From positions 1,798,001 to 1,862,000 of the forward strand of contig CM038998.1 of assembly GCA_017499595.2 (NCBI GenBank): a DNA stretch of 64,000 bases, in the 5' to 3' direction. The stretch's first letter is position 1. Each line of letters opens with the position of its first letter. This stretch comes from Psilocybe cubensis. Taxonomy: Eukaryota. The notes below the pieces were generated by a model. That model saw nothing but the letters and a program-made list of their open reading frames with translations. It did no database searches and was not told the origin of the DNA. Of this stretch, positions 1 to 64,000 are shown piece by piece. Position numbers and translations under genes: made by a program.

Positions 1-1097
1 GGAGATTTTGATGAAATTGGATGTTGGAGTGTGTGGCAAGCCGTACAGGACCGTGAACAATCAGCTCGCGGAAGCGTTTTGACGAATATTCTGAAGCTCG
101 GTGAGAACTTCTATTAAAATCCCATGTAATCAATTAATAACGTAGGAATTCATCAGATATTTCGTACACAAAAGCCCCCACTTGGATTAAAGTGATTCCA
201 CGTTATGAACACGATCAACACAGTTCATTTGCGGCTTTGGCAACATTGGGATTCCCGGAAACGCGAATTGACAACGCAGGAGAGCCTGACGAGTCACCAC
301 AGCATCGCCTCAAATTACCACCAGACGATCAACTTCTTTGTTACGATTATTTATACTACGTCTGTGCCCACCAGGTGAGAGCTTGAATTGTTACGCTAGT
401 CGTAGGGGAACTGACGATCAGCCTTCAGCCCTACGAGTTTGACTTTGATTTCAGTCCGGCGTGGTTATTTGTTGGCCAGTACATGCATTGGACACCTAAG
501 TTAGAGGCACTTGCAGATCAATATTTGAGAAGAGCATTTGGAACCCAAGAAAACGAGACAACGCCTCCTGTGTGTATTGCGCCAATATTTCTTCAATGTT
601 CTTAGCGCTGAGACTATTGTAGTGGATCGCGATACACATTCGCCATGGAGATTTTGCTGCTTATTGTGGAGATCTTCCTCTCGACGACTGTTTTGCTCCG
701 TTGTCAGTCATCGCTCGACGCGTTGAAGAAGTGAAACAAGAAATTCTTGATAGAAAGGGTATTGCAGTCGAGCATGTCGTGATGACAAGCGACGAAAGGA
801 ATGCGACGTGGTGGGAAGGTGTCACAGCGCTGGGATGGTACGGACTTGATCACTCACAAACTGTGGAACTTTACGGAGATTGGTAAGCGATCATTATAAT
901 TGGGGTCAAATATCAATGTTAATTCAAGATATAGGTACCCTGTTCTGATTGACGCTGTCGTGCAGGCCGGTGGGCTTGGATTTGTTGGCACTGATCGTTC
1001 AACAATGTCTATACTGGCTCGTCGAAGAGTACAGTCCTGGAAAGGAGGAGCAGGAAGAATGGTTAAGTGGGGTTCTGTAGGAGCAGATGACCACTGA
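1..1097 (+). CDS. 3' part of a multi-exon O-fucosyltransferase-like (GT-B) protein, 5' end outside the window
   Basis: Spliced pieces read LLCYDYLYY..., WIAIHIRHGDF (622 on), VVMTSDE, YPVLIDAVVQ..GFVGTDRSTMS; the H-x-R-x-G-D and F-x-G-T-x-x-S-T-x-S motifs are typical of O-FucT-like GT-B enzymes; GT..AG introns near 375-429 and 882-934. Confidence 0.6.
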
Positions 1098-1227
1098 ACA
1101 TCAGATCTATGGGACTATCTTGCGTTGATATGAAAGGACACTGGACAGCTACTGATTCTTGACTGCTAACTCGCACTATCTTTTTATTGTTATTGTCATC
1201 TTTATTGGATATGAGTTGGGGGGTTAA

Positions 1228-2697
1228 TCAGGATTTCCATGAAAAATTACTCAACACGCTTTCTTCCCTGATATCATCTTCTATGGATCTGCGATGGATT
1301 TCATGGCCTCTTTTTTTCCGCTTTGACAAACGTTTGAATCCATGTCGTGAAAAGGCATCTATAACAGATAAGGCCGACGGGGTGACCACTATCAAAGCCA
1401 AAACCTGGCCAAATCCCCATTGAGTCGCGCCATCACTAGTACTTGGATTACGCCTCAAAAGCACTTCGCTGGAGACGACAAAATATGTGAAAATTATTAC
1501 CTGGCACATCATGATGCCAACCAACATAGGATCAAGATCATAAAACCAACGTCGTCGTTTGGGGCGACGGGTCACAGCTGAAGATAGCGGTGTTCGTAAA
1601 GCGGAAGATGCATGACGGGTTGGTGTCACTCCATCGGACGTGGCGTATGTCGCTTGCATATTCGGGTTCGTACTGGACGTTGACATCTTAGAGATATGCG
1701 CAGATAGTGAATGCGATTCCCGTTTTTCCATTCGCGGTTTACGTGCCGAACCGAGTTCAAATCGTTGGCGCCTCGACTGAATGTCGCGAATAGCCACACA
1801 GACATATATGAATGTCAATAAGGATGACATTGTAAGACCGATATAGCGACCAGCTCCTAAAGCCCGCACTTCAAACAAGAAGAGCACAAATTTGAGATAT
1901 GGAGAACATTCTGACTGATTTCCAAATGTCGGGGCCCTGATCCTAAACATCGGTTTGCATGAGTGTGAGCTTCAAGGACCAGACTACCAAGCCAGATATC
2001 ACACCATATGTATAAAGTGAGAATCATGGAGAATATGGTCTGCACCATAGCTCCATATTTGACTTTGAAATCAGAAACATGCGAACTACTTTCGTGAACA
2101 GGATCAGATGCTTCAGCTTTATGTCTCGAGTATGTTGCAAGGGCGAAAAATATCCCAAAGTTTGCAAGCCTTCAAGTAAGATTGTCAGTCTACACAAACA
2201 TCAATGAAAATTTTCAATGGATGATCACCATATCAAGTTGGAAAGTTGAAGTGCTTGAAAAAAGGACAATTGCTCTCTTTGGATGATTGCAGCGAGAGAT
2301 ATGCCAAAGCTTGTTGCAATAAATGTCCATAGAGTAATGGGGGCGTCTTCCCAAGACCTATCAACCAACAAAACTGGTATTTCCGATAACAGTTAGTCAT
2401 CCATAAAATAATCAAAGAGACGACCACAAATTTGGAGAAAAATCGATACGAAACAGCTTACCCAGTAGAAAGGCTTGTAGGTAGAAACTGATCCGCACGC
2501 CCTGGTAAAGATCCCGATTTAGTCATATATTGTAATGAAGTCTGACAATACAACAAACGACGCCTGCTATGTCTGGATTGGTATCCGCATACCCTATACA
2601 CTCGGTCAGCGACGAGGTCGACATCACCGTCGATGCAGTACAATGTTCGAGGGAAAGGAAGAATGGGTCTGCGGAAACATTGATCGACATGTACATA
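1228..2697 (-). CDS. Hypothetical multi-pass membrane protein, multi-exon
   Basis: N-terminal NPDIAG motif and C-terminal hydrophobic segments ending in QWGFGQVLAL (ORFs 2523-2897 and 1228-1950), a pattern common in Agaricomycete membrane proteins; start uncertain. Confidence 0.5.
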
Positions 2698-2902
2698 ATC
2701 CAGCTTTTGATCTCAGGGTCTCTACTCAGGGCTGTGCCTGTAGACAGATACAGGTGTACCAGCATGTTCATCTGGAAATTGTGACCATTTGAGCGAGGCC
2801 TTCGACAATCGAATAGTCCCAAGGGTCCGTGCAGCCACCATTCGATATGCAATAAATTTGGAACAATTTGAATCACGGAGGGAGGATGGGGTCGCAATTG
2901 CT

Positions 2903-4096
2903 TTATATTGTTGATTCCTCTGGTAACACGAGCTTCAGCTCAACAAGTTTTCGAAGCAACGAAATTGTTGGTGTTTCTACATCCAATTGTCGACCCAAAG
3001 ATTCCAAATAACCGTTGATATATTCGATTTCGGTCTCTCTCCCACGTCGAATATCTTGTAACATAGATGAAATGTTGCCTCGGGTAAGGGCTGCCACTTG
3101 CAATACGTCGTTCTTCAAAGATTCGCTAGATAAGGACTTTGATAGTGGAGGAATATCATGTTCCGTGAAGTTTATACCCTCTGCCTGCATTTGCTGACCA
3201 CTCTCCAACGTGTGTTGAGCCAAGAAAACTGACGATGCCTCATTGCATACTTGTTCAAGAAGATCAATAGCTGGTTTATGGGCAAAAAGATCACCATTCT
3301 TGCACCCCATTATTGATGTCAGAGGGTTAAGAACCGCATTCACAACCACCTTTCTCTTCATGGCTAGATCCAATTCAGAGAAAGGCCTCCATGAAACGTT
3401 CAGTGATTTAGTGAGAAGCAAGACAGCAACAGCTTCTCGTAAGGATTTGTATTGCTCAAAGTCCGGATCAGTAGGTCGAGTGATGTCGGAAAGCCGCAGC
3501 CTACGTTCTTCTTTGGGAAGTTCTGTATCCTGGAGGCCTGCTTCATAGTTTCTCCCTCGAGCTGGAGGGATACCAAACTCGATAGATCCTACACCAGCAT
3601 GAATAACATGATATGGATCAGTCATGAATGCGCCGTGGGTGTTTGAAGCCAAAATAAAATGCGGACGTTGGGCAGGATTGCGGAATACCTCATGCACCAA
3701 GCGTTCATAGATTCCCATTCCGTTTTGCATTAAGACAATGGTCGAACTGGGAGACAGTCTAGGTACAAGTGCCTGAATGGCACTGACTGTATGTTGAGCT
3801 TTGATCGCGACGAAAAGAGATTCTATCGGAGTGCGCAAAAGAGGGCTGAGATATTGGGAAGCAGCAGGATGAGGCGGTAGATTAGGGCTTTCCATGAAGT
3901 CTTCGTGAAGAAATTTATTTGTACGAGAGACAACACCCATCCGCTCCACTTCTAATGATCCCCTTTTCATGTATTCCAAGCGATGAGCATGGGTTTTGTG
4001 AATTAGGCTTATAATATGCGAGCGTGGAAGAATTTGGCGGATATGGTGGGCCAGAAGACAGCCCACTGGGCCCATACCGAGAATATGTATATGCAT
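2903..4096 (-). CDS. Ketopantoate (2-dehydropantoate) reductase family protein, PanE/ApbA-like
   Basis: Intronless 397 aa; HILGMGPVG Rossmann motif, LMQNGMG, KVVVNAVLNPLT, SSMLQDIRRGRETEIEYINGY. Confidence 0.9.
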   Translation of the reverse strand: MHIHILGMGPVGCLLAHHIRQILPRSHIISLIHKTHAHRLEYMKRGSLEVERMGVVSRTNKFLHEDFMESPNLPPHPAASQYLSPLLRTPIESLFVAIKAQHTVSAIQALVPRLSPSSTIVLMQNGMGIYERLVHEVFRNPAQRPHFILASNTHGAFMTDPYHVIHAGVGSIEFGIPPARGRNYEAGLQDTELPKEERRLRLSDITRPTDPDFEQYKSLREAVAVLLLTKSLNVSWRPFSELDLAMKRKVVVNAVLNPLTSIMGCKNGDLFAHKPAIDLLEQVCNEASSVFLAQHTLESGQQMQAEGINFTEHDIPPLSKSLSSESLKNDVLQVAALTRGNISSMLQDIRRGRETEIEYINGYLESLGRQLDVETPTISLLRKLVELKLVLPEESTI

Positions 4097-4694
4097 GTTT
4101 GGGTATGAATTATTTCTCGTACAACTAGAAAGAGAGCCTCTGAATTAGCCAAAAAAGAATCAAGTAATAAAATAAAAACCATACAGGTAAGATTGAAAGG
4201 GAGAAAGATAATGGTCTATGTGTAGATGGAACTAGAGGCTCCAGACTGTGCTGAGTAAGACAAGGTAGACGTGCATGGAGACGGTGAACGCAATAAAGGC
4301 GAATGGTAACTGGTGAAGTTTGAGGCCAGTGGAATGCAGTTGTGAATGTCCAATCAACGTCCACCTGTTCGGTTCCCAGGTTCCTCGTTAGTCACGTGAT
4401 AGTTTCGGGTAATCGGGCCGGGACACTATAATTTATACTGGAGTGCTTGTTTGGGGCTTTTTAGCTCATCTTCTTCAAGCAGGGATTTTGAGTCAGGCAT
4501 CAGAAGTGGGGAATCTAAATTCCACGTCAGCTCCAATGTCCATAAAATGTATTGACTGCGGTTAAATGATTCTCGATTGCTGTGCAGACTCCAGAGCCTG
4601 TGCCCGCAGTGGAGGCGGAGTTTGAAATGCATTATATCAAGCGCCTGGTTCTGGGCACTTCGTAGTTGGTACACCTGAGTCAAAGATCTTCACT

Positions 4695-6841
4695 ATGCCT
4701 CCCATCCCCTTCAAATTTCAAGGATCTGACGGCCATATCAGACGTCTCGCATTTGAAAACTTGCCCAGCTGGGACGAACTTGCATCCAAGCTCCATTCCC
4801 TCTATGCCATTCCAGTCGATAAAGTTGGTGTCTCGTATTTCGACGACGACAACGACGAGATAACCGCCAGTTCAAACGAAGAACTCCAGGATATCTATCG
4901 GACGACTTTCCAATCTAAGAAACAAATTAGGTTCAAGGTACTGGATATATCTATTGCTCGAGAATGCCCACACTCCGAATCACCTCCCCAAAATTCCACT
5001 CCGAACGGAAACACCTTGGCGAAGACCCTGATAACTTGGATTTTAATGACTGGCAGCGGTTTAATATCACGGACTATCTTGATGACGCACCTCATGCCTT
5101 TGTAGAGCTCATCAGTGGTTTGGATAAGGCTGGTGCGCATTCCGATTCCAACGACGAAAAGTCTACTGTGCAGCCTGTACTCGTTGATAAAGGCAAAGGA
5201 AAGGCGACTTCTACTGGAGCAATGTCAACAACCTCTGCACTGGAGGAAGAGTTTGCACAAAAATATCCCATCCATGTCGTCAATATTGCTCACCCACAAA
5301 GTGACTCAGGCGTCCATCACGAAGGTGAAACTGCATCCCATAAAACATCCTCGGTTCCATTTGATTCTCGTACTCCTGTGGAAAATAATGGCCCCCTTGA
5401 TGATCCGCCTTTACCAGCCATCGAATCGCAGTCCAATACATCTTCGACTCTTACAAATGATATCGCAACATTTCTTTCATCCCTTTCTAACGTTATATCA
5501 GCACATCCCGAGTTGTCTGAAGGACTTCGCAATATTGTACGCAACGCAACTAACGGCACATATTGGGAAGCACATAGAGCTGCCTTATCACGAGCTGCCA
5601 ATGATATGCAACAAGCTACTGGCCAAATCGAACAACAGGCTGCACAGAGGGTTTCTGAGGCCTTGGGCAATCTTTTTCGTTCATTCTCCCAGGTAACAGA
5701 CACCTTGAATCAGAACCAGAACGCTCAACAACCTACGCGTGCTCCAGAGAACCAGCAGCCTCTTCCATGGTATCAACATCCATTTCCGGTAGGTAGGCAC
5801 CCATGGGGCCGCAGATTCCCTGTTGGATTAGACCCCTCCCATTCTCCCCCGTGGCATAGTACGCCTTGGTCTGAAAGGGGACACCGTATCGTGCATGGGC
5901 ATCCACCGCCGCCACCACCTTTTAACCCATTCTCTGGCCCTCCAAAATTTTTCCCTCCACCCTCACCACCTCATTTCGGCCATCCTGAAATTCCTTCTTT
6001 TCCACAGGTATCTGTTCCCCGACCTCCCTCCGCTCCTCCTCCTGGTATTTCCTCTAAGGTTGCAGACCCAAACCCCGTGACAACAAATGAGTCTAGGGCG
6101 GAGGAGCGAGCTACTCCTTTCGCTTCGGTCTATGATCGACTTGAGCATAAACAACAAAAAAAAAATTCTGCAGATGCAGTGGACCACATATTTGTAACAG
6201 CAGATATTCCCGCTCCTGTGAGCTCTAATCAACTCCTTCAACCTCGTAAATCTGAACCGCCTTCGCCCAAGCCGACCTCTCAGGAGTTGAGAGCCCAAGT
6301 TGAAGCAGCCAAACGAAACTACAAAGAACAGAAGGAAAGGTATAGGCGTGAGCGCGAAGAACGCAGAAATCAGGCGGGGGGGAATAGACTCGATGAGGCA
6401 AATTTTTTCTCTACTAACGCTGTAGCTGGTGAAGGCTCCCATATTGTTAGCAAGGCATCAGGGTCATATCCTCAGCTGGAGTTGTACAGTGCTGGACCAC
6501 GTCCATACAATACTCATTTAGGACACGACTCGACCTCTAGAGGTAATTTGGTCTCTCGAGCAATGACACGTATCTCAAAAAGACTGTCAGATGTGAGCGT
6601 TATTTTTTTCCGTGGAAATATGAAACTACTCACCGAATTGCCATTATAGATGGGTTTCTCGGAGAATTCGTATTCCGATCTTCCTGATAAGATTAAGACT
6701 GAGATGCAGTCAAGGAAGGTAATTACAAAGGAGGAGGAAGATGACATCGTCACCAACTTATTGGAGGAACTCCTTTCTCTGCCTTCGAAGTCCTACCTCG
6801 CTTCTAGCTCTGTTGCCAAGGACAAAACTCATAACCTGTGA
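4695..6841 (+). CDS. PB1-domain, proline-rich protein (frame discontinuity near 4938-5056)
   Basis: N-terminal VSYFDDDNDEITASSNEELQD is a PB1/OPCA motif; long ORF 4964-6649; intron about 6593-6649 joins the last exon 6650-6841. Confidence 0.65.
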
Positions 6842-7358
6842 AGGGTGGGGTCTTTGAATTAAATCTGTAAGTACGGAGGAGTCGTACCGGCCTTTCGTTG
6901 TAATGATATTGTGAAATTCTTTGATGTATGACATGGCAGTGTAGATACGGTTATCCAAATGTAATAAACAGAACTACGGCTACTATGTAACAATGTAAGA
7001 ACTACCCGTGTTAAAGTAATGTTATCTCGTCATGTATCGCGTCATTATACATAATCGCGTTGCATAGTACCCCTTAAACCGGTGAATCATTGTCGTCGCG
7101 TTCCTCATTTGGACGACGCGACGCCTTTGTTATGTTAAGTGATGTGATGATGTGGGAAGGTCGGTGATCATTCTTGTCTAGAAAATGTGAGCCTCATGGC
7201 AATTTCCGAACGTTCCTTGACTCGTCGACTAGAATGTGCAATGTTTCCTGATAACGCACTCGGCACTTTTGACACACTACAATGTACCTCAAATGCGCAC
7301 AAGACTAGGTCTGATAAAAGAAGACCGGAGCAAGTTTCGGCCTCTTGAATCACACCTA

Positions 7359-7950
7359 AGATTGGGCTCATCAGGAACCAGCACCCCCTTAGGTAAGCAA
7401 AAGTTGGCTTACCTCCGAACCTTTTCAACCCTTCTGCACTCACACTATTCTACATTTTTGAACCACAGATATGTAGGTTATGCTTCTTTGAACACATCTG
7501 TGGTTTTTTTTTTCAAAAAAATTTTGATCTCAAGAAGTTATAAAGATTTTAATTTTTTTCCTTTTTTTTTAGTCTAACACGTCAGAAATGGTGTTTTCTC
7601 GAGTTTGGGAGATTTTCGAAAATTTGACAATGTTCTTTTGGCCGCTTATATAATGGTACACGTGACCACACGTGACAATAAGTCACGCCTAAGTAATACC
7701 TCTCAGACTCATTATGGACTTCCAGAGACTACAATTTGACCTCTGAGGTGTAATTCTATTATTGTGGGCATAAAGGCTAGTAGTAAGGATTGTATATGCA
7801 CATTTATGAATTTTTTTTTTTTAAACTTTTTGTCTGAAACCATTTTCCGTCAACATAACTTTTGATTTTTTTTTCGAGCTGGATTTTGGCCGCTCTTGGC
7901 GCCAAGCCCATTGATTACGTAAGGGTGCTGGTTTCTGATGAGCCCAATCT
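7359..7950. mobile_element. MITE copy 1 (592 bp), TIR AGATTGGGCTCATCAG(G/A)AACCAGCACCC, TA target-site duplication
   Basis: Terminal inverted repeats of ~28 bp with 1 mismatch, imperfect to ~42 bp; flanked by TA at 7357-7358 and 7951-7952; AT-rich interior with no transposase ORF; second copy at 37624. Confidence 0.95.
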
Positions 7951-8887
7951 TAGCTACACATCTGAGAACTGGCTTTTCGTTTTTCAAAGTCTATGTTTAT
8001 GCAAAAGTGCTCTTGCTTCGCGCTTCCCGATGGCCTGGCAGCGTCACTGGTGATAATTCTCGTCTAGAAGCCATGACACGCTGATTTAAAGGTCGTTTTT
8101 TCATGCTCGGACAATTATTCGCGTTGTGGTCATGATTGTCCACATCAGGACGTGATGATGGTCCGGAGACCTATGGATTCTTCCTTTGTTTCGCGCTCAT
8201 GCTTTTGCTCTTGTATTGGGTCACTTTCCCCATCCACTTAAAGGTTGACAGGAGCAAATGTGGGTAACCGCCTCGGATTGCCCCGACGCGTATGCATCGG
8301 AACGGATGGGACCTTTCATGGTCCATAATTGTCACCATGGAACGTTTGGCAGAGGCCAGAAGGATACAGCCTCGTTTATTCGACCCGACGTTTGTTTCTA
8401 CTCCGGTCAAAGGAGTCTTCGACGCTATTTAAATAGCGACGATGTCCCAAATGTGTCAATCCGCCCTCTTTTCCCCACATTTCACCTTCCGCCCCTCCTC
8501 CTCCCCATCCATACCTTCGAAAAGTCGTGCATCTGACACACCGCCTCTTTCCCTGCCAGGAAACCCATGATTATCGAACATCCATTGAATTTTTCAGTGA
8601 TTAAGAATATAATTGTACGTTTATACTTTGGTTTTTGTGGGCGTCAGTTTATATATGGTAAATGACACGCTTTGACTTCGGGCACAAGACCGTGACGAAC
8701 GTAATCGATAGCGAAGCCACCGCAACTGTTTTGCAGATTAGCTCCGCATTGTTCTATCTTTTCTTTTTGCCTCCCGCATTATACTACATTATTCTCATTG
8801 TCCTTAAGCATTGATATTTTTGCTTCTTTTCTTCGTATGCCTTTTCTCTACGCACAACTTACATACTCACTACCAAAATAGCTTCCC

Positions 8888-10798
8888 ATGGATGCCGCCG
8901 ACACTGATGACAGCTCCAATCATACGCGTTCTGTCGCGTCTTCCTCACCTTCATCTATCGTATCCGGGCATTCAAACGATCGCAGTTCATCCAACGACTC
9001 ACCAACTTCTCACATTCTCTCTACTCAGCTCGACTCTTCTTCAGTAGCTGTATCTAATGCAGTTGCATCTTCCTCCACAGAGTCATCTCAGGGACCAGTC
9101 AACAGTCAACGTTTGCGTTCTACACCCGCCGTTGGAGCTGGAAGGCAAATCGCGGAGAACATACTCACAGTACCTCCTGGTGTACATCCGTATCATCACT
9201 ACCGGGAAGTGGCCAATCAGTACGAAAAGGGGATTACAAAAGATTGGGTGCCTGAATATATGTCCCCGGAGGATGTGGAAACCTACCGGAATGCCACTTT
9301 TCGAAGATTGGAGAGAATTCATCAATTGGAGGCGGAACAGATACGCCACTCTCGCCCCATCACCAAGATTGAACAGGCATTGTTCATGGCGCGATTGGAC
9401 TACAGGATTCGATTTTATCGCATCTTCAGAATCAACGACCTTCCGACTGAAATTTTGACCAACATCTTTCACTTGGTCGCTTGGTCCGCACCCGATCCAC
9501 GAGCAGCTGTGGCAGCGAGATTATGGCTCACGTCAACGTGCCGTCATTGGAGAACGGTTGCCATCCAGGACTCTACGCTATGGAACGCGATCTGGTTCCG
9601 AAGGCCACCCGATTTTAGCCAGGCTTATACATGGTTGGAGCGAGCAGGAAATGCAGCAATAGATGTCCGTATAAACGACACCGTTGAACATCCTCTTACC
9701 CTCGAATCAACAACCGTCCTTATCAATCGGCTGTTCGAAAAACTATCCAATATTCGGGTCTTAATCATTGTCGTTCAGGATTGGGACCCAGCATTGACAA
9801 TAATCCACGCCCTTCGTCGCGTGGCACAAGAAGGTCTCCCAATGATCATGGAACGCTTCGAGCTTCATCGCGCAGGATCGGCATATGTGCAAATAGGAAC
9901 GGGCTACGAACCGAGCTTCTATACTGAAGCTATCCCTCTGTTTGGTGGTGCGGTGGTGCCTTCATTCCGATATTTGTCTCTAAATGGCGTACATGTTGAT
10001 TGGCAAAACTCGCATCTTACTAACCTCAGCGCTTTCGATATTCGACGAATGCCCCTAGAAAGGGTTCCTACGCTGGAGCGATTCAGAGCGATTTTGCAGG
10101 CCTCCCCAGATTTAAACAAAATGATCTTGGATGGTGCTGGCCCACAATGGCCGAGGGGGATGATAGATCCTTCTACGTTCCCCGTTATCCCTCTCCCTTT
10201 GCTCAAAATTCTGGTCGTAGGAGACTTTAGTGTGGTTTATGGAGCATACCTAATTACTCAGTTTGCTGCTCCTAATGTTTTGGACTTCACGCTTATGAAC
10301 TTGCTTGGGACAGATTACTCACCCTTTTTCAATGCCCTGACTTCGAAATTACCATCGATACGAACTCTAACGATCCATACGGCCGCGGTTTCCAATGATT
10401 CATCTGCGGTTTCGATCTTTAAGTGGTTACGCACAATCCCCAATCTAACCTATCTACGTGTCATCAATGTCCAGCAAACGTTTCTCGACCTGTTCTTATT
10501 CGATTCCCAGTTAAGCCGTCCTGCTATATCTGGAACTAAATCTCTCATTTGCGACAAGCTTGCCTACCTAGAGATCCATTCGGTAGATATCCAGATGGTC
10601 TCAACGTGGATTAGCAAACGAAAGGCGCTAGGCTCACCACTGCGCAAAGTTTACATCGGAACAGAGACAGTTTCTCCCCTCAAACCCGAAGAACTTGCAC
10701 CACTCAGGACAGCTATGCGGACTCCTCAAGGAAACGTCGCTGTACAAGTTTTGGCGCACATGCAAAAACCTTCAGAGGAGGAGGAGCTCCTGAGATAA
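8888..10798 (+). CDS. F-box protein (F-box plus LRR-like C-terminus)
   Basis: Intronless 636 aa; INDLPTEILTNIF...LTSTCRHWRTVAIQDSTLW F-box-like motif. Confidence 0.85.
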   Translation: MDAADTDDSSNHTRSVASSSPSSIVSGHSNDRSSSNDSPTSHILSTQLDSSSVAVSNAVASSSTESSQGPVNSQRLRSTPAVGAGRQIAENILTVPPGVHPYHHYREVANQYEKGITKDWVPEYMSPEDVETYRNATFRRLERIHQLEAEQIRHSRPITKIEQALFMARLDYRIRFYRIFRINDLPTEILTNIFHLVAWSAPDPRAAVAARLWLTSTCRHWRTVAIQDSTLWNAIWFRRPPDFSQAYTWLERAGNAAIDVRINDTVEHPLTLESTTVLINRLFEKLSNIRVLIIVVQDWDPALTIIHALRRVAQEGLPMIMERFELHRAGSAYVQIGTGYEPSFYTEAIPLFGGAVVPSFRYLSLNGVHVDWQNSHLTNLSAFDIRRMPLERVPTLERFRAILQASPDLNKMILDGAGPQWPRGMIDPSTFPVIPLPLLKILVVGDFSVVYGAYLITQFAAPNVLDFTLMNLLGTDYSPFFNALTSKLPSIRTLTIHTAAVSNDSSAVSIFKWLRTIPNLTYLRVINVQQTFLDLFLFDSQLSRPAISGTKSLICDKLAYLEIHSVDIQMVSTWISKRKALGSPLRKVYIGTETVSPLKPEELAPLRTAMRTPQGNVAVQVLAHMQKPSEEEELLR

Positions 10799-10943
10799 CA
10801 CCCGCTTTCGTGCACTTTAAAGGACATTTTTATAGTATGTATATACCGACTGATTTTAATAGACTGGATTGTCGTGGTTGTAGACCAAATAAACTGTGAC
10901 GACAGTAAATGTAGTTATATTCAACCTGGCGTACAAAATGAAT

Positions 10944-13900
10944 TTAGTTCGATACTTTTTTCCTCTTCTTGCCCATCGAGTGCGGAGTAGAGGAGTGCGA
11001 GGGTGAAGCGACAGCATGACCATGTTGATTTTGAGGCATTTGGCTCGGCTTCGACTTCGTGGACAATGTTTCTTCAGATAGACAATCACTGTTGGTCTCT
11101 TTTGGGTGGATTCCGTTTATTGTAGGAATACCTTTTGATGAAGGTAAAGGCATGTCTTCTGTGATGGAATTGAGCAAAGGCCGGAAAATTAAATAAAGAT
11201 AACGCACCGCGCAGGCAATGTGTTTTAAACAGTTTGATGAATGTGTCCATTTCTCCCGGTATTGGAACCCGTGAAGTATGTGCAATTGGAATCTCTCTTT
11301 CATCCTCCATGACAACGTCCTCTTCCACCACCTCATCGTGATCGTCTGGTATATTGCTTTCTTTCGCAGGTCGAACAACCAAATATGGCTTGAGGAGAGA
11401 GCTAAAAAATGTTTCCAATGAAGGTGCCGTATACGCGGGGTCGGTGAACACCTCATTTTCGCTGGACTTTCTTTGAACGGTAAAAGTATGTGCATGTTCT
11501 ACCGTGGTGTTCGAAAAAGCAGAAACGCCAAAGATGTCCTGGAAGATAGTTTTTTTCTGCTTCTGAGGCTCAAGGTTCATTGCCCTAGCTGTGATTTCGC
11601 CGTCTTTCAATACTGGGCGAGAATCTCCAATCAGGACCACCCTCCAGGAGTAAGTAATACCGACCAGGTTATAGCCTGGTTGTTTTTGATATGAAGCCCA
11701 AACAACATTTCTTAATCCGAATGGAACGAAACGAATTGTAGTTGGTACTTTGGATGACACGTGGAAGAGGGTAATCTTCGTTCGATGGTCCTCTCCATCC
11801 TGATCTGGAGAGTGAAATACAGCAAAGGTTGATTCCTTTGGGTGGGGTACAATTTTGTCAATTGCCAGAGGTGTCAAGGTCTGCCATGCTACTACAATGG
11901 GGATCAGATAAAATATTCCGGGAGAAGATGGGTAATGCATACCTTGACCTCTGAGTAGATCCCACATCACGAGAACATTAATCCCGGAAGCCAGAAGAAA
12001 GCGACCATCCACACCAACAAAATGAACCGATTGAATAGAAACACATTCCGGGGTTGTTAAGGCTTGACGAAGAGAACGAGACACGGGGTCATATAATGCG
12101 ATATGTGCACCCACTGATACCGCAAAAAGTGATGCATCAGGAGACCATGAGATTGAACCCGGAGTTTCTGAACGGAAGTCCAAAGTTGCATAGGAAATCC
12201 AAGCTTCTATAACTTGGACATGAGTAAGAAAGATTGATATAGGATGGATTCAACTCGCCACTGCGCTCTAAACCTTTTTGGTGACCGAAGAGTTTCCAGA
12301 CTTTGATGTGACCATCTTTTCCAGTTGTTGTGAGATATACAGCCTTGTCAGCCAGGGCATTGGGGCTAAAACTAATATCGGTGACTTTGTGTATCCCATG
12401 CGGCCGATCAATACGCGTATTCAGAATCCATGTTTCGTTCTTGCTATCCCATGACCATAGTTTAAGATAAACTTCAGATCTGAATCCAGGATCTCCATCC
12501 CTACTGTCAATAGTTGCCATCCAATAACCAGATTCGGAAATGACAGTCTTTTCAACCGTGGAAGGTATTATCGGTTTGTCATCTCTTCGCGAGATTCTGT
12601 TTGACGGAGAAACCTCTAATTCGGATAGTAAAGATGACACAGAAAGGGAATACATCTGAAGAGATGAAGGGTGCGAAGAGGGAAGAACGAGAGTGGATGT
12701 GAGTCGCTGAACAGCGATAGGAGCGATGTTCAACTTCGAAGACGACGTCGGTCCATGAAATACGGATGGATCTATATAACACAAATAGGACATTTCATAT
12801 AGTTTAAAGGATAAAACGCACACAAAATAAGACAAACGCACCGATTTTAATTCTCGAATAACTTCTGGTTATTTTGAGGCTTGCAGAGCTGATGAAAGTA
12901 TAGGTGGCATCCGATAGACCTAGTAGATATTCTTCTTCGCCGTTCGCTGGTCGTGATATCGATATTGTGCTGATCGGGGCCCCCAGCCGTGGTATGAACT
13001 CCTTTCTGCCAGTTTCCAATTGCCAAATAACCAAAACAGCTTCTTCTCCGCCGCTCAGAAGGTATGCACCATTATTCGTGAAAGAAACAGATGATACAGC
13101 ATGGGCGTGCCAATGGAAAGATCTTGTCTGAGTGCGCTTCTCAACGTCTCGAATATTAACAGCAAGATTGTCATTGAGGCAGTACCACAGGCGGATGACA
13201 CCTTTTTCATCCCCAGTAGCAAAGTATTCGTCGGATGGATGGAATGCTAAGCAAGTCAACTTCTCCGGAGACACATACTTGGTAAATCCGGAGGTTATAG
13301 TATCCGTCTTAGCTACATAGACTTTGTGGCCAGCAGTGGCGACCAACCAAGCCCCGTTGGGAGAGATAGACAGTCCTGTGGGGAATCGTGTTTTGCCAAC
13401 AGGGATAATTGCGGATGGCTGGTTCTTGTGATCAGAAGGTTTAAGAGAGATTTTAAGGACAACAGCATTGTTATCTGCGAAATATTTAGACGCAGTGCTC
13501 ACGGGTGGATGTTTAATGCTGCTACTCACCGTGCACGTTAGACTTCTTTCGCTGACGAGATGCCGCAACAAATACAAATCCCATAAACTGTTTATGCGCA
13601 CACATGAAGTGTATTGATTGTCCAACATCGATTACCTGCAAAAGGGTGGCATTCACGAAATCCCAGATCATGATTCTTCCATCCAGTGTCGCAGTGATTA
13701 GTTGAAACACATTGTGAGGGTTGATGATCGCGGACGTGAAGACGTCTGTGTTCGAGTTTTCTTCGCCTGAAGATGGTGCGGAAAGAATCGAAACTACTAG
13801 TCCAGTGGTACTAGAATAAATTTTAATGGTGGAGCCCACGAGCGAGAAAAAGTAACTGGATATTGGATAAACAATGGATTCAATAAAGGGTCATATGAAA

Positions 13901-14145
13901 ACACACCTTCCATCCTTCGTAAAGATAGGTGGAATACGACTTGAAGATGGATCGGTAAGAGAAGCCCAATTCCAAGGTCTATCATCGTCCCAGCCCCGAC
14001 CTTGCCATAGCTCAGCGCGTACCGGAGCCGCGGTGGCCTTGGATGGGTTCTCCTTGCCCTTTCCTTTGTTCAGAGGCTTGTGAGTGTCTTTCTGAGTGAC
14101 TGGGACATTGTCTGAATTGGAGGACTTTAATGTGGACGCAGCCAT
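10944..14145 (-). CDS. UTP17: U3 snoRNP/t-UTP WD40 protein (Utp17/Nan1/WDR75)
   Basis: PPIFTKDG, LAFHPSDEYFATGD, FHWHAHAV, LLSGGEEAVLVIWQLETGRKEFIPRLGAPI, YLKLWSW..WILNTRIDRPHG across several exons. Confidence 0.85.
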
Positions 14146-14357
14146 TTGGAACGGCCTTGCAAGGTTTACTCTGAGTTCATTAGACGATAGAAAAAAAGGG
14201 ACAAACAATTACACAAACAAATGCTTAAAGCGGGCGCAATTGGATTGGTACCGATCAATCTAAACTTATCTCAAGCTGATTCCAACCAGCAACGAACGTC
14301 AACAACGCTGGAGTTGGCCAATGATGCTCTACTAAGGAAAGAAAAGACGACAAAACA

Positions 14358-16569
14358 TCATAAATTGGAACCTATGAGCACCCTGATCGAACGGCAAGGT
14401 ATCTCCAGTTCTTCGAGAGTAGATCTCTTTCGTGCTTCCATCATACTTTCTCGGACGCGTTCCTCTTCGATCAGTTCTGCCTTTGATAAAGGCTCTCGCA
14501 TTGGCAATGGCCATCCCATCGTATTTAGTGAATGCCATAGCGCAACACGAGCTTGCATATCACTGTAAATCATTCTGTGAACAACATTTTTGTTTATAAG
14601 TTTAGCTTATTCACCTTGTATACCTTTCAATCAACCTTTCGAATTTTTTCCGGCTTTGAAGCTCTTCCAACTCTACATCATCATCCCAACCAAAAGGTAT
14701 TAATTCTTCTTTTCGATTTCGTATTCTGTCCTTGAGTTCCTCCCACATTGCTTCTTGACAGGCTAACACGGCTTGATTGGTGCGGTATAAATGCATAGCG
14801 AGCGATCGTTCACTCAAAGAATCTAGTCGGTTTTTCGGAAATAATAAAGCAGGCGCAAGAATGACTGCTTCACTCTCAGTTATAGAATTCTCAACTGTGT
14901 AATGATGTGATGGACTGGCCACATAGTCGTCAGAGCCAGCAATTTTAAGGTGGGAAGTTTCGGGAAAGGGGCTGGAATTCGATGGGTAAAATGTCAGGGG
15001 TGCGGACGCAGTACGAGCCCGAGTCGGCTTGATGTCAGATTCTCCATGGATTGCGATTCCTGACACAGAGGATGAAAAGGACATGGAGACAGGGCGCAAG
15101 GCAGGCACTTTGCTTTCCGACAGCTGAGATTTAGATCCAAGCTCATGATTATCGGAGTTGGGTTCAACAACGTATGATGTTATTATCTGAGGAGGCAGAG
15201 GCTGCAATGGTGCAATAGGTGGCATCGGGAAGCTCAGAAGGGGGCCCAGAGTGACCTGTCTAAAATACGTCGTAAAATAACTAGGCAATACGGCTTGCGA
15301 ACATCAGAAAATCTACGACCACGCATAATCGCAGCGAGCTTACCAGAAGGCTTCATGTTGATAAACCGATTCTGAAAAACAGATTGGTGAAGAGATTCTA
15401 ACAAAGCGTGGTCATGAGGTGGTCGTGTATCAAGATCCATAATTTCTGGGGAATGCGAAGGGGCCGTAGTACTGGTATGAGATGAAAATCGAGCTGACTG
15501 AGCTCTTAGTGGTTTTGATCGAAGCGCCGTTGTGAACCAGAGAGGAAGTGTTGGAAATAAAGCATCTACCAAATTCATGATTTAAAGATAGGCATAAGAG
15601 GAGAATAATCAGATAAGCCCTGCCTACCTTCTTCAATCATTTCCACCGTACCCCCAGATCGTAATACTCTGGAAACTTCCTAACGTTCAGGTTGAATATA
15701 TGCGTTTCGTTCAAGAAGTTCTATGGGCACACCTCGAAGAGAACTCCCCACTGAGGTCGTAGTGTCAGGAAGGGAAGTCAAAGGGCCAGTATGTGAGTAC
15801 GCACTTTGTTTTCAGGAACACCTAAAGCTATACCCTGGATATGAATATGATCAAACTCGTCGTCTTCGAACGGCAGTTTGGTGGTTAGGCTAGAAACCGT
15901 CAGGAAAGGTAAAAAAATGGATGTTGGGTTCTCACAAGTTCCCATGCTTCCACTCAATCCGCCTCGCCAGCGAAGGGTCCAAAATCTTGAGGGGGATTTG
16001 AATATCCACCAAATCGAATCCAACCTAGTAGAATGACAAATTAAATGATTGGTACACAGAAGAGCAGAAAGAGGAAGAAAGACGAACAAAATCGCAATCT
16101 TTCCATTCTTTGGCAGCATTTATCACCCATGTTCCGGTCTACAGAAAGCCTTGATCGATAAAAGTCTCTCATATAGGCTGCAACGGCAATAAAGAACATA
16201 CCCCGCAGCCAAGATCTAACACACGGCTTGGAGGTTCCTTCAAGGGTGCAAAAGAGCATGAACCTTGAAGATATTGCGCCAAGGTATTGTCAAAAGACTC
16301 CCTACGGGCAATTTACGATTTGAATGATTGGTTTGTAGAAGCCAGATGGATGAGGGATTGAGACAAACGTACAATTCGAGAACCTTTCTATCATAGGAAA
16401 GGGGATAGGGTGCTTTTTCGCTGTCATATGAGTGGTGCCTTTGACCATGCTTGTATTGGAAATCCTTCCGACGCTTGTACCTTTTGCCTTCATTATTGTT
16501 ACCGTTGCTATAAGAAGTAGACGTCGTCGAATAAGAAACCGGCGGAGACGGCGGCGCGTTCATGACCAT
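14358..16569 (-). CDS. SAM-dependent methyltransferase-like protein (LaeA-like/Methyltransf_25 type), multi-exon
   Basis: Spliced reading gives APYPLSYD..., PSRVLDLGCG|TGTW, VGFDLVDIQ, HGNF..LPFEDDEFD; long Ser/Pro-rich C-terminal extension. Confidence 0.75.
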
Positions 16570-17276
16570 GACTATAACTTAGGCCTTCTACAGAAAGTCT
16601 TTGCGAGGCAGTAGCAATATGGAATGTGTTGGCAGGTGGAGACTCCAAAATATGAGGTAACAAGTTGACTAGCGGACCCCGGAGCAATATGCTGCGAATC
16701 AATCAAACCATGATGCGGAAGGGCGATCAAGTAGAACTTACAAAGTCGCAGGAAGGACGAAAACACGATTGTCATTGCAAGGTATCAGCTCTGAAACGTA
16801 CATAACAGACATTTATCAACAGTCGCCGTGTATGACAGTGAATATCTCCATAGATATAGAATGGTACCTCAGTGATGTATAATGTTGACATCATTACCGA
16901 GGAAGCACATCATGACATACGGACAAGTATAGCGGCCTCAAAGCCTTCAATCAGTATAGATGGACCCGGGGTAAGTGCAACCACCAGCAAATCATTACAA
17001 CCTAAATAGGGGCTAAAATGTATGGTGTCTATTCACCGACGGAATCTTATTGAAAGGCGACAACATATGAATGAATCGAGCCACCACTTGATTAAAGGTG
17101 CAAATAAATTCGTGAAGCTGTCGAACTTTGATTTACCTTTTGAAAAGGTGTCATCAATATGTAGTAGGTGCTGGCCTCGAAAAAATGATACCGCGGATGG
17201 ATGTGTGCCTATGTGGACTGACGTAACCAAGTTCCAAGACGAGGGACGATGTGCTTAAATTAGAACTGTCACCATC

Positions 17277-19414
17277 ATGCCTCCTCGACGAAAACCAACA
17301 TCCACCCGCCAGAAAAAGGCCGACCAACAACTAAAGCGCGCAATCAAACGGGGTGATGTGCCACAACCAGAGGTCAAGAAGAAACCCCTTCGTGGTCGTA
17401 AACCGCGTATAGGGCCCACTGGTGAACGTATAGGTTCAGCTGATACTTCTGTTATCCAATCCGCACGAAAGCTGCAATCTGCCTTCATCAAACTTCCTCC
17501 AAACTATTTGGAGCAGACAAAACAACTTGCTTCTGACCTCGTCCTGCAACGGCCCATACCAGATGAGAATGCGATCTTCCATAACTTTGTTCATGCGAAT
17601 GATTCAGAAGTCGAGGCTCTTTCATGTCCTAGGAGACCCAAGTGGCGTTTCGATATGACTAAACTTGAAGTGGAGAAAAATGAAGAAGGCGTTTTCAAAA
17701 AGTACATCGCTCAAACCGACCGTGCGCTAGATCAGTGGCAAAACAAGGCGGATCTTGCTACTAGTCATACCGATTCAAGTCCTACCATGCCTCGGTCGCC
17801 GTCCTACTTTGAAAGAAACATAGAGGTCTGGAGGCAACTGTAAGTCTACGAGGGTGTCTGGAGTCTGAAAATTCTCTAACCTGACTATAGATGGCGTGTT
17901 ACCGAAATATCTCAAATCATCCTAGTCCTCCTCGATTCCCGATGTCCCGTGTTGCATTACCCCCCATCGCTTGCCAATTACCTTACTGGTCGCAAGGTTA
18001 TCCTTGTTCTTACTAAAGTTGACATATCTGGAACGGAGCGTGTCAAAGCCTGGGTTGATTATATCAACAAAAACTACCCAAATTCTCGCATTGTTGAAGT
18101 AGAGTCCTACGCCGAAAAACAGGCGTCAACAGACCATCAAGGTCGTAAACATTACGTGCCCTGTATTCCGGAGCACTTTCGTGCCAAACTCGTCAGAATG
18201 ATCAAGGAGGTGCATCAAGAGCTGTTAGAACCTCCTGAAAAGGTCGCTAATAACCCAGATCGGCTCAAAACCTGGTTTCCTCCAGTAAAACGTGAAATTG
18301 ACTGGGACGCCGTTATGCAGGCCAAGGGCTCAAAAGTCGGTGTTGCCGTTGGTGGCGCTGCAGCGCCGCGTCCTATATCACCAGGCGAAACTGAACAACA
18401 AGAATCATCTAATCATCATCAAGAACCTAATTTTTTGACCATTGGCTTGATAGGTGAGGTGCTTGTATCGACTTCATAAAGCATGATTTCACCTGTCCTC
18501 AGGCCAACCAAATGTTGGTAAATCATCACTACTCAATGCTCTTTTCGGTGCATCAAAGGTTCGGGCGTCGAAGACTGCCGGAAAAACCAAACATTTCCAG
18601 ACATTGTACTGGACTCCTGATGTCAGACTAGTCGATTGCCCTGGACTTGTTATGCCTAATTATGTGCCGATGGAAATGCAGGTATGGTTATAATTTAGGA
18701 CACTCTGCCGCTTTCTGCTTCCATACCTTTGGTTTTAGGTTCTTTGTGGAATTTTGCCAATATCACGTGTATCAGCAGTTTCTGCATGTGTTCATTTCGT
18801 TTCACAATTGTTACCTCTGGAACGTATATTCAAACTTGTTCATCCAAGCTCGAAAGCTCCCCCAGTAGAAGACAAACGTACCTGGCGCGACGACAAGAAA
18901 GTTTTAAAAGTGGATGAATCTCAAAAATCTCCTGCTTGGACGGCAATGGATATCCTGACTGCCTATGCTGAAGACAAAGGATGGATCACAGCGAAAGCTG
19001 GGAGACCAGATATCCACAGAGCAGGAAACGCCAGTACGTTTATATTCTGTTTACATACTCCATCTAAACCCACTCGTTCCTCTAGTCCTACGAACGCTAG
19101 CTGAAGGAAGGATAGGATGGGCATTCTGGCCCCCCGATACACCCCTTGAAGAAGCAACAACAGCAGATGATCATCTAGGCATTTGGATTCCTCTTTCTGA
19201 CCATACCGATGACATAAGTGCCAGTGATCGGGAAAGTGAAGAGGAAGATGATATACACGAAACCGAAAGTCCCTCTTTTTCTGCTCCGGCAGAGGAAGAA
19301 GATAGCGAGGAATCAGAATTCGGAGAAGAGGCACAATCAAGTGTCAGTCAGGTCGGAGTTAGTGGAAGGTTTGGTGCACTTGCTCTCAGTGAAGGAGAAG
19401 AAACAAGTGAATGA
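17277..19414 (+). CDS. Circularly permuted GTPase, GNL1/LSG1 family
   Basis: YFERNIEVWRQL|WRV, LVLTKVD (G4), IGLIG|QPNVGKSSLLN (G1), GKTKHFQT, LVDCPGL (G3), TAKAGRPD; acidic tail. Confidence 0.9.
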
Positions 19415-19798
19415 TTGAAATTAATTCCGACAAGTAGGAGGTCAAAACAGATGCTGACCGCAAACGAACGATCTGATCATTGTTACAGGTATATCATAAC
19501 GGTATTTTGTGCACAAATCTATTCTGTTGTCGTCGCATAGTGGAATATAGCCTCATGATCTGCGTATGGTATTTTATTTCTGTTATGACATGGTCCAGAT
19601 GACCAATTCAAACAGCTATTACTACTTCTTCATGGTGCGAATTTATTCCAAATCTTCGGCAAAATATAACGAAGGGCTATCATGACAATGCTGAACGTCG
19701 TCCTACTATCACGAAGCCATGCACCGGTCCGTTTTCAACAAGCTCAGGGGACTTATAAAATCAACAAACTCTAGGTTGCCTAAATCTCGTGCGCAAAG

Positions 19799-20724
19799 AT
19801 GTTGGCTGCATTTATTGCTCTTGCTTTTGCTGCGTTGGCTCATTGCCAGACAGTCTACTTAGCAGGAGATTCTACCATGGCAAAGGGTGGAGGGGGCAGT
19901 GGGACAGATGGTCGGCCTCATCTATTTTCTATTTCTCCTAAATTCAGGCTTATGATGTGTTGAAAGGATGGGGACAGTACCTGGCCCAATACTTGACGTT
20001 GCCTGTTGTAAATAATGCGATCGCTGGACGTTCAGCTAGATCCTACACTGTTGAGGGTCGCTTTACGACTTTGATCAACACTGTCAAACCCGGAGACTTT
20101 GTTGTCATCGAGTTCGGCCACAACGATGGCACCTCTGGTGCGACCGACAATGGCAGACAAGATGCCGTCGGAAATGACACCACCACAACCGCAACTGTTA
20201 CAGCTGCGAAGTAAGTTTCCGGTGTATACTTGTCTTCCTATGTTTGGGCTGAACACCCATGATCCAGCGGCACTTCGATTGTCATTCATACTTTTAATTT
20301 CTACGTCCAAAACGCGGTTAATTCCCTCAAGGCAAAGGGTGCTATACCGATTGTGTCATCCCAAACCCCTGATAACATCTGGACCAATGGCGTTATAGGC
20401 CCTCCCTCACGCTTCGTTGGCTATGCCCAGCTAGCAGCCAGTCGAACTTCAGTGACGTACATCGACCACTTCGATTATGTAGCACAGGCATACGATTCAT
20501 TAGGCCAAACTACGACCACGACATTCTATCCTTTGGATCATACCCACACATCTCCCACTGGTGCCAATATCGTTGCACAAACCTTTGTCCGAGGTTTGAT
20601 ATGCTCCACAAGCACTTTGAATAAGAAGCTGAGTGCAAGCGGCAATACTGTACCAGGTGAGCAGTAAGCCGGATCCATTGCTTCTACATGGACTTATGAT
20701 GCTGGCGTAGGAAAATGTCTTTGA
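19799..20724 (+). CDS. Secreted rhamnogalacturonan acetylesterase (CE12, SGNH hydrolase)
   Basis: Signal peptide, then [40 protein letters not shown]; three introns. Confidence 0.92.
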
Positions 20725-21126
20725 GGCCGTTCTCGAAGTTGGATCAGGCGACCTCATCTGGGTCCAGAAGATGCCTCGCAATTAAAGTACACTTCAAATA
20801 CCGGTATATTTCAAGATCATGCTGTCAAAGTTAGGTATATGACATCAGAGGGTTTATCGTATTTGGACCAAATACAAATTTCTGAACAATACATAGTGCC
20901 TTCACCTTTGGAGCGTTGAATTCAATAAGGTTGAGCCTGCCTATAGCATTTGCATGCAGGCATGCCTCTAGCCCTGCTGTTCTGATTACTTAAATAGAGT
21001 CGCGGGCCGTGCAGCCGCAGCCGTTGCGGCTCTGTTTGTTGTTGTGTCCAACTATTTAAGAATCCATTGCGATCATGCAAGGAAGGCACACTGAGATGTA
21101 GTCGCTATCTAAATGCCACATACAAT

Positions 21127-22590
21127 ATGCTGAGCTCATGGTTTGGTCAGCAGCAGCAGCAGCAGCAACAACAACAACAAAACGCTAATGAAGAGGGCAA
21201 TCCAGATAGGTTATCTTCTCGTGCAACACCCAACAGGCCTTCACCTTCGTCACCCAATGATGTAAACCAAAACACCCGCGCGTCAGTGGATAGGCCCGCA
21301 AAGCGCACCTTTCCAACTGCTTTTACTACCCCTCATGATGCTGTACTAGCGGAGCTTCATGGAATACAACTAAAGGCACCCGCAACGGACACTTCAAATC
21401 GCCCTGCCTCTTTACGGGAGGAACAAGTCCTGTCTCCTGACTTAGACTCTACTCTACCTCTATCGGAAGATAAAGCCACAGCCCTTCGCACAGAAGCCAA
21501 CCCATCGGGTCGCACATCCAAAGCCGCGTCACAGCAGCTACCCCTTGCCAGTTCTCCTGAACTCTTGATAGACCCATTTGATGGCATGTCTTTGGGAGTG
21601 CTTGTTCCGCACCAGGACAACCCCAATGCTGATGTCCAATCCACTTCACAAATTAATCTTCTGAACGACGCCGAAGGAGGCGATAATGGTTCAGGAAGTC
21701 AAGCCATTTGGACCAATCTTTCCCGGGTGCTGGAAATCCAGTCTCAGATATCCAAAATGCATCTGGAAATGGAAAATATCAGCACAGCCAAGGTATCGAA
21801 TACGAAAAGCAATAAAAGGCAACATAAATCGAACAATCCCACTTTGTTTGGGACAGCTGGTGGTAGTGCTTTCGACCTTACTTCTGAGGATCCCGTAGTC
21901 CCTCCCGGTCTGCATCAACCTAGGGAAAGGGCATTGAGTAATGTTTCAACTGTTTCTTCCGCGAATGATGCGCATGACGATGAAGAAGGTGTCAATGTTC
22001 CCAATGAAGAGGCGGAGAAAGCAAGGATTAGGGAAGAAGAATTTGCAAAGCTGGCCTCCCAGTTTGAAGGTCGGAAGGATGCTATCAAGGGTATAATGGA
22101 CAAGGTAATTTGATTTACTCCATCGCACCGCTCAATCTTTTTGACTACCTTTCTTCTTCAGTTAGATGACCTATCTCAAGCTTTGCACCAATTCCATCAT
22201 CTTCCTCCTCCACCTATGCCGGATGTTTTCAATGACATTCGTAATGGCTCATCTGGAGCCTCGTCCCCTCCTCTTGGCACAACCTCTCCCCTACATATGT
22301 CCGACAACAAAGACAAAGGCAAAGCGCCAATTAGACCTCCAGGCACAGCTTCTGACCGTACATACGAATGGACACAACAGTACGCTTTTCCATCTACCTC
22401 GGCGTTACAGACACCTCCTCCCATTAACCGTCGAAAGAGCGATAATGCGATAATCGGCGCCTCCTTGAGCAGAACTGCGGCGGCGCAAAAATCGGTACCG
22501 ACATTAATGCTCAATTCAGTGGACATGGAGACACGGATACCCGTAATGGATAGTCCTGCTTCCATAATTGGTAGTTTAAAGCAGGATTAA
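21127..22590 (+). CDS. Hypothetical low-complexity protein with N-terminal polyQ and a short coiled coil
   Basis: ORFs 21067-22113 and 22141-22590 joined by an intron near 22105-22161; WTNLSRVLEIQSQISKMHLEME and REEEF motifs. Confidence 0.7.
21148..21180 (+). repeat. (CAG)6(CAA)5 microsatellite encoding Q11
   Basis: Read directly from the sequence. Confidence 0.95.
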
Positions 22591-23807
22591 GTTCATGTCT
22601 TGTATCCTATCCGTCGCAGTCGGAATAACGTTGTTAACTTCCTAGTTCTTTGGCAGTCTCCATCTGCGCCTTTGTTCCGATGTGTTTTCCCTGCTTTTGG
22701 GTGCTTATTTGGATAATTAGGACTGCCTGAACGAAAACATTTCTGGCCTCTGTCGGATTGGTTGTATGCCCCATCGATGAATGGCATCGCCTGCGAAAAG
22801 GTCATGGAGTCGGAAGATAGAAGATAGTGTTACTGGGACTAATTAATGTTACAGTTAACAAATTTATAAACGCGTTTAGTGCGTTATTTTGTTACAAAAT
22901 CGAAGTTTTTCACCTATGAAACTCCAAGTGATTTCAAGGTGCATGGGGGTAGAAACGAGAATTAATCCTTCAAATTGATTCAATGGTGGGATGATGAAAT
23001 ATCCAAATGGAAGCTTGGGACACCACTGACAGTCTTTGTTTATCGAGATATCCTTAGACATGCGCCAAAGATATGCTGCAATCCATTATGACTAGCAAGT
23101 AACCGGATAATGGGGCAGCCATCTTTTACACCGATCTTCGAAACCCGTCATAAATAGTAATACACAGTCTTGTGGGAAAAGCTGATAGAGTGAAGGGTGT
23201 ATTGCCAATGCCGTAGGTAATGTGGCAAATCGCAGGCTCTATCGTAAACCGTGGCGGATCGAGTGGTGCTGGCTCGCTACACGAGAAGGGTCTTGCATCT
23301 GAGAGTACACCGGAGTATCACTTGGGTAATAATAGATGGCATAAGTTGAGAAGTTCCACCCCAGATCTCTGTAGGAGGAGGCTGCTGTATGATATCGAAT
23401 TTCCTGACAGACGGAAGCGCTCTCTTATGTGGATAAATAGATGTATAGGATACCATAGCGCGTGTATACCTCGAGGCAGTCGAGCTAAAGACGATCCTAT
23501 CTTCCCACTTGTTGGAGCCAGTGTCGATCCCTATGAACTACGGATTGAGAAAGAGTTTATTTCTCCACAGAGTTGGCTTCCAGGGCTGAAAATGGTGGAG
23601 TTGTGCTGGGGAAACACGCGTTGTGCGCATTTCCAGGAGCGCGAAGAATGGAGCGATGGACTTTAAGCACTACAGTGAGTAGTGGAATCGGCAGTTGACG
23701 TCATTAAATAAAGTAGACGCGCTATCCAAAAGTGGCAGTCCAGGTCACGTTCACCGGTCCTTAAAAGCGCGTCCGTTGTGATGCCGGTTTCACTGCGGCT
23801 CAGTGTC

Positions 23808-25496
23808 ATGTCTGCCTCTATCCTTGGTCTTCCTCCCGTTCCTCCAGAGCTCAAGCCAATTACTCCCTATATTCAGAGGGCAGAAGAGCTCAAGAGTCAG
23901 GACCCGATCGTCTCTTACTGGTGTGAGTTAATTTCTGCTTATAATGTCAATGTTTAATAACGCTTCTCCATAGGTGCCTACTATGCTGCGCAAGTTGGTA
24001 TCTCTCTCAAAGCGCACAGCTCAGCTGCGAGAGACCTATTATTTGCTCTTCTAAATGCACTCGAACATATGAAGGCTGCTATCGGCGCCAACGATGCTAT
24101 CGACATTGAATCAGTCAGCTCTGCCTACATCGAAAACTTTGCACTCAAAGTCTTTGCAAATGCCGATAACGAAGATCGCAGTGGTAGAGCATCACGGTGA
24201 GAGCTATGTGACTGCAATAATTCGAGAAACTGCATCTTATACTGTCTTTAGTTCAACTGCTAAGAAGTTTCTGGCTGCCGCCAATTTTTTGGAGGTTCTG
24301 AAGACTTTCTCAAAATCCGATGTCTCTGAGTCGGTAAGATTTCTATGCTCTTCTTTATTATGTATCTCATATCTGTCAAGAATGAGGAAAAAATTCGATA
24401 TGCAAAGTGGAAGGCAGCCGATATTGCCAAGGCATTCCGCGAAGGACGTAAACCTGTTCCAGGTCCTCCCGGCTGGGCAGAAGAACAAGAGGAAATGAAA
24501 CGGCTTGAACAAGAAGAAAAACACACACACACTTCTTCTTCCAGACCATATCCTGAGTCCTCATCACGTCATTCAAATTCTCCTCCTCACACTACTAATA
24601 TATCCCCACCGCGTACTTCTCATGCCTCATCATCATCCCCCCCAAAGCATTCGCCTATATCGCATTCTCCCACTCAGATAGGACATCAAGTTGGATTGTC
24701 TATAACAAATGACGTGCCGGAGGCATGGAGTACCACCTCTACTCCCGGAATTGAGGCATCCTCCAACGTGTATACCATTGGAACACCCACGCCCAGTACA
24801 GCCGGTTACGATAGAGAATCCATCCCTCCCGCCGCAAGTGGTATATCTCAAGCTAAACAGCGCTGGGACGCTACAGAAGGCAGCCATACCAAGAAACGCA
24901 GCGGCAGTGGAAGTAGCTACAACTCTACCGGAACCAACGGAAATCGTCCATGGGCAAGTGAGGAACTAGGAGGAAAGCAGACACGGTTGTCAACTCCTCC
25001 TAAGAGTTCCTTTAAATCTGGGTCCCCTGACTCTGACAAAAAGGTTCACTTTTCGCCTTCTACTATTGGGGCACCTCCGAATCCACCTCATACAAGTTCG
25101 GGATCTCCCAAAGAATATCTAGGACCTTCTAGTATATATGCTCCTCCTAAAACGGCTCCGGTTGACATCTATCAAAGCCACTCAACAACACGTCCATCAG
25201 TTCCAAGTCCCCCCTCGTTACCTCCTGCTTCCCCATCACGACCATATGGTTATGCTGCTTCGCCTCCCTCCCAATTGCAGACACAGGCTTCGCCGCCCCG
25301 TGTTGGGAACCGTAATCCATATTCCACTGTACCAAATCCAACTCCTCCTCCTCTTCCAGCTGCTTTTGAGTTGACACCAGCTGTCATTGCAAAGGCACAA
25401 AAACACTGCCGTTTTGCAATCAGTTCCTTGGACTATGAGGACGCTGATGAAGCTCGAAAACAGCTGCGAGAAGCGCTGGCTCTTCTCGGAGGTTGA
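23808..25496 (+). CDS. VTA1: Vacuolar protein sorting-associated protein Vta1 (ESCRT-III/Vps4 cofactor)
   Basis: ELKPITPYIQRAEELKSQDPIVSYWC, KIRYAKWKAADI (MIT domains); C-terminal AKAQKHCRFAISSLDYED VSL domain. Confidence 0.95.
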
Positions 25497-25697
25497 TTGT
25501 ATGCACCTCTAATACTTCATCGGCATGCGTACCTATTTTTTAGTCGCATTTTTAAAGGCATACATATCACGTTTACGAAATAATGCATCTCACTTAGTTA
25601 CTGTCTCCGTTGTGAATCTGTATATTATGTATGTATGCGTTGGGTTATTGTACATAACATAGCATGTGGGTAACATTTTACTACACAACGAATTAAT

Positions 25698-28202
25698 CTA
25701 GGAATTTCCATTGGCAGCCGCTGCCAGTGCTTCAAGCTCCCGGATCTTGTCTTTGACAGACTTGGAGCGAGGTCTAGAAGTTGTAAGCTTGTCAATAGAG
25801 AAGGGACGGGGAAGTTTCGCTGTATTGGGATTGACTTGATGGTTCCGGGAATCGATCGTCGTAGGCTCCGCTGAGCCCTGCTGTACATGTTTTGTTGAGT
25901 CGTCGTTCTTATCACAGGCAGGCTGGATGTAAGCGTCAATTATGTCATTGACAGATATTACCCGAGAGCCATTTGACAATGGGGAGCCTGATTTCTTAAC
26001 GTGCCGTTTGGTAGACACTGATGATGAGACGACGGCATTGCCCTGGCTATTTGTATTATTCTGAACGCCTAGTACGATTAGGGGGTTGCCGGTAGATGAA
26101 GATGGGGTGGGAGGATTCTCTGAGACATCAAGAGCAATTCCGTGCAGAGAATCTTCAAGAGGCTTGCCAAAAAGTTGCTCCTCAATTGTCAAACCACCGT
26201 CGCGGCTTTGTTCGTTCAAATGTACAGCTTTGCATAAAGTTCTTTTACGACTCCGCATTTTTTCTTCTACACGTTCCGGGAAGCTAGATGGGTTTGGCAG
26301 CTCTTGAGTCTGAGTTGTTAGCCCAGACAATGTGTCTGCGCCAGCGGGAAGCGTTTCAACAGACATTGGAAGCCGTCCATTGGTTCCCTTGTTAAAATTG
26401 CCCTCCTGCAAAGAATAATACAGGTCCGCGAAGCGTGGCATATCTTCTCCGGAAATCTTGGTAGAGGATACGATACGGTCAACGACGTCTTCCGTATCGT
26501 CATTCTCTGAAAGATTTCCCAAACCGTCAGAGTTGCATTCGGAACCTTCATCAGCTATTGAATCTGATTCGGATATAGCGTCCGGATCTTCGGATGAGAC
26601 TTTTCTCCATTTTTCAGATGTAACAGGTTCAACACCTTGAACGGTCACAATTCGAGGAGGAGGGTCGATGGATAGGTAATTAATTATTTCCAAAGGAATT
26701 GAAACATTGACGTTTGTTGAAAGAAAGCTTCCAGGACTGATGATGGCTCGCAATGTGTACGATACTTCAAGAAGCTTCCCTCGAGGTATTGATAAAGCAC
26801 ATGCCTGCAAATTGTTTAGAATTTGACGACATCCATGGAAATGATTTCCATACAGGTAGAAGAATAGAATGGGAGAATGTCTGCGAGCTGCCAGCTGAAA
26901 CGCCCATCCACCAACCTTTTGCACTTGCATGGCCCCTGGTACCCCATTCTGCTATGTCTAGCGATGATTGGGCGACTTGCTTTTCAATTGATGTCGACTG
27001 GAGGAGATTTTTTGTGTTGGCCGTATGCTGGTCGTTCCCGTCCACTTTTTTGGCCCTGAAAGTTGTAATGGTTTGAAAGAGTCCGAGAGATAGATGTTTC
27101 AATGTTCTTGTCGAATTGTTAACTATATCAAACCTAACATGGCAAGGCTGACCAGCGACCCAGTGCAATCTGTGCAATGAGGCTGTTAGAATAACCTTAT
27201 TATTGCCTCCCAGTGTTGTATCGCCCGAAACAGTGACTTGTATTGGCCTCGAGGTCGGAGAAAGCACGATAGCCGGGTTCAAGCGAGGCCATACACTGCA
27301 ATCGCGATAAAAGTGCGCCATAGACATTTTACCAGAAGATAAGACTTTGATCCTGAACGATCTAAGCATCATATTCAAACCATGACACGAGGAAGAGAGA
27401 GAGGTTGTACAAACACCATTACGATGTACCGGACAGACGCACCAGACTGAAGATGCATAGACCCCTTTGGTCTACCAAGAGCTTGTGACGGGTCAAGCTC
27501 AATAACAAACGGCAAGACATAGGCACCTTCCACGGCTTTCACAAAACCTCCCGCATCAGGTTCTGAGGAATATAGCACGTCAAGTCCAGATGCCACATCA
27601 GAGACATTGGCGCAGAATTGGTAGAATGTAGACCTTTGTTCTTCCTTAGTCGTACTCTCAAAACCAACTACTCTAATTTTTCCACCAGATAGCAACAGAG
27701 GTTGTGATTTTTTCGAACCTTCCCTGATCTGAAGTTTGACCAGACCTTGGAGACAGCCACCTTCCACACAGACATCGTTCCCCAAAAAGATATTCACATC
27801 CACACGGGGGCGCCGTTTAGCTTTTTCCAAGGATACGCCTTTGTGTTGCCTGGGAGAATGGGGAAGTAGCTTAGCACCAGATCTTAGGCGAGACTTCGAG
27901 TTTCCAAGTACAGTCTCAATTTCTGCACCATTCCATGCTTTCTCATTTGAATGGATGGTTAAAGCAGTATGCGCACTTTGAGGACTTCCAGGTGACACAA
28001 AGGGAGTCCCGATAGCTTGCGGAAGAAGGGGCAGGTCGACTGCTTCGCGGGGAGGGGGGCGGTCAGAACTCAACTGGAGCCCTGCTGTTCCGGTCGGGCA
28101 ACTAGGCGTGATCTGATATCTCTTCGTCCCCTCCATTTCCGATTCTGAAGAGGTTGAATGCATACCAAGCTCAGAGGGAATACTAGACGACATCGAGGTC
28201 AT
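25698..28202 (-). CDS. Arrestin-fold protein, multi-exon
   Basis: RPRVDVNIFL..CVEGG.LQG, GKIRVVGFE, VRYIVM, LTASLHRLHWVAGQPC, ALSIPRGKLLEVSY, IINYLSIDPPP. Confidence 0.7.
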
Positions 28203-28355
28203 GATCAATGGGGGGGGGGTTGACTATTTGGGGTGATGGAGAAAAACATTACACAACAGTTGTACAACCTTGCACGGTGGCACGGTGCACCGCAACCGTC
28301 AACGCTTCACTTCGAATCGCAATTTCAAGTTCCGTTATCAAAGTTTTTGGGGACA

Positions 28356-29412
28356 ATGTCCAATAAAATCGTTCGAACATTGTCTCAGCCCTCTAATCGA
28401 ACCAACCAAAGGGACAACAAAGAGAAAAAAGTGGTATTCAAGGGCGTTTTAGATAACCCTTTCCGTATTCTCTGGTGAGTTGTTAATGTGGGTCTCTTTA
28501 GATTGTTGAACCCACATGAGCGTAGGCCTTCAATTCCTGTAAACTTACAAAATTCGATATTGGCATATATCACCGAGAAATTGGATGGTGCTGCAACTTA
28601 TCACTTCAATTGCTCATCAATCAATCGACGGCGCAAAAGGGCAACCAAAGTTTTGAACGAAACAGAAAAAAGAAAACGGACGAAGGTTGACGCAGGGTTG
28701 GGGAATGAAAGCTATTTACCCAGCACATCTCATTCCAATCATGACTCTAGTACAAACGCACCGAATACCCGACATTCTGCTGATACCATTAAATCAGATT
28801 TTTTAAACGCTCAGCAATCGCCACTTTTGTTGAAACATATGACCTACGGCATTAACGAAGTCACCAAAAAGCTCGAGACCCAAATACATAACTTTCACCT
28901 TTTGCAAGTTGTCGATGTCCCCGAACCTTCCCTTCCTCTAAAATATGTATTCGTCTGCCGCTCGGACGTCGATCCCCCTTTGCTGATTGACCATCTTCCT
29001 CACCTGGTGGCTGCGTATAATTCAAACTGCCTTCGGGATCCTATAAAGCTTGTCACCCTACCTCAAGGAGCCGAACTCTTGCTCGCACAAAATCTTGGCA
29101 TTAGAAGGGTTACCGTTATTGCCATCGATGTACGTGAACCTGAGGATGAAAATTCTGTTTAAACTAAATCTCTTCTCTGAACAGACCAACTATAACGACC
29201 AACACCTAGCATCAATGTTAGAGTCAGTTCCTACTCTGACAGCCTCTTGGCTTTCACAACCGAACGCTTCGACTTCATTAATTCCAACACACATAAAACA
29301 TGTGCGGACAACAGCACCAAGGGATATGAAGGCTGCAAAAGATTTAAGAGTTCAACAGAAACTGGATGCAAAAAAGAAGAAGCTCCAAAATGATGCCGGG
29401 GCGAGGGGATAA
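28356..29412 (+). CDS. POP3: RNase P/MRP subunit Pop3-like (L7Ae fold)
   Basis: VFKGVLDNPF, GINEVTKKLE, VFVCRSDVDPPLLIDHLP, LVTLPQGAE..LGIRRV; two introns. Confidence 0.7.
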
Positions 29413-29794
29413 TCTGTGCAGTGTCTTCAAAATGCTTCCATGCGCCAGACTTCGCAAATGATAAATTGCAGCTTTCCTGTACTAACCGAGGATCTGTGTT
29501 GAACTCATTTCCCGAGCAGGTTTCTCGCCAGAACGCATATCGTTCCTATGTTTAATTTTGCCTCGATCCTGCACTGAAAACATTGCAATGTGTGTAACAT
29601 GCAATAAGCGCTGGTAACAATCATACGTATGACAGTACGGGTACCTAATTCCTTTTTATGTTTTGTTTTTGTTTTTGCCTGAGGAATCACGACCCGTCAC
29701 AAATCATTAAGTACCACGTGATATACGTCACACCGTATCTTGGGTTATTTTCCTCAGCGGTCGTCCCAGTGGTGAATTGCCAACTATATCATCC

Positions 29795-31273
29795 ATGTTC
29801 ATAGCCATCGTGGGGACTCGTTTTTCTGGGAAGTCGAGTATCGAGAACTATCTTGTGTCTTCGCATGGGTTTACCTTAGTTCGAATCATTCAATCCGATT
29901 CCAATGTCGGTGGAACGGAGGAAAAATTTGAGGTGAAGAATCATAGCATCATGGATTCGATCCACATTTGTAATCCACATGCAGGTCATTGAATTGGCAT
30001 CCACCTCTTCAGAACACTCCAATGCTACTTCTCGTTACCGCATGAATACCAGTGATGTCGCTAAGCATCTCTCCTTTCTCTCCATGAGCCCACTACCATC
30101 CCCCGCCACTATACGTACGCAACAGCAGTTCACACAACAGCAAAGCCTATGTTTCTCTAGTCATACCGAACTGCTGGACTATGTCACTAAAAACTGGCGT
30201 AATGACTTCGTAACATCGGATCTACGGACAAGATCTCTAATTGAAACCTTCGTTCGGCGCCCATTTTTCCTACTCGTCAGTGTTGATGCACCTTTGCTTG
30301 AAAGGTTCCATCGTTCAAAAAGGTTCGCTGCAAGCTGTGTACATTACCGATTTGACGATAACTCAAACGAAACCTCGACAGCTTCGTAAACATCTCACTT
30401 GCGGACTTCATTGCAGAAGATGATCGCGTAGTCTTTGGATCTCGATATTTATCTTCTTCACAGGCCGAATCACTGCAGAAACTAAATGATCTCGTAAATA
30501 TCCAAATCGTCAATTCATTTTCATCACTTTCAGGTCTTCACTCATACCTTGACAACCTTGATCTACTTCACCCAGAGCATCTTCGACCTAGTTGGGATGC
30601 CTATTTTATGGTGAGACCTACTCCAGGTTACTCGTGTATTACGGCCATTGACGATGCTGTCAGACTCTTGCGTCTCTTGCATCTCGCCGTTCCAATTGTA
30701 TGAAACGTCGTGTTGGTGCCCTGTTAGTACGTGAGAATCGTGTTCTTGCAACAGGGTACAACGGCACAGCAAGAGGACTGTTGAATTGCAACGAAGGGGG
30801 ATGTGCGCATTGCAATGGAACCAATGACACGAACGGGAAATGTCAGGAATGTCTGTGTTTACATGCAGAAGAAAATGCATTGCTTGAAGCAGGCCGTGAA
30901 AGGATTGGTCAAGATTGCGTCCTCTATTGTAACACGTAAGTTCCATTTTCTTACGAACTGAAATGCCTTATTAGACCATTACAATAGGTGTCCATGTCTC
31001 AAATGCACTGTCAAAATCATTCAAACGGGGGTCAAGACTGTTGTATACAACCTAACGTACAAAGTGTAAGTGATCTTTTCAATATCGAATTCCTGATACT
31101 GTCTCACAATATCTAACAGGGATGATGCATCTGCCGCTCTGTTCAAAGAGGCTGGCGTTCAACTGCGCAGATACGACCCTAATACTCGGTTTCGCTTGCC
31201 TCCAGCGGAGGATGAAGGATTAATTTCATTGACTTCTGAACCGGAATCTGACCATGATACCATTGTGCTATAG
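29795..31273 (+). CDS. DCD1: dCMP deaminase with N-terminal P-loop-like domain
   Basis: RPSWDAYFM, RRSNCMKRRVGA, TGYNG, CLHAEENA, CPCLKC zinc motifs; multi-exon. Confidence 0.95.
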
Positions 31274-31299
31274 CTATCAACATTTACACGGGACTTAAT

Positions 31300-34200
31300 T
31301 TAATTTAAAGATTTAAAAACTACATCAGCATTGTGTTTGATATCCCAAACCCCTTTCATAAATTCTACAACTGGTTCAGCTGGACATATTGTTGAAGAGA
31401 GGGCCAGCCAAACAGAATCCGGATTAGATTTCCCTGCCTGTACGTAAAGAGCAACAGCGCATTGTTGCAATTCTTCTTGCGCGGTTGTGCTCAAGAATCT
31501 GCGGAATGCCATGATAACCTCCCAGAAAGATGTCTCGTGTTCGTGTACGCCTTGAAGAGCGAGAGTCATTGTCTTGATAAAAGAACGATACAGGCGATGG
31601 GAATGAGTGTATGCGGACTCCGTGCCAACACCTGCTCTATCGTTTCGCGCGAGGGCGCTCGTAGATTCTCCTTTTTCGAGATTTGATAACATCAACTTGA
31701 ACTTTGGCCAGACATCGTCCCACACTCTCCTAAACATGAACTCCCCCATTTCTTTGGACAACGCTTCAACCAGACCCGCAGCAGAGCTGACCACAAATGT
31801 TTCAGAATCTGCCAATCGATTTAGGATAAATGGCCATGCGGAATGAATGGATGGAAGGAGTGCCGATTCTGGCAAGACGGGAACAGATAGAGTCAGCAGC
31901 ACCATAATCTTGCCTCGTATGACAGGGGATTCATGAGTCAGGAAATATAGAGACCTAGTAATGATCTGTTTTGTCAGTGCTTGAACTGGCGTCGGCGGAG
32001 GCTCGTCTGATGAAGATTGGAAATTCGAAAGCCCTGAACCTTCTTGGTATTCCGCTCCGTCTTCCTGTCCATCGTCGTCTTTCCCGCCCCAAGCTTCCTT
32101 CGGAGCAGGGCCGTAGTATGTATCATCTTCTGGAGGGACTTCGTATCTCTTCGGAAGGAATTCAAGGAGATCATCTAGAGAAACTCTCTGCGGTCCACGA
32201 TTTTCGTTCGAGACATCAGCAGATGTATTATTCAATAATGTTTTGTTCGCTCTTGCTTCGACTTCAATGACCTTGATCACTTCCATCAACACTTCGACGA
32301 GACCGTCCACAATTACACCATAACCATGATATTCATCCAGGCGGTCAAAACATTCTTCGACAACATCACCAGCCTTTTCGACGACGTCCGCCCCAACGAA
32401 CCGAATCATGATTCCGAGAACCTTGGTCGCATCAATGTCCAGCCATCTCGGGGTCAGTCGTCGAGACACAGAATCCAAGACATAATCGAAGTTTGACAGT
32501 AACAGGTTGGCAGGTGATGCGTAAGAGGTAGCAATAGTGATGTAGTTCAAGGCAGCAAGGGCGGTCGATGAAAGGAATGACACTGGAGATACCAGAGAAT
32601 GAAGGATAGGATATAAAACGTGGATGAAAAGGGGAGTGAATCGAGCTTGTGAGATTCCCGCTGCGACAGCTAGCAGCTGCAATGCAAGTGCGCGGTGGAC
32701 GATTGGTTGATGTTTAACATTTACTTTTTTGGGCCCTGGAGGTTTGATAATCTTCAGGGTTTCGTGGAGGGGATTCAGGCCGATTTGATGCTGAACCAAG
32801 AAAGAACTCTCTTCTTCAGTGTTTGGGAGAGAAGTGTCGCCTGCGATGTCGTACGATGTGTCCCATATCTCAGCAATACTTTTTGCTAGACTTCTGACTT
32901 GTTTATCCAATCTTTTACTGGCAAGACTGTTGGGTAGTGCAGAAACTTGACCGCTGTAAAGTGAGACATACCCGATACCCTCTAGGAGCCTACAAGCGCA
33001 CCATAGAGCAGCAACAGATGTAATACTAGTTCCACTCAATCCCACACTAATAAACCACTCAACGGCAAACAATCCTGCGTCCCCGCCTGCGGCACCTAAT
33101 GCATGGAAAGTATCATTCAAAGCATTGCGCGTTTCATGAGCCGAGATGTTCTTGAATACCACGTCGGGAAAATTGACCCATTGAAGCGCAGAGGGGTCAT
33201 TTTCTAAAGTAAGCTGTGCTCCAGATGTGTTTGTCACCGTGATTGGAGGTTCTATTATTTCCAAAACAGATAACAGACTCCAGCCCCATTTTTCAACTCC
33301 ACCTGTGGGTCCTAAAAGTTGCCCAATCCCTTTAGCAATAACGGGAAGCGATGCATCAGAAACGGGATCGAACGCAAGGCTACAAACTGCCGTTATCAGA
33401 CCGGCAGCATGCCTAACTCGAGAGTCGATTTGCGTGGACAGAAGTCGGGGAAGGGCAGACAAGTTATCACCAAGAGTGGTCAAAATTGCATGCTGCAGAG
33501 GAGTTTGTGCATCAGATGGCATTGATAAAAGGGTCATCAACTGTCCTCTAGCTTCAGAAGAAACAGATGTGTATTCCGAGATGGACAACGCCAGTAGAAA
33601 TGAAAGCAAAAGAGGTCGAGTCTGAGGTAGCGTCAGTGATGTCGATTGTATAATACTTGAAGAAAATCTCGCAAGGCCGAGCAGGGCGGTGGGAGTTGGA
33701 TGTGAAATAAGGGGTGATAGGGTATTGATGGCAATATGAAGTTGTGTAGATGTGCCGCGTAGCCATGATTCGCTTCTCTGAGTAAAATACGTCGTTTCAT
33801 TGGTAGATTCAAATGTCGTAGACGGTGTATTTAAGAGGTCGGTAAGGTCGTGAACACGGCAAATAGCTCCATCTCTTATACAGACATCGTTTCCGATAGC
33901 TTTTGTGATAATGACACGCATAACCTGAAGGCCTTGGAGAACAATATCGCCATTCGCCCAACCTTTTTTCCCTTGAGGTATACCCAGGCAAATTTTGGTC
34001 ATAGCGCTCACAGTACCTGGTAGCACTGAAGGTAGGAGAGCATCTGGTAAATAGAGGTCGATGATGAGAGCAGTGGTTTCAAGCGACGCGATTTGTAGAG
34101 AAATGTTCGAAGACATCGCTGTCACTATGAGAGAGTCCAGTGTCTGCCCAACTACAGGGGTGAATTTCGGATTTTGCGTGTGCGCTTGAAACAAAGCCAA

Positions 34201-34756
34201 ACGTTCATCTGGAACATTGGGTAAAATTCCTCGCTTCGCCGCTTCTTCACCATCGCGTGGGCGTATTAAAGAACAAATACATCGTGTTGCTGCGTCTTTG
34301 GTCTCATCGTCGCGCTTCTGACTTTTATTAGTATCTGACTTCATGTCCAATTCTCCCACAACAGCACCGCATAACATAAAAATTTGCTCCCAAATTTTAA
34401 TATCGCATGTCCACCACCAGCTATCAACCAGGAGCTTCAGAGCAATCAGAATTTTTTCCAGGATTTGATTTGGTATATCAGCGGAGGCGTTTCGTTGAAG
34501 AAGAGTTGTCAATGGGAGAAAGACATAAGAGATGAGATTTGTTGTGAGCTTTTCGGGTGGGATCTCACCCAATATCTGAATGATTTGCGATAAACGGGCA
34601 GATGTTTCTGCATGTGATGCAGGTGTTAAACGTGACGCGCCCAAGAGAGGGACGCAAAAGGCCTTGAGCTAAGGAGATGTTCTAGTTCATTCACAGAATA
34701 GGTCCGAAACTAAATACCCTTTTGAAATATGCGTTGATGTTAAATTCTTCGCTCAT
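31300..34756 (-). CDS. TTI1: TEL2-interacting protein 1 (HEAT repeats, TTT complex)
   Basis: 1114-aa ORF plus short first exon MSEEFNINAYFKR; YVFLPL, LPGTVS, LLLSNFDYVLDSVS, LLPSIHSAWP, FMFRRVWDDVWP. Confidence 0.85.
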
Positions 34757-35484
34757 AGTTGCGGCAGTAAAATACAGATGAGAACTGTTCAGCTAATTTT
34801 AACTGTGAGTGATGAATTTGACGATCAGTATGTGGAATATGACGCTTACGCGGTGAGTCGTTTTGAATTTTAATATTTAAAGAATATAAGCATGTTTGTT
34901 AGAAGTTACTCCGGCTGTTCATGCATATCTCATATGGGGAGTGTTATTCCCAATGAAAGAATCAAGGTCAAATAGGTGTGGACACCAAAAAGCGCAATAG
35001 TGATGATGGACAAAGCAGGGTAATCTCTCGTGATGTTCTCGAAACGCGTCGACAGTCTGACCTTGGTTGTGATCAATGACGCTTTCACGTGACATAGATC
35101 AGGGTCTCGTGACTCTGGTTATGATTAGATAGCTGTCAATTTTCATCACGGTCAAATCCAAGTCAAAGGCTAGTAGAAAACAATGTCGAAACACATCCCA
35201 CCAATCGCTCCAGGATTCAAAGTATAATGAAGATCCGCATGCTTGGATTATCTGTATGGAGACATCTACCCGATGCTTCCCGTGAGATCCATCCGGATAT
35301 GTTTTAGGAAAACCTCAAAAACTTTCTCTTCCCGTTTTGTTCCCGATCGTATCCTCCATTTATCATTTCTGTATTCAATATTTCGTTATAAAGTTATTGT
35401 TCACTCATATTGCAGGATAATCTCGTTGGTCTATTGTATTTGCATCAACCCTGAGAGGACATTGTCACCGTTCGACCCGATGAG

Positions 35485-38432
35485 ATGACCATCCAACATC
35501 CTCGGCTTCTTCTCGTAGACTCATACGACTCCTTTACACACAAGTGAGCATGTTTTTATTCTTTAAAAATTTCTGATTCTTATCTTATATAGCCTTGCTG
35601 CTCTTTTCCGTCAAGCTATCCCCAATGTTTCTATAACCATTATCAAGAACGATAACTATCGACTTGACGAATTGCGACCATACCTTCCTTACTTCTCATT
35701 CATCGTTATAGGCCCTGGACCCGGATCTCCTGACAATGCGGAAGATATAGGAGTGGTCCGAGATCTTTGGTCTTTAAAAGATCAAGATATACTACCCATC
35801 TTTGGTGTTTGTTTGGGTCTTCAAAGTTTGTCTATCGCACATGGAGCACGCCTCAAGAGGCTGAATGTCGTCAAGCATGGTTTGACATCGTTGATAGAAC
35901 ACAAGTCAACAGATTTATTCAGCAACGTCGGTTCTGTAAAGGCTGTCCGATACCACTCGCTTCATGTAGATCTGGAGGAAGGAGGAGATATAGAAGAACT
36001 TGCTTGGACACATGATGAAGGAAATGGCAAAGTCGTTATGGCAGTCCGGCATAAACATCGGCCATTTTGGGCAGTTCAATATCACCCTGAATCTGTATGT
36101 ACAGATGGAGGTGGCGTAGAGGTGATCCGTAACTTTTGGAAGTTAGCGCAATTTTGGTCCAACGACCAAGGACGGGGCATCATCCCCGGGAACCATAAAT
36201 TGAGCGAATTTGGCACACCTTGGCCCTATTTATCCCCCCCATCGTCATTAACAACTCCAGTTTCATCCTCAAGTGTTTTGACATTGTCGTTAGAGCGCAA
36301 CGACCTCGGCATTGTCGATATCTGCGAATGTTTTGGAGCATCAGACGAAACAAGCAATTTTGCACTCCTTGAATCGGCATCGAACCCTGGTCGATATTCC
36401 ATCCTGGGGTGCCTTTCTACGTCAACGCTTCAGATAAAATATCGCGTCGGAGAATCCTTTCTATCCCTCACCAAGAACGGGGGCACAACTCGGGAAAATC
36501 TTGGTGAACTCGATATTTGGGCATGGCTCTCCAACTTCATGCAAACGAAAAGTTATCGCGGAGATCCTTGCGTACCGTTCTGGGGTGGTTTTGTCGGCTA
36601 CCTGAGTTATGAACTCGGTTTGCAGACACTTCATGTTCCTTTGCGAAGAGATACCGATACACCCTGCACGAATAAACATCCTGATGTCAATTTAGTGTTC
36701 GTTGAACGCAGTATTGTCATTGACTCTCACACGTCTCGCATATTCGTTCAATCTATTGCTCCTGACGACGATCTTTGGGTAAGCGAAACATTTGCGAAGC
36801 TTGAGTACCTTCCACCATCTTCATCATCTGCAATCTCTCCCCACCCAGTCACGAATGCCTATGTTATGCTCCCAGATAAATTTCACTATATCTCCAAAAT
36901 TAAACAGGCCAAAGAACATCTCTTTGCAGGTGATTCATATGAGCTATGTGTCACTGCTCCAACACGTATCTCAGCACCCCCTCTCACTTCAAAACCTTCA
37001 AAATCAAGTTCATGGGAACGATACAAATGCCTACGGAGATCAAACCCAGCTCCACATTCAGCTTACTTACGTTTGCACCCGTCCACCCTGTTGTCTTCAT
37101 CTCCGGAACGATTTCTATCGTATTCTCGTTCACCTGGGTCGACTTGCCAATTACGCCCAATAAAGGGCACAATTCGCAAAGGACCCAATGTCACTCGAGC
37201 TGTTGCAGAGCGTGAATTAGTTGGAAACCCTAAAGAGGTCGCCGAAAATCTGATGATTGTGGATCTTATTCGACACGATCTTCACGGAGTTATTGGTGAA
37301 GACGTCCTCGTCAAGCAATTTTGCTCCTTGGAAGAATATGAAACTGTGTGGCAACTTGTTAGCGTCATTGAAGGGAAACTAGATGACAATTTTCAATCTT
37401 CACGCCCAACGAAAGACATATTGGGTTGGAGGGTTCTGAAAGAAAGTCTTCCTCCTGGTTCGTACTACACCCGCTCTGTGCTATTTGTGTTTTCAATCAT
37501 CTGTGTCTCTAGGTAGCATGACAGGGGCGCCTAAAAAGCGTAGCGTCGAGATTCTGCAAAACTTAGAAGGCGAAGAACGTGGTATTTATTCTGGTGTGTT
37601 TGGATACTGGTGTGTTGGTGGTAAGATTGGGCTCATCAGGAACCAGCACCCCCTTAGGTAAGCAAAAGTTGGCTTACCTCCGAACCTTTTCAACCCTTCT
37701 GCACTCACACTATTCTACATTTTTGAACCACAGATATGTAGGTTATGCTTCTTTGAACACATCTGTGGTTTTTTTTTTCAAAAAAATTTTGATCTCAAGA
37801 AGTTATAAAGATTTTAATTTTTTTTCCTTTTTTTTTAGTCTAACACGTCAGAAATGGTGTTTTCTCGAGTTTGGGAGATTTTCGAAAATTTGACAATGTT
37901 CTTTTGGCCGCTTATATAATGGTACACGTGACCACACGTGACAATAAGTCACGCCTAAGTAATACCTCTCAGACTCATTATGGACTTCCAGAGACTACAA
38001 TTTGACCTCTGAGGTGTAATTCTATTATTGTGGGCATAAAGGCTAGTAGTAAGGATTGTATATGCACATTTATGAATTTTTTTTTTTTTAAACTTTTTGT
38101 CTGAAACCATTTTCCGTCAACATAACTTTTGATTTTTTTTTTCGAGCTGGATTTTGGCCGCTCTTGGCGCCAAGCCCATTGATTACGTAAGGGTGCTGGT
38201 TTCTGATGAGCCCAATCTTAGTGGCGACTGGTCGGTAACCATCCGTAGTTGCTTCAAGTTTGATGAAGAAGGGACATTGGCTGATCCGGAAGATTTGTTT
38301 CATAGACGTGAAGAATGGACTGTAGGTGCAGGTGGTGCCATCACTGCCCTTTCTGATCCAGAAAATGAATGGGATGAGATGGTTACCAAACTGCAGAGCG
38401 TACTGCGGTCATTCGGTGTCCAGGCTTGCTGA
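35485..38432 (+). CDS. ABZ1: Bifunctional aminodeoxychorismate (PABA) synthase PabA-PabB, interrupted by a MITE at 37624-38218
   Basis: LLVDSYDSFTHN, GPGPG, GVCLG, VRYHSL, QYHPES (GATase); SSSPERF, RPIKGT, KEVAENLMIVDLIRHDL, PPGSMTGAPK, RGIYSG..GYW, then after the element GDWSVTIR..GAGGAITALSDPENEWDEM; introns 35544-35592 and 37458-37512. Known as pab1 in mushrooms. Confidence 0.95.
37624..38218. mobile_element. MITE copy 2 (595 bp) inserted in the ABZ1/pab1 coding exon
   Basis: Same TIRs; TA at 37622-37623 and 38219-38220; removing the element plus one TA restores in-frame GGT GGT AGT GGC GAC TGG (GGSGDW). Confidence 0.97.
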
Positions 38433-38667
38433 TTCCTCGTTGCTGGTGTCCCTTTTTTAATTTTTATTCCTTATTAATGATGCCGCATGAATATTAGCAT
38501 ATTTAGTGTGTTCAAATGTATATTCGTGTCTTTGTTCAACCATAGGCAGTGTGTTATAATTGATCATTTTCGTCTCGTGTTTTCGTAAGTTACACCTCAA
38601 ATGGTGCTTCCATACCTTTGCCTCATCTATCAAATATTTAAATGACACTTGCTGGTTGATTTTTGCC

Positions 38668-39926
38668 ATGTCATCATTCTGGTCCAATCGCAAAGCGTTG
38701 TCGTACTGATTAATGATTCGAAGATCGTTGCCCCGTGTCAATTTCAGTGAAGATATAAAGTTGGCGGAACTGTTGAAGATGCTTCTAGCAAAACCACCAA
38801 CAGAGCAATAAGTCGCAATGATTTTAAAAGAGGAGTAAATAAAGGTCCATAAATTTTGTATTGAACCACTGTAGCTAACCATACATCTTAGACAGGATTC
38901 CACGCATGGAACATCAGAATTATCGTCGACCGAAGACTCCCCAACGAACTCGATAAAGATTTTTGACTCTGAATCAGAAAACAGCTCCACAACCCACTCA
39001 TCACTCAGAGTAGAAAACCCGTTACCACCAGTCCCACTGCCAGCGCTGAATCCTCCTCGGTATATTATTTTCTCGTCATGGCAGTTCTTAATTAAAAGTT
39101 CGCCTAAAGTTACAGCATTTTACAACAACAGCGCCAACTGCCTCTGCCTCAATCTGTCAGGTATACCTTTATGCCACAAACAAACCCAGCAAATAGCATG
39201 ATTATGAAACCTATGGATAACCATAACCTACCATCTTTCTACATCTCGATCAACTTGAATTGCTTTGTCGGCTTTTCATGCATCACAACAATCAGAAAGG
39301 AGGGATGGCATGGAGAAATCATTGGAGATTTTGAGTAAGATTCCGCAGAAGGTTGAACGAATTTCGTTTACAAGTCGTTGGTTAGGTTGAATGTCCATGG
39401 TAAACGAAAGCACGGAACAGTGTCTCTTTTCGGATACGAACGGATCCTGGACGATGTTTTTGGTGTCACGTCTAAGGTGTTCCGCGCAGGGGTAAGCCCC
39501 ACCAGGAATATTAAACTTACGGAATATAACGCAAAAACCACTGGCAGACGTACCACTGGTATGGACAAAATCGGTTTGGTAACAGTAAAACGACGTCAAA
39601 TCTGCGCTGGGAAGAATTTTCCGCTGAGGATTCTCCTTATACAACCTTATCGGTAATGACTTTGTAATGATGATCGTAATATGGTCGCTAAACCTCATTT
39701 GCAGTGTTGTCCGGAAAATGGGTATACAAGTAGTGGAAAAACCGTAATAGCACAATTGACTGTGCCCAATACTCTTCGCAGACCTGGCAAAAGCCAAGAA
39801 CTTACAAAGGTAGATATCGCACTTGATAAGTGCAGCTGTCTGGAAGAAATCGTTGTTTCGCTCTTGCTTGTCGAGCGATGCAGAAGAGCCACAGGCGGTA
39901 ATCGAGGTGGACGTTGGGCAGCGTAG
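38668..39926 (+). CDS. Possible multi-exon hypothetical protein
   Basis: Exon-like segments with GT/AG borders (e.g. TYHWYGQNRF..LRWEE; ..IAQLTVP..LEEIVVSLLLVER..*); 5' structure uncertain. Confidence 0.35.
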
Positions 39927-39946
39927 TAGTACCAAATATATAAAAA

Positions 39947-41344
39947 TTACGCCATCAGAGCAATATGTTTTAATTCACTGGTCATAAATTAGACGTGTAA
40001 AAGGTACAATGTAATGACGCTTACTTGCGGACAAATTCTCCCACTTTCATTGGCTCATAGCAAACTTCATCACCATCCGATTGCCCATCCCCAAGTTTTT
40101 CACTACGCAATTCAGCCGCTTTTGCGACTAAGGAGGAGATGGGGGCCAAGTCGTAATCGGAGGATAAATGCCAGAAGAATGTCGACGAGATGCGAATGAA
40201 TGGTCTGTCAGGATACTCAACTTTACGTCTTTCAATGGCCTGACGATGTAGTGGTTTGATTGTGTGAATGCACATGAGTAAAGTTAAGGTTCTGACCTGT
40301 ATTGTTTGTTCATTCACCACCACTTCGTGAAATCCTGCTTTAATTAGGCCACCTGTAATATGTTCAAGCTGCTTTCCTGCTTGGACAAGAAGGTTGCTGC
40401 CTTCTGGAATTCTGACAGGTATCCGTTTTCCTGTGTTTCGAGCCCATATGTTCAGACCAGGGTAACGAGATCGACCATGAATGGTCAAAAAGTTGAGATC
40501 AGAATGGAAGCCAGCCAGGATGGTATCTTTTTTTCCGTATTTCGAAAGGTCCGATGCAGTAGGTGCTAAAAGATGAGGGCTGAACGGTATCAGAATAAGG
40601 CCGTCTAACAGATTACGACGCGGTCTCACCCGTAACGTCCTGGATCTCTGAAAGTTTGGGCAGGGAGACCAAGACCGATGGCTACCATGTCTGCGAGAGC
40701 TGAAACGCTGAGTATTCATTAGATGGTGGTAATAAGTCGTATTTGATTACGATTACTTACGCATCCTTCATTGAGGTTCCCCATTTCTCCATGGTAAAAG
40801 TCCAGTTCTTCTTGATGAATTCAGCTTGAGGCACGACGTTGGCTGCATTCAATGCGGGATAGGCAGTTTCGTAAGGAGGCTTCTCGCTCATCTTCCAAAA
40901 GAAGCGGCATTTCGGGTCCGGGGAGTGGGCACTGATATCGAGAGGTCTTTCAGAGGGTTCCAAGGCCTCAATAATCCTAAGGCAGGGTTCATCTACAGCA
41001 CATTTGGGCTTCTCCGTGTTCTCAAGCGTGACCCCGATCTGGTAACTAAGCTCTGGACGTTCGTCTTTTTTCAACTCATCAATCGGTTGATTGAAATAAT
41101 CCTCCATCAAGTCCAAGAAAGAAGAATTATCATCTTCGGCTACACGGGAGTCTTTCAGGACCAAAGCACCATACGTAATGAGTGCATTGGCAGCCTACGA
41201 AAATTGAGCGTTTGCTTTTTCATGGGATTCGAAAGATAATACTTTTTTGCATTCCTCGATTACAGCGTCGGAATCAGATGGCCCAGCAAGAAAAATATCG
41301 AGGTTAATTACAGGAAGGTCCTGGGAGATATCCTGAGAGGCCAT
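39947..41344 (-). CDS. 2-oxoglutarate/Fe(II) dioxygenase, IPNS-like
   Basis: LPVINLD, ALITYGALV, GFHSDLNFLTIHG (HxD), VQAGKQLEHITGG..AGFHEV, RISSTFF. Confidence 0.88.
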
Positions 41345-41574
41345 AATCGTCGATATGCAGAAGATGGGAAAAAGAAAGGTTCAATTCACTTATCTACCGT
41401 AATCTGTTCTTTTCATCGCCAATGGAAGAGTTGCATGTGGGGATTCCGGACACAGCCACCAGTGCCGAGTACGTTAATTGAAATCAAGCCCAATGTGACT
41501 GTTTGGACCTCCTTTGCATCGCGACTACCACCTTTGACTCACCACTAACACGTTTTCTACTAGCCATCACTATC

Positions 41575-42387
41575 ATGATCAAGGTCATCGCTGGCATATA
41601 TCTCAAGCAAACTTATAACTAAGTTGTCTATTTTATTCCAGATATGGAGCATGAAGAAGAACGAGGAGGCTGCGGCTAAGAAGAAGCCCAAGACCAGCGC
41701 TGCCCAAATTCGTGTCCAGAAAGGTGCGTTTGTCCAGGCCACAACTTCCTAATGAAACTGATAGTCGGATCCTCTCAGATTTGACCGAGCTCGATCTACC
41801 ATCGACTATGCAGACCCATTTCCCTGATCCCTCCGATCTCCTCAATTTCACTCTCACAATTACGCCAGACGAGGGTATAAGCGCTTTTTACCTTTCTTGT
41901 TTCTTGGAAATTCACATCTTTCTCCAGGCATGTACAAAGGCGGTGCCTTCACTTTCTCGTTTGCTATCAATACCAATTACCCACACGATCCACCAAAGGT
42001 CAAATGCACCCAAACAGTGTGTTACAGAGTATCTATATTTTGTCGGATAAGCTGATCAATGCCCTGTTAGATTTATCACCCCAATGTTGACTTGGAGGGG
42101 AATGTGTGTCTCAATATCCTCAGAGAGGACTGGAAACCCGTCCTCAATCTCAACTCGGTGATGGTGGGACTACAATACTTGTTCCTTGAGCCAAACGCGG
42201 ATGATCCATTGAACAAGGGTGAGATTTGCTTACTATTTGCATACATCCCTGTTTGAATGGTTATGCTTTTTCAGAGGCGGCGTTGGAGATGAGCAAGAAC
42301 CGTGAACAATTCCTTAACAACGTCAAGTTTTCCATGAGAGGAAGCAATATCAAGGGCGTTCAATACGACAATGTCCTTGTGCGATAG
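41575..42387 (+). CDS. UBC12: NEDD8-conjugating enzyme Ubc12
   Basis: [57 protein letters not shown]. Confidence 0.96.
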
Positions 42388-42666
42388 TTTTTTTTTCTCC
42401 CTCATCATTTCTATGTCGTGCATCACGTTTTGGTCTCTTTCTGTCGTTGCTTTCCTCCATTACTATCATCTGATCTTTCACATCTCTATTCCTCACGCCG
42501 CACACCATATCCATTTCAAGACTTTGACATTGGTGGATAGAATCGTAGAATGTCGAGACGTATAATCTGGCATGACGGTGTTCGATTAGATCCTTACATA
42601 TTGTACATTTATACATGCGCTGCTTAATGACGAGCCTGTTGTATTTGTAATAGGTCGTCTGTACTT

Positions 42667-43222
42667 TCAGCTTCCCCTGTAGGTAGTGAAACCGTAAGGG
42701 CTGATTAAAAGTGGTATATGGTAGTGTTCTTCCGGATTCTCAATAACAAAGGTGATCTGTAGGAAATTTAGGGGTCAATTGTATGAGAGTAATCGCAGCG
42801 GACTTCACCTCCACCCAAGGATAGAAAGAGCGACGGTTTGTGCGGTCGAAATACTCTTTTGTTCTGAAAATGACCTTGTATGTCTGTCCTGCCACGAGAT
42901 CAGTTTTCTCTTTGCGAGCTAATTCTGAACCCCTGGGAGGAAGGAGATCTAAGCAACGACCGTCTGCATTTGTTTCTCTGTCAATAGAATCGGTTTGAGA
43001 ATATGATAAACTGCACTAAAGAAATATATTTTCATACCCTTTAGCAAGTGGGTGGAATATATCTGGGCCACCCTCCTTGGAGACCTCTAGTTGCTGGAGA
43101 CGAATGAACACTCCTTCGGCAGGTTTCCCTGTTGATGAATCAAGAACTGGGCGGGAGTGAGCGATTACAAAAGACAAAAAAAAGACAGATATACCGTGGC
43201 AGGTTATGGGTGATTTGGACAT
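42667..43222 (-). CDS. 5-hydroxyisourate hydrolase (transthyretin-like)
   Basis: SPITCH|VLDSSTGKPA, DGRC, FYPWVE, HYHIPLLISPYGFTTYRGS* signature. Confidence 0.95.
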
Positions 43223-43421
43223 GGCTGTCAGTGGTGAAGATAATGGAATTGGAAATCTCCTGAAGTCTCCACGGAAATGTGAGGTGATATCATGGTCAGC
43301 GCGCCAGCCAAGCCCCGGCGAAGAGCACACTTGTCATCCTTTTTCCGAAAGGGCGGTCGGCGCGGTCCGTGTGGCCGGACTGGAAGTAAAAATGTTCGTC
43401 TGCTTCGTAGCTTGAACCACC

Positions 43422-44569
43422 ATGGCTACTACTTCTTCTGCAGGCCCTCCTCTTGGAAAATATCTTGCGTCCACAGGTACCGTTCACCCTCTGCTCTCCG
43501 TGAACTAGTTTGTTCAACTGAATAGCACAAAGAGAAGAAGACACGCGACAAAGCCATCAAAAATCTATCAGTATTTCTGTCGGATAGTCAAAATGTCATC
43601 TCGAAGTCAGAAATGGACAAACTATGGAAAGGGATATTCTACTGTGAGCTCTGGCGGATTATTCATCAGCGCCCCGTATGAATTTCCCTGCAGGTTTCTG
43701 GATGTCCGATAAACCACTGGTTCAACAGGCGTTAGCCACAGAATTGGCTGAGTTGCTTTTGACCATCACATCTACATCAGCATCTTTGGCATTCCTGCGA
43801 GGGTTCTGGGAGACTACAGTACGTGAATGGAATGGGATTGACCGACTGAGGTGCGCCGCTTTCTCTAAGTTACCAATTTAACCAATTCATTTCTCTCAGG
43901 ATTGATAAGTACTACATGCTAATACGCCGATTCATAAACGCTACTTTCCGACTTCTCCTCCGGGAGAACTGGGAAGAAGGCGCATGCCAGCAATATAATG
44001 AGATCCTGACAAGACAAAGTGGACCTCTTTGGTGAGATTTATTGGTATACCAATTCTAGCATAGCTAAACTCACAGCGCATACTTCAGCCCTAACGACAT
44101 CCGAGTGCCCGCTAGCCTGGCCTATCATATCGCTGATGTCTATGCCGAAGAACTCAATAAAGCTCTCGCCGCTGAAAAATCACCATCACCGGCTCCTTTG
44201 GGTACTGTGCTTGAACCATTCATCTTTCTGGCTGCGCGAACGCCGACCACTGTCACATATAAGCGGATACAATCAGCCCTGTTTGAACCTTTGTTTGCTG
44301 CACTTGCCCCGGAATCCATAGCAGAGGAGGAACCTCGAAAATCAAAGCGCATACGCCTTACCGCAGAGGCTTCATACCCTGAAGTTCTTGCTAACTCGTG
44401 CTTTAGTGACCCCAAACTTGAAGGGTCGCAAGAAGGGCCCATGTTGAAGAAAAAATTGCTGCAGAAGATATTTGAGGTTGCAAGCCAGCCAGAAACCCGT
44501 GATTCCAGCCGAAGAAAGATGTACGCCCTCTGGAAGGAAAATTATGAAGAGGATCCCAGTGACGAGTGA
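43422..44569 (+). CDS. RRP1: rRNA processing protein Rrp1/Nop52 (NNP-1)
   Basis: LGKYLAST|EKKTRDKA, KLWKGIFY|CFWMSDKPLVQQ, REWNGIDRLR|IDKYYML. Confidence 0.93.
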
Positions 44570-44704
44570 TATTTGTACCCAAACCTTGAGTGTATAATAT
44601 CAATTTATTATAATACATATGATATGCTATACAGGTGAAAATATGTAGCTGATTACAATCGGATATTCAGAATAATGCAACATTATCGTAATTGCCACGA
44701 ACCT

Positions 44705-46748
44705 CTATTCATTGTGATAGGGCATGGCAGCATCCACCATCTCAGTAATCCAGCCCATTAAAACATCATCCCGGATTTTGACCTCCTCCAAAAGCTTTCT
44801 GATTCCAACAAATGCCCTGCGACCTCGTCTTTCGCCCTCTTTGTCGTCTCCGGAAGGAATCCCATCGGCGTGGTGTGCATTTTCTGATGGGTCGTCAGTC
44901 TCTTCAACCAAACCTGGGAACCCGAAGTGATCTGCGTCCACGCGCGGCGCGGCATCGGAAGAAGCAAAGGACGTGCGAAAAAGAATGCGAATAATGAGCA
45001 ATGCTGTCAATGAAGTAGATGGAGGATCTGCAATGGGGGCGTCGTAAGTTATCGTAGTACTCCGAGGTGGGGGAGGCGGCCGTGAAGTGGGTGTTGGTAC
45101 TGGGTGAGGATAGTTTTCAGTAGGCAAAGTTATGGTGTCGCTTTGAGAAGGGTGCTTTTGCATTGGCTGCGTACTTGAAATGTGGGTAAGAGTATGTACG
45201 CTGAGATCCCTCTTTGATAGCGGGGCTTGGGAACATGCCGACCACAGACAAGACGTTTCTGCTGTCTCTGCAGACTCCAGGTGCTGAAGAACATGGTCAT
45301 ACAGGTCGGTGGGTGATGAAAATGGGGATGATGTGCATTGGGAACGATTCCATTGGCATCTATATCTCTCGCTGGCAGCTGACTCTTTCCGTCTGTCTAC
45401 TCCTCTCACGACGAAGCGTTGCACTGGCCCTTGAAGAACCATGGCTTGAGCTTGAGGGAAAACGCTTGTCACATTTTTTATTACGTCCGAGGCTACCAAA
45501 AGAGGGTGTTGTTCTGCATATGGAGAGAAGGCATCTTTGTAAAGGGTCCAGAAATCAACCTGAGTCAATTCTCCATCAGCCTTCGCTAAAAACATAGCAC
45601 GCATCCTGAAAATCATTTAAACAGCGTCTAATGAGCAATAAACACAGAGACGTACCAGTCATAACAACGCTGAGGTTCAGGCTTTTGAACAAGGTTCTCT
45701 AGCTCTTCTTTTGTAAGGTCATGGTCGCGCGTCGGCTGCGTTGTGGAAGGCGCAGTGTAGATAGGGCCAGTAATATCGATGGTAAAAGTTTTCTCGATTG
45801 CGCGTTGTTCGTGGATTAGCAGATTACTAAGAACTTTGAGAACAGCCGACATTTCAGGATGAAGAAGGAATGCCCGAGCCATAGAGGGATGGGAAATATG
45901 ACAATAAAGATAGTTAAGGCAGGCATCAATCAGAGGTTTGTCGATGAATAAGGGTAGGTATCGTATTGACGCTGCGAGAGCTTCAGATTGAGCAGACAAG
46001 TGTGCACCGTTGGCAGGATTGGAAAGCAAGGAAGTCAATGTTGTCAGAGTCGCAATGATCATAGTGCGATTGGAGGTTTCGGATACAATTCGTAGAAGGG
46101 GGGGGATTGGGTTCGATATGGCTGGTGCGGCGGGATGCACAACATAAACTGAAGCTAAAAAGTGAAATATATTGAGAATGTGGAGGAGGGCTTCGCAGTC
46201 CCCTTTATGATCCAAAGTATGGAGGGCGTTCAAGATAAGGGGTATAGTATGAGAATGCCTGGCAAAAGTCTCGGCGTTAGGCTCGTATAAAGCGGCATTC
46301 CCGAGTATGAAGAGAGATTCCAGAGCAAACTGGCGCTGTTGAGCGGAGGCTGGAGAAACAGAAAAGAGAAGGCCAGCATCCTTAAAGTTCTTGTATCCCT
46401 CCCTGACATACCACTCTGGCCAATCGAACAAGCCGTCAATGACGCCTGGAATGAACATGAATTGATTGTTATTGACAAGACGGCAAAGACGATCGAGAGC
46501 CCATGTAATTTCTGAAGGAATACCGGACCGAATGGACAATGCCATTCTGTTGTTGGGTACTCTCTCGGTATACCATCCTATAATTGAAGATTGATGCTGT
46601 GAACACAGAATGAAATCTCATTTGACGTACGTTCATAGTCATCCCTGACATCCAGTCTGGGGGCAGGCGGAGCTTGGGGTTGATAGGATGGAGGGCGATA
46701 GTATTGAGCTTGTTGGGGTACCCCTCTGTTATTGATAAAGGTGGCCAT
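44705..46748 (-). CDS. RSC9: RSC chromatin-remodelling subunit Rsc9-like (ARM repeats, RFX-type winged helix, C2H2-like fingers)
   Basis: RMALSIRSGIPSEITWAL, PEPQRCYDW|MRAMF, TQVDFWTLY..F, QRFVVRGV, CQW..C..LYDHV..H. Confidence 0.75.
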
Positions 46749-47049
46749 GTGGCTGAAACGAAGGTGGACTCAACAACGTCAAGGTTATGGATGGTGATTC
46801 AACGTTCAACCTTCAACTTTCAAGTTAATGTGAACTTTCGCATCTAGAAAATCGCGCCTGTCACAAACGCCAGAGAGTCACGTGTGTGTTATTATTTTGT
46901 CACGCAGCAGGCTTACGCCGGCAATCAAAACCTTCCTATGCCAGGCCCAAAATCATAGCAACTTTCACTTCTGACCAAATCTTGATCATATCCTTCACTT
47001 ACGAATTTGTCGCTACATTCCTCAATCTGCTAGAGCTAATAGAAGTATC

Positions 47050-49628
47050 ATGCTACTAGGACACAAGAGTAACAGCCCAAGGGGACTTGCAGTGACCTCC
47101 AAATTTGTCGCGATATATAGCAAGCTTTTCCAGGGGTTATCACCCCAAAGCATCAACCCTGAACATGATCAAGAACGCCTCTTTTCTGATTTGCTTGATC
47201 TCAAGGTAGACCGCTCATACCTCAGAGAGGAACTTGACAAGATTCCAAAAGAAAAATGCACGGGAACCTTTAAGGTAAGCTGTATCCATGCTTGACCTGT
47301 ATGTTTTGGCTGGTATATGTGAATAATCTATATGCAAATTTTATATTTTAGTAGCCTCTACTGAGTACGCTGTTTCGGATATGCATAAAACATGCCCGTT
47401 CGATAAAAAATGATGACGACAAGAGACTTCATGCTATGGAAACTCAGTCCATTCTGGTTTCTACAATGCTTGCAAAGAACCTGACGGGGTGGGAAGTTAT
47501 GGAGATATTGGCAGGTTCTGTTTCTCAAAGCGATTTTGTATTCTCCGTCAGTTGTTGGATTTCATCTTTCCAAATGTTGGTTGTTTACAACACAACAGGA
47601 GTTTACGGAAACCCTTGACGTCCTCATCGGCGACAGTGGAGCTTCTGGTCAATCTTAATTTGTTTGACGTATATGTATTCTTATCGTTGAAGTTTTTAGT
47701 GACACTACGCCATCAAGCTGTCCAGCTCGGCTTGATATTTATGTGTGGAGTGGGTCAACTAAGCACTGGTGCATATTTTTTGAGGCGGAATTTTTTTCCT
47801 TCTATTGTATCTGTAAGTTTGATCAGTGCCCCCAGAGTTCAAGAGGTTGTCGGCAGATGTTAATTTTTGATTGCAGTTCGTGAAATCGCCAGAAATGGAA
47901 CAATATGTCTTTGAAGCCGTGCTTTTTCTGGCAATTCTCGCAAATTATCACAAGTCCGATGCGGCGAAGCTAAATACTTATCTAAAGCAAATTCGGAATT
48001 CATCAGACGGTGATTTCATGCGAAAACTTTGCTGGGTGTCCAACTACACTTTGGGGACCTCAATTAAGTAAGAGTGAGACACTTTACAGGCAGAGTTAAT
48101 ATAACGTGTTCTTCCCAGACAATATCAGGAACTCGGTTCTGAATCATTTGGCCTAAATCTTACCTCGTCATTCGGTGCTGTTCTGAATCGATGGCTTCCG
48201 GAAAATACTTTATTATTGAGTCATCCAAATGCATATGGAGACAAATATAAAGACCAGTAAGTAATCTGCTTTCTAAATTCTATAAATCCGTGACATTTCT
48301 GCAGACCGGTTGAAGCAACTGTTATATTACTTGCGGTTTACGAATTTCTACTTTCTAACCCAATGTTTGCAACTGTATTGATCGAAGACATGGTATCTCC
48401 TGATGATTCCGTCCAATGTCCCCTGTTTTGCACTATAATATCCTTGACTTCGTACCTGTGCACACATGCAATGTCTACGGCTTCTCCGCGGTCGATTGCT
48501 TACGCTGGAATATCTATCAATATGATTCTCGCTCTGGTAGAAAATAAAGTGGTTATGGAGTTTATTTCTCAAAACAATGTTCCATCTATCCAGATGTGCC
48601 GTCAGGTATGCATATATCTCAGCAACGCCTTTCGTACAACCACTGAATACCCAATGACAAGCGTTCCCCACCTTTGCCTGCATCGAAGGGTGTTCTAAAA
48701 CCGCCTGTGTGCTTTGTCTTGGACTGTTGCATTCTTTGGCTTCGTCATAACCTTCACAAGCGCCTGGAAGTGCCGTCGTTCATGTAAGGCTACCACATGT
48801 TTAATGAGGAAATACCTCATCAACATTGTAGAAATGTCGTTTGGATCTGTTACCGTGTCATATGGTTCTTACAGCACCGCCGCGTGCGTCTTGGTACGCA
48901 AAAATAAATACTTGAAACAACCTATTAACGTCATACATCATCATAGACTACTACTGGACAGAATTATGGAATTCCCTCTTCAACCTTCTTGATTTCTTGT
49001 CATCGAAACTTGAGAGCTTGCACACAACTGGTGGCGTAGAGATGTTGATTTCGGAAGTAAGTCTTGAAAAATTATTGATGAAGCCTTTCTTACCGTATTA
49101 AATAGACGCTATGTCTCCTCGATTTGGCAGTTTGTACCTCCGAATCGTTCTTACCCACCCCACGGTTATTACACGAATTCATCGTAAGATTGATTAATGC
49201 CACTGGATTGAATTGAAGCTAAACAAGGCTTCGTAAAGTATGAACTTGTTCGCTCCTCTTCTATTCTGAAGAAGCAAGAGGCTGTTATAAGAACTCTTGC
49301 TATACCAGACTCATCAACTACCCGACCATCATTAAGAGGGGATTCCATAGTTACAACTTTGGAACACATACTATCAATATCTAGCATTTTTGAAGCAAAA
49401 ATTGGGAGTGCTAACATCGGAAATGCCAAAGATACGATGAAGGCGGTTGCGGCAGAAATCGAAGCAAACGGTTTGCACGTTACACGTGAAATTCTGGAAA
49501 CGGTACCACCGTAAGTAATGTTTTTATAGTATCCTATGCAGTGGCTAAAAACCAACCCATGTCCAGGACACGCTCGCAGGAAGTTCTTGACTTTGCACGA
49601 ATCGCTTGCGAGGACGGCCTCGCACTGA
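47050..49628 (+). CDS. ARMH3/C10orf76 (DUF1741)-like armadillo protein, many exons
   Basis: SKFVAIYSKLF, LAILANYHKSDA, LAVYEF, LTSYLCTHA, LRHNL, YELVRS; family assignment by motif recall. Confidence 0.65.
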
Positions 49629-50029
49629 TGCCATAAAAGGAAGGTGTTCTTAGATAGCCGCGCGGGGTTCCGTTGCTCCGAGCCAGCAGAAAAAGTTTTT
49701 GTCTTTTGGATGATGCTATATTCGTCGGGCGTCAATGACACGGTTGTTTACTCCGTACCAAGTGTATAAAAGTCTTCCTTTTTAATCAAAAATTGTCCTG
49801 TAAAGTCTGTCCTTCACCAGAGGCTGAAATCTTGGATATTTCTCGAAATCATGGCCATGTGTCTACTTATACATACCGTTATCAGCCAATTACGTCCATA
49901 GGGTTTTACTCGGTGAATGGCTCGGTGAACATTTTTGCATCTCGCGCCAGTTTTTTTTTGCTGCTGCCCACCCTCTTCGTCCCTCCCACTGCTTGTGTGG
50001 CCTAGTAGAGTTGCCCGCAGAGCCTCGCC

Positions 50030-53000
50030 ATGGCAGCTTTGCGCTTTGCTCCTGGCCTAGTTCGACTAGCCAACTCATCTTTTCTTCGACTACAAAACCG
50101 AGGGCTGGCTAGCCTCAAGCAGCCAACTTCTCTGTTTGCTCCTCTCGATGCCTTTCCGGAACGTCACATAGGTCCTGACGACGATGAAGCCTTTAAGATG
50201 CTTTCTAAGCTCGGATACGATTCCATGGATGCGTTCGTGGCAGATACTGTTCCGCCTAAGATCAGGGTTTCCGCCCATTCTGTCGATGACGTTTCGATCC
50301 CATCATTTAGTGAATCAGAACTGAACGCAAGGGCCAAGCAACTGGGTGGTCAAAACAAGCCTTTTAAGAGCTACATTGGCATGGGTTATCACTGCGCGGT
50401 TGTACCCCCTGTCATTTTGCGTAATGTATGTTCATAGAATGTTTTTTTGGAGCGTTGGGATATTAAACTTTGTTTAGGTCATGGAAAATCCGGCATGGTA
50501 TACACCATACACACCATATCAGCCCGAAATTGCACAAGGTACAGTTATTTGCAAAGTAGCAATAGGTTTTATCTAATGAAAAGCCAGGTCGTTTGGAATC
50601 TCTGGTCAATTTTCAGACGATGGTTATGTCGTTAACTGCCATGGACATTGCGAATGCATCTCTTCTGGACGAGGCCACGGCTGCTGCTGAAGGAATGGTT
50701 ATGGCCTTCGTATCTGCCCCTAAAAAGCGGACGTTTGTCGTGGATCAAGGAGTCACCAGTCAAACTATTGCGGTTCTTCGTACCCGTGCGAAAGGTTTTG
50801 GCATCAACGTGATTGTAGGCGATGCATCTTCTTTGCTGGAAGAGACGCAGATCCAGTCTGATATTTGTGGCGTACTGGTCCAATACCCCGACGTAGATGG
50901 AAATATCAAGAATTTTGGAGACCTAGCGCAAACCGCTCATTCACTGGGTGCTCTTGTCATTTGTGCCACTGACCTCTTGGCCCTAACAAAGATAAAGCCA
51001 CCCGGTGAATGGGGAGCGGACGTTGTTGTCGGAAATTCTGCTCGATTCGGTGTACCGGCTGGTTATGGGGGACCTCATGCAGCTTTCTTTGCAGTCACAG
51101 ACAAACTAAAGCGCAAAATGCCTGGAAGACTCATTGGTCGAAGCCGTGATACTCAGGGAAATCTTGCCTATAGACTTTCTCTACAAAGTGAGTTTTTTTC
51201 TCCTTCCATCGACGAGATACATCGGATCTTAACTTTCTTATGAACAGCTCGTGAGCAACACATCCGTCGGGAGAAAGCTACTAGCAACATTTGCACCAGT
51301 CAAGCCTTACTTGCTAATATGGCAGCAATGTATGCCGTTTATCATGGGCCTGCCGGACTTCAACGTATCGCTACCAAGGTCCATAAATTCACGGAGGTTT
51401 TTAAAACTGCTGTCATTGGCATGGGTTACAAGCCTATCAATTCAACCTTCTTCGACACCATCACTTTGGAAGTTTCTGCTGCTGCTGGCTCCGCTGAAAT
51501 TGTTCATGCTAAAGCAACCGATTCTGCAATCAATTTGCGACACATCGATAACAATCATGTTGGAATTACTCTGGACGAAAGTGTCTCTCCGGCTGACCTG
51601 CTTGCCCTTGTGAATGTTTTTGCTTCAGCGGCATCCAAAACACCGTTGGCCTTAGCTGACTTACAAGAACCCGAATTGTCATCGATTCCTGTTACTTTAC
51701 AACGCACTTCCGAGTATCTTCCTCATCCTGTTTTCAACAAACATCATTCCGAGACTGAAATGCTTCGCTACATTCACCATCTGGCATCGAAGGATCTGGG
51801 TCTCGTCCATAGCATGATTCCTCTTGGGAGCTGCACGATGAAGCTGAACAGCACTAGCAGCATGATTCCCCTTACTTGGCCGGAATTCAGTTCAGTCCAC
51901 CCATTTGCACCTTACGACCAAGTTCAAGGATATCATCAGATCATCAAGGTCTGTCAGACCTGAATGTGATGGTGCAATTTCAGAACTAATTTTTTTTTCG
52001 AACTCAGGAACTAGAAGACGATCTTTGTAAGATCACAGGGTTCCACGCAGCGTCACTGCAACCCAACTCTGGAGCCGCTGGAGAATATGCTGGTCTTTCT
52101 GTCATTCGAGCTTATCACGAATCTCGAAATGAAGGTCACCGTGATATTTGTTTAATTCCTCTGAGCGCACACGGCACAAATCCTGCAGTGAGCAGATTCT
52201 ATTTTACGAAGATGAATTACACTAATTTTGGTCCTTAGTCTGCTGCTATGGCTGGCCTAAAAGTTGTCGCTGTCAAAGTGCATGCTGATGGTAATCTCGA
52301 TCTCGAAGACCTGCAAACCAAGGCAGAGAAACACAAGGATAAATTGGCCGCATTCATGGTGAGGAGAGTCACAAATTTGTGAAACCCCGATTTTTATTTC
52401 AGTACAGATTACCTATCCTTCGACGTTTGGTGTATTCGAAGCTGGAGTTCAAGATGTGGGTTGGAAATTTATCTTTATGACCGCAAATGTCTCATTTTTG
52501 TTAGGCATGCAAAATTATTCATGATAATGGCGGCCAAGTCTATCTGGACGGTGCCAATCTTAATGCCCAAATCGGTATCACAAACCCTGCGACGTGTGGA
52601 GGCGATGTTTGCCACATGAATCTTCACAAAACCTTTGCAATGTGAGTTACACATCGCAACATTTGATAGAAATATTAATCAAACTTTTGTAGTCCGCACG
52701 GTGGAGGAGGTCCCGGTGTTGGGTACTTACTTTTCTTATGACGTTTTATACTTCATTAACGCGTTGGTCTAGCCCAATATGTGTTGCTGAACACCTTGCA
52801 CCATTCCTTCCTAGTCATCCGGCCATGCCGGTACGCGGTGCTCAGGCTATCGAAGCCGTCTCAGCTGCACCATTTGGTAGCGCATCTATCAACCTCATTT
52901 CATGGGCTTATATCAAAATGTTGGGGGGGAGTGGGCTTGTCCAGTCATCTAAAATTGCTCTTTTGAATGCGAATTACATGGCCTCTCGACTCCAAGACTA

Positions 53001-53755
53001 CTACACTTTACGTTATAAAAACGAAAACGGTCGCGTCGCCCATGAGCTTCTAATCGACCTTGCCGAATTTGATAAAGCTGCTGGTTTAAAGGTCACGGAC
53101 TTTGCTAAGCGTTTACAGGCAAGTTTTTTTCCATGTCCGGTGGTGTATTTTTCTAACCTGCTCTTTTAGGATTATGGGTTCCACCCACCCACCTGCTCGT
53201 GGCCAATCCAAACTTGTATGTTAATCGAGCCGACAGAATCAGAAACTCTGGATGAACTCGATAGGTATTAGATCTCCGTACCAGTTTCCTGCCCTGATGT
53301 TGACTCTGGCTTAGGTTTTGCGACGCTATGATATCTATTCGCAAAGAAGCTGAGGACATTATTACTGGCAAGCAGCCTAAAGACAACAATCTGTTGAAGA
53401 ATGCACCACACCCTGTATCTGTTGTTATCGCGTCTGACAAAGACTGGAATAAGTTAGTTTATTTATATGTGCGATTCGTCGTCCTAACATATTGCACAAA
53501 AGACCATATAGTCGTGAACAGGCTGCGTACCCTTTACCTTGGCTGAAAGAAAAGAAATTCTGGCCAACTGTCTCTCGGATTGATGATGGTTTGATTTGAT
53601 TCCAAATTTTGCATTAAACTCCTCTGATGATAATTTTTCTAGCTTATGGTGATCTTAATCTTATTGTGAGTACTTTAGTTCTCGAATTCGGATTCTTGAC
53701 TCATGTTTTCATTCATTAGTGTGACTGCCCAACGGTGGAAGAAATGACTCAATAA
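50030..53755 (+). CDS. GCV2: Glycine dehydrogenase (decarboxylating), glycine cleavage P protein, mitochondrial
   Basis: [85 protein letters not shown]; about 15 exons. Confidence 0.97.
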
Positions 53756-53930
53756 ACGAGCACACGACTAGATGACTAGAAAATTAGATATAGATTGTTA
53801 ATTTGTTTTGTTTTGCATGGGCTCTCTACTCCTCTAGACGGCTCGCCCAGCCTCATTTGCGTTGCTCAACCACGCGTCTTACACTTGTATTTTTATGTTG
53901 ACCAATCATTCACTTTTTCCGCATAGTATA

Positions 53931-55439
53931 TCACAAATTCCGTATTTCTTCTGGTAATTCAACATACACTTGAGGGTAATCACTTTCTACTCTACGCAGC
54001 CAATCGAGAGAGAAGTTCAACTTTTTTGCAAATTTGGCAAGCAGGGTAAATGTGACAATATCTGGCTGAACACCATGTTTAGACATCTCACTGAATGCGA
54101 CGGACTGCGCCAAAGTGAACTGCCCCCCTCGGCATAGACATTCTATCCATGTGTTCCAGTTTTGCAGATCTAATTTGAACCCTGTTCTGGTCACCTTTCT
54201 GAGGATTTCTCTCGCCTTGTCTAACCGATGTGCATACCCGCAGGCATCAAGCATGATGGTTACGGTAATCTGATCGTATATCCCACTCATATACATCATG
54301 TCCCATAGTCTGTAGGCATCGCCGAAGCAACCTAATCGTTGATAAGCATCCAAGAGCTGATTTAACAGAATTGGAGTAGGTGAGAATGAGGCATCGAGGG
54401 TGAGGAAGTCATGAACTCGGCGGATCGTGGCAATAAGACGAGGGATGGCTTCTGCGGCCTGTTTCCTGTCTCCGCTTTCAGCAAGTTTTCCAACCATGGT
54501 ATTTATGTGTTTGACGATCAGTCCATAGACTTGGGGCGTAATTACGACTCTTTGAAGTCGCATGTCGTTGACAATACTGAAATAATGGGTGATCAATGGT
54601 GTGTCGAGATTCCCCACAAATGATATATTGCAGTACTCTTCCAGGACATCAAAGAATCCAGTTTGATCCAAGAAGGTTCGTTCTTTGCGGTAAACTGGGA
54701 GCACATCTTCAAAACGACGCTTTTGTCGCATTGCAACAATAATCTTCGCGGCTGCAACGAAACTAGAATTTGTGGGGATGCCACGCATTTCCATGTCTTC
54801 AACGAGAGAGGTTATCAAAGGAGTATGACGGTCTTCCCTTGGGGAGGATAACAGCATTTTAATCATACGATTGTATGTATGTATGTTGGGTCCCGCGGTA
54901 CCATCCTCCAATGAAGAATTTGGATGGGCGGTGGAAATCTCGCGATATAGCTTTAGTGCTTTACAGATAGCATCATATGTGGCGACCTGTCCCAGATACG
55001 TCAACAATGGGGTGACCAGCCTTGCGGTTGGGATAATGCCGGCTTTCAAAGCCATGTTGTAGGTTTTGAATGCTTCTGTAGGTACATTGTACCTTATGCA
55101 GTTTTTCATGACAGCACCGTAGTGTTTAGCGGTCAGTTCGAGCCCATGTTGCGCTGCGAGGCGCTCAAGGTGATAATAGGTTGCACTTTTCATCGCCTTC
55201 AGACTAGGGTCGTTCTGGTCATCATTTCCGGTAGAATCCTGTGGTAATGGCGTAACTAAACCGTGTGTCCCGCCATGGTCAACAAGGGGAGCGGATACGT
55301 TAGCATGTATGCTCGAGTCATGGTCGGTAGAATTTGAGGATGTGCTTGATGGTCGTGAAAGAGAATTATGGAGCAGGGGGGCACGAATGAAGCGACGAAT
55401 GCCTGCAGATCGAATTAAGGCCCCACGAGCGACATTCAT
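53931..55439 (-). CDS. Pentatricopeptide-repeat (PPR) protein, probably mitochondrial
   Basis: Intronless 502 aa; PNIHTYNRMI, LLNQLLDAY, VTIMLDACG, WNTWIECLCRGG, PDIVTF; Arg-rich presequence. Confidence 0.88.
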   Translation of the reverse strand: MNVARGALIRSAGIRRFIRAPLLHNSLSRPSSTSSNSTDHDSSIHANVSAPLVDHGGTHGLVTPLPQDSTGNDDQNDPSLKAMKSATYYHLERLAAQHGLELTAKHYGAVMKNCIRYNVPTEAFKTYNMALKAGIIPTARLVTPLLTYLGQVATYDAICKALKLYREISTAHPNSSLEDGTAGPNIHTYNRMIKMLLSSPREDRHTPLITSLVEDMEMRGIPTNSSFVAAAKIIVAMRQKRRFEDVLPVYRKERTFLDQTGFFDVLEEYCNISFVGNLDTPLITHYFSIVNDMRLQRVVITPQVYGLIVKHINTMVGKLAESGDRKQAAEAIPRLIATIRRVHDFLTLDASFSPTPILLNQLLDAYQRLGCFGDAYRLWDMMYMSGIYDQITVTIMLDACGYAHRLDKAREILRKVTRTGFKLDLQNWNTWIECLCRGGQFTLAQSVAFSEMSKHGVQPDIVTFTLLAKFAKKLNFSLDWLRRVESDYPQVYVELPEEIRNL

Positions 55440-55645
55440 ACGTGTATACTAGCAACGATATGAGTATATAAAAAGCAAAACATGAAAACACAGAACGGAC
55501 CTGTTCAGACTCTGTGCAAAACCTGGAAAAGTACCGAGCGCGACCGAAACTCTTGCATAACGTGTCCTAGGGCGTGGGAACTGCTATTATTACAACGCCA
55601 GCGCACTTGTACCTTTCTCTCTCTTATCCCCCTACATCACCAGCC

Positions 55646-56069
55646 ATGTCTGACAAAATCCGCGAATTCGTTGACGTCCCCCAGCAATTCATCCGCGATG
55701 GAAACCAGGTATGATGTCGCGAGTATCGAACGCCAATAATTCCCACCTGACATCAACATACTTAGTTCCTTACACGTTGCACAAAACCTTCGCAAAAGGG
55801 TTCGTAACAACCGTATATGTCGTGTCTGCTATCCTCAATACGTTCTCTCTCAGAGTTTACCCAAATCTGCAAAGCAGTAGCAGTTGGGTTTGCAGTGATG
55901 GGATTCATTGGTTACTTTGTGAAGTTGATTCACATCCCAATGTGCGTTCTCTCGTTCTCTGTCAAGGCTAGAACTAACAGCGTCCTTTCAGAAACAATAT
56001 CCTTGTGTATGTTCCGTTTCTTCAAATATTTTAATGGCACTCAATTTCTTAAATAGTGGTGGCGCATAA
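55646..56069 (+). CDS. SSS1: Protein translocon Sec61 gamma subunit
   Basis: Five exons: [70 protein letters not shown]. Confidence 0.96.
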
Positions 56070-56103
56070 ACTGCTTGTCATATGTATTTATTGGATTGTA
56101 TCT

Positions 56104-57875
56104 TCACCTAATGGAAACACGCCCTATTTCATGGTGACCGCTTTCATAAGATTCCATCAAGTTTCGACATTCACAATTTGAGGGCAAAATTGTATCTGCA
56201 TTGTACGTTGTAGCAAGTGCATGCGCTATATTCAAGCTATACTCTATCTGCAGCAATAATATCAGGGGAAGGCGGATCCAAATTAATGCCAGCATCAACG
56301 TTTGGGCCATGCTTCCGCAACGCAGGAACACTTTCATCTGAATGTGTTTCATTGTTACTTTTCTTCCAGAAACACCATGCATCGAATACATTCTGAAACT
56401 AATGGTCAATAAGAAGCTCTGGAAAAGTTAGAATGGAGTAAGCCGAACCTTTTGTGTGGCAAATAGCACGAATGCCACCATTGACACTGGATTCATCATG
56501 AATACAGGATAGCATTAACTGATTATCAGGAACGTACGCGCCGCTTGTACCATGTAGGCCCATGGCTGGATTGCACCAGAAAGAAAGACCACGCTAGCAC
56601 TAGCGATACAAAATGTTACTTGAACGGTTCAACGGCCTGACTTCATAAAAGCGCACCCAAAAGTTATCAAAAGGTATATATTAAATAGACTGATTCTTAT
56701 GACTAGCCCCCGCGAGGTGGAACGGTTTGCAAGTGGAAAGCTATTGAGGATCCTCTGCCTCGCCAGGTAGTAACGAATTGCGATAGCAACTAAGGAAACG
56801 CTTTGAGACCTGTTGCGACAGATCAAAGTAAATTCTCACTTTCAAAGCCTAACATCAGGATAAGGATAGTAACTGTGGACAGAGGAACACTCCAGCGGCG
56901 GCTGGAAACAGCGCCTGAGATATTTCGCCAAAACACAAAACTAGAGAGGTCAATCTTACAATGCGAGACCTGTAACGGTGCAATAAAGACCATTAGATCG
57001 GTCGAGTGTGTGTGGTGACTTGATTTGCAGCTACCCAACAATTAACGCAATACTTGTCAGATAGAGTGGAGAATGGCAGAAAAAGATTGAGAAAGCTCAC
57101 CACCAGGGATGTAATGGTAAAGAGAATAAATACAATATAAGGTAAAGATAAGGTCTATATATCGCACTAATAGTGAGAGATCATAGGTGGATACAATAGA
57201 GGAATAGAATATTCACAACAAATAGGGCAGCTTTCTCTGAGCATTGCCGACCACCATAAACGCGCAACGAAATTGGGTCTCGAAAGGTACGCCAAATCTA
57301 TTTGCGTTGAAGTGAGCATTGTAACTTGATTGCTGGCCATTTGATTGATCACCAACTTGAAACACAACCAAAAACGTCCCAACGCCTGCCCTGGAAATGT
57401 GAGGGCAAAAGGTAAGAGTGAGAGCTAAAGGGAAGACATGTTGATTTACATCGGAGGAGCGCCGTTTAGCATCGCTGCCTGCGAGAAGCACAAAGGCGTT
57501 GACGCGGTATGCGAGGTTCCACCCAGAGATCTGAGAAGCAAATATCAGTAATTATCGGAGTTGTTACAAAGGGTGATTTACATACACAAGGGTATATGAG
57601 ATTGAATTAATAACCCATGCAACACAGAAATTAATAAGGGCAGGTTGACGAGGTATTTTTGAAGTCGCAAGGAATGTGATGATGAGCAAAGGCAGTCCGA
57701 CGAGACCACCACCGATATGGAGGGCTAAGAAAATAGGTCGAAGCTCCCCGAGGCGGGCCAAGGAAGCCGCCCGTTGTGTGCTCGCTACAGAAGTTACAGC
57801 GAATTTAGCGTCTACTTGAAATATGTTTTGCGAAGGAGCAAAAAACAAAGAAAGAAACCCACCTTCATCAGCCAT
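56104..57875 (-). CDS. Hypothetical multi-pass (GPCR-like) membrane protein, many short exons
   Basis: LHIGGGLVGLPLLIITF..RQPALINFC and further hydrophobic exons; exon structure uncertain. Confidence 0.5.
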
Positions 57876-58492
57876 TCAGTATTGGCGTTTTACATGAGCG
57901 GTGCTCATCAGCGTTTAGGGGTATATGAGAGAGAGAAAACTAGCCAGGTCACCGTCGAATTCTGTAGTGAAAACAACCCTCACGCGTTAGTCAACGGATT
58001 GACACTGAAAAACTGCCGAGAATCACCTGGGCATGGAGCTTCCTACGGAAGGGCATATCAGGATATAACCGCTTGAATGATGAACTCAAAATAATGAACA
58101 CAAATTCTGGACCGTAACCACATCTCTGTAATGACACCGAAGTTTAGGGAGCTGATAAGATAATGTGGGGTTGGGTCGGTTGGACTTCTCTTCTTCATAC
58201 AGTACTGAGGCTATTTTAAGACGTCTGCCATGTGCCGTACCTCCGATACACACTCACCAGTAGTCCGACCCTTGCTGCGTAGGATCACTCTTACCAGATT
58301 CTCATTGGTGTGACGATCGATAGGGAACAATCAACGAAAGAGGGTCCTCACCTGTACTTTGTGGCGAATTTCGATTGCTAAATTTTGAACATATTTAAAC
58401 CTTTTTCGGCATTAGCAACAATATACCAATCCAATTTGACTTTGCAACCTATTTGAATGGGTTTTTAATATAAACGCCAACGCATTTGTTTA

Positions 58493-61400
58493 TTAACGCT
58501 CAACATTCCCTACTAGCAACAACCCAAACCGTGGACTAGGCTTGGCGAGGTCGATGGCAGACTGTTGAATTTGTCCGATGGAAGGAACACCGACTTGTAG
58601 AAAAGGTGTTTCAAAAGCTGGCGTAGACGGCGGAGGGATAATAACAGAAAGTAAAGTCTGTGACCGTGCTAAATATTCTGACGCTGCTTTCAAAATGTCG
58701 CCCCGAGTGAGTTCATCGACCTAGTTATCAATAAGTTAAACGAAGCTCCAAAGAATGACGGACGTTACGAACACAATGTTCCAATTCTTTTTCCAGGAGT
58801 TCGGATATATCTGCCCAGGGATCACCGTATAAGTTGGATAGCTTCTGAAGAAATGCGATATCGTGCGCATTTTTTTCTCCGTTAGGCCGATGCCCCTCTT
58901 CAAGCCACAGTCTTATAAAAGAACGCAAAATGTCTTGTGCCACAAAATTCTGTTGTGTTGGGTCGCGGAAGACGCCTAACTGACGCACACTCTCGCATAT
59001 AGAGAGCAACGCCTTGAACACATGGGTGGAAGGACCGGCTGTTTTAGATGTCATTTAGAAAGGCGACAAATGTATATGAAATTCATTGTACCTGATATTT
59101 GAGAGGGCCGTTTTTGTATGCTGGGTCTCCATAATTCTAGAATGCGGCCGATGGTAATCTCACGCCATTTTTGGACCACTATCTCATTGATAGTAGTCAT
59201 AGATTTCTTAAAATCTAGCAGCCAGATTAGTAAAATGAGAAAGGCAAACTGTAATCAAAATACACACCTTGCGCACTTGTATGATCACATCCTATTTCGC
59301 GAATGAACGAGGAAGAATAAGTAAGGTCAGCTGTGACTCTGCCTAAAAATGCCAATCCAGCAAGATTCGGAGCTAAAGGAAAGATAAATGGTCAGGAATT
59401 ATTCTAAATCAACAACGGAAGATCGAACCAGTGGAACCTATTGCCTGCATGGCCGTTTCATTAATAAAAGCTGACACTCTATTGGACAGGTCAGTTGCTT
59501 TTGGACGGTATGTTTCTTTTAGTTGTTCTACGATCGGCCTAAGGAAACGTGAATAAGACGGAATACAGGAGCTATAGGACCACATACCCTGTCATTTGGT
59601 CTCCTCCTCTGAGATGCGCGAAATCAAGCTGAATAGTTCTCGCGCATTGTTCAAGAGTAGAAATGACGTTATCAAGCTGTAGAGAGCGTCCAACAAGCTG
59701 TCTTTTTAGTGATACTTGATACTTTTGAAATGGAGCTCCAATAAACGACCTGGCGGTTTGAGAGAGAACTGGTACGGGAGTGGGCTGGAATAAAAAATCA
59801 ACAGGAGAATCAACTACCAAAGAAAATCAGCAAAAAGAATACAGAGAGATATTCAACATGTCTAACCTTTGATAGTATCGGTTTCCAAAGAAAAAACGTT
59901 TTCTCTCAAACGTCTCTGGCATGTTGCTTCAGAATCCAAAAGAGCTTTTGTCCATATCTCTGTGATCCTCTCATGACAGAGAGATTCCAAGTCAGAATCT
60001 AGGCATCCTTTCTCCGTTTCGATTAGACCTGACCCTGAGATGCAGCGTTTCATAGAATTTCGTACAGTCCAAACATCCTTCACTGACTGTAGCCCAGAAA
60101 ACCATTCCTTTGCAGCTTGTCGCCACTGGGTACAAGAATCATTAAACCACTCCTTTAGCCTCTGTGAGAATCCTTTTTGCGATATGGTGATTGAAGAGGA
60201 ATTTAGATCAACGTAGGGAGCGTATGTTCGCAAATTAGGCGGTAACAATTGAAAATTTGCCGAAGAGGTAAGGTGTGTAAGGAGAGACTGGGTAGAAAGA
60301 CGGAGTTCTTCAGGTAGGGATTCATTCCCATCATCTGGATTGGTGAATTTTTCTTGTATAGATTCCAATACACGATAGATAAGTGATGGACGCGATGGTT
60401 GATCTTGGAAAATGACCCTCACGGTGCACACTGTTTGAGAGATAGTATTCAATGAATTTTTCATGGCCTGTGTCACTTCCCTTACGGGAATTGTTTTTGA
60501 CGAAGAGATTTGGCCGTTTGCTTGTGAAGAAGAGCTGGATGTAGAATCCGGATTCCACGAAAGAAGCGACTTTAGGGTCTTTGAGCGTTGTAGAAATAAA
60601 GCCGACAAGGCATCATTTAATGGTCTCGAGTCTAGAAGATGTAGGGTAACAAGAATCGCACATGTGTCCTGTTGTGCCGTTCAGCTAACGACATGTTTGA
60701 TTTGCAAGGGAGAAAGCATACTGAGTTCGATTGAGACGAGTCTCGCAGTGAAAGAGTTGATTTATGAATAATTTGAGAACGGAATTGAGATACCACATCC
60801 CATTGGCGTTGTACAAGTGGAAACTCGGCCTGGTAGACATCTACAATCAGATACTGTCGTTGTGATCATGCTACATAGCTCACCAGGACATCGACGCCCT
60901 CGCCGACCCATGATTGTTCATCTGTGTCGTCGTTTCTTACGAGTGTTCGGTGAACGACACGGGCTAGCAGGAATAACCATGCGGCTTGGTAGTATTGTTT
61001 ACGTTCTATAAGACGCCATAGATGCTCTGGCGCGTCCAAAAGTAGTTTCATGTGGGCAGACAACTCCTGCAGGGTGAGGAGATGGGCGTCTACTTTGGAT
61101 GAATACAAGGTAACACAGAAAATCCAATGAAGATTTTACGCACCATCTATTCCATCTATTGCAGTGGCCTTTGGCGGGGTTCGCAAGGTATCTTGAGATA
61201 CAATGGCATCCTTACACTCTTCAATCGCTTTTAGTACGCGACGTGACGATGAAGCAATGGAAATAATTGACGACGAGGCTTGCAGTAGATCTCGGTAGCG
61301 TTCGCTATTCTCACTCAATAAATTACATTCACAAATGAGCGAGAAGCTACACACCCAACCATGAGCCGCAGCTCCTCTTGTTTCGCCTCGGCATCTGCTC

Positions 61401-61691
61401 TATACATAGGGTAAATAAATCCTACATCGTTTATACAGAATACGAAGCCAACCTCAACCGTTGTTGAACAGCCCTCACTTCCGACACAGTCTGCCTCGTG
61501 AATAATTCATCTGGAGTGAGATTCAGTCCATCATTGGGGGGCTTTGCCGAGGTCAAGGTGTGCTGGAATGTTGCAGTGTAAACCGGCGGCGGCAAAGAAG
61601 AGATATATTGAGACTTTTCAGATAGGTTATGTCCATTGGACTTGGCTGACACTATGGACCGCGCGGAAGAAACACTGTTTAGTGTTGACAT
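58493..61691 (-). CDS. COG1-like / Vps51-domain tethering protein
   Basis: PDELFTRQTVSEVRAVQQRLR|ADAEAKQEELRLMVG|ERYRDLLQAS, KLLLDAPEHLWRLIE; start approximate. Confidence 0.75.
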
Positions 61692-61964
61692 GGACGATGA
61701 ATATGAAGTGACCCCTTTGACTTCAAATAGACCATATTGCTCTCTTCCGCTTACGTAACATATTTCAAGGTAGGCCAATGGCCATCCGCCATTTTCAGCA
61801 TGAAAAGAGTAGCATGTACAAATCATCAACAGTATAATAACCGCCGTCAGGGCGAAGTATGACAATATTATCGTAAAATGGTTTCGGGACTGTACATACG
61901 ATATAACTAGTACTAATGGAAATGGCTTACTAGCCTTGGCATAAGGTGGACGTAAGTAGTTGGT

Positions 61965-63310
61965 CTATCGAATTTCCGACTTGACTTTCACAGATTCGTC
62001 GGGTTCGGTAACACTTTTAGATCTTTCGAGAGAAGGGACAGAGTTTGCAGGCGCATTTTCTTGTCGAGCACCTACAGGAGGGGCACGCGAAGGCGCAGGA
62101 AGCGCGTTTGTCGAACCAGAGCCAACAGGTGATGAATTATTTGCAACACGCTGATCCAAAGCTTTCAGAGCCATAGCCCTATACAAAGCCATGAGTTTGT
62201 CGTGAAAAAAGTAGATAAGGCAAAGGGACAGACCTTCGCCTTTCTGCTTCTGCACGTGTGGTTCCAGGTACTTGTCCATAGCCGCCAAGCTCCACATCTG
62301 AAGCAGAAGAGGGTATCAAGTGGAAGCGATTGGCCAAGGAATAGACGAAATTGCCACCAATGGTCAAAGGGTAGCTGTTATTTGTCATGTTATGATTCCA
62401 GGTGACAGAGTAATAAATCTCGAGCTTACTGCATAAATGGCGGGAACCAAGACACCAAAGAGAATGTTTCGCTTCGGTCGCCATAGGTGTCAACCCCTCC
62501 TGATCCCTCTCCGGGGTTCTTCTTGTAGAAACGTAAATATACCCATCCTACAAACCAGCCAAACTGAATAATGATCCAGGGGCACTGCAGGCCAAGAAAG
62601 CATAGCACGGTTGATAGAGTAAGGTACGCCATTGGCAAGCTCTAGAGAGAGAATGAACATTCGGATTGATTTCATGAATTGACCAACCTACTTTGACGCG
62701 AGTCTTGATGACACCGAAAAGTTGGACCTGGTGTTCGGGTATAAGTTGGGTGAACGCCACAAGAATAGATATCTGTAGAGCCATCTGGCCATGATACTGC
62801 ATTCCATACCTAAATTATATTCAATTCACGCAAAAATTCACGTAGTAATTCCAAACTCACAGAAACAGGTCGGCGTTTCGTGTCGCAATGAATTCTATCC
62901 AATTGAACCCAAAGGCGATGATGTTAGATGCGACGATAGATACCACAATAAACTTGATGGTTTCAATGCTTCCCCATAGCCGTTCGAGATATTTCAACGA
63001 TGCAGGAACGAAGATGAGAGTCATTGCGAACTGTATGTTTCCACATTTTGAGCTGGATTTTTGAGACAACATGTAGAAAGTCACTCACCTCCCATATGGT
63101 CACTTCAACAAAGGCCGAAGTTAGGAGCGTCCAAGGTGCGTAAAGAGCTGATCCAGGGACGAGTGTCATGTATTGACTGGCCTCTGCGCCCATACCATTC
63201 CAGCATAGGTAGCCATAGAGGGCGGATGATACAATGGTTGTTCCGATGAATGCACGTGTAACTGGGGGAATAGACTGTATCAGGACAAGGGGGGACGACA
63301 GAACAGCCAT
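61965..63310 (-). CDS. TMEM115/DUF1751 rhomboid-like Golgi membrane protein
   Basis: IPPVTR, PWTLLTSAFVE, LERLWGS, LVAFTQLIPEH, GWVYLRFY, YGDRSETF..WFPP, RAEAERRR. Confidence 0.88.
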
Positions 63311-63496
63311 TTTGCTGAGAAGGGGGAAAAGAACACGCAAACAGCAGTAATGCTGTTGGAATGAGGATTATTTTTTCTCCTGGCTGGAGGAGCGGTGACA
63401 GGTTACTACTTCGTGCCAAACTCACGTGGTTCGAATCAATATTTGTTATTGCCGTAAGCGATGACAGCTTCCTTCGTTTCTTGCACCTCGTCTCCC

Positions 63497-64000
63497 ATGT
63501 CGGATTACGACTTTCGCCCTGGAGGCTCCCTCAAACTCAAAGGAGGGGTCGCTGAGGGCGGCATTGTCAAAAAGTGTGTACGTCGTCATTTCTCCTCTAT
63601 GAGTTCCGAATCCAACACTCTTTCAGGAAGAAGAAAAAATCCAAGACCAAGTCTGATACCGCACTCAAGGACAAAGAATCTAGCAGTGTCCAAGACCTTG
63701 TGTCTTTAGCGACCGATGGAAACAATGCCTCTACTGGTAGTGGTCGTAATTCTCCTGCTTTGACGAGCAGTTCATCTCGCAAGACTGAGGCAGAAAGGCG
63801 CTTTGAAGAGGTCCAGAAGCGCCGGGTATGTTGCACTATTATCTGGAATTCAATCTGTATTAATGCGCTCCTCTTTTAGCTCGAACAGCGTATATCAAAG
63901 TTGGCGCATAAAACTCATAAAGATCGCGTCAACGAATTTAATGCCCACCTTGAAAGCCTTAGCGAGCACCATGACATCCCTAAAGTGATTACAATGCATC
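63497..64000 (+). CDS. FAM32A/DUF1754 family protein (last exon beyond the window)
   Basis: MSDYDFRPGGSLKLKG, KTEAERRFEEVQKRR, KTHKDRVNEFNAHLESLSEHHDIPK. Confidence 0.92.

Follow-up and report, generated by a model that had tools for sequence, protein, structure and literature searches.

Can a transposable element that has inserted into a coding exon be removed from the transcript as an intron, or does it inactivate the gene? The question is raised by a gene for PABA (aminodeoxychorismate) synthase in Psilocybe cubensis, the last coding exon of which contains a miniature inverted-repeat element (MITE). The first-pass annotation of the 64,000-nucleotide stretch of DNA that was analysed (the window) had proposed that the element is spliced out through built-in signals and that the enzyme stays partly functional. 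We favour, at a probability of about 60%, the reading that this is a young presence/absence insertion whose allele is null or nearly so, with PABA being synthesized by way of an intact, empty-site allele.

The interrupted PABA-synthase gene and its element

The gene (35485–38432, start codon to stop, forward strand) encodes a PabA–PabB fusion. The earlier identification of the host gene as a PABA synthase is confirmed by 100% identity over 621 residues to UniRef A0A8H7Y5F3, a P. cubensis entry that corresponds to the public gene model P0001, and by Pfam matches to the GATase (116.1 bits), Anth_synt_I_N (63.0 bits) and Chorismate_bind (196.2 bits) domains, for which the cut-offs are 22.8, 23 and 27, respectively. 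Judged by this identity and by the full Pfam architecture, the gene is intact apart from the element, which splits the Chorismate_bind match into two stretches. With the P. cyanescens orthologue as the query (76% identity to the P. cubensis protein), the best PDB match is 8hx6, a 4-amino-4-deoxychorismate synthase (E=1.7e-76). The PabA–PabB fusion synthases (PDB 8hx6; E. coli PabB 1k0e) share the same three Pfam domains and the conserved motifs with the P. cubensis protein, but in the latter the hairpin that follows the GYW motif is broken by the element, and no such insert is present in the other homologues examined. In fungi, synthases of this type go by the names pab1 and ABZ1. Native intron 1 (35544–35592, 49 nt, GTGAGC ... 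CTGAT ... TATAG) and native intron 2 (37458–37512, 55 nt, GTTCGT ... CTCTAG; joint 37456>37512, 'cut +1'), both on the forward strand, are seen as spliced GT..AG joints in contigs of X10 and X11, two runs that are only guessed to be RNA, no RNA run having been listed for this sequence.

The element occupies positions 37624–38218 (forward strand, 595 bp), has a G+C content of 37% (45% for the window) and is bordered by TA target-site duplications at 37622–37623 and 38219–38220, the right copy of which forms, together with the host G at 38221, the AG that had been proposed as the splice acceptor. Its 28-nt terminal inverted repeats (TIRs) lie at 37624–37651 on the forward strand and, with one mismatch, at 38191–38218 on the reverse strand, and the 3′ repeat, which holds a CTGAT motif at 38203–38207, is predicted to be fully paired with the 5′ repeat. 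With the TA included, each inverted arm (37622–37651 and 38191–38220) measures 30 nt, with 97% complementarity between the two, and less perfect pairing (88.6%) continues to about 44 nt. The 28-nt TIR has four matches in the window, which belong to two elements, compared with none in 100 shuffles. The element itself is non-coding and contains only short stop-to-stop stretches, the longest of those that touch it (108 codons) entering from the host exon.

By its sequence the element belongs to the Tc1/mariner (Stowaway-like) MITEs, as a non-autonomous transposon that targets TA. A 3-bp TAA/TTA duplication of the PIF/Harbinger type was considered and rejected, as the two flanks would in that case not match as direct repeats and two letters remain at the empty site. 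Tc1/mariner-type MITEs, of which mimp of Fusarium is an example, are likewise short, AT-rich and non-coding, with TIRs, a TA duplication, near-identical copies and presence/absence polymorphism. The present case differs from them in that the partner is missing from the 64-kb window, where neither an autonomous element nor a transposase, nor anything related, was found.

A second copy of the element in the window (7357–7952, forward strand, TA duplications at 7357–7358 and 7951–7952) is apparently intergenic, the nearest long open reading frames ending at 6649 and beginning at 8882, and it differs from the PABA-synthase copy in homopolymer length alone, with three changes of a single T. A third copy is indicated by P0242, the model of a D-lactate dehydrogenase gene elsewhere in the genome, which contains an identical 36-residue element-derived peptide (2 hits among 10 candidates). 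In the DNA run X1 the depth at the element ends is 270.6–312.6 compared with 10.7 for the flanks (∼25–29-fold), and in the DNA run X9 it is 111.9–164.6 compared with 40.7 (9 differences over 292 nt); a copy number taken from these depths is a rough figure only, because X1 has a loose end at 37674, showing that the first 53 nt also belong to another element. The classification as a MITE with TIRs and a target-site duplication in the first-pass annotation is borne out by the TIRs, the TA duplication, the near-identical second copy and the 597-nt skip at the empty site that is described below.

Presence/absence polymorphism of the insertion

Contigs of the DNA runs X1 and X9 bridge the empty site, with exactly 597 nt skipped and two shared letters (TA), as is characteristic of a TA target-site duplication. 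The X1 contig (17,233 nt) skips 37622–38218, keeps one TA and differs from the window by no other letter over 35300–37621 and 38219–38500, and the X9 contig (32,513 nt) skips the same positions and also keeps one TA. The insertion site is empty in the RNA-like runs X10 and X11 as well, where 37621 is joined to 38220 with a single C between them, and this empty allele carries a synonymous T>C change with which the TA target is lost. The interior of the element is without cover in X10, X11 and X1, which is evidence neither way. The insertion is a presence/absence polymorphism and not a fixed feature of the gene, and the element family is young and mobile. That the copies are so nearly alike, and that other runs have empty sites, suggests present-day mobility of the MITE in a cultivated mushroom, where it could cause strain degeneration and auxotrophy and might perhaps serve as a tagging tool.

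All of the DNA contigs seen to bridge the locus are empty, including that of X1 with its window-identical flanks, and each of the listed runs contains 0.89 or less of the sampled words. Both observations would also fit an assembly or chimeric-read artefact that is present in no nucleus. We regard such an artefact as extremely improbable, given that mis-assembly does not create complete TIRs with a precise TA duplication and that the genome annotation includes another gene with an equivalent exonic insertion of the same family. Moreover, the Logan contigs establish an empty allele for X1 but can reveal neither absence of the filled allele nor heterozygosity in that run, since contigs built from short reads lose variants and are interrupted at repeats.

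Given the existence of empty alleles, splicing of the filled one need not be essential to the organism. According to the favoured reading, a TA-targeting non-autonomous MITE inserted recently into the last coding exon, and a read-through transcript of the resulting allele would encounter a stop 38 nt into the insertion, with the last 106 residues being lost, the conserved C-terminal motifs among them. Rescue would require cryptic splicing from the GTAAGC donor of the element at 37658 to an in-frame acceptor, and PABA synthesis in the organism would most likely depend on the intact, empty-site allele.

Splice-like signals, gene models and the position of the insert

All of the sequence features in the splicing proposal are present at the positions that the first-pass annotation had given. 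These comprise, on the forward strand, the donor consisting of CTTAG followed by GTAAGC (GT at 37658–37659), the premature in-frame stop TAA at 37659–37661, the CTGAT at 38203–38207 and the CTTAG ending at 38221. The arithmetic is also right, as removal of 37658–38221 (564 nt) leaves a net gain of 33 nt with the frame restored and no stop. The donor-like GTAAGC (37658–37663) lies 35 nt inside the element, where it overlaps the TAA, and is predicted to pair with GCUUACC at 37674–37680 in a hairpin of −11.2 kcal/mol. The 38221 acceptor is not alone in restoring the frame, however, because the donor is in frame with four of the seven AGs between 38133 and 38260 (38146, 38191, 38221 and 38248) and there are 18 stop-free in-frame GT..AG pairs at the locus. 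There is no GT..AG pair with which the 597 nt of the element plus its duplication would be excised exactly, and the in-frame options leave an additional 33, 63 or 108 nt. Since 597 and the lengths of the candidate introns (489, 534 and 564 nt) are all multiples of three, any candidate intron keeps the frame, which counts against a null allele, as does the resemblance of the GTAAGC donor and the CTGAT to the native intron 1 signals (GTGAGC, CTGAT).

The intron that had been proposed, 564 nt from the 37658 donor to the AG formed at 38221 by the duplication and the host G, would yield a partly functional enzyme with 11 extra residues. In addition to the motifs and the arithmetic, it is consistent with the spacing of the site, where the first AG after the CTGAT (38209–38210) is too close and the next is that at 38220–38221, 15 nt from the branch A. 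It also agrees with the presence of CTGAT at the branch-site position of native intron 1, with a G after the duplication at both window copies, with X1 contigs of other copies that match through 38221 and then diverge, and with an insert that falls within a hairpin turn. Nevertheless, we consider it decidedly improbable. The branch motif and the AG are predicted to be paired because both are inside the TIR stem, a predicted duplex of 30 bp and −58.2 kcal/mol. The predicted probability of being unpaired is 0.00 for the CTGAT and 0.10 for the 38221 acceptor, compared with 0.82 for a CATAAC further upstream and 0.61 for the T tract and AG at 38146, these values being thermodynamic predictions for naked RNA. 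Unlike the 38146 site, that at 38221 has no pyrimidine tract, the intron would be 564 nt long where the native introns are 49 and 55 nt, and the invariant length of the hairpin argues against it. Of the proposed signals, the donor motif GTAAGC is present in both window copies, as is the AG made by the duplication, which is absent from the D-lactate dehydrogenase copy. That copy has a T rather than a G after the duplication, as inferred from the P0242 protein sequence, so this AG is not a general property of the family.

Public gene models agree with the first-pass annotation on one of its two splice sites, since all four of them (P0001 and P0121 for PABA synthase, P0242 and P0243 for D-lactate dehydrogenase) use the 37658 donor and none uses the 38221 acceptor. 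The acceptors disagree. P0001, P0121 and P0242 use an internal block that resembles a 3′ splice site (38121–38146, forward strand; CATAAC, a T-rich tract and CGAG) and gain 36 or 42 residues. P0121 reaches it by way of an 18-nt micro-exon (37839–37856, forward strand; acceptor AG at 37837–37838, donor GT at 37857–37858), so that its insert reads ...HPLSLTRQKCWIL..., and P0243 uses the AG at the place equivalent to 38190–38191 (forward strand) in the D-lactate dehydrogenase copy and gains 21 residues.

It is unlikely, in our judgement, that these models are right, with splicing from 37658 to 38146 or 38191, with or without the micro-exon, and with at least one functional protein that contains 21 to 42 element-derived residues. 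The frame is kept throughout in two annotation versions of two genes, the 38146 acceptor has the branch-like CATAAC 21 nt upstream together with a T tract and is predicted to be accessible, and in AlphaFold the flanking fold is kept, with the 36-residue insert as a low-confidence loop. However, the models do not count as independent evidence, given that gene finders pick introns that keep the reading frame open, and the HiFi assembly of P. cubensis was annotated with funannotate, with no RNA from the same strain named in the available portion of the assembly paper (PMC8220353). In addition to their mutual disagreement, P0121 contains an extra 371-nt 3′ intron (38408–38778) with poor signals, at the start of which no joint is seen in X10 and X11, the contigs extending to 38442 and to 38500, where the compared stretch ends. 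Both TIR arms would remain in the mRNA after such splicing and could still pair, and the length of the loop is invariant among homologues. A search for spliced isoforms among shorter predicted proteins, with residues 636–784 of P0001 as the query, gave no P. cubensis fragment (542 hits among 732 candidates, best identity 57%). An attempt to score splice motifs on native introns of the window, identified by bridging of open reading frames, was set aside, as no consensus emerged from the 13 unambiguous candidates out of 78 (28 clusters). The four P. cubensis records, a pair for each of the two enzymes, include 21–42 residues translated from a transposon and should be flagged as insertion alleles rather than as proteins of the species.

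In the AlphaFold model the insert is located in the turn of a β-hairpin, between strands 669–675 and 715–720, with pLDDT values below 50 over residues 681–710, in accordance with the hairpin position that had been predicted for it. There is reason to doubt the accompanying suggestion that the insert might be tolerated. Among 241 homologues the pattern matched 192 times, and 188 of these matches share a hairpin spacing of 16 residues, the only true exceptions being the two P. cubensis models, and the turn aligns without gaps to the solved bacterial enzymes (PDB 8hx6 and 1k0e). The invariant length of the loop is an argument for constraint and no proof of intolerance. Under the null-allele reading that we favour, any splicing would be likelier to use the internal acceptor at 38146 than the AG at 38221, because the former has a branch-like CATAAC, a T tract and predicted accessibility while the latter is buried in the TIR stem. 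The spliced products, with 11 to 42 extra residues, would probably be inactive or weak because these residues fall in a hairpin of invariant length.

Comparison with intron-generating and exonic transposons

Introners, transposons that generate introns, are described for Micromonas, Aureococcus, Symbiodinium and others, and those that resemble MITEs bring a single splice site of their own and recruit the second from the target-site duplication, in one case with the addition of four amino acids, according to the sections available of the sources (Gozashti et al. 2022 preprint; PMC11282704). The only fungal group with introners that is named in the available text of the preprint is the Pezizomycotina (Gozashti et al. 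2022). As in the introners described in those sections, the P. cubensis family is a TIR element with a target-site duplication and a splice-donor motif, and its duplication can form an AG together with a host base. In contrast to introners, it is known from motifs and gene models, removal, as predicted, would be imprecise (with 33 to 126 nt left over), and of the three known copies one is intergenic and the two genic ones are both in coding exons, where the models keep 21–42 codons of the element as exon. The two housekeeping genes with exonic copies both have them in the sole open orientation and frame, which would fit tolerated insertions; this is a matter of ascertainment and not a test, because the query could find only that frame. 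It is distinctly unlikely, we think, that the family is an incipient introner of an agaricomycete, an active MITE that targets TA, with a consensus donor lying 35 nt in from one end and with acceptors at positions that make each candidate intron, like the 597 nt of element plus duplication, divisible by three, and that its exonic insertions in the open frame are spliced to in-frame products and tolerated in the PABA-synthase and D-lactate dehydrogenase genes. If true, it would be the first intron-generating transposon of the TIR/target-site-duplication type to be caught in the act in Basidiomycota, and a demonstration of splicing would extend MITE-type introners to that phylum. Titles and the opening lines of abstracts in the literature on transposable elements in P. 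cubensis refer to no PABA-synthase MITE, titles and abstracts on miniature inverted-repeat elements in Agaricomycetes to no intron formation (with no relevant passage in the accessible text of a paper on Marasmius), and a literature search for MITE insertions spliced in frame from an exon found nothing.

The Ds and dSpm alleles of maize are non-autonomous DNA transposons that are removed from exons through cryptic splice sites. For DNA transposons removed from exons in this way, the term 'singular introns of transposon origin' is used in the available part of PMC11282704, and DRF1 of the Triticeae appears, from the portion of the literature at hand, to be a similar case of exonic-transposon splicing. 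The locus described here provides a natural experiment on whether an exonic TIR transposon is read as an intron in a fungus with short introns, and through which sites. Like Ds/dSpm and the DRF1-type cases, it represents a single exonic insertion of a non-autonomous element that has donor and acceptor motifs of its own and could give rise to altered in-frame products; those cases rest on transcript data, whereas that of P. cubensis is known from its motifs and gene models.

Anatomy of the element and its host gene

The element proper (37624-38218, plus strand, 595 nt) has a G+C content of 37%, compared with 45% for the window, is flanked by TA at 37622-37623 and 38219-38220, and lacks any long internal reading frame. 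Its inverted arms (37622-37651 and 38191-38220; 30 nt each, 97% complementary) each comprise the TA and a 28-nt terminal inverted repeat; the two repeats mismatch at one position, and weaker pairing extends to ∼44 nt (88.6%). Checked against the window sequence, the coordinates that the first-pass annotation gave for the element, its target-site duplication (TSD) and its splice-like motifs were all correct. Four matches to the 28-nt repeat, belonging to two elements, are present in the window, against none in 100 shuffles. The second copy (7357-7952), with TA on both flanks, departs from the first solely at three homopolymer runs, the length of each changed by a single T, and is probably intergenic, since the long ORFs on either side end at 6649 and start at 8882. 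A sensitive blastn search of the element against the window gave no relatives beyond these two copies. Of the five features that define a MITE, four were found (terminal inverted repeats, a TA duplication, small size without a transposase gene, and several near-identical copies), the fifth being an autonomous partner. The second copy is preceded by C at its left TA and followed by G at its right TA (C-TA-G), and G is likewise the first base of the right flank at other copies in the DNA-like run X1, a hint that the target preference may extend beyond TA.

Aside from the element, the PABA-synthase gene is intact. Over 621 residues, the upstream frame has 100% identity to P. cubensis aminodeoxychorismate synthase (UniRef A0A8H7Y5F3), and its identity to the P. 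cyanescens protein is 76%. Pfam identifies GATase, Anth_synt_I_N and Chorismate_bind domains, the last being a single stretch in P. cyanescens but two stretches broken at the insert in the P. cubensis model. Both native introns, at 35544-35592 (plus strand; GTGAGC ... CTGAT ... TATAG) and 37458-37512 (plus strand), are confirmed by RNA-like contigs (runs X10 and X11). Directly upstream, a 1122-codon open frame (31300-34668, minus strand) is divergently transcribed.

An allele without the insertion

Contigs of four runs were compared over 35300-38500, and the empty allele was seen in all four; among the runs listed, the highest share of sampled words was 0.89. The X1 contig (17,233 nt) agrees with the window at every position of 35300-37621 and 38219-38500 and skips 597 nt at the insertion site, with two shared letters. 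That of the second DNA-like run, X9 (32,513 nt), skips the same 597 nt and has six differences in the left flank. In one contig each from X10 (712 nt) and X11 (749 nt), only one letter, C, separates 37621 from 38220, and the site is empty. At window position 37622 these two have C for T (GGT to GGC, synonymous), and the TA target of the insertion is absent from that allele. No contig among the matches listed for the four runs over 35300-38500 bridges a flank-element junction; since contigs lose variants and end at repeats, this does not show that the filled allele is absent from these runs.

The depth at the element ends was 270.6-312.6 in X1 against 10.7 in the flank (∼25-29x), and 111.9-164.6 against 40.7 in X9 (∼3-4x, with pieces more diverged than in X1), ratios that are only rough because of a loose end at 37674, the first 53 nt being common to another element. 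An X1 contig agrees with the element over these 53 nt (37622-37674) and then diverges; the element sharing this end is possibly a sister MITE or the autonomous partner.

The most likely reading is that this allele of the PABA-synthase gene arose by recent insertion of a mobile, TA-duplicating MITE. The filled allele would be null or nearly so unless rescued by cryptic splicing, and the intact allele could provide PABA-synthase function. Agaricomycete fruit bodies are dikaryotic. A published P. cubensis assembly was made from stem tissue (PMC8220353), and cultivars are described in a review as having low heterozygosity (PMC11856550). Together, these circumstances would fit the identical flanks of the filled and empty alleles.

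Splicing potential and public gene models

The read-through frame ends at a TAA (37659-37661), and the first-pass annotation proposed that splicing of 37658-38221 removes it, leaving an in-frame insert of 11 residues. There are, however, 18 stop-free in-frame GT..AG pairs, and donor 37658 is in frame with four of the seven AGs between 38133 and 38260; frame restoration is therefore easily had by chance. The native introns measure 49 and 55 nt, the candidate introns 489, 534 and 564 nt. The three candidate lengths and that of the element plus one TSD copy (37622-38218; 597 nt, 3 x 199) are all multiples of three, which may be coincidence. Modelled as naked RNA, the two repeats are predicted to pair in a stem of 30 bp (duplex −58.2 kcal/mol), and the fold of the whole stretch has z = −6.2. 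The predicted probability of being unpaired is 0.00 for CTGAT, the proposed branch motif, 0.10 for acceptor 38221 and 0.12 for donor 37658, as opposed to 0.82 for an internal CATAAC and 0.61 for a T tract with the AG at 38146. Should the element be spliced, acceptor 38146 would rank above 38221 on motifs and predicted structure. The donor GGUAAGC is predicted to form an 8-bp hairpin (−11.2 kcal/mol) with GCUUACC (37674-37680), which lies 10 nt past it and resembles the 5' end of U1 snRNA.

Two P. cubensis records exist for the gene. P0001 (UniRef A0A8H7Y5F3, 784 aa) carries a 36-residue insert, KIGLIRNQHPLSWILAALGAKPIDYVRVLVSDEPNL, equivalent to an intron at 37658-38146, and P0121 (KAH9486500.1 / XP_047754125.1, 785 aa) includes in addition a micro-exon of 18 nt (37839-37856), for a total of 42 extra residues. 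The 3' intron of P0121 (371 nt, 38408-38778) has weak signals (GTCATT ... GAAG) and reaches into a convergent minus-strand ORF (38457-39119); no joint at its start was found in the RNA-like contigs within reach (X10 to 38442; X11 to 38500, the end of the compared stretch). A protein search with 40 residues around the insert gave, among 10 candidates, one further protein, the P. cubensis D-lactate dehydrogenase P0242, in which an identical insert of 36 residues is flanked by ...AVQD and ILNS.... A second D-lactate dehydrogenase record, P0243, keeps only 21 residues, as expected from an acceptor at the place that corresponds to 38191. Judged from these inserts, the element also lies within a coding exon of the D-lactate dehydrogenase gene, a second exonic insertion for the annotated genome, in the same orientation and frame, and the base after the TSD at that copy would be T, not G. 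The element-derived peptide in both records directly precedes the Pfam-matched FAD-oxidase_C part (from residue 363). Donor 37658 is common to all four models, and acceptor 38221 is used in none. A P. cubensis HiFi assembly with contigs up to 4.6 Mb was annotated by funannotate, in a report whose available excerpt makes no mention of same-strain RNA (PMC8220353). The four models are taken here to be predictions that keep the frame open and do not count as evidence from transcripts.

Tolerance of the insert and relation to known systems

The suggestion that the insert falls in a hairpin loop is supported by an AlphaFold model of P0001 (53 aligned sequences, mean pLDDT 83.9), which places it between strands 669-675 and 715-720, with pLDDT below 50 for residues 681-710. 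A pattern spanning the turn matched 192 of 241 proteins, and in 188 of these the spacing is 16 residues. The four exceptions are both P. cubensis models, at 52 and 58 residues, a spurious upstream match (P0072) and an over-long match that contains the standard form (P0101). Among the 49 non-matching proteins, 40 are listed, of which P0091 lacks the segment and 39 lack the GAPK motif; the listed ends of those 39 halt right after LPPG, apparently at a preceding intron. The turn also aligns without gaps in a fused bacterial enzyme (8hx6) and E. coli PabB (1k0e). This alignment and the fixed turn length argue for constraint on the turn, which would not by itself prove the insert lethal to activity.

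The proposed interpretation thus stands in part for anatomy, as regards the MITE, the motifs and the hairpin position, and its functional claim is unsupported. The element is a MITE, apparently active, in a cultivated mushroom; public reference proteins contain transposon-derived residues, and the locus is a ready test case for transposon-to-intron conversion.

Classical exonic DNA-transposon alleles, which are partially removed via cryptic sites, provide the nearest working analogy. Such removal of exonic transposons is also put in general terms in a review (PMC11282704). That review and a preprint (Gozashti et al. 2022) describe MITE-like introners in which one splice site is carried by the element and the other is co-opted from the TSD, one such case adding four residues. 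With splicing, abundance in genes and precise removal as candidate properties, the element is not filed here as an introner; its likeness to introners is one of anatomy.
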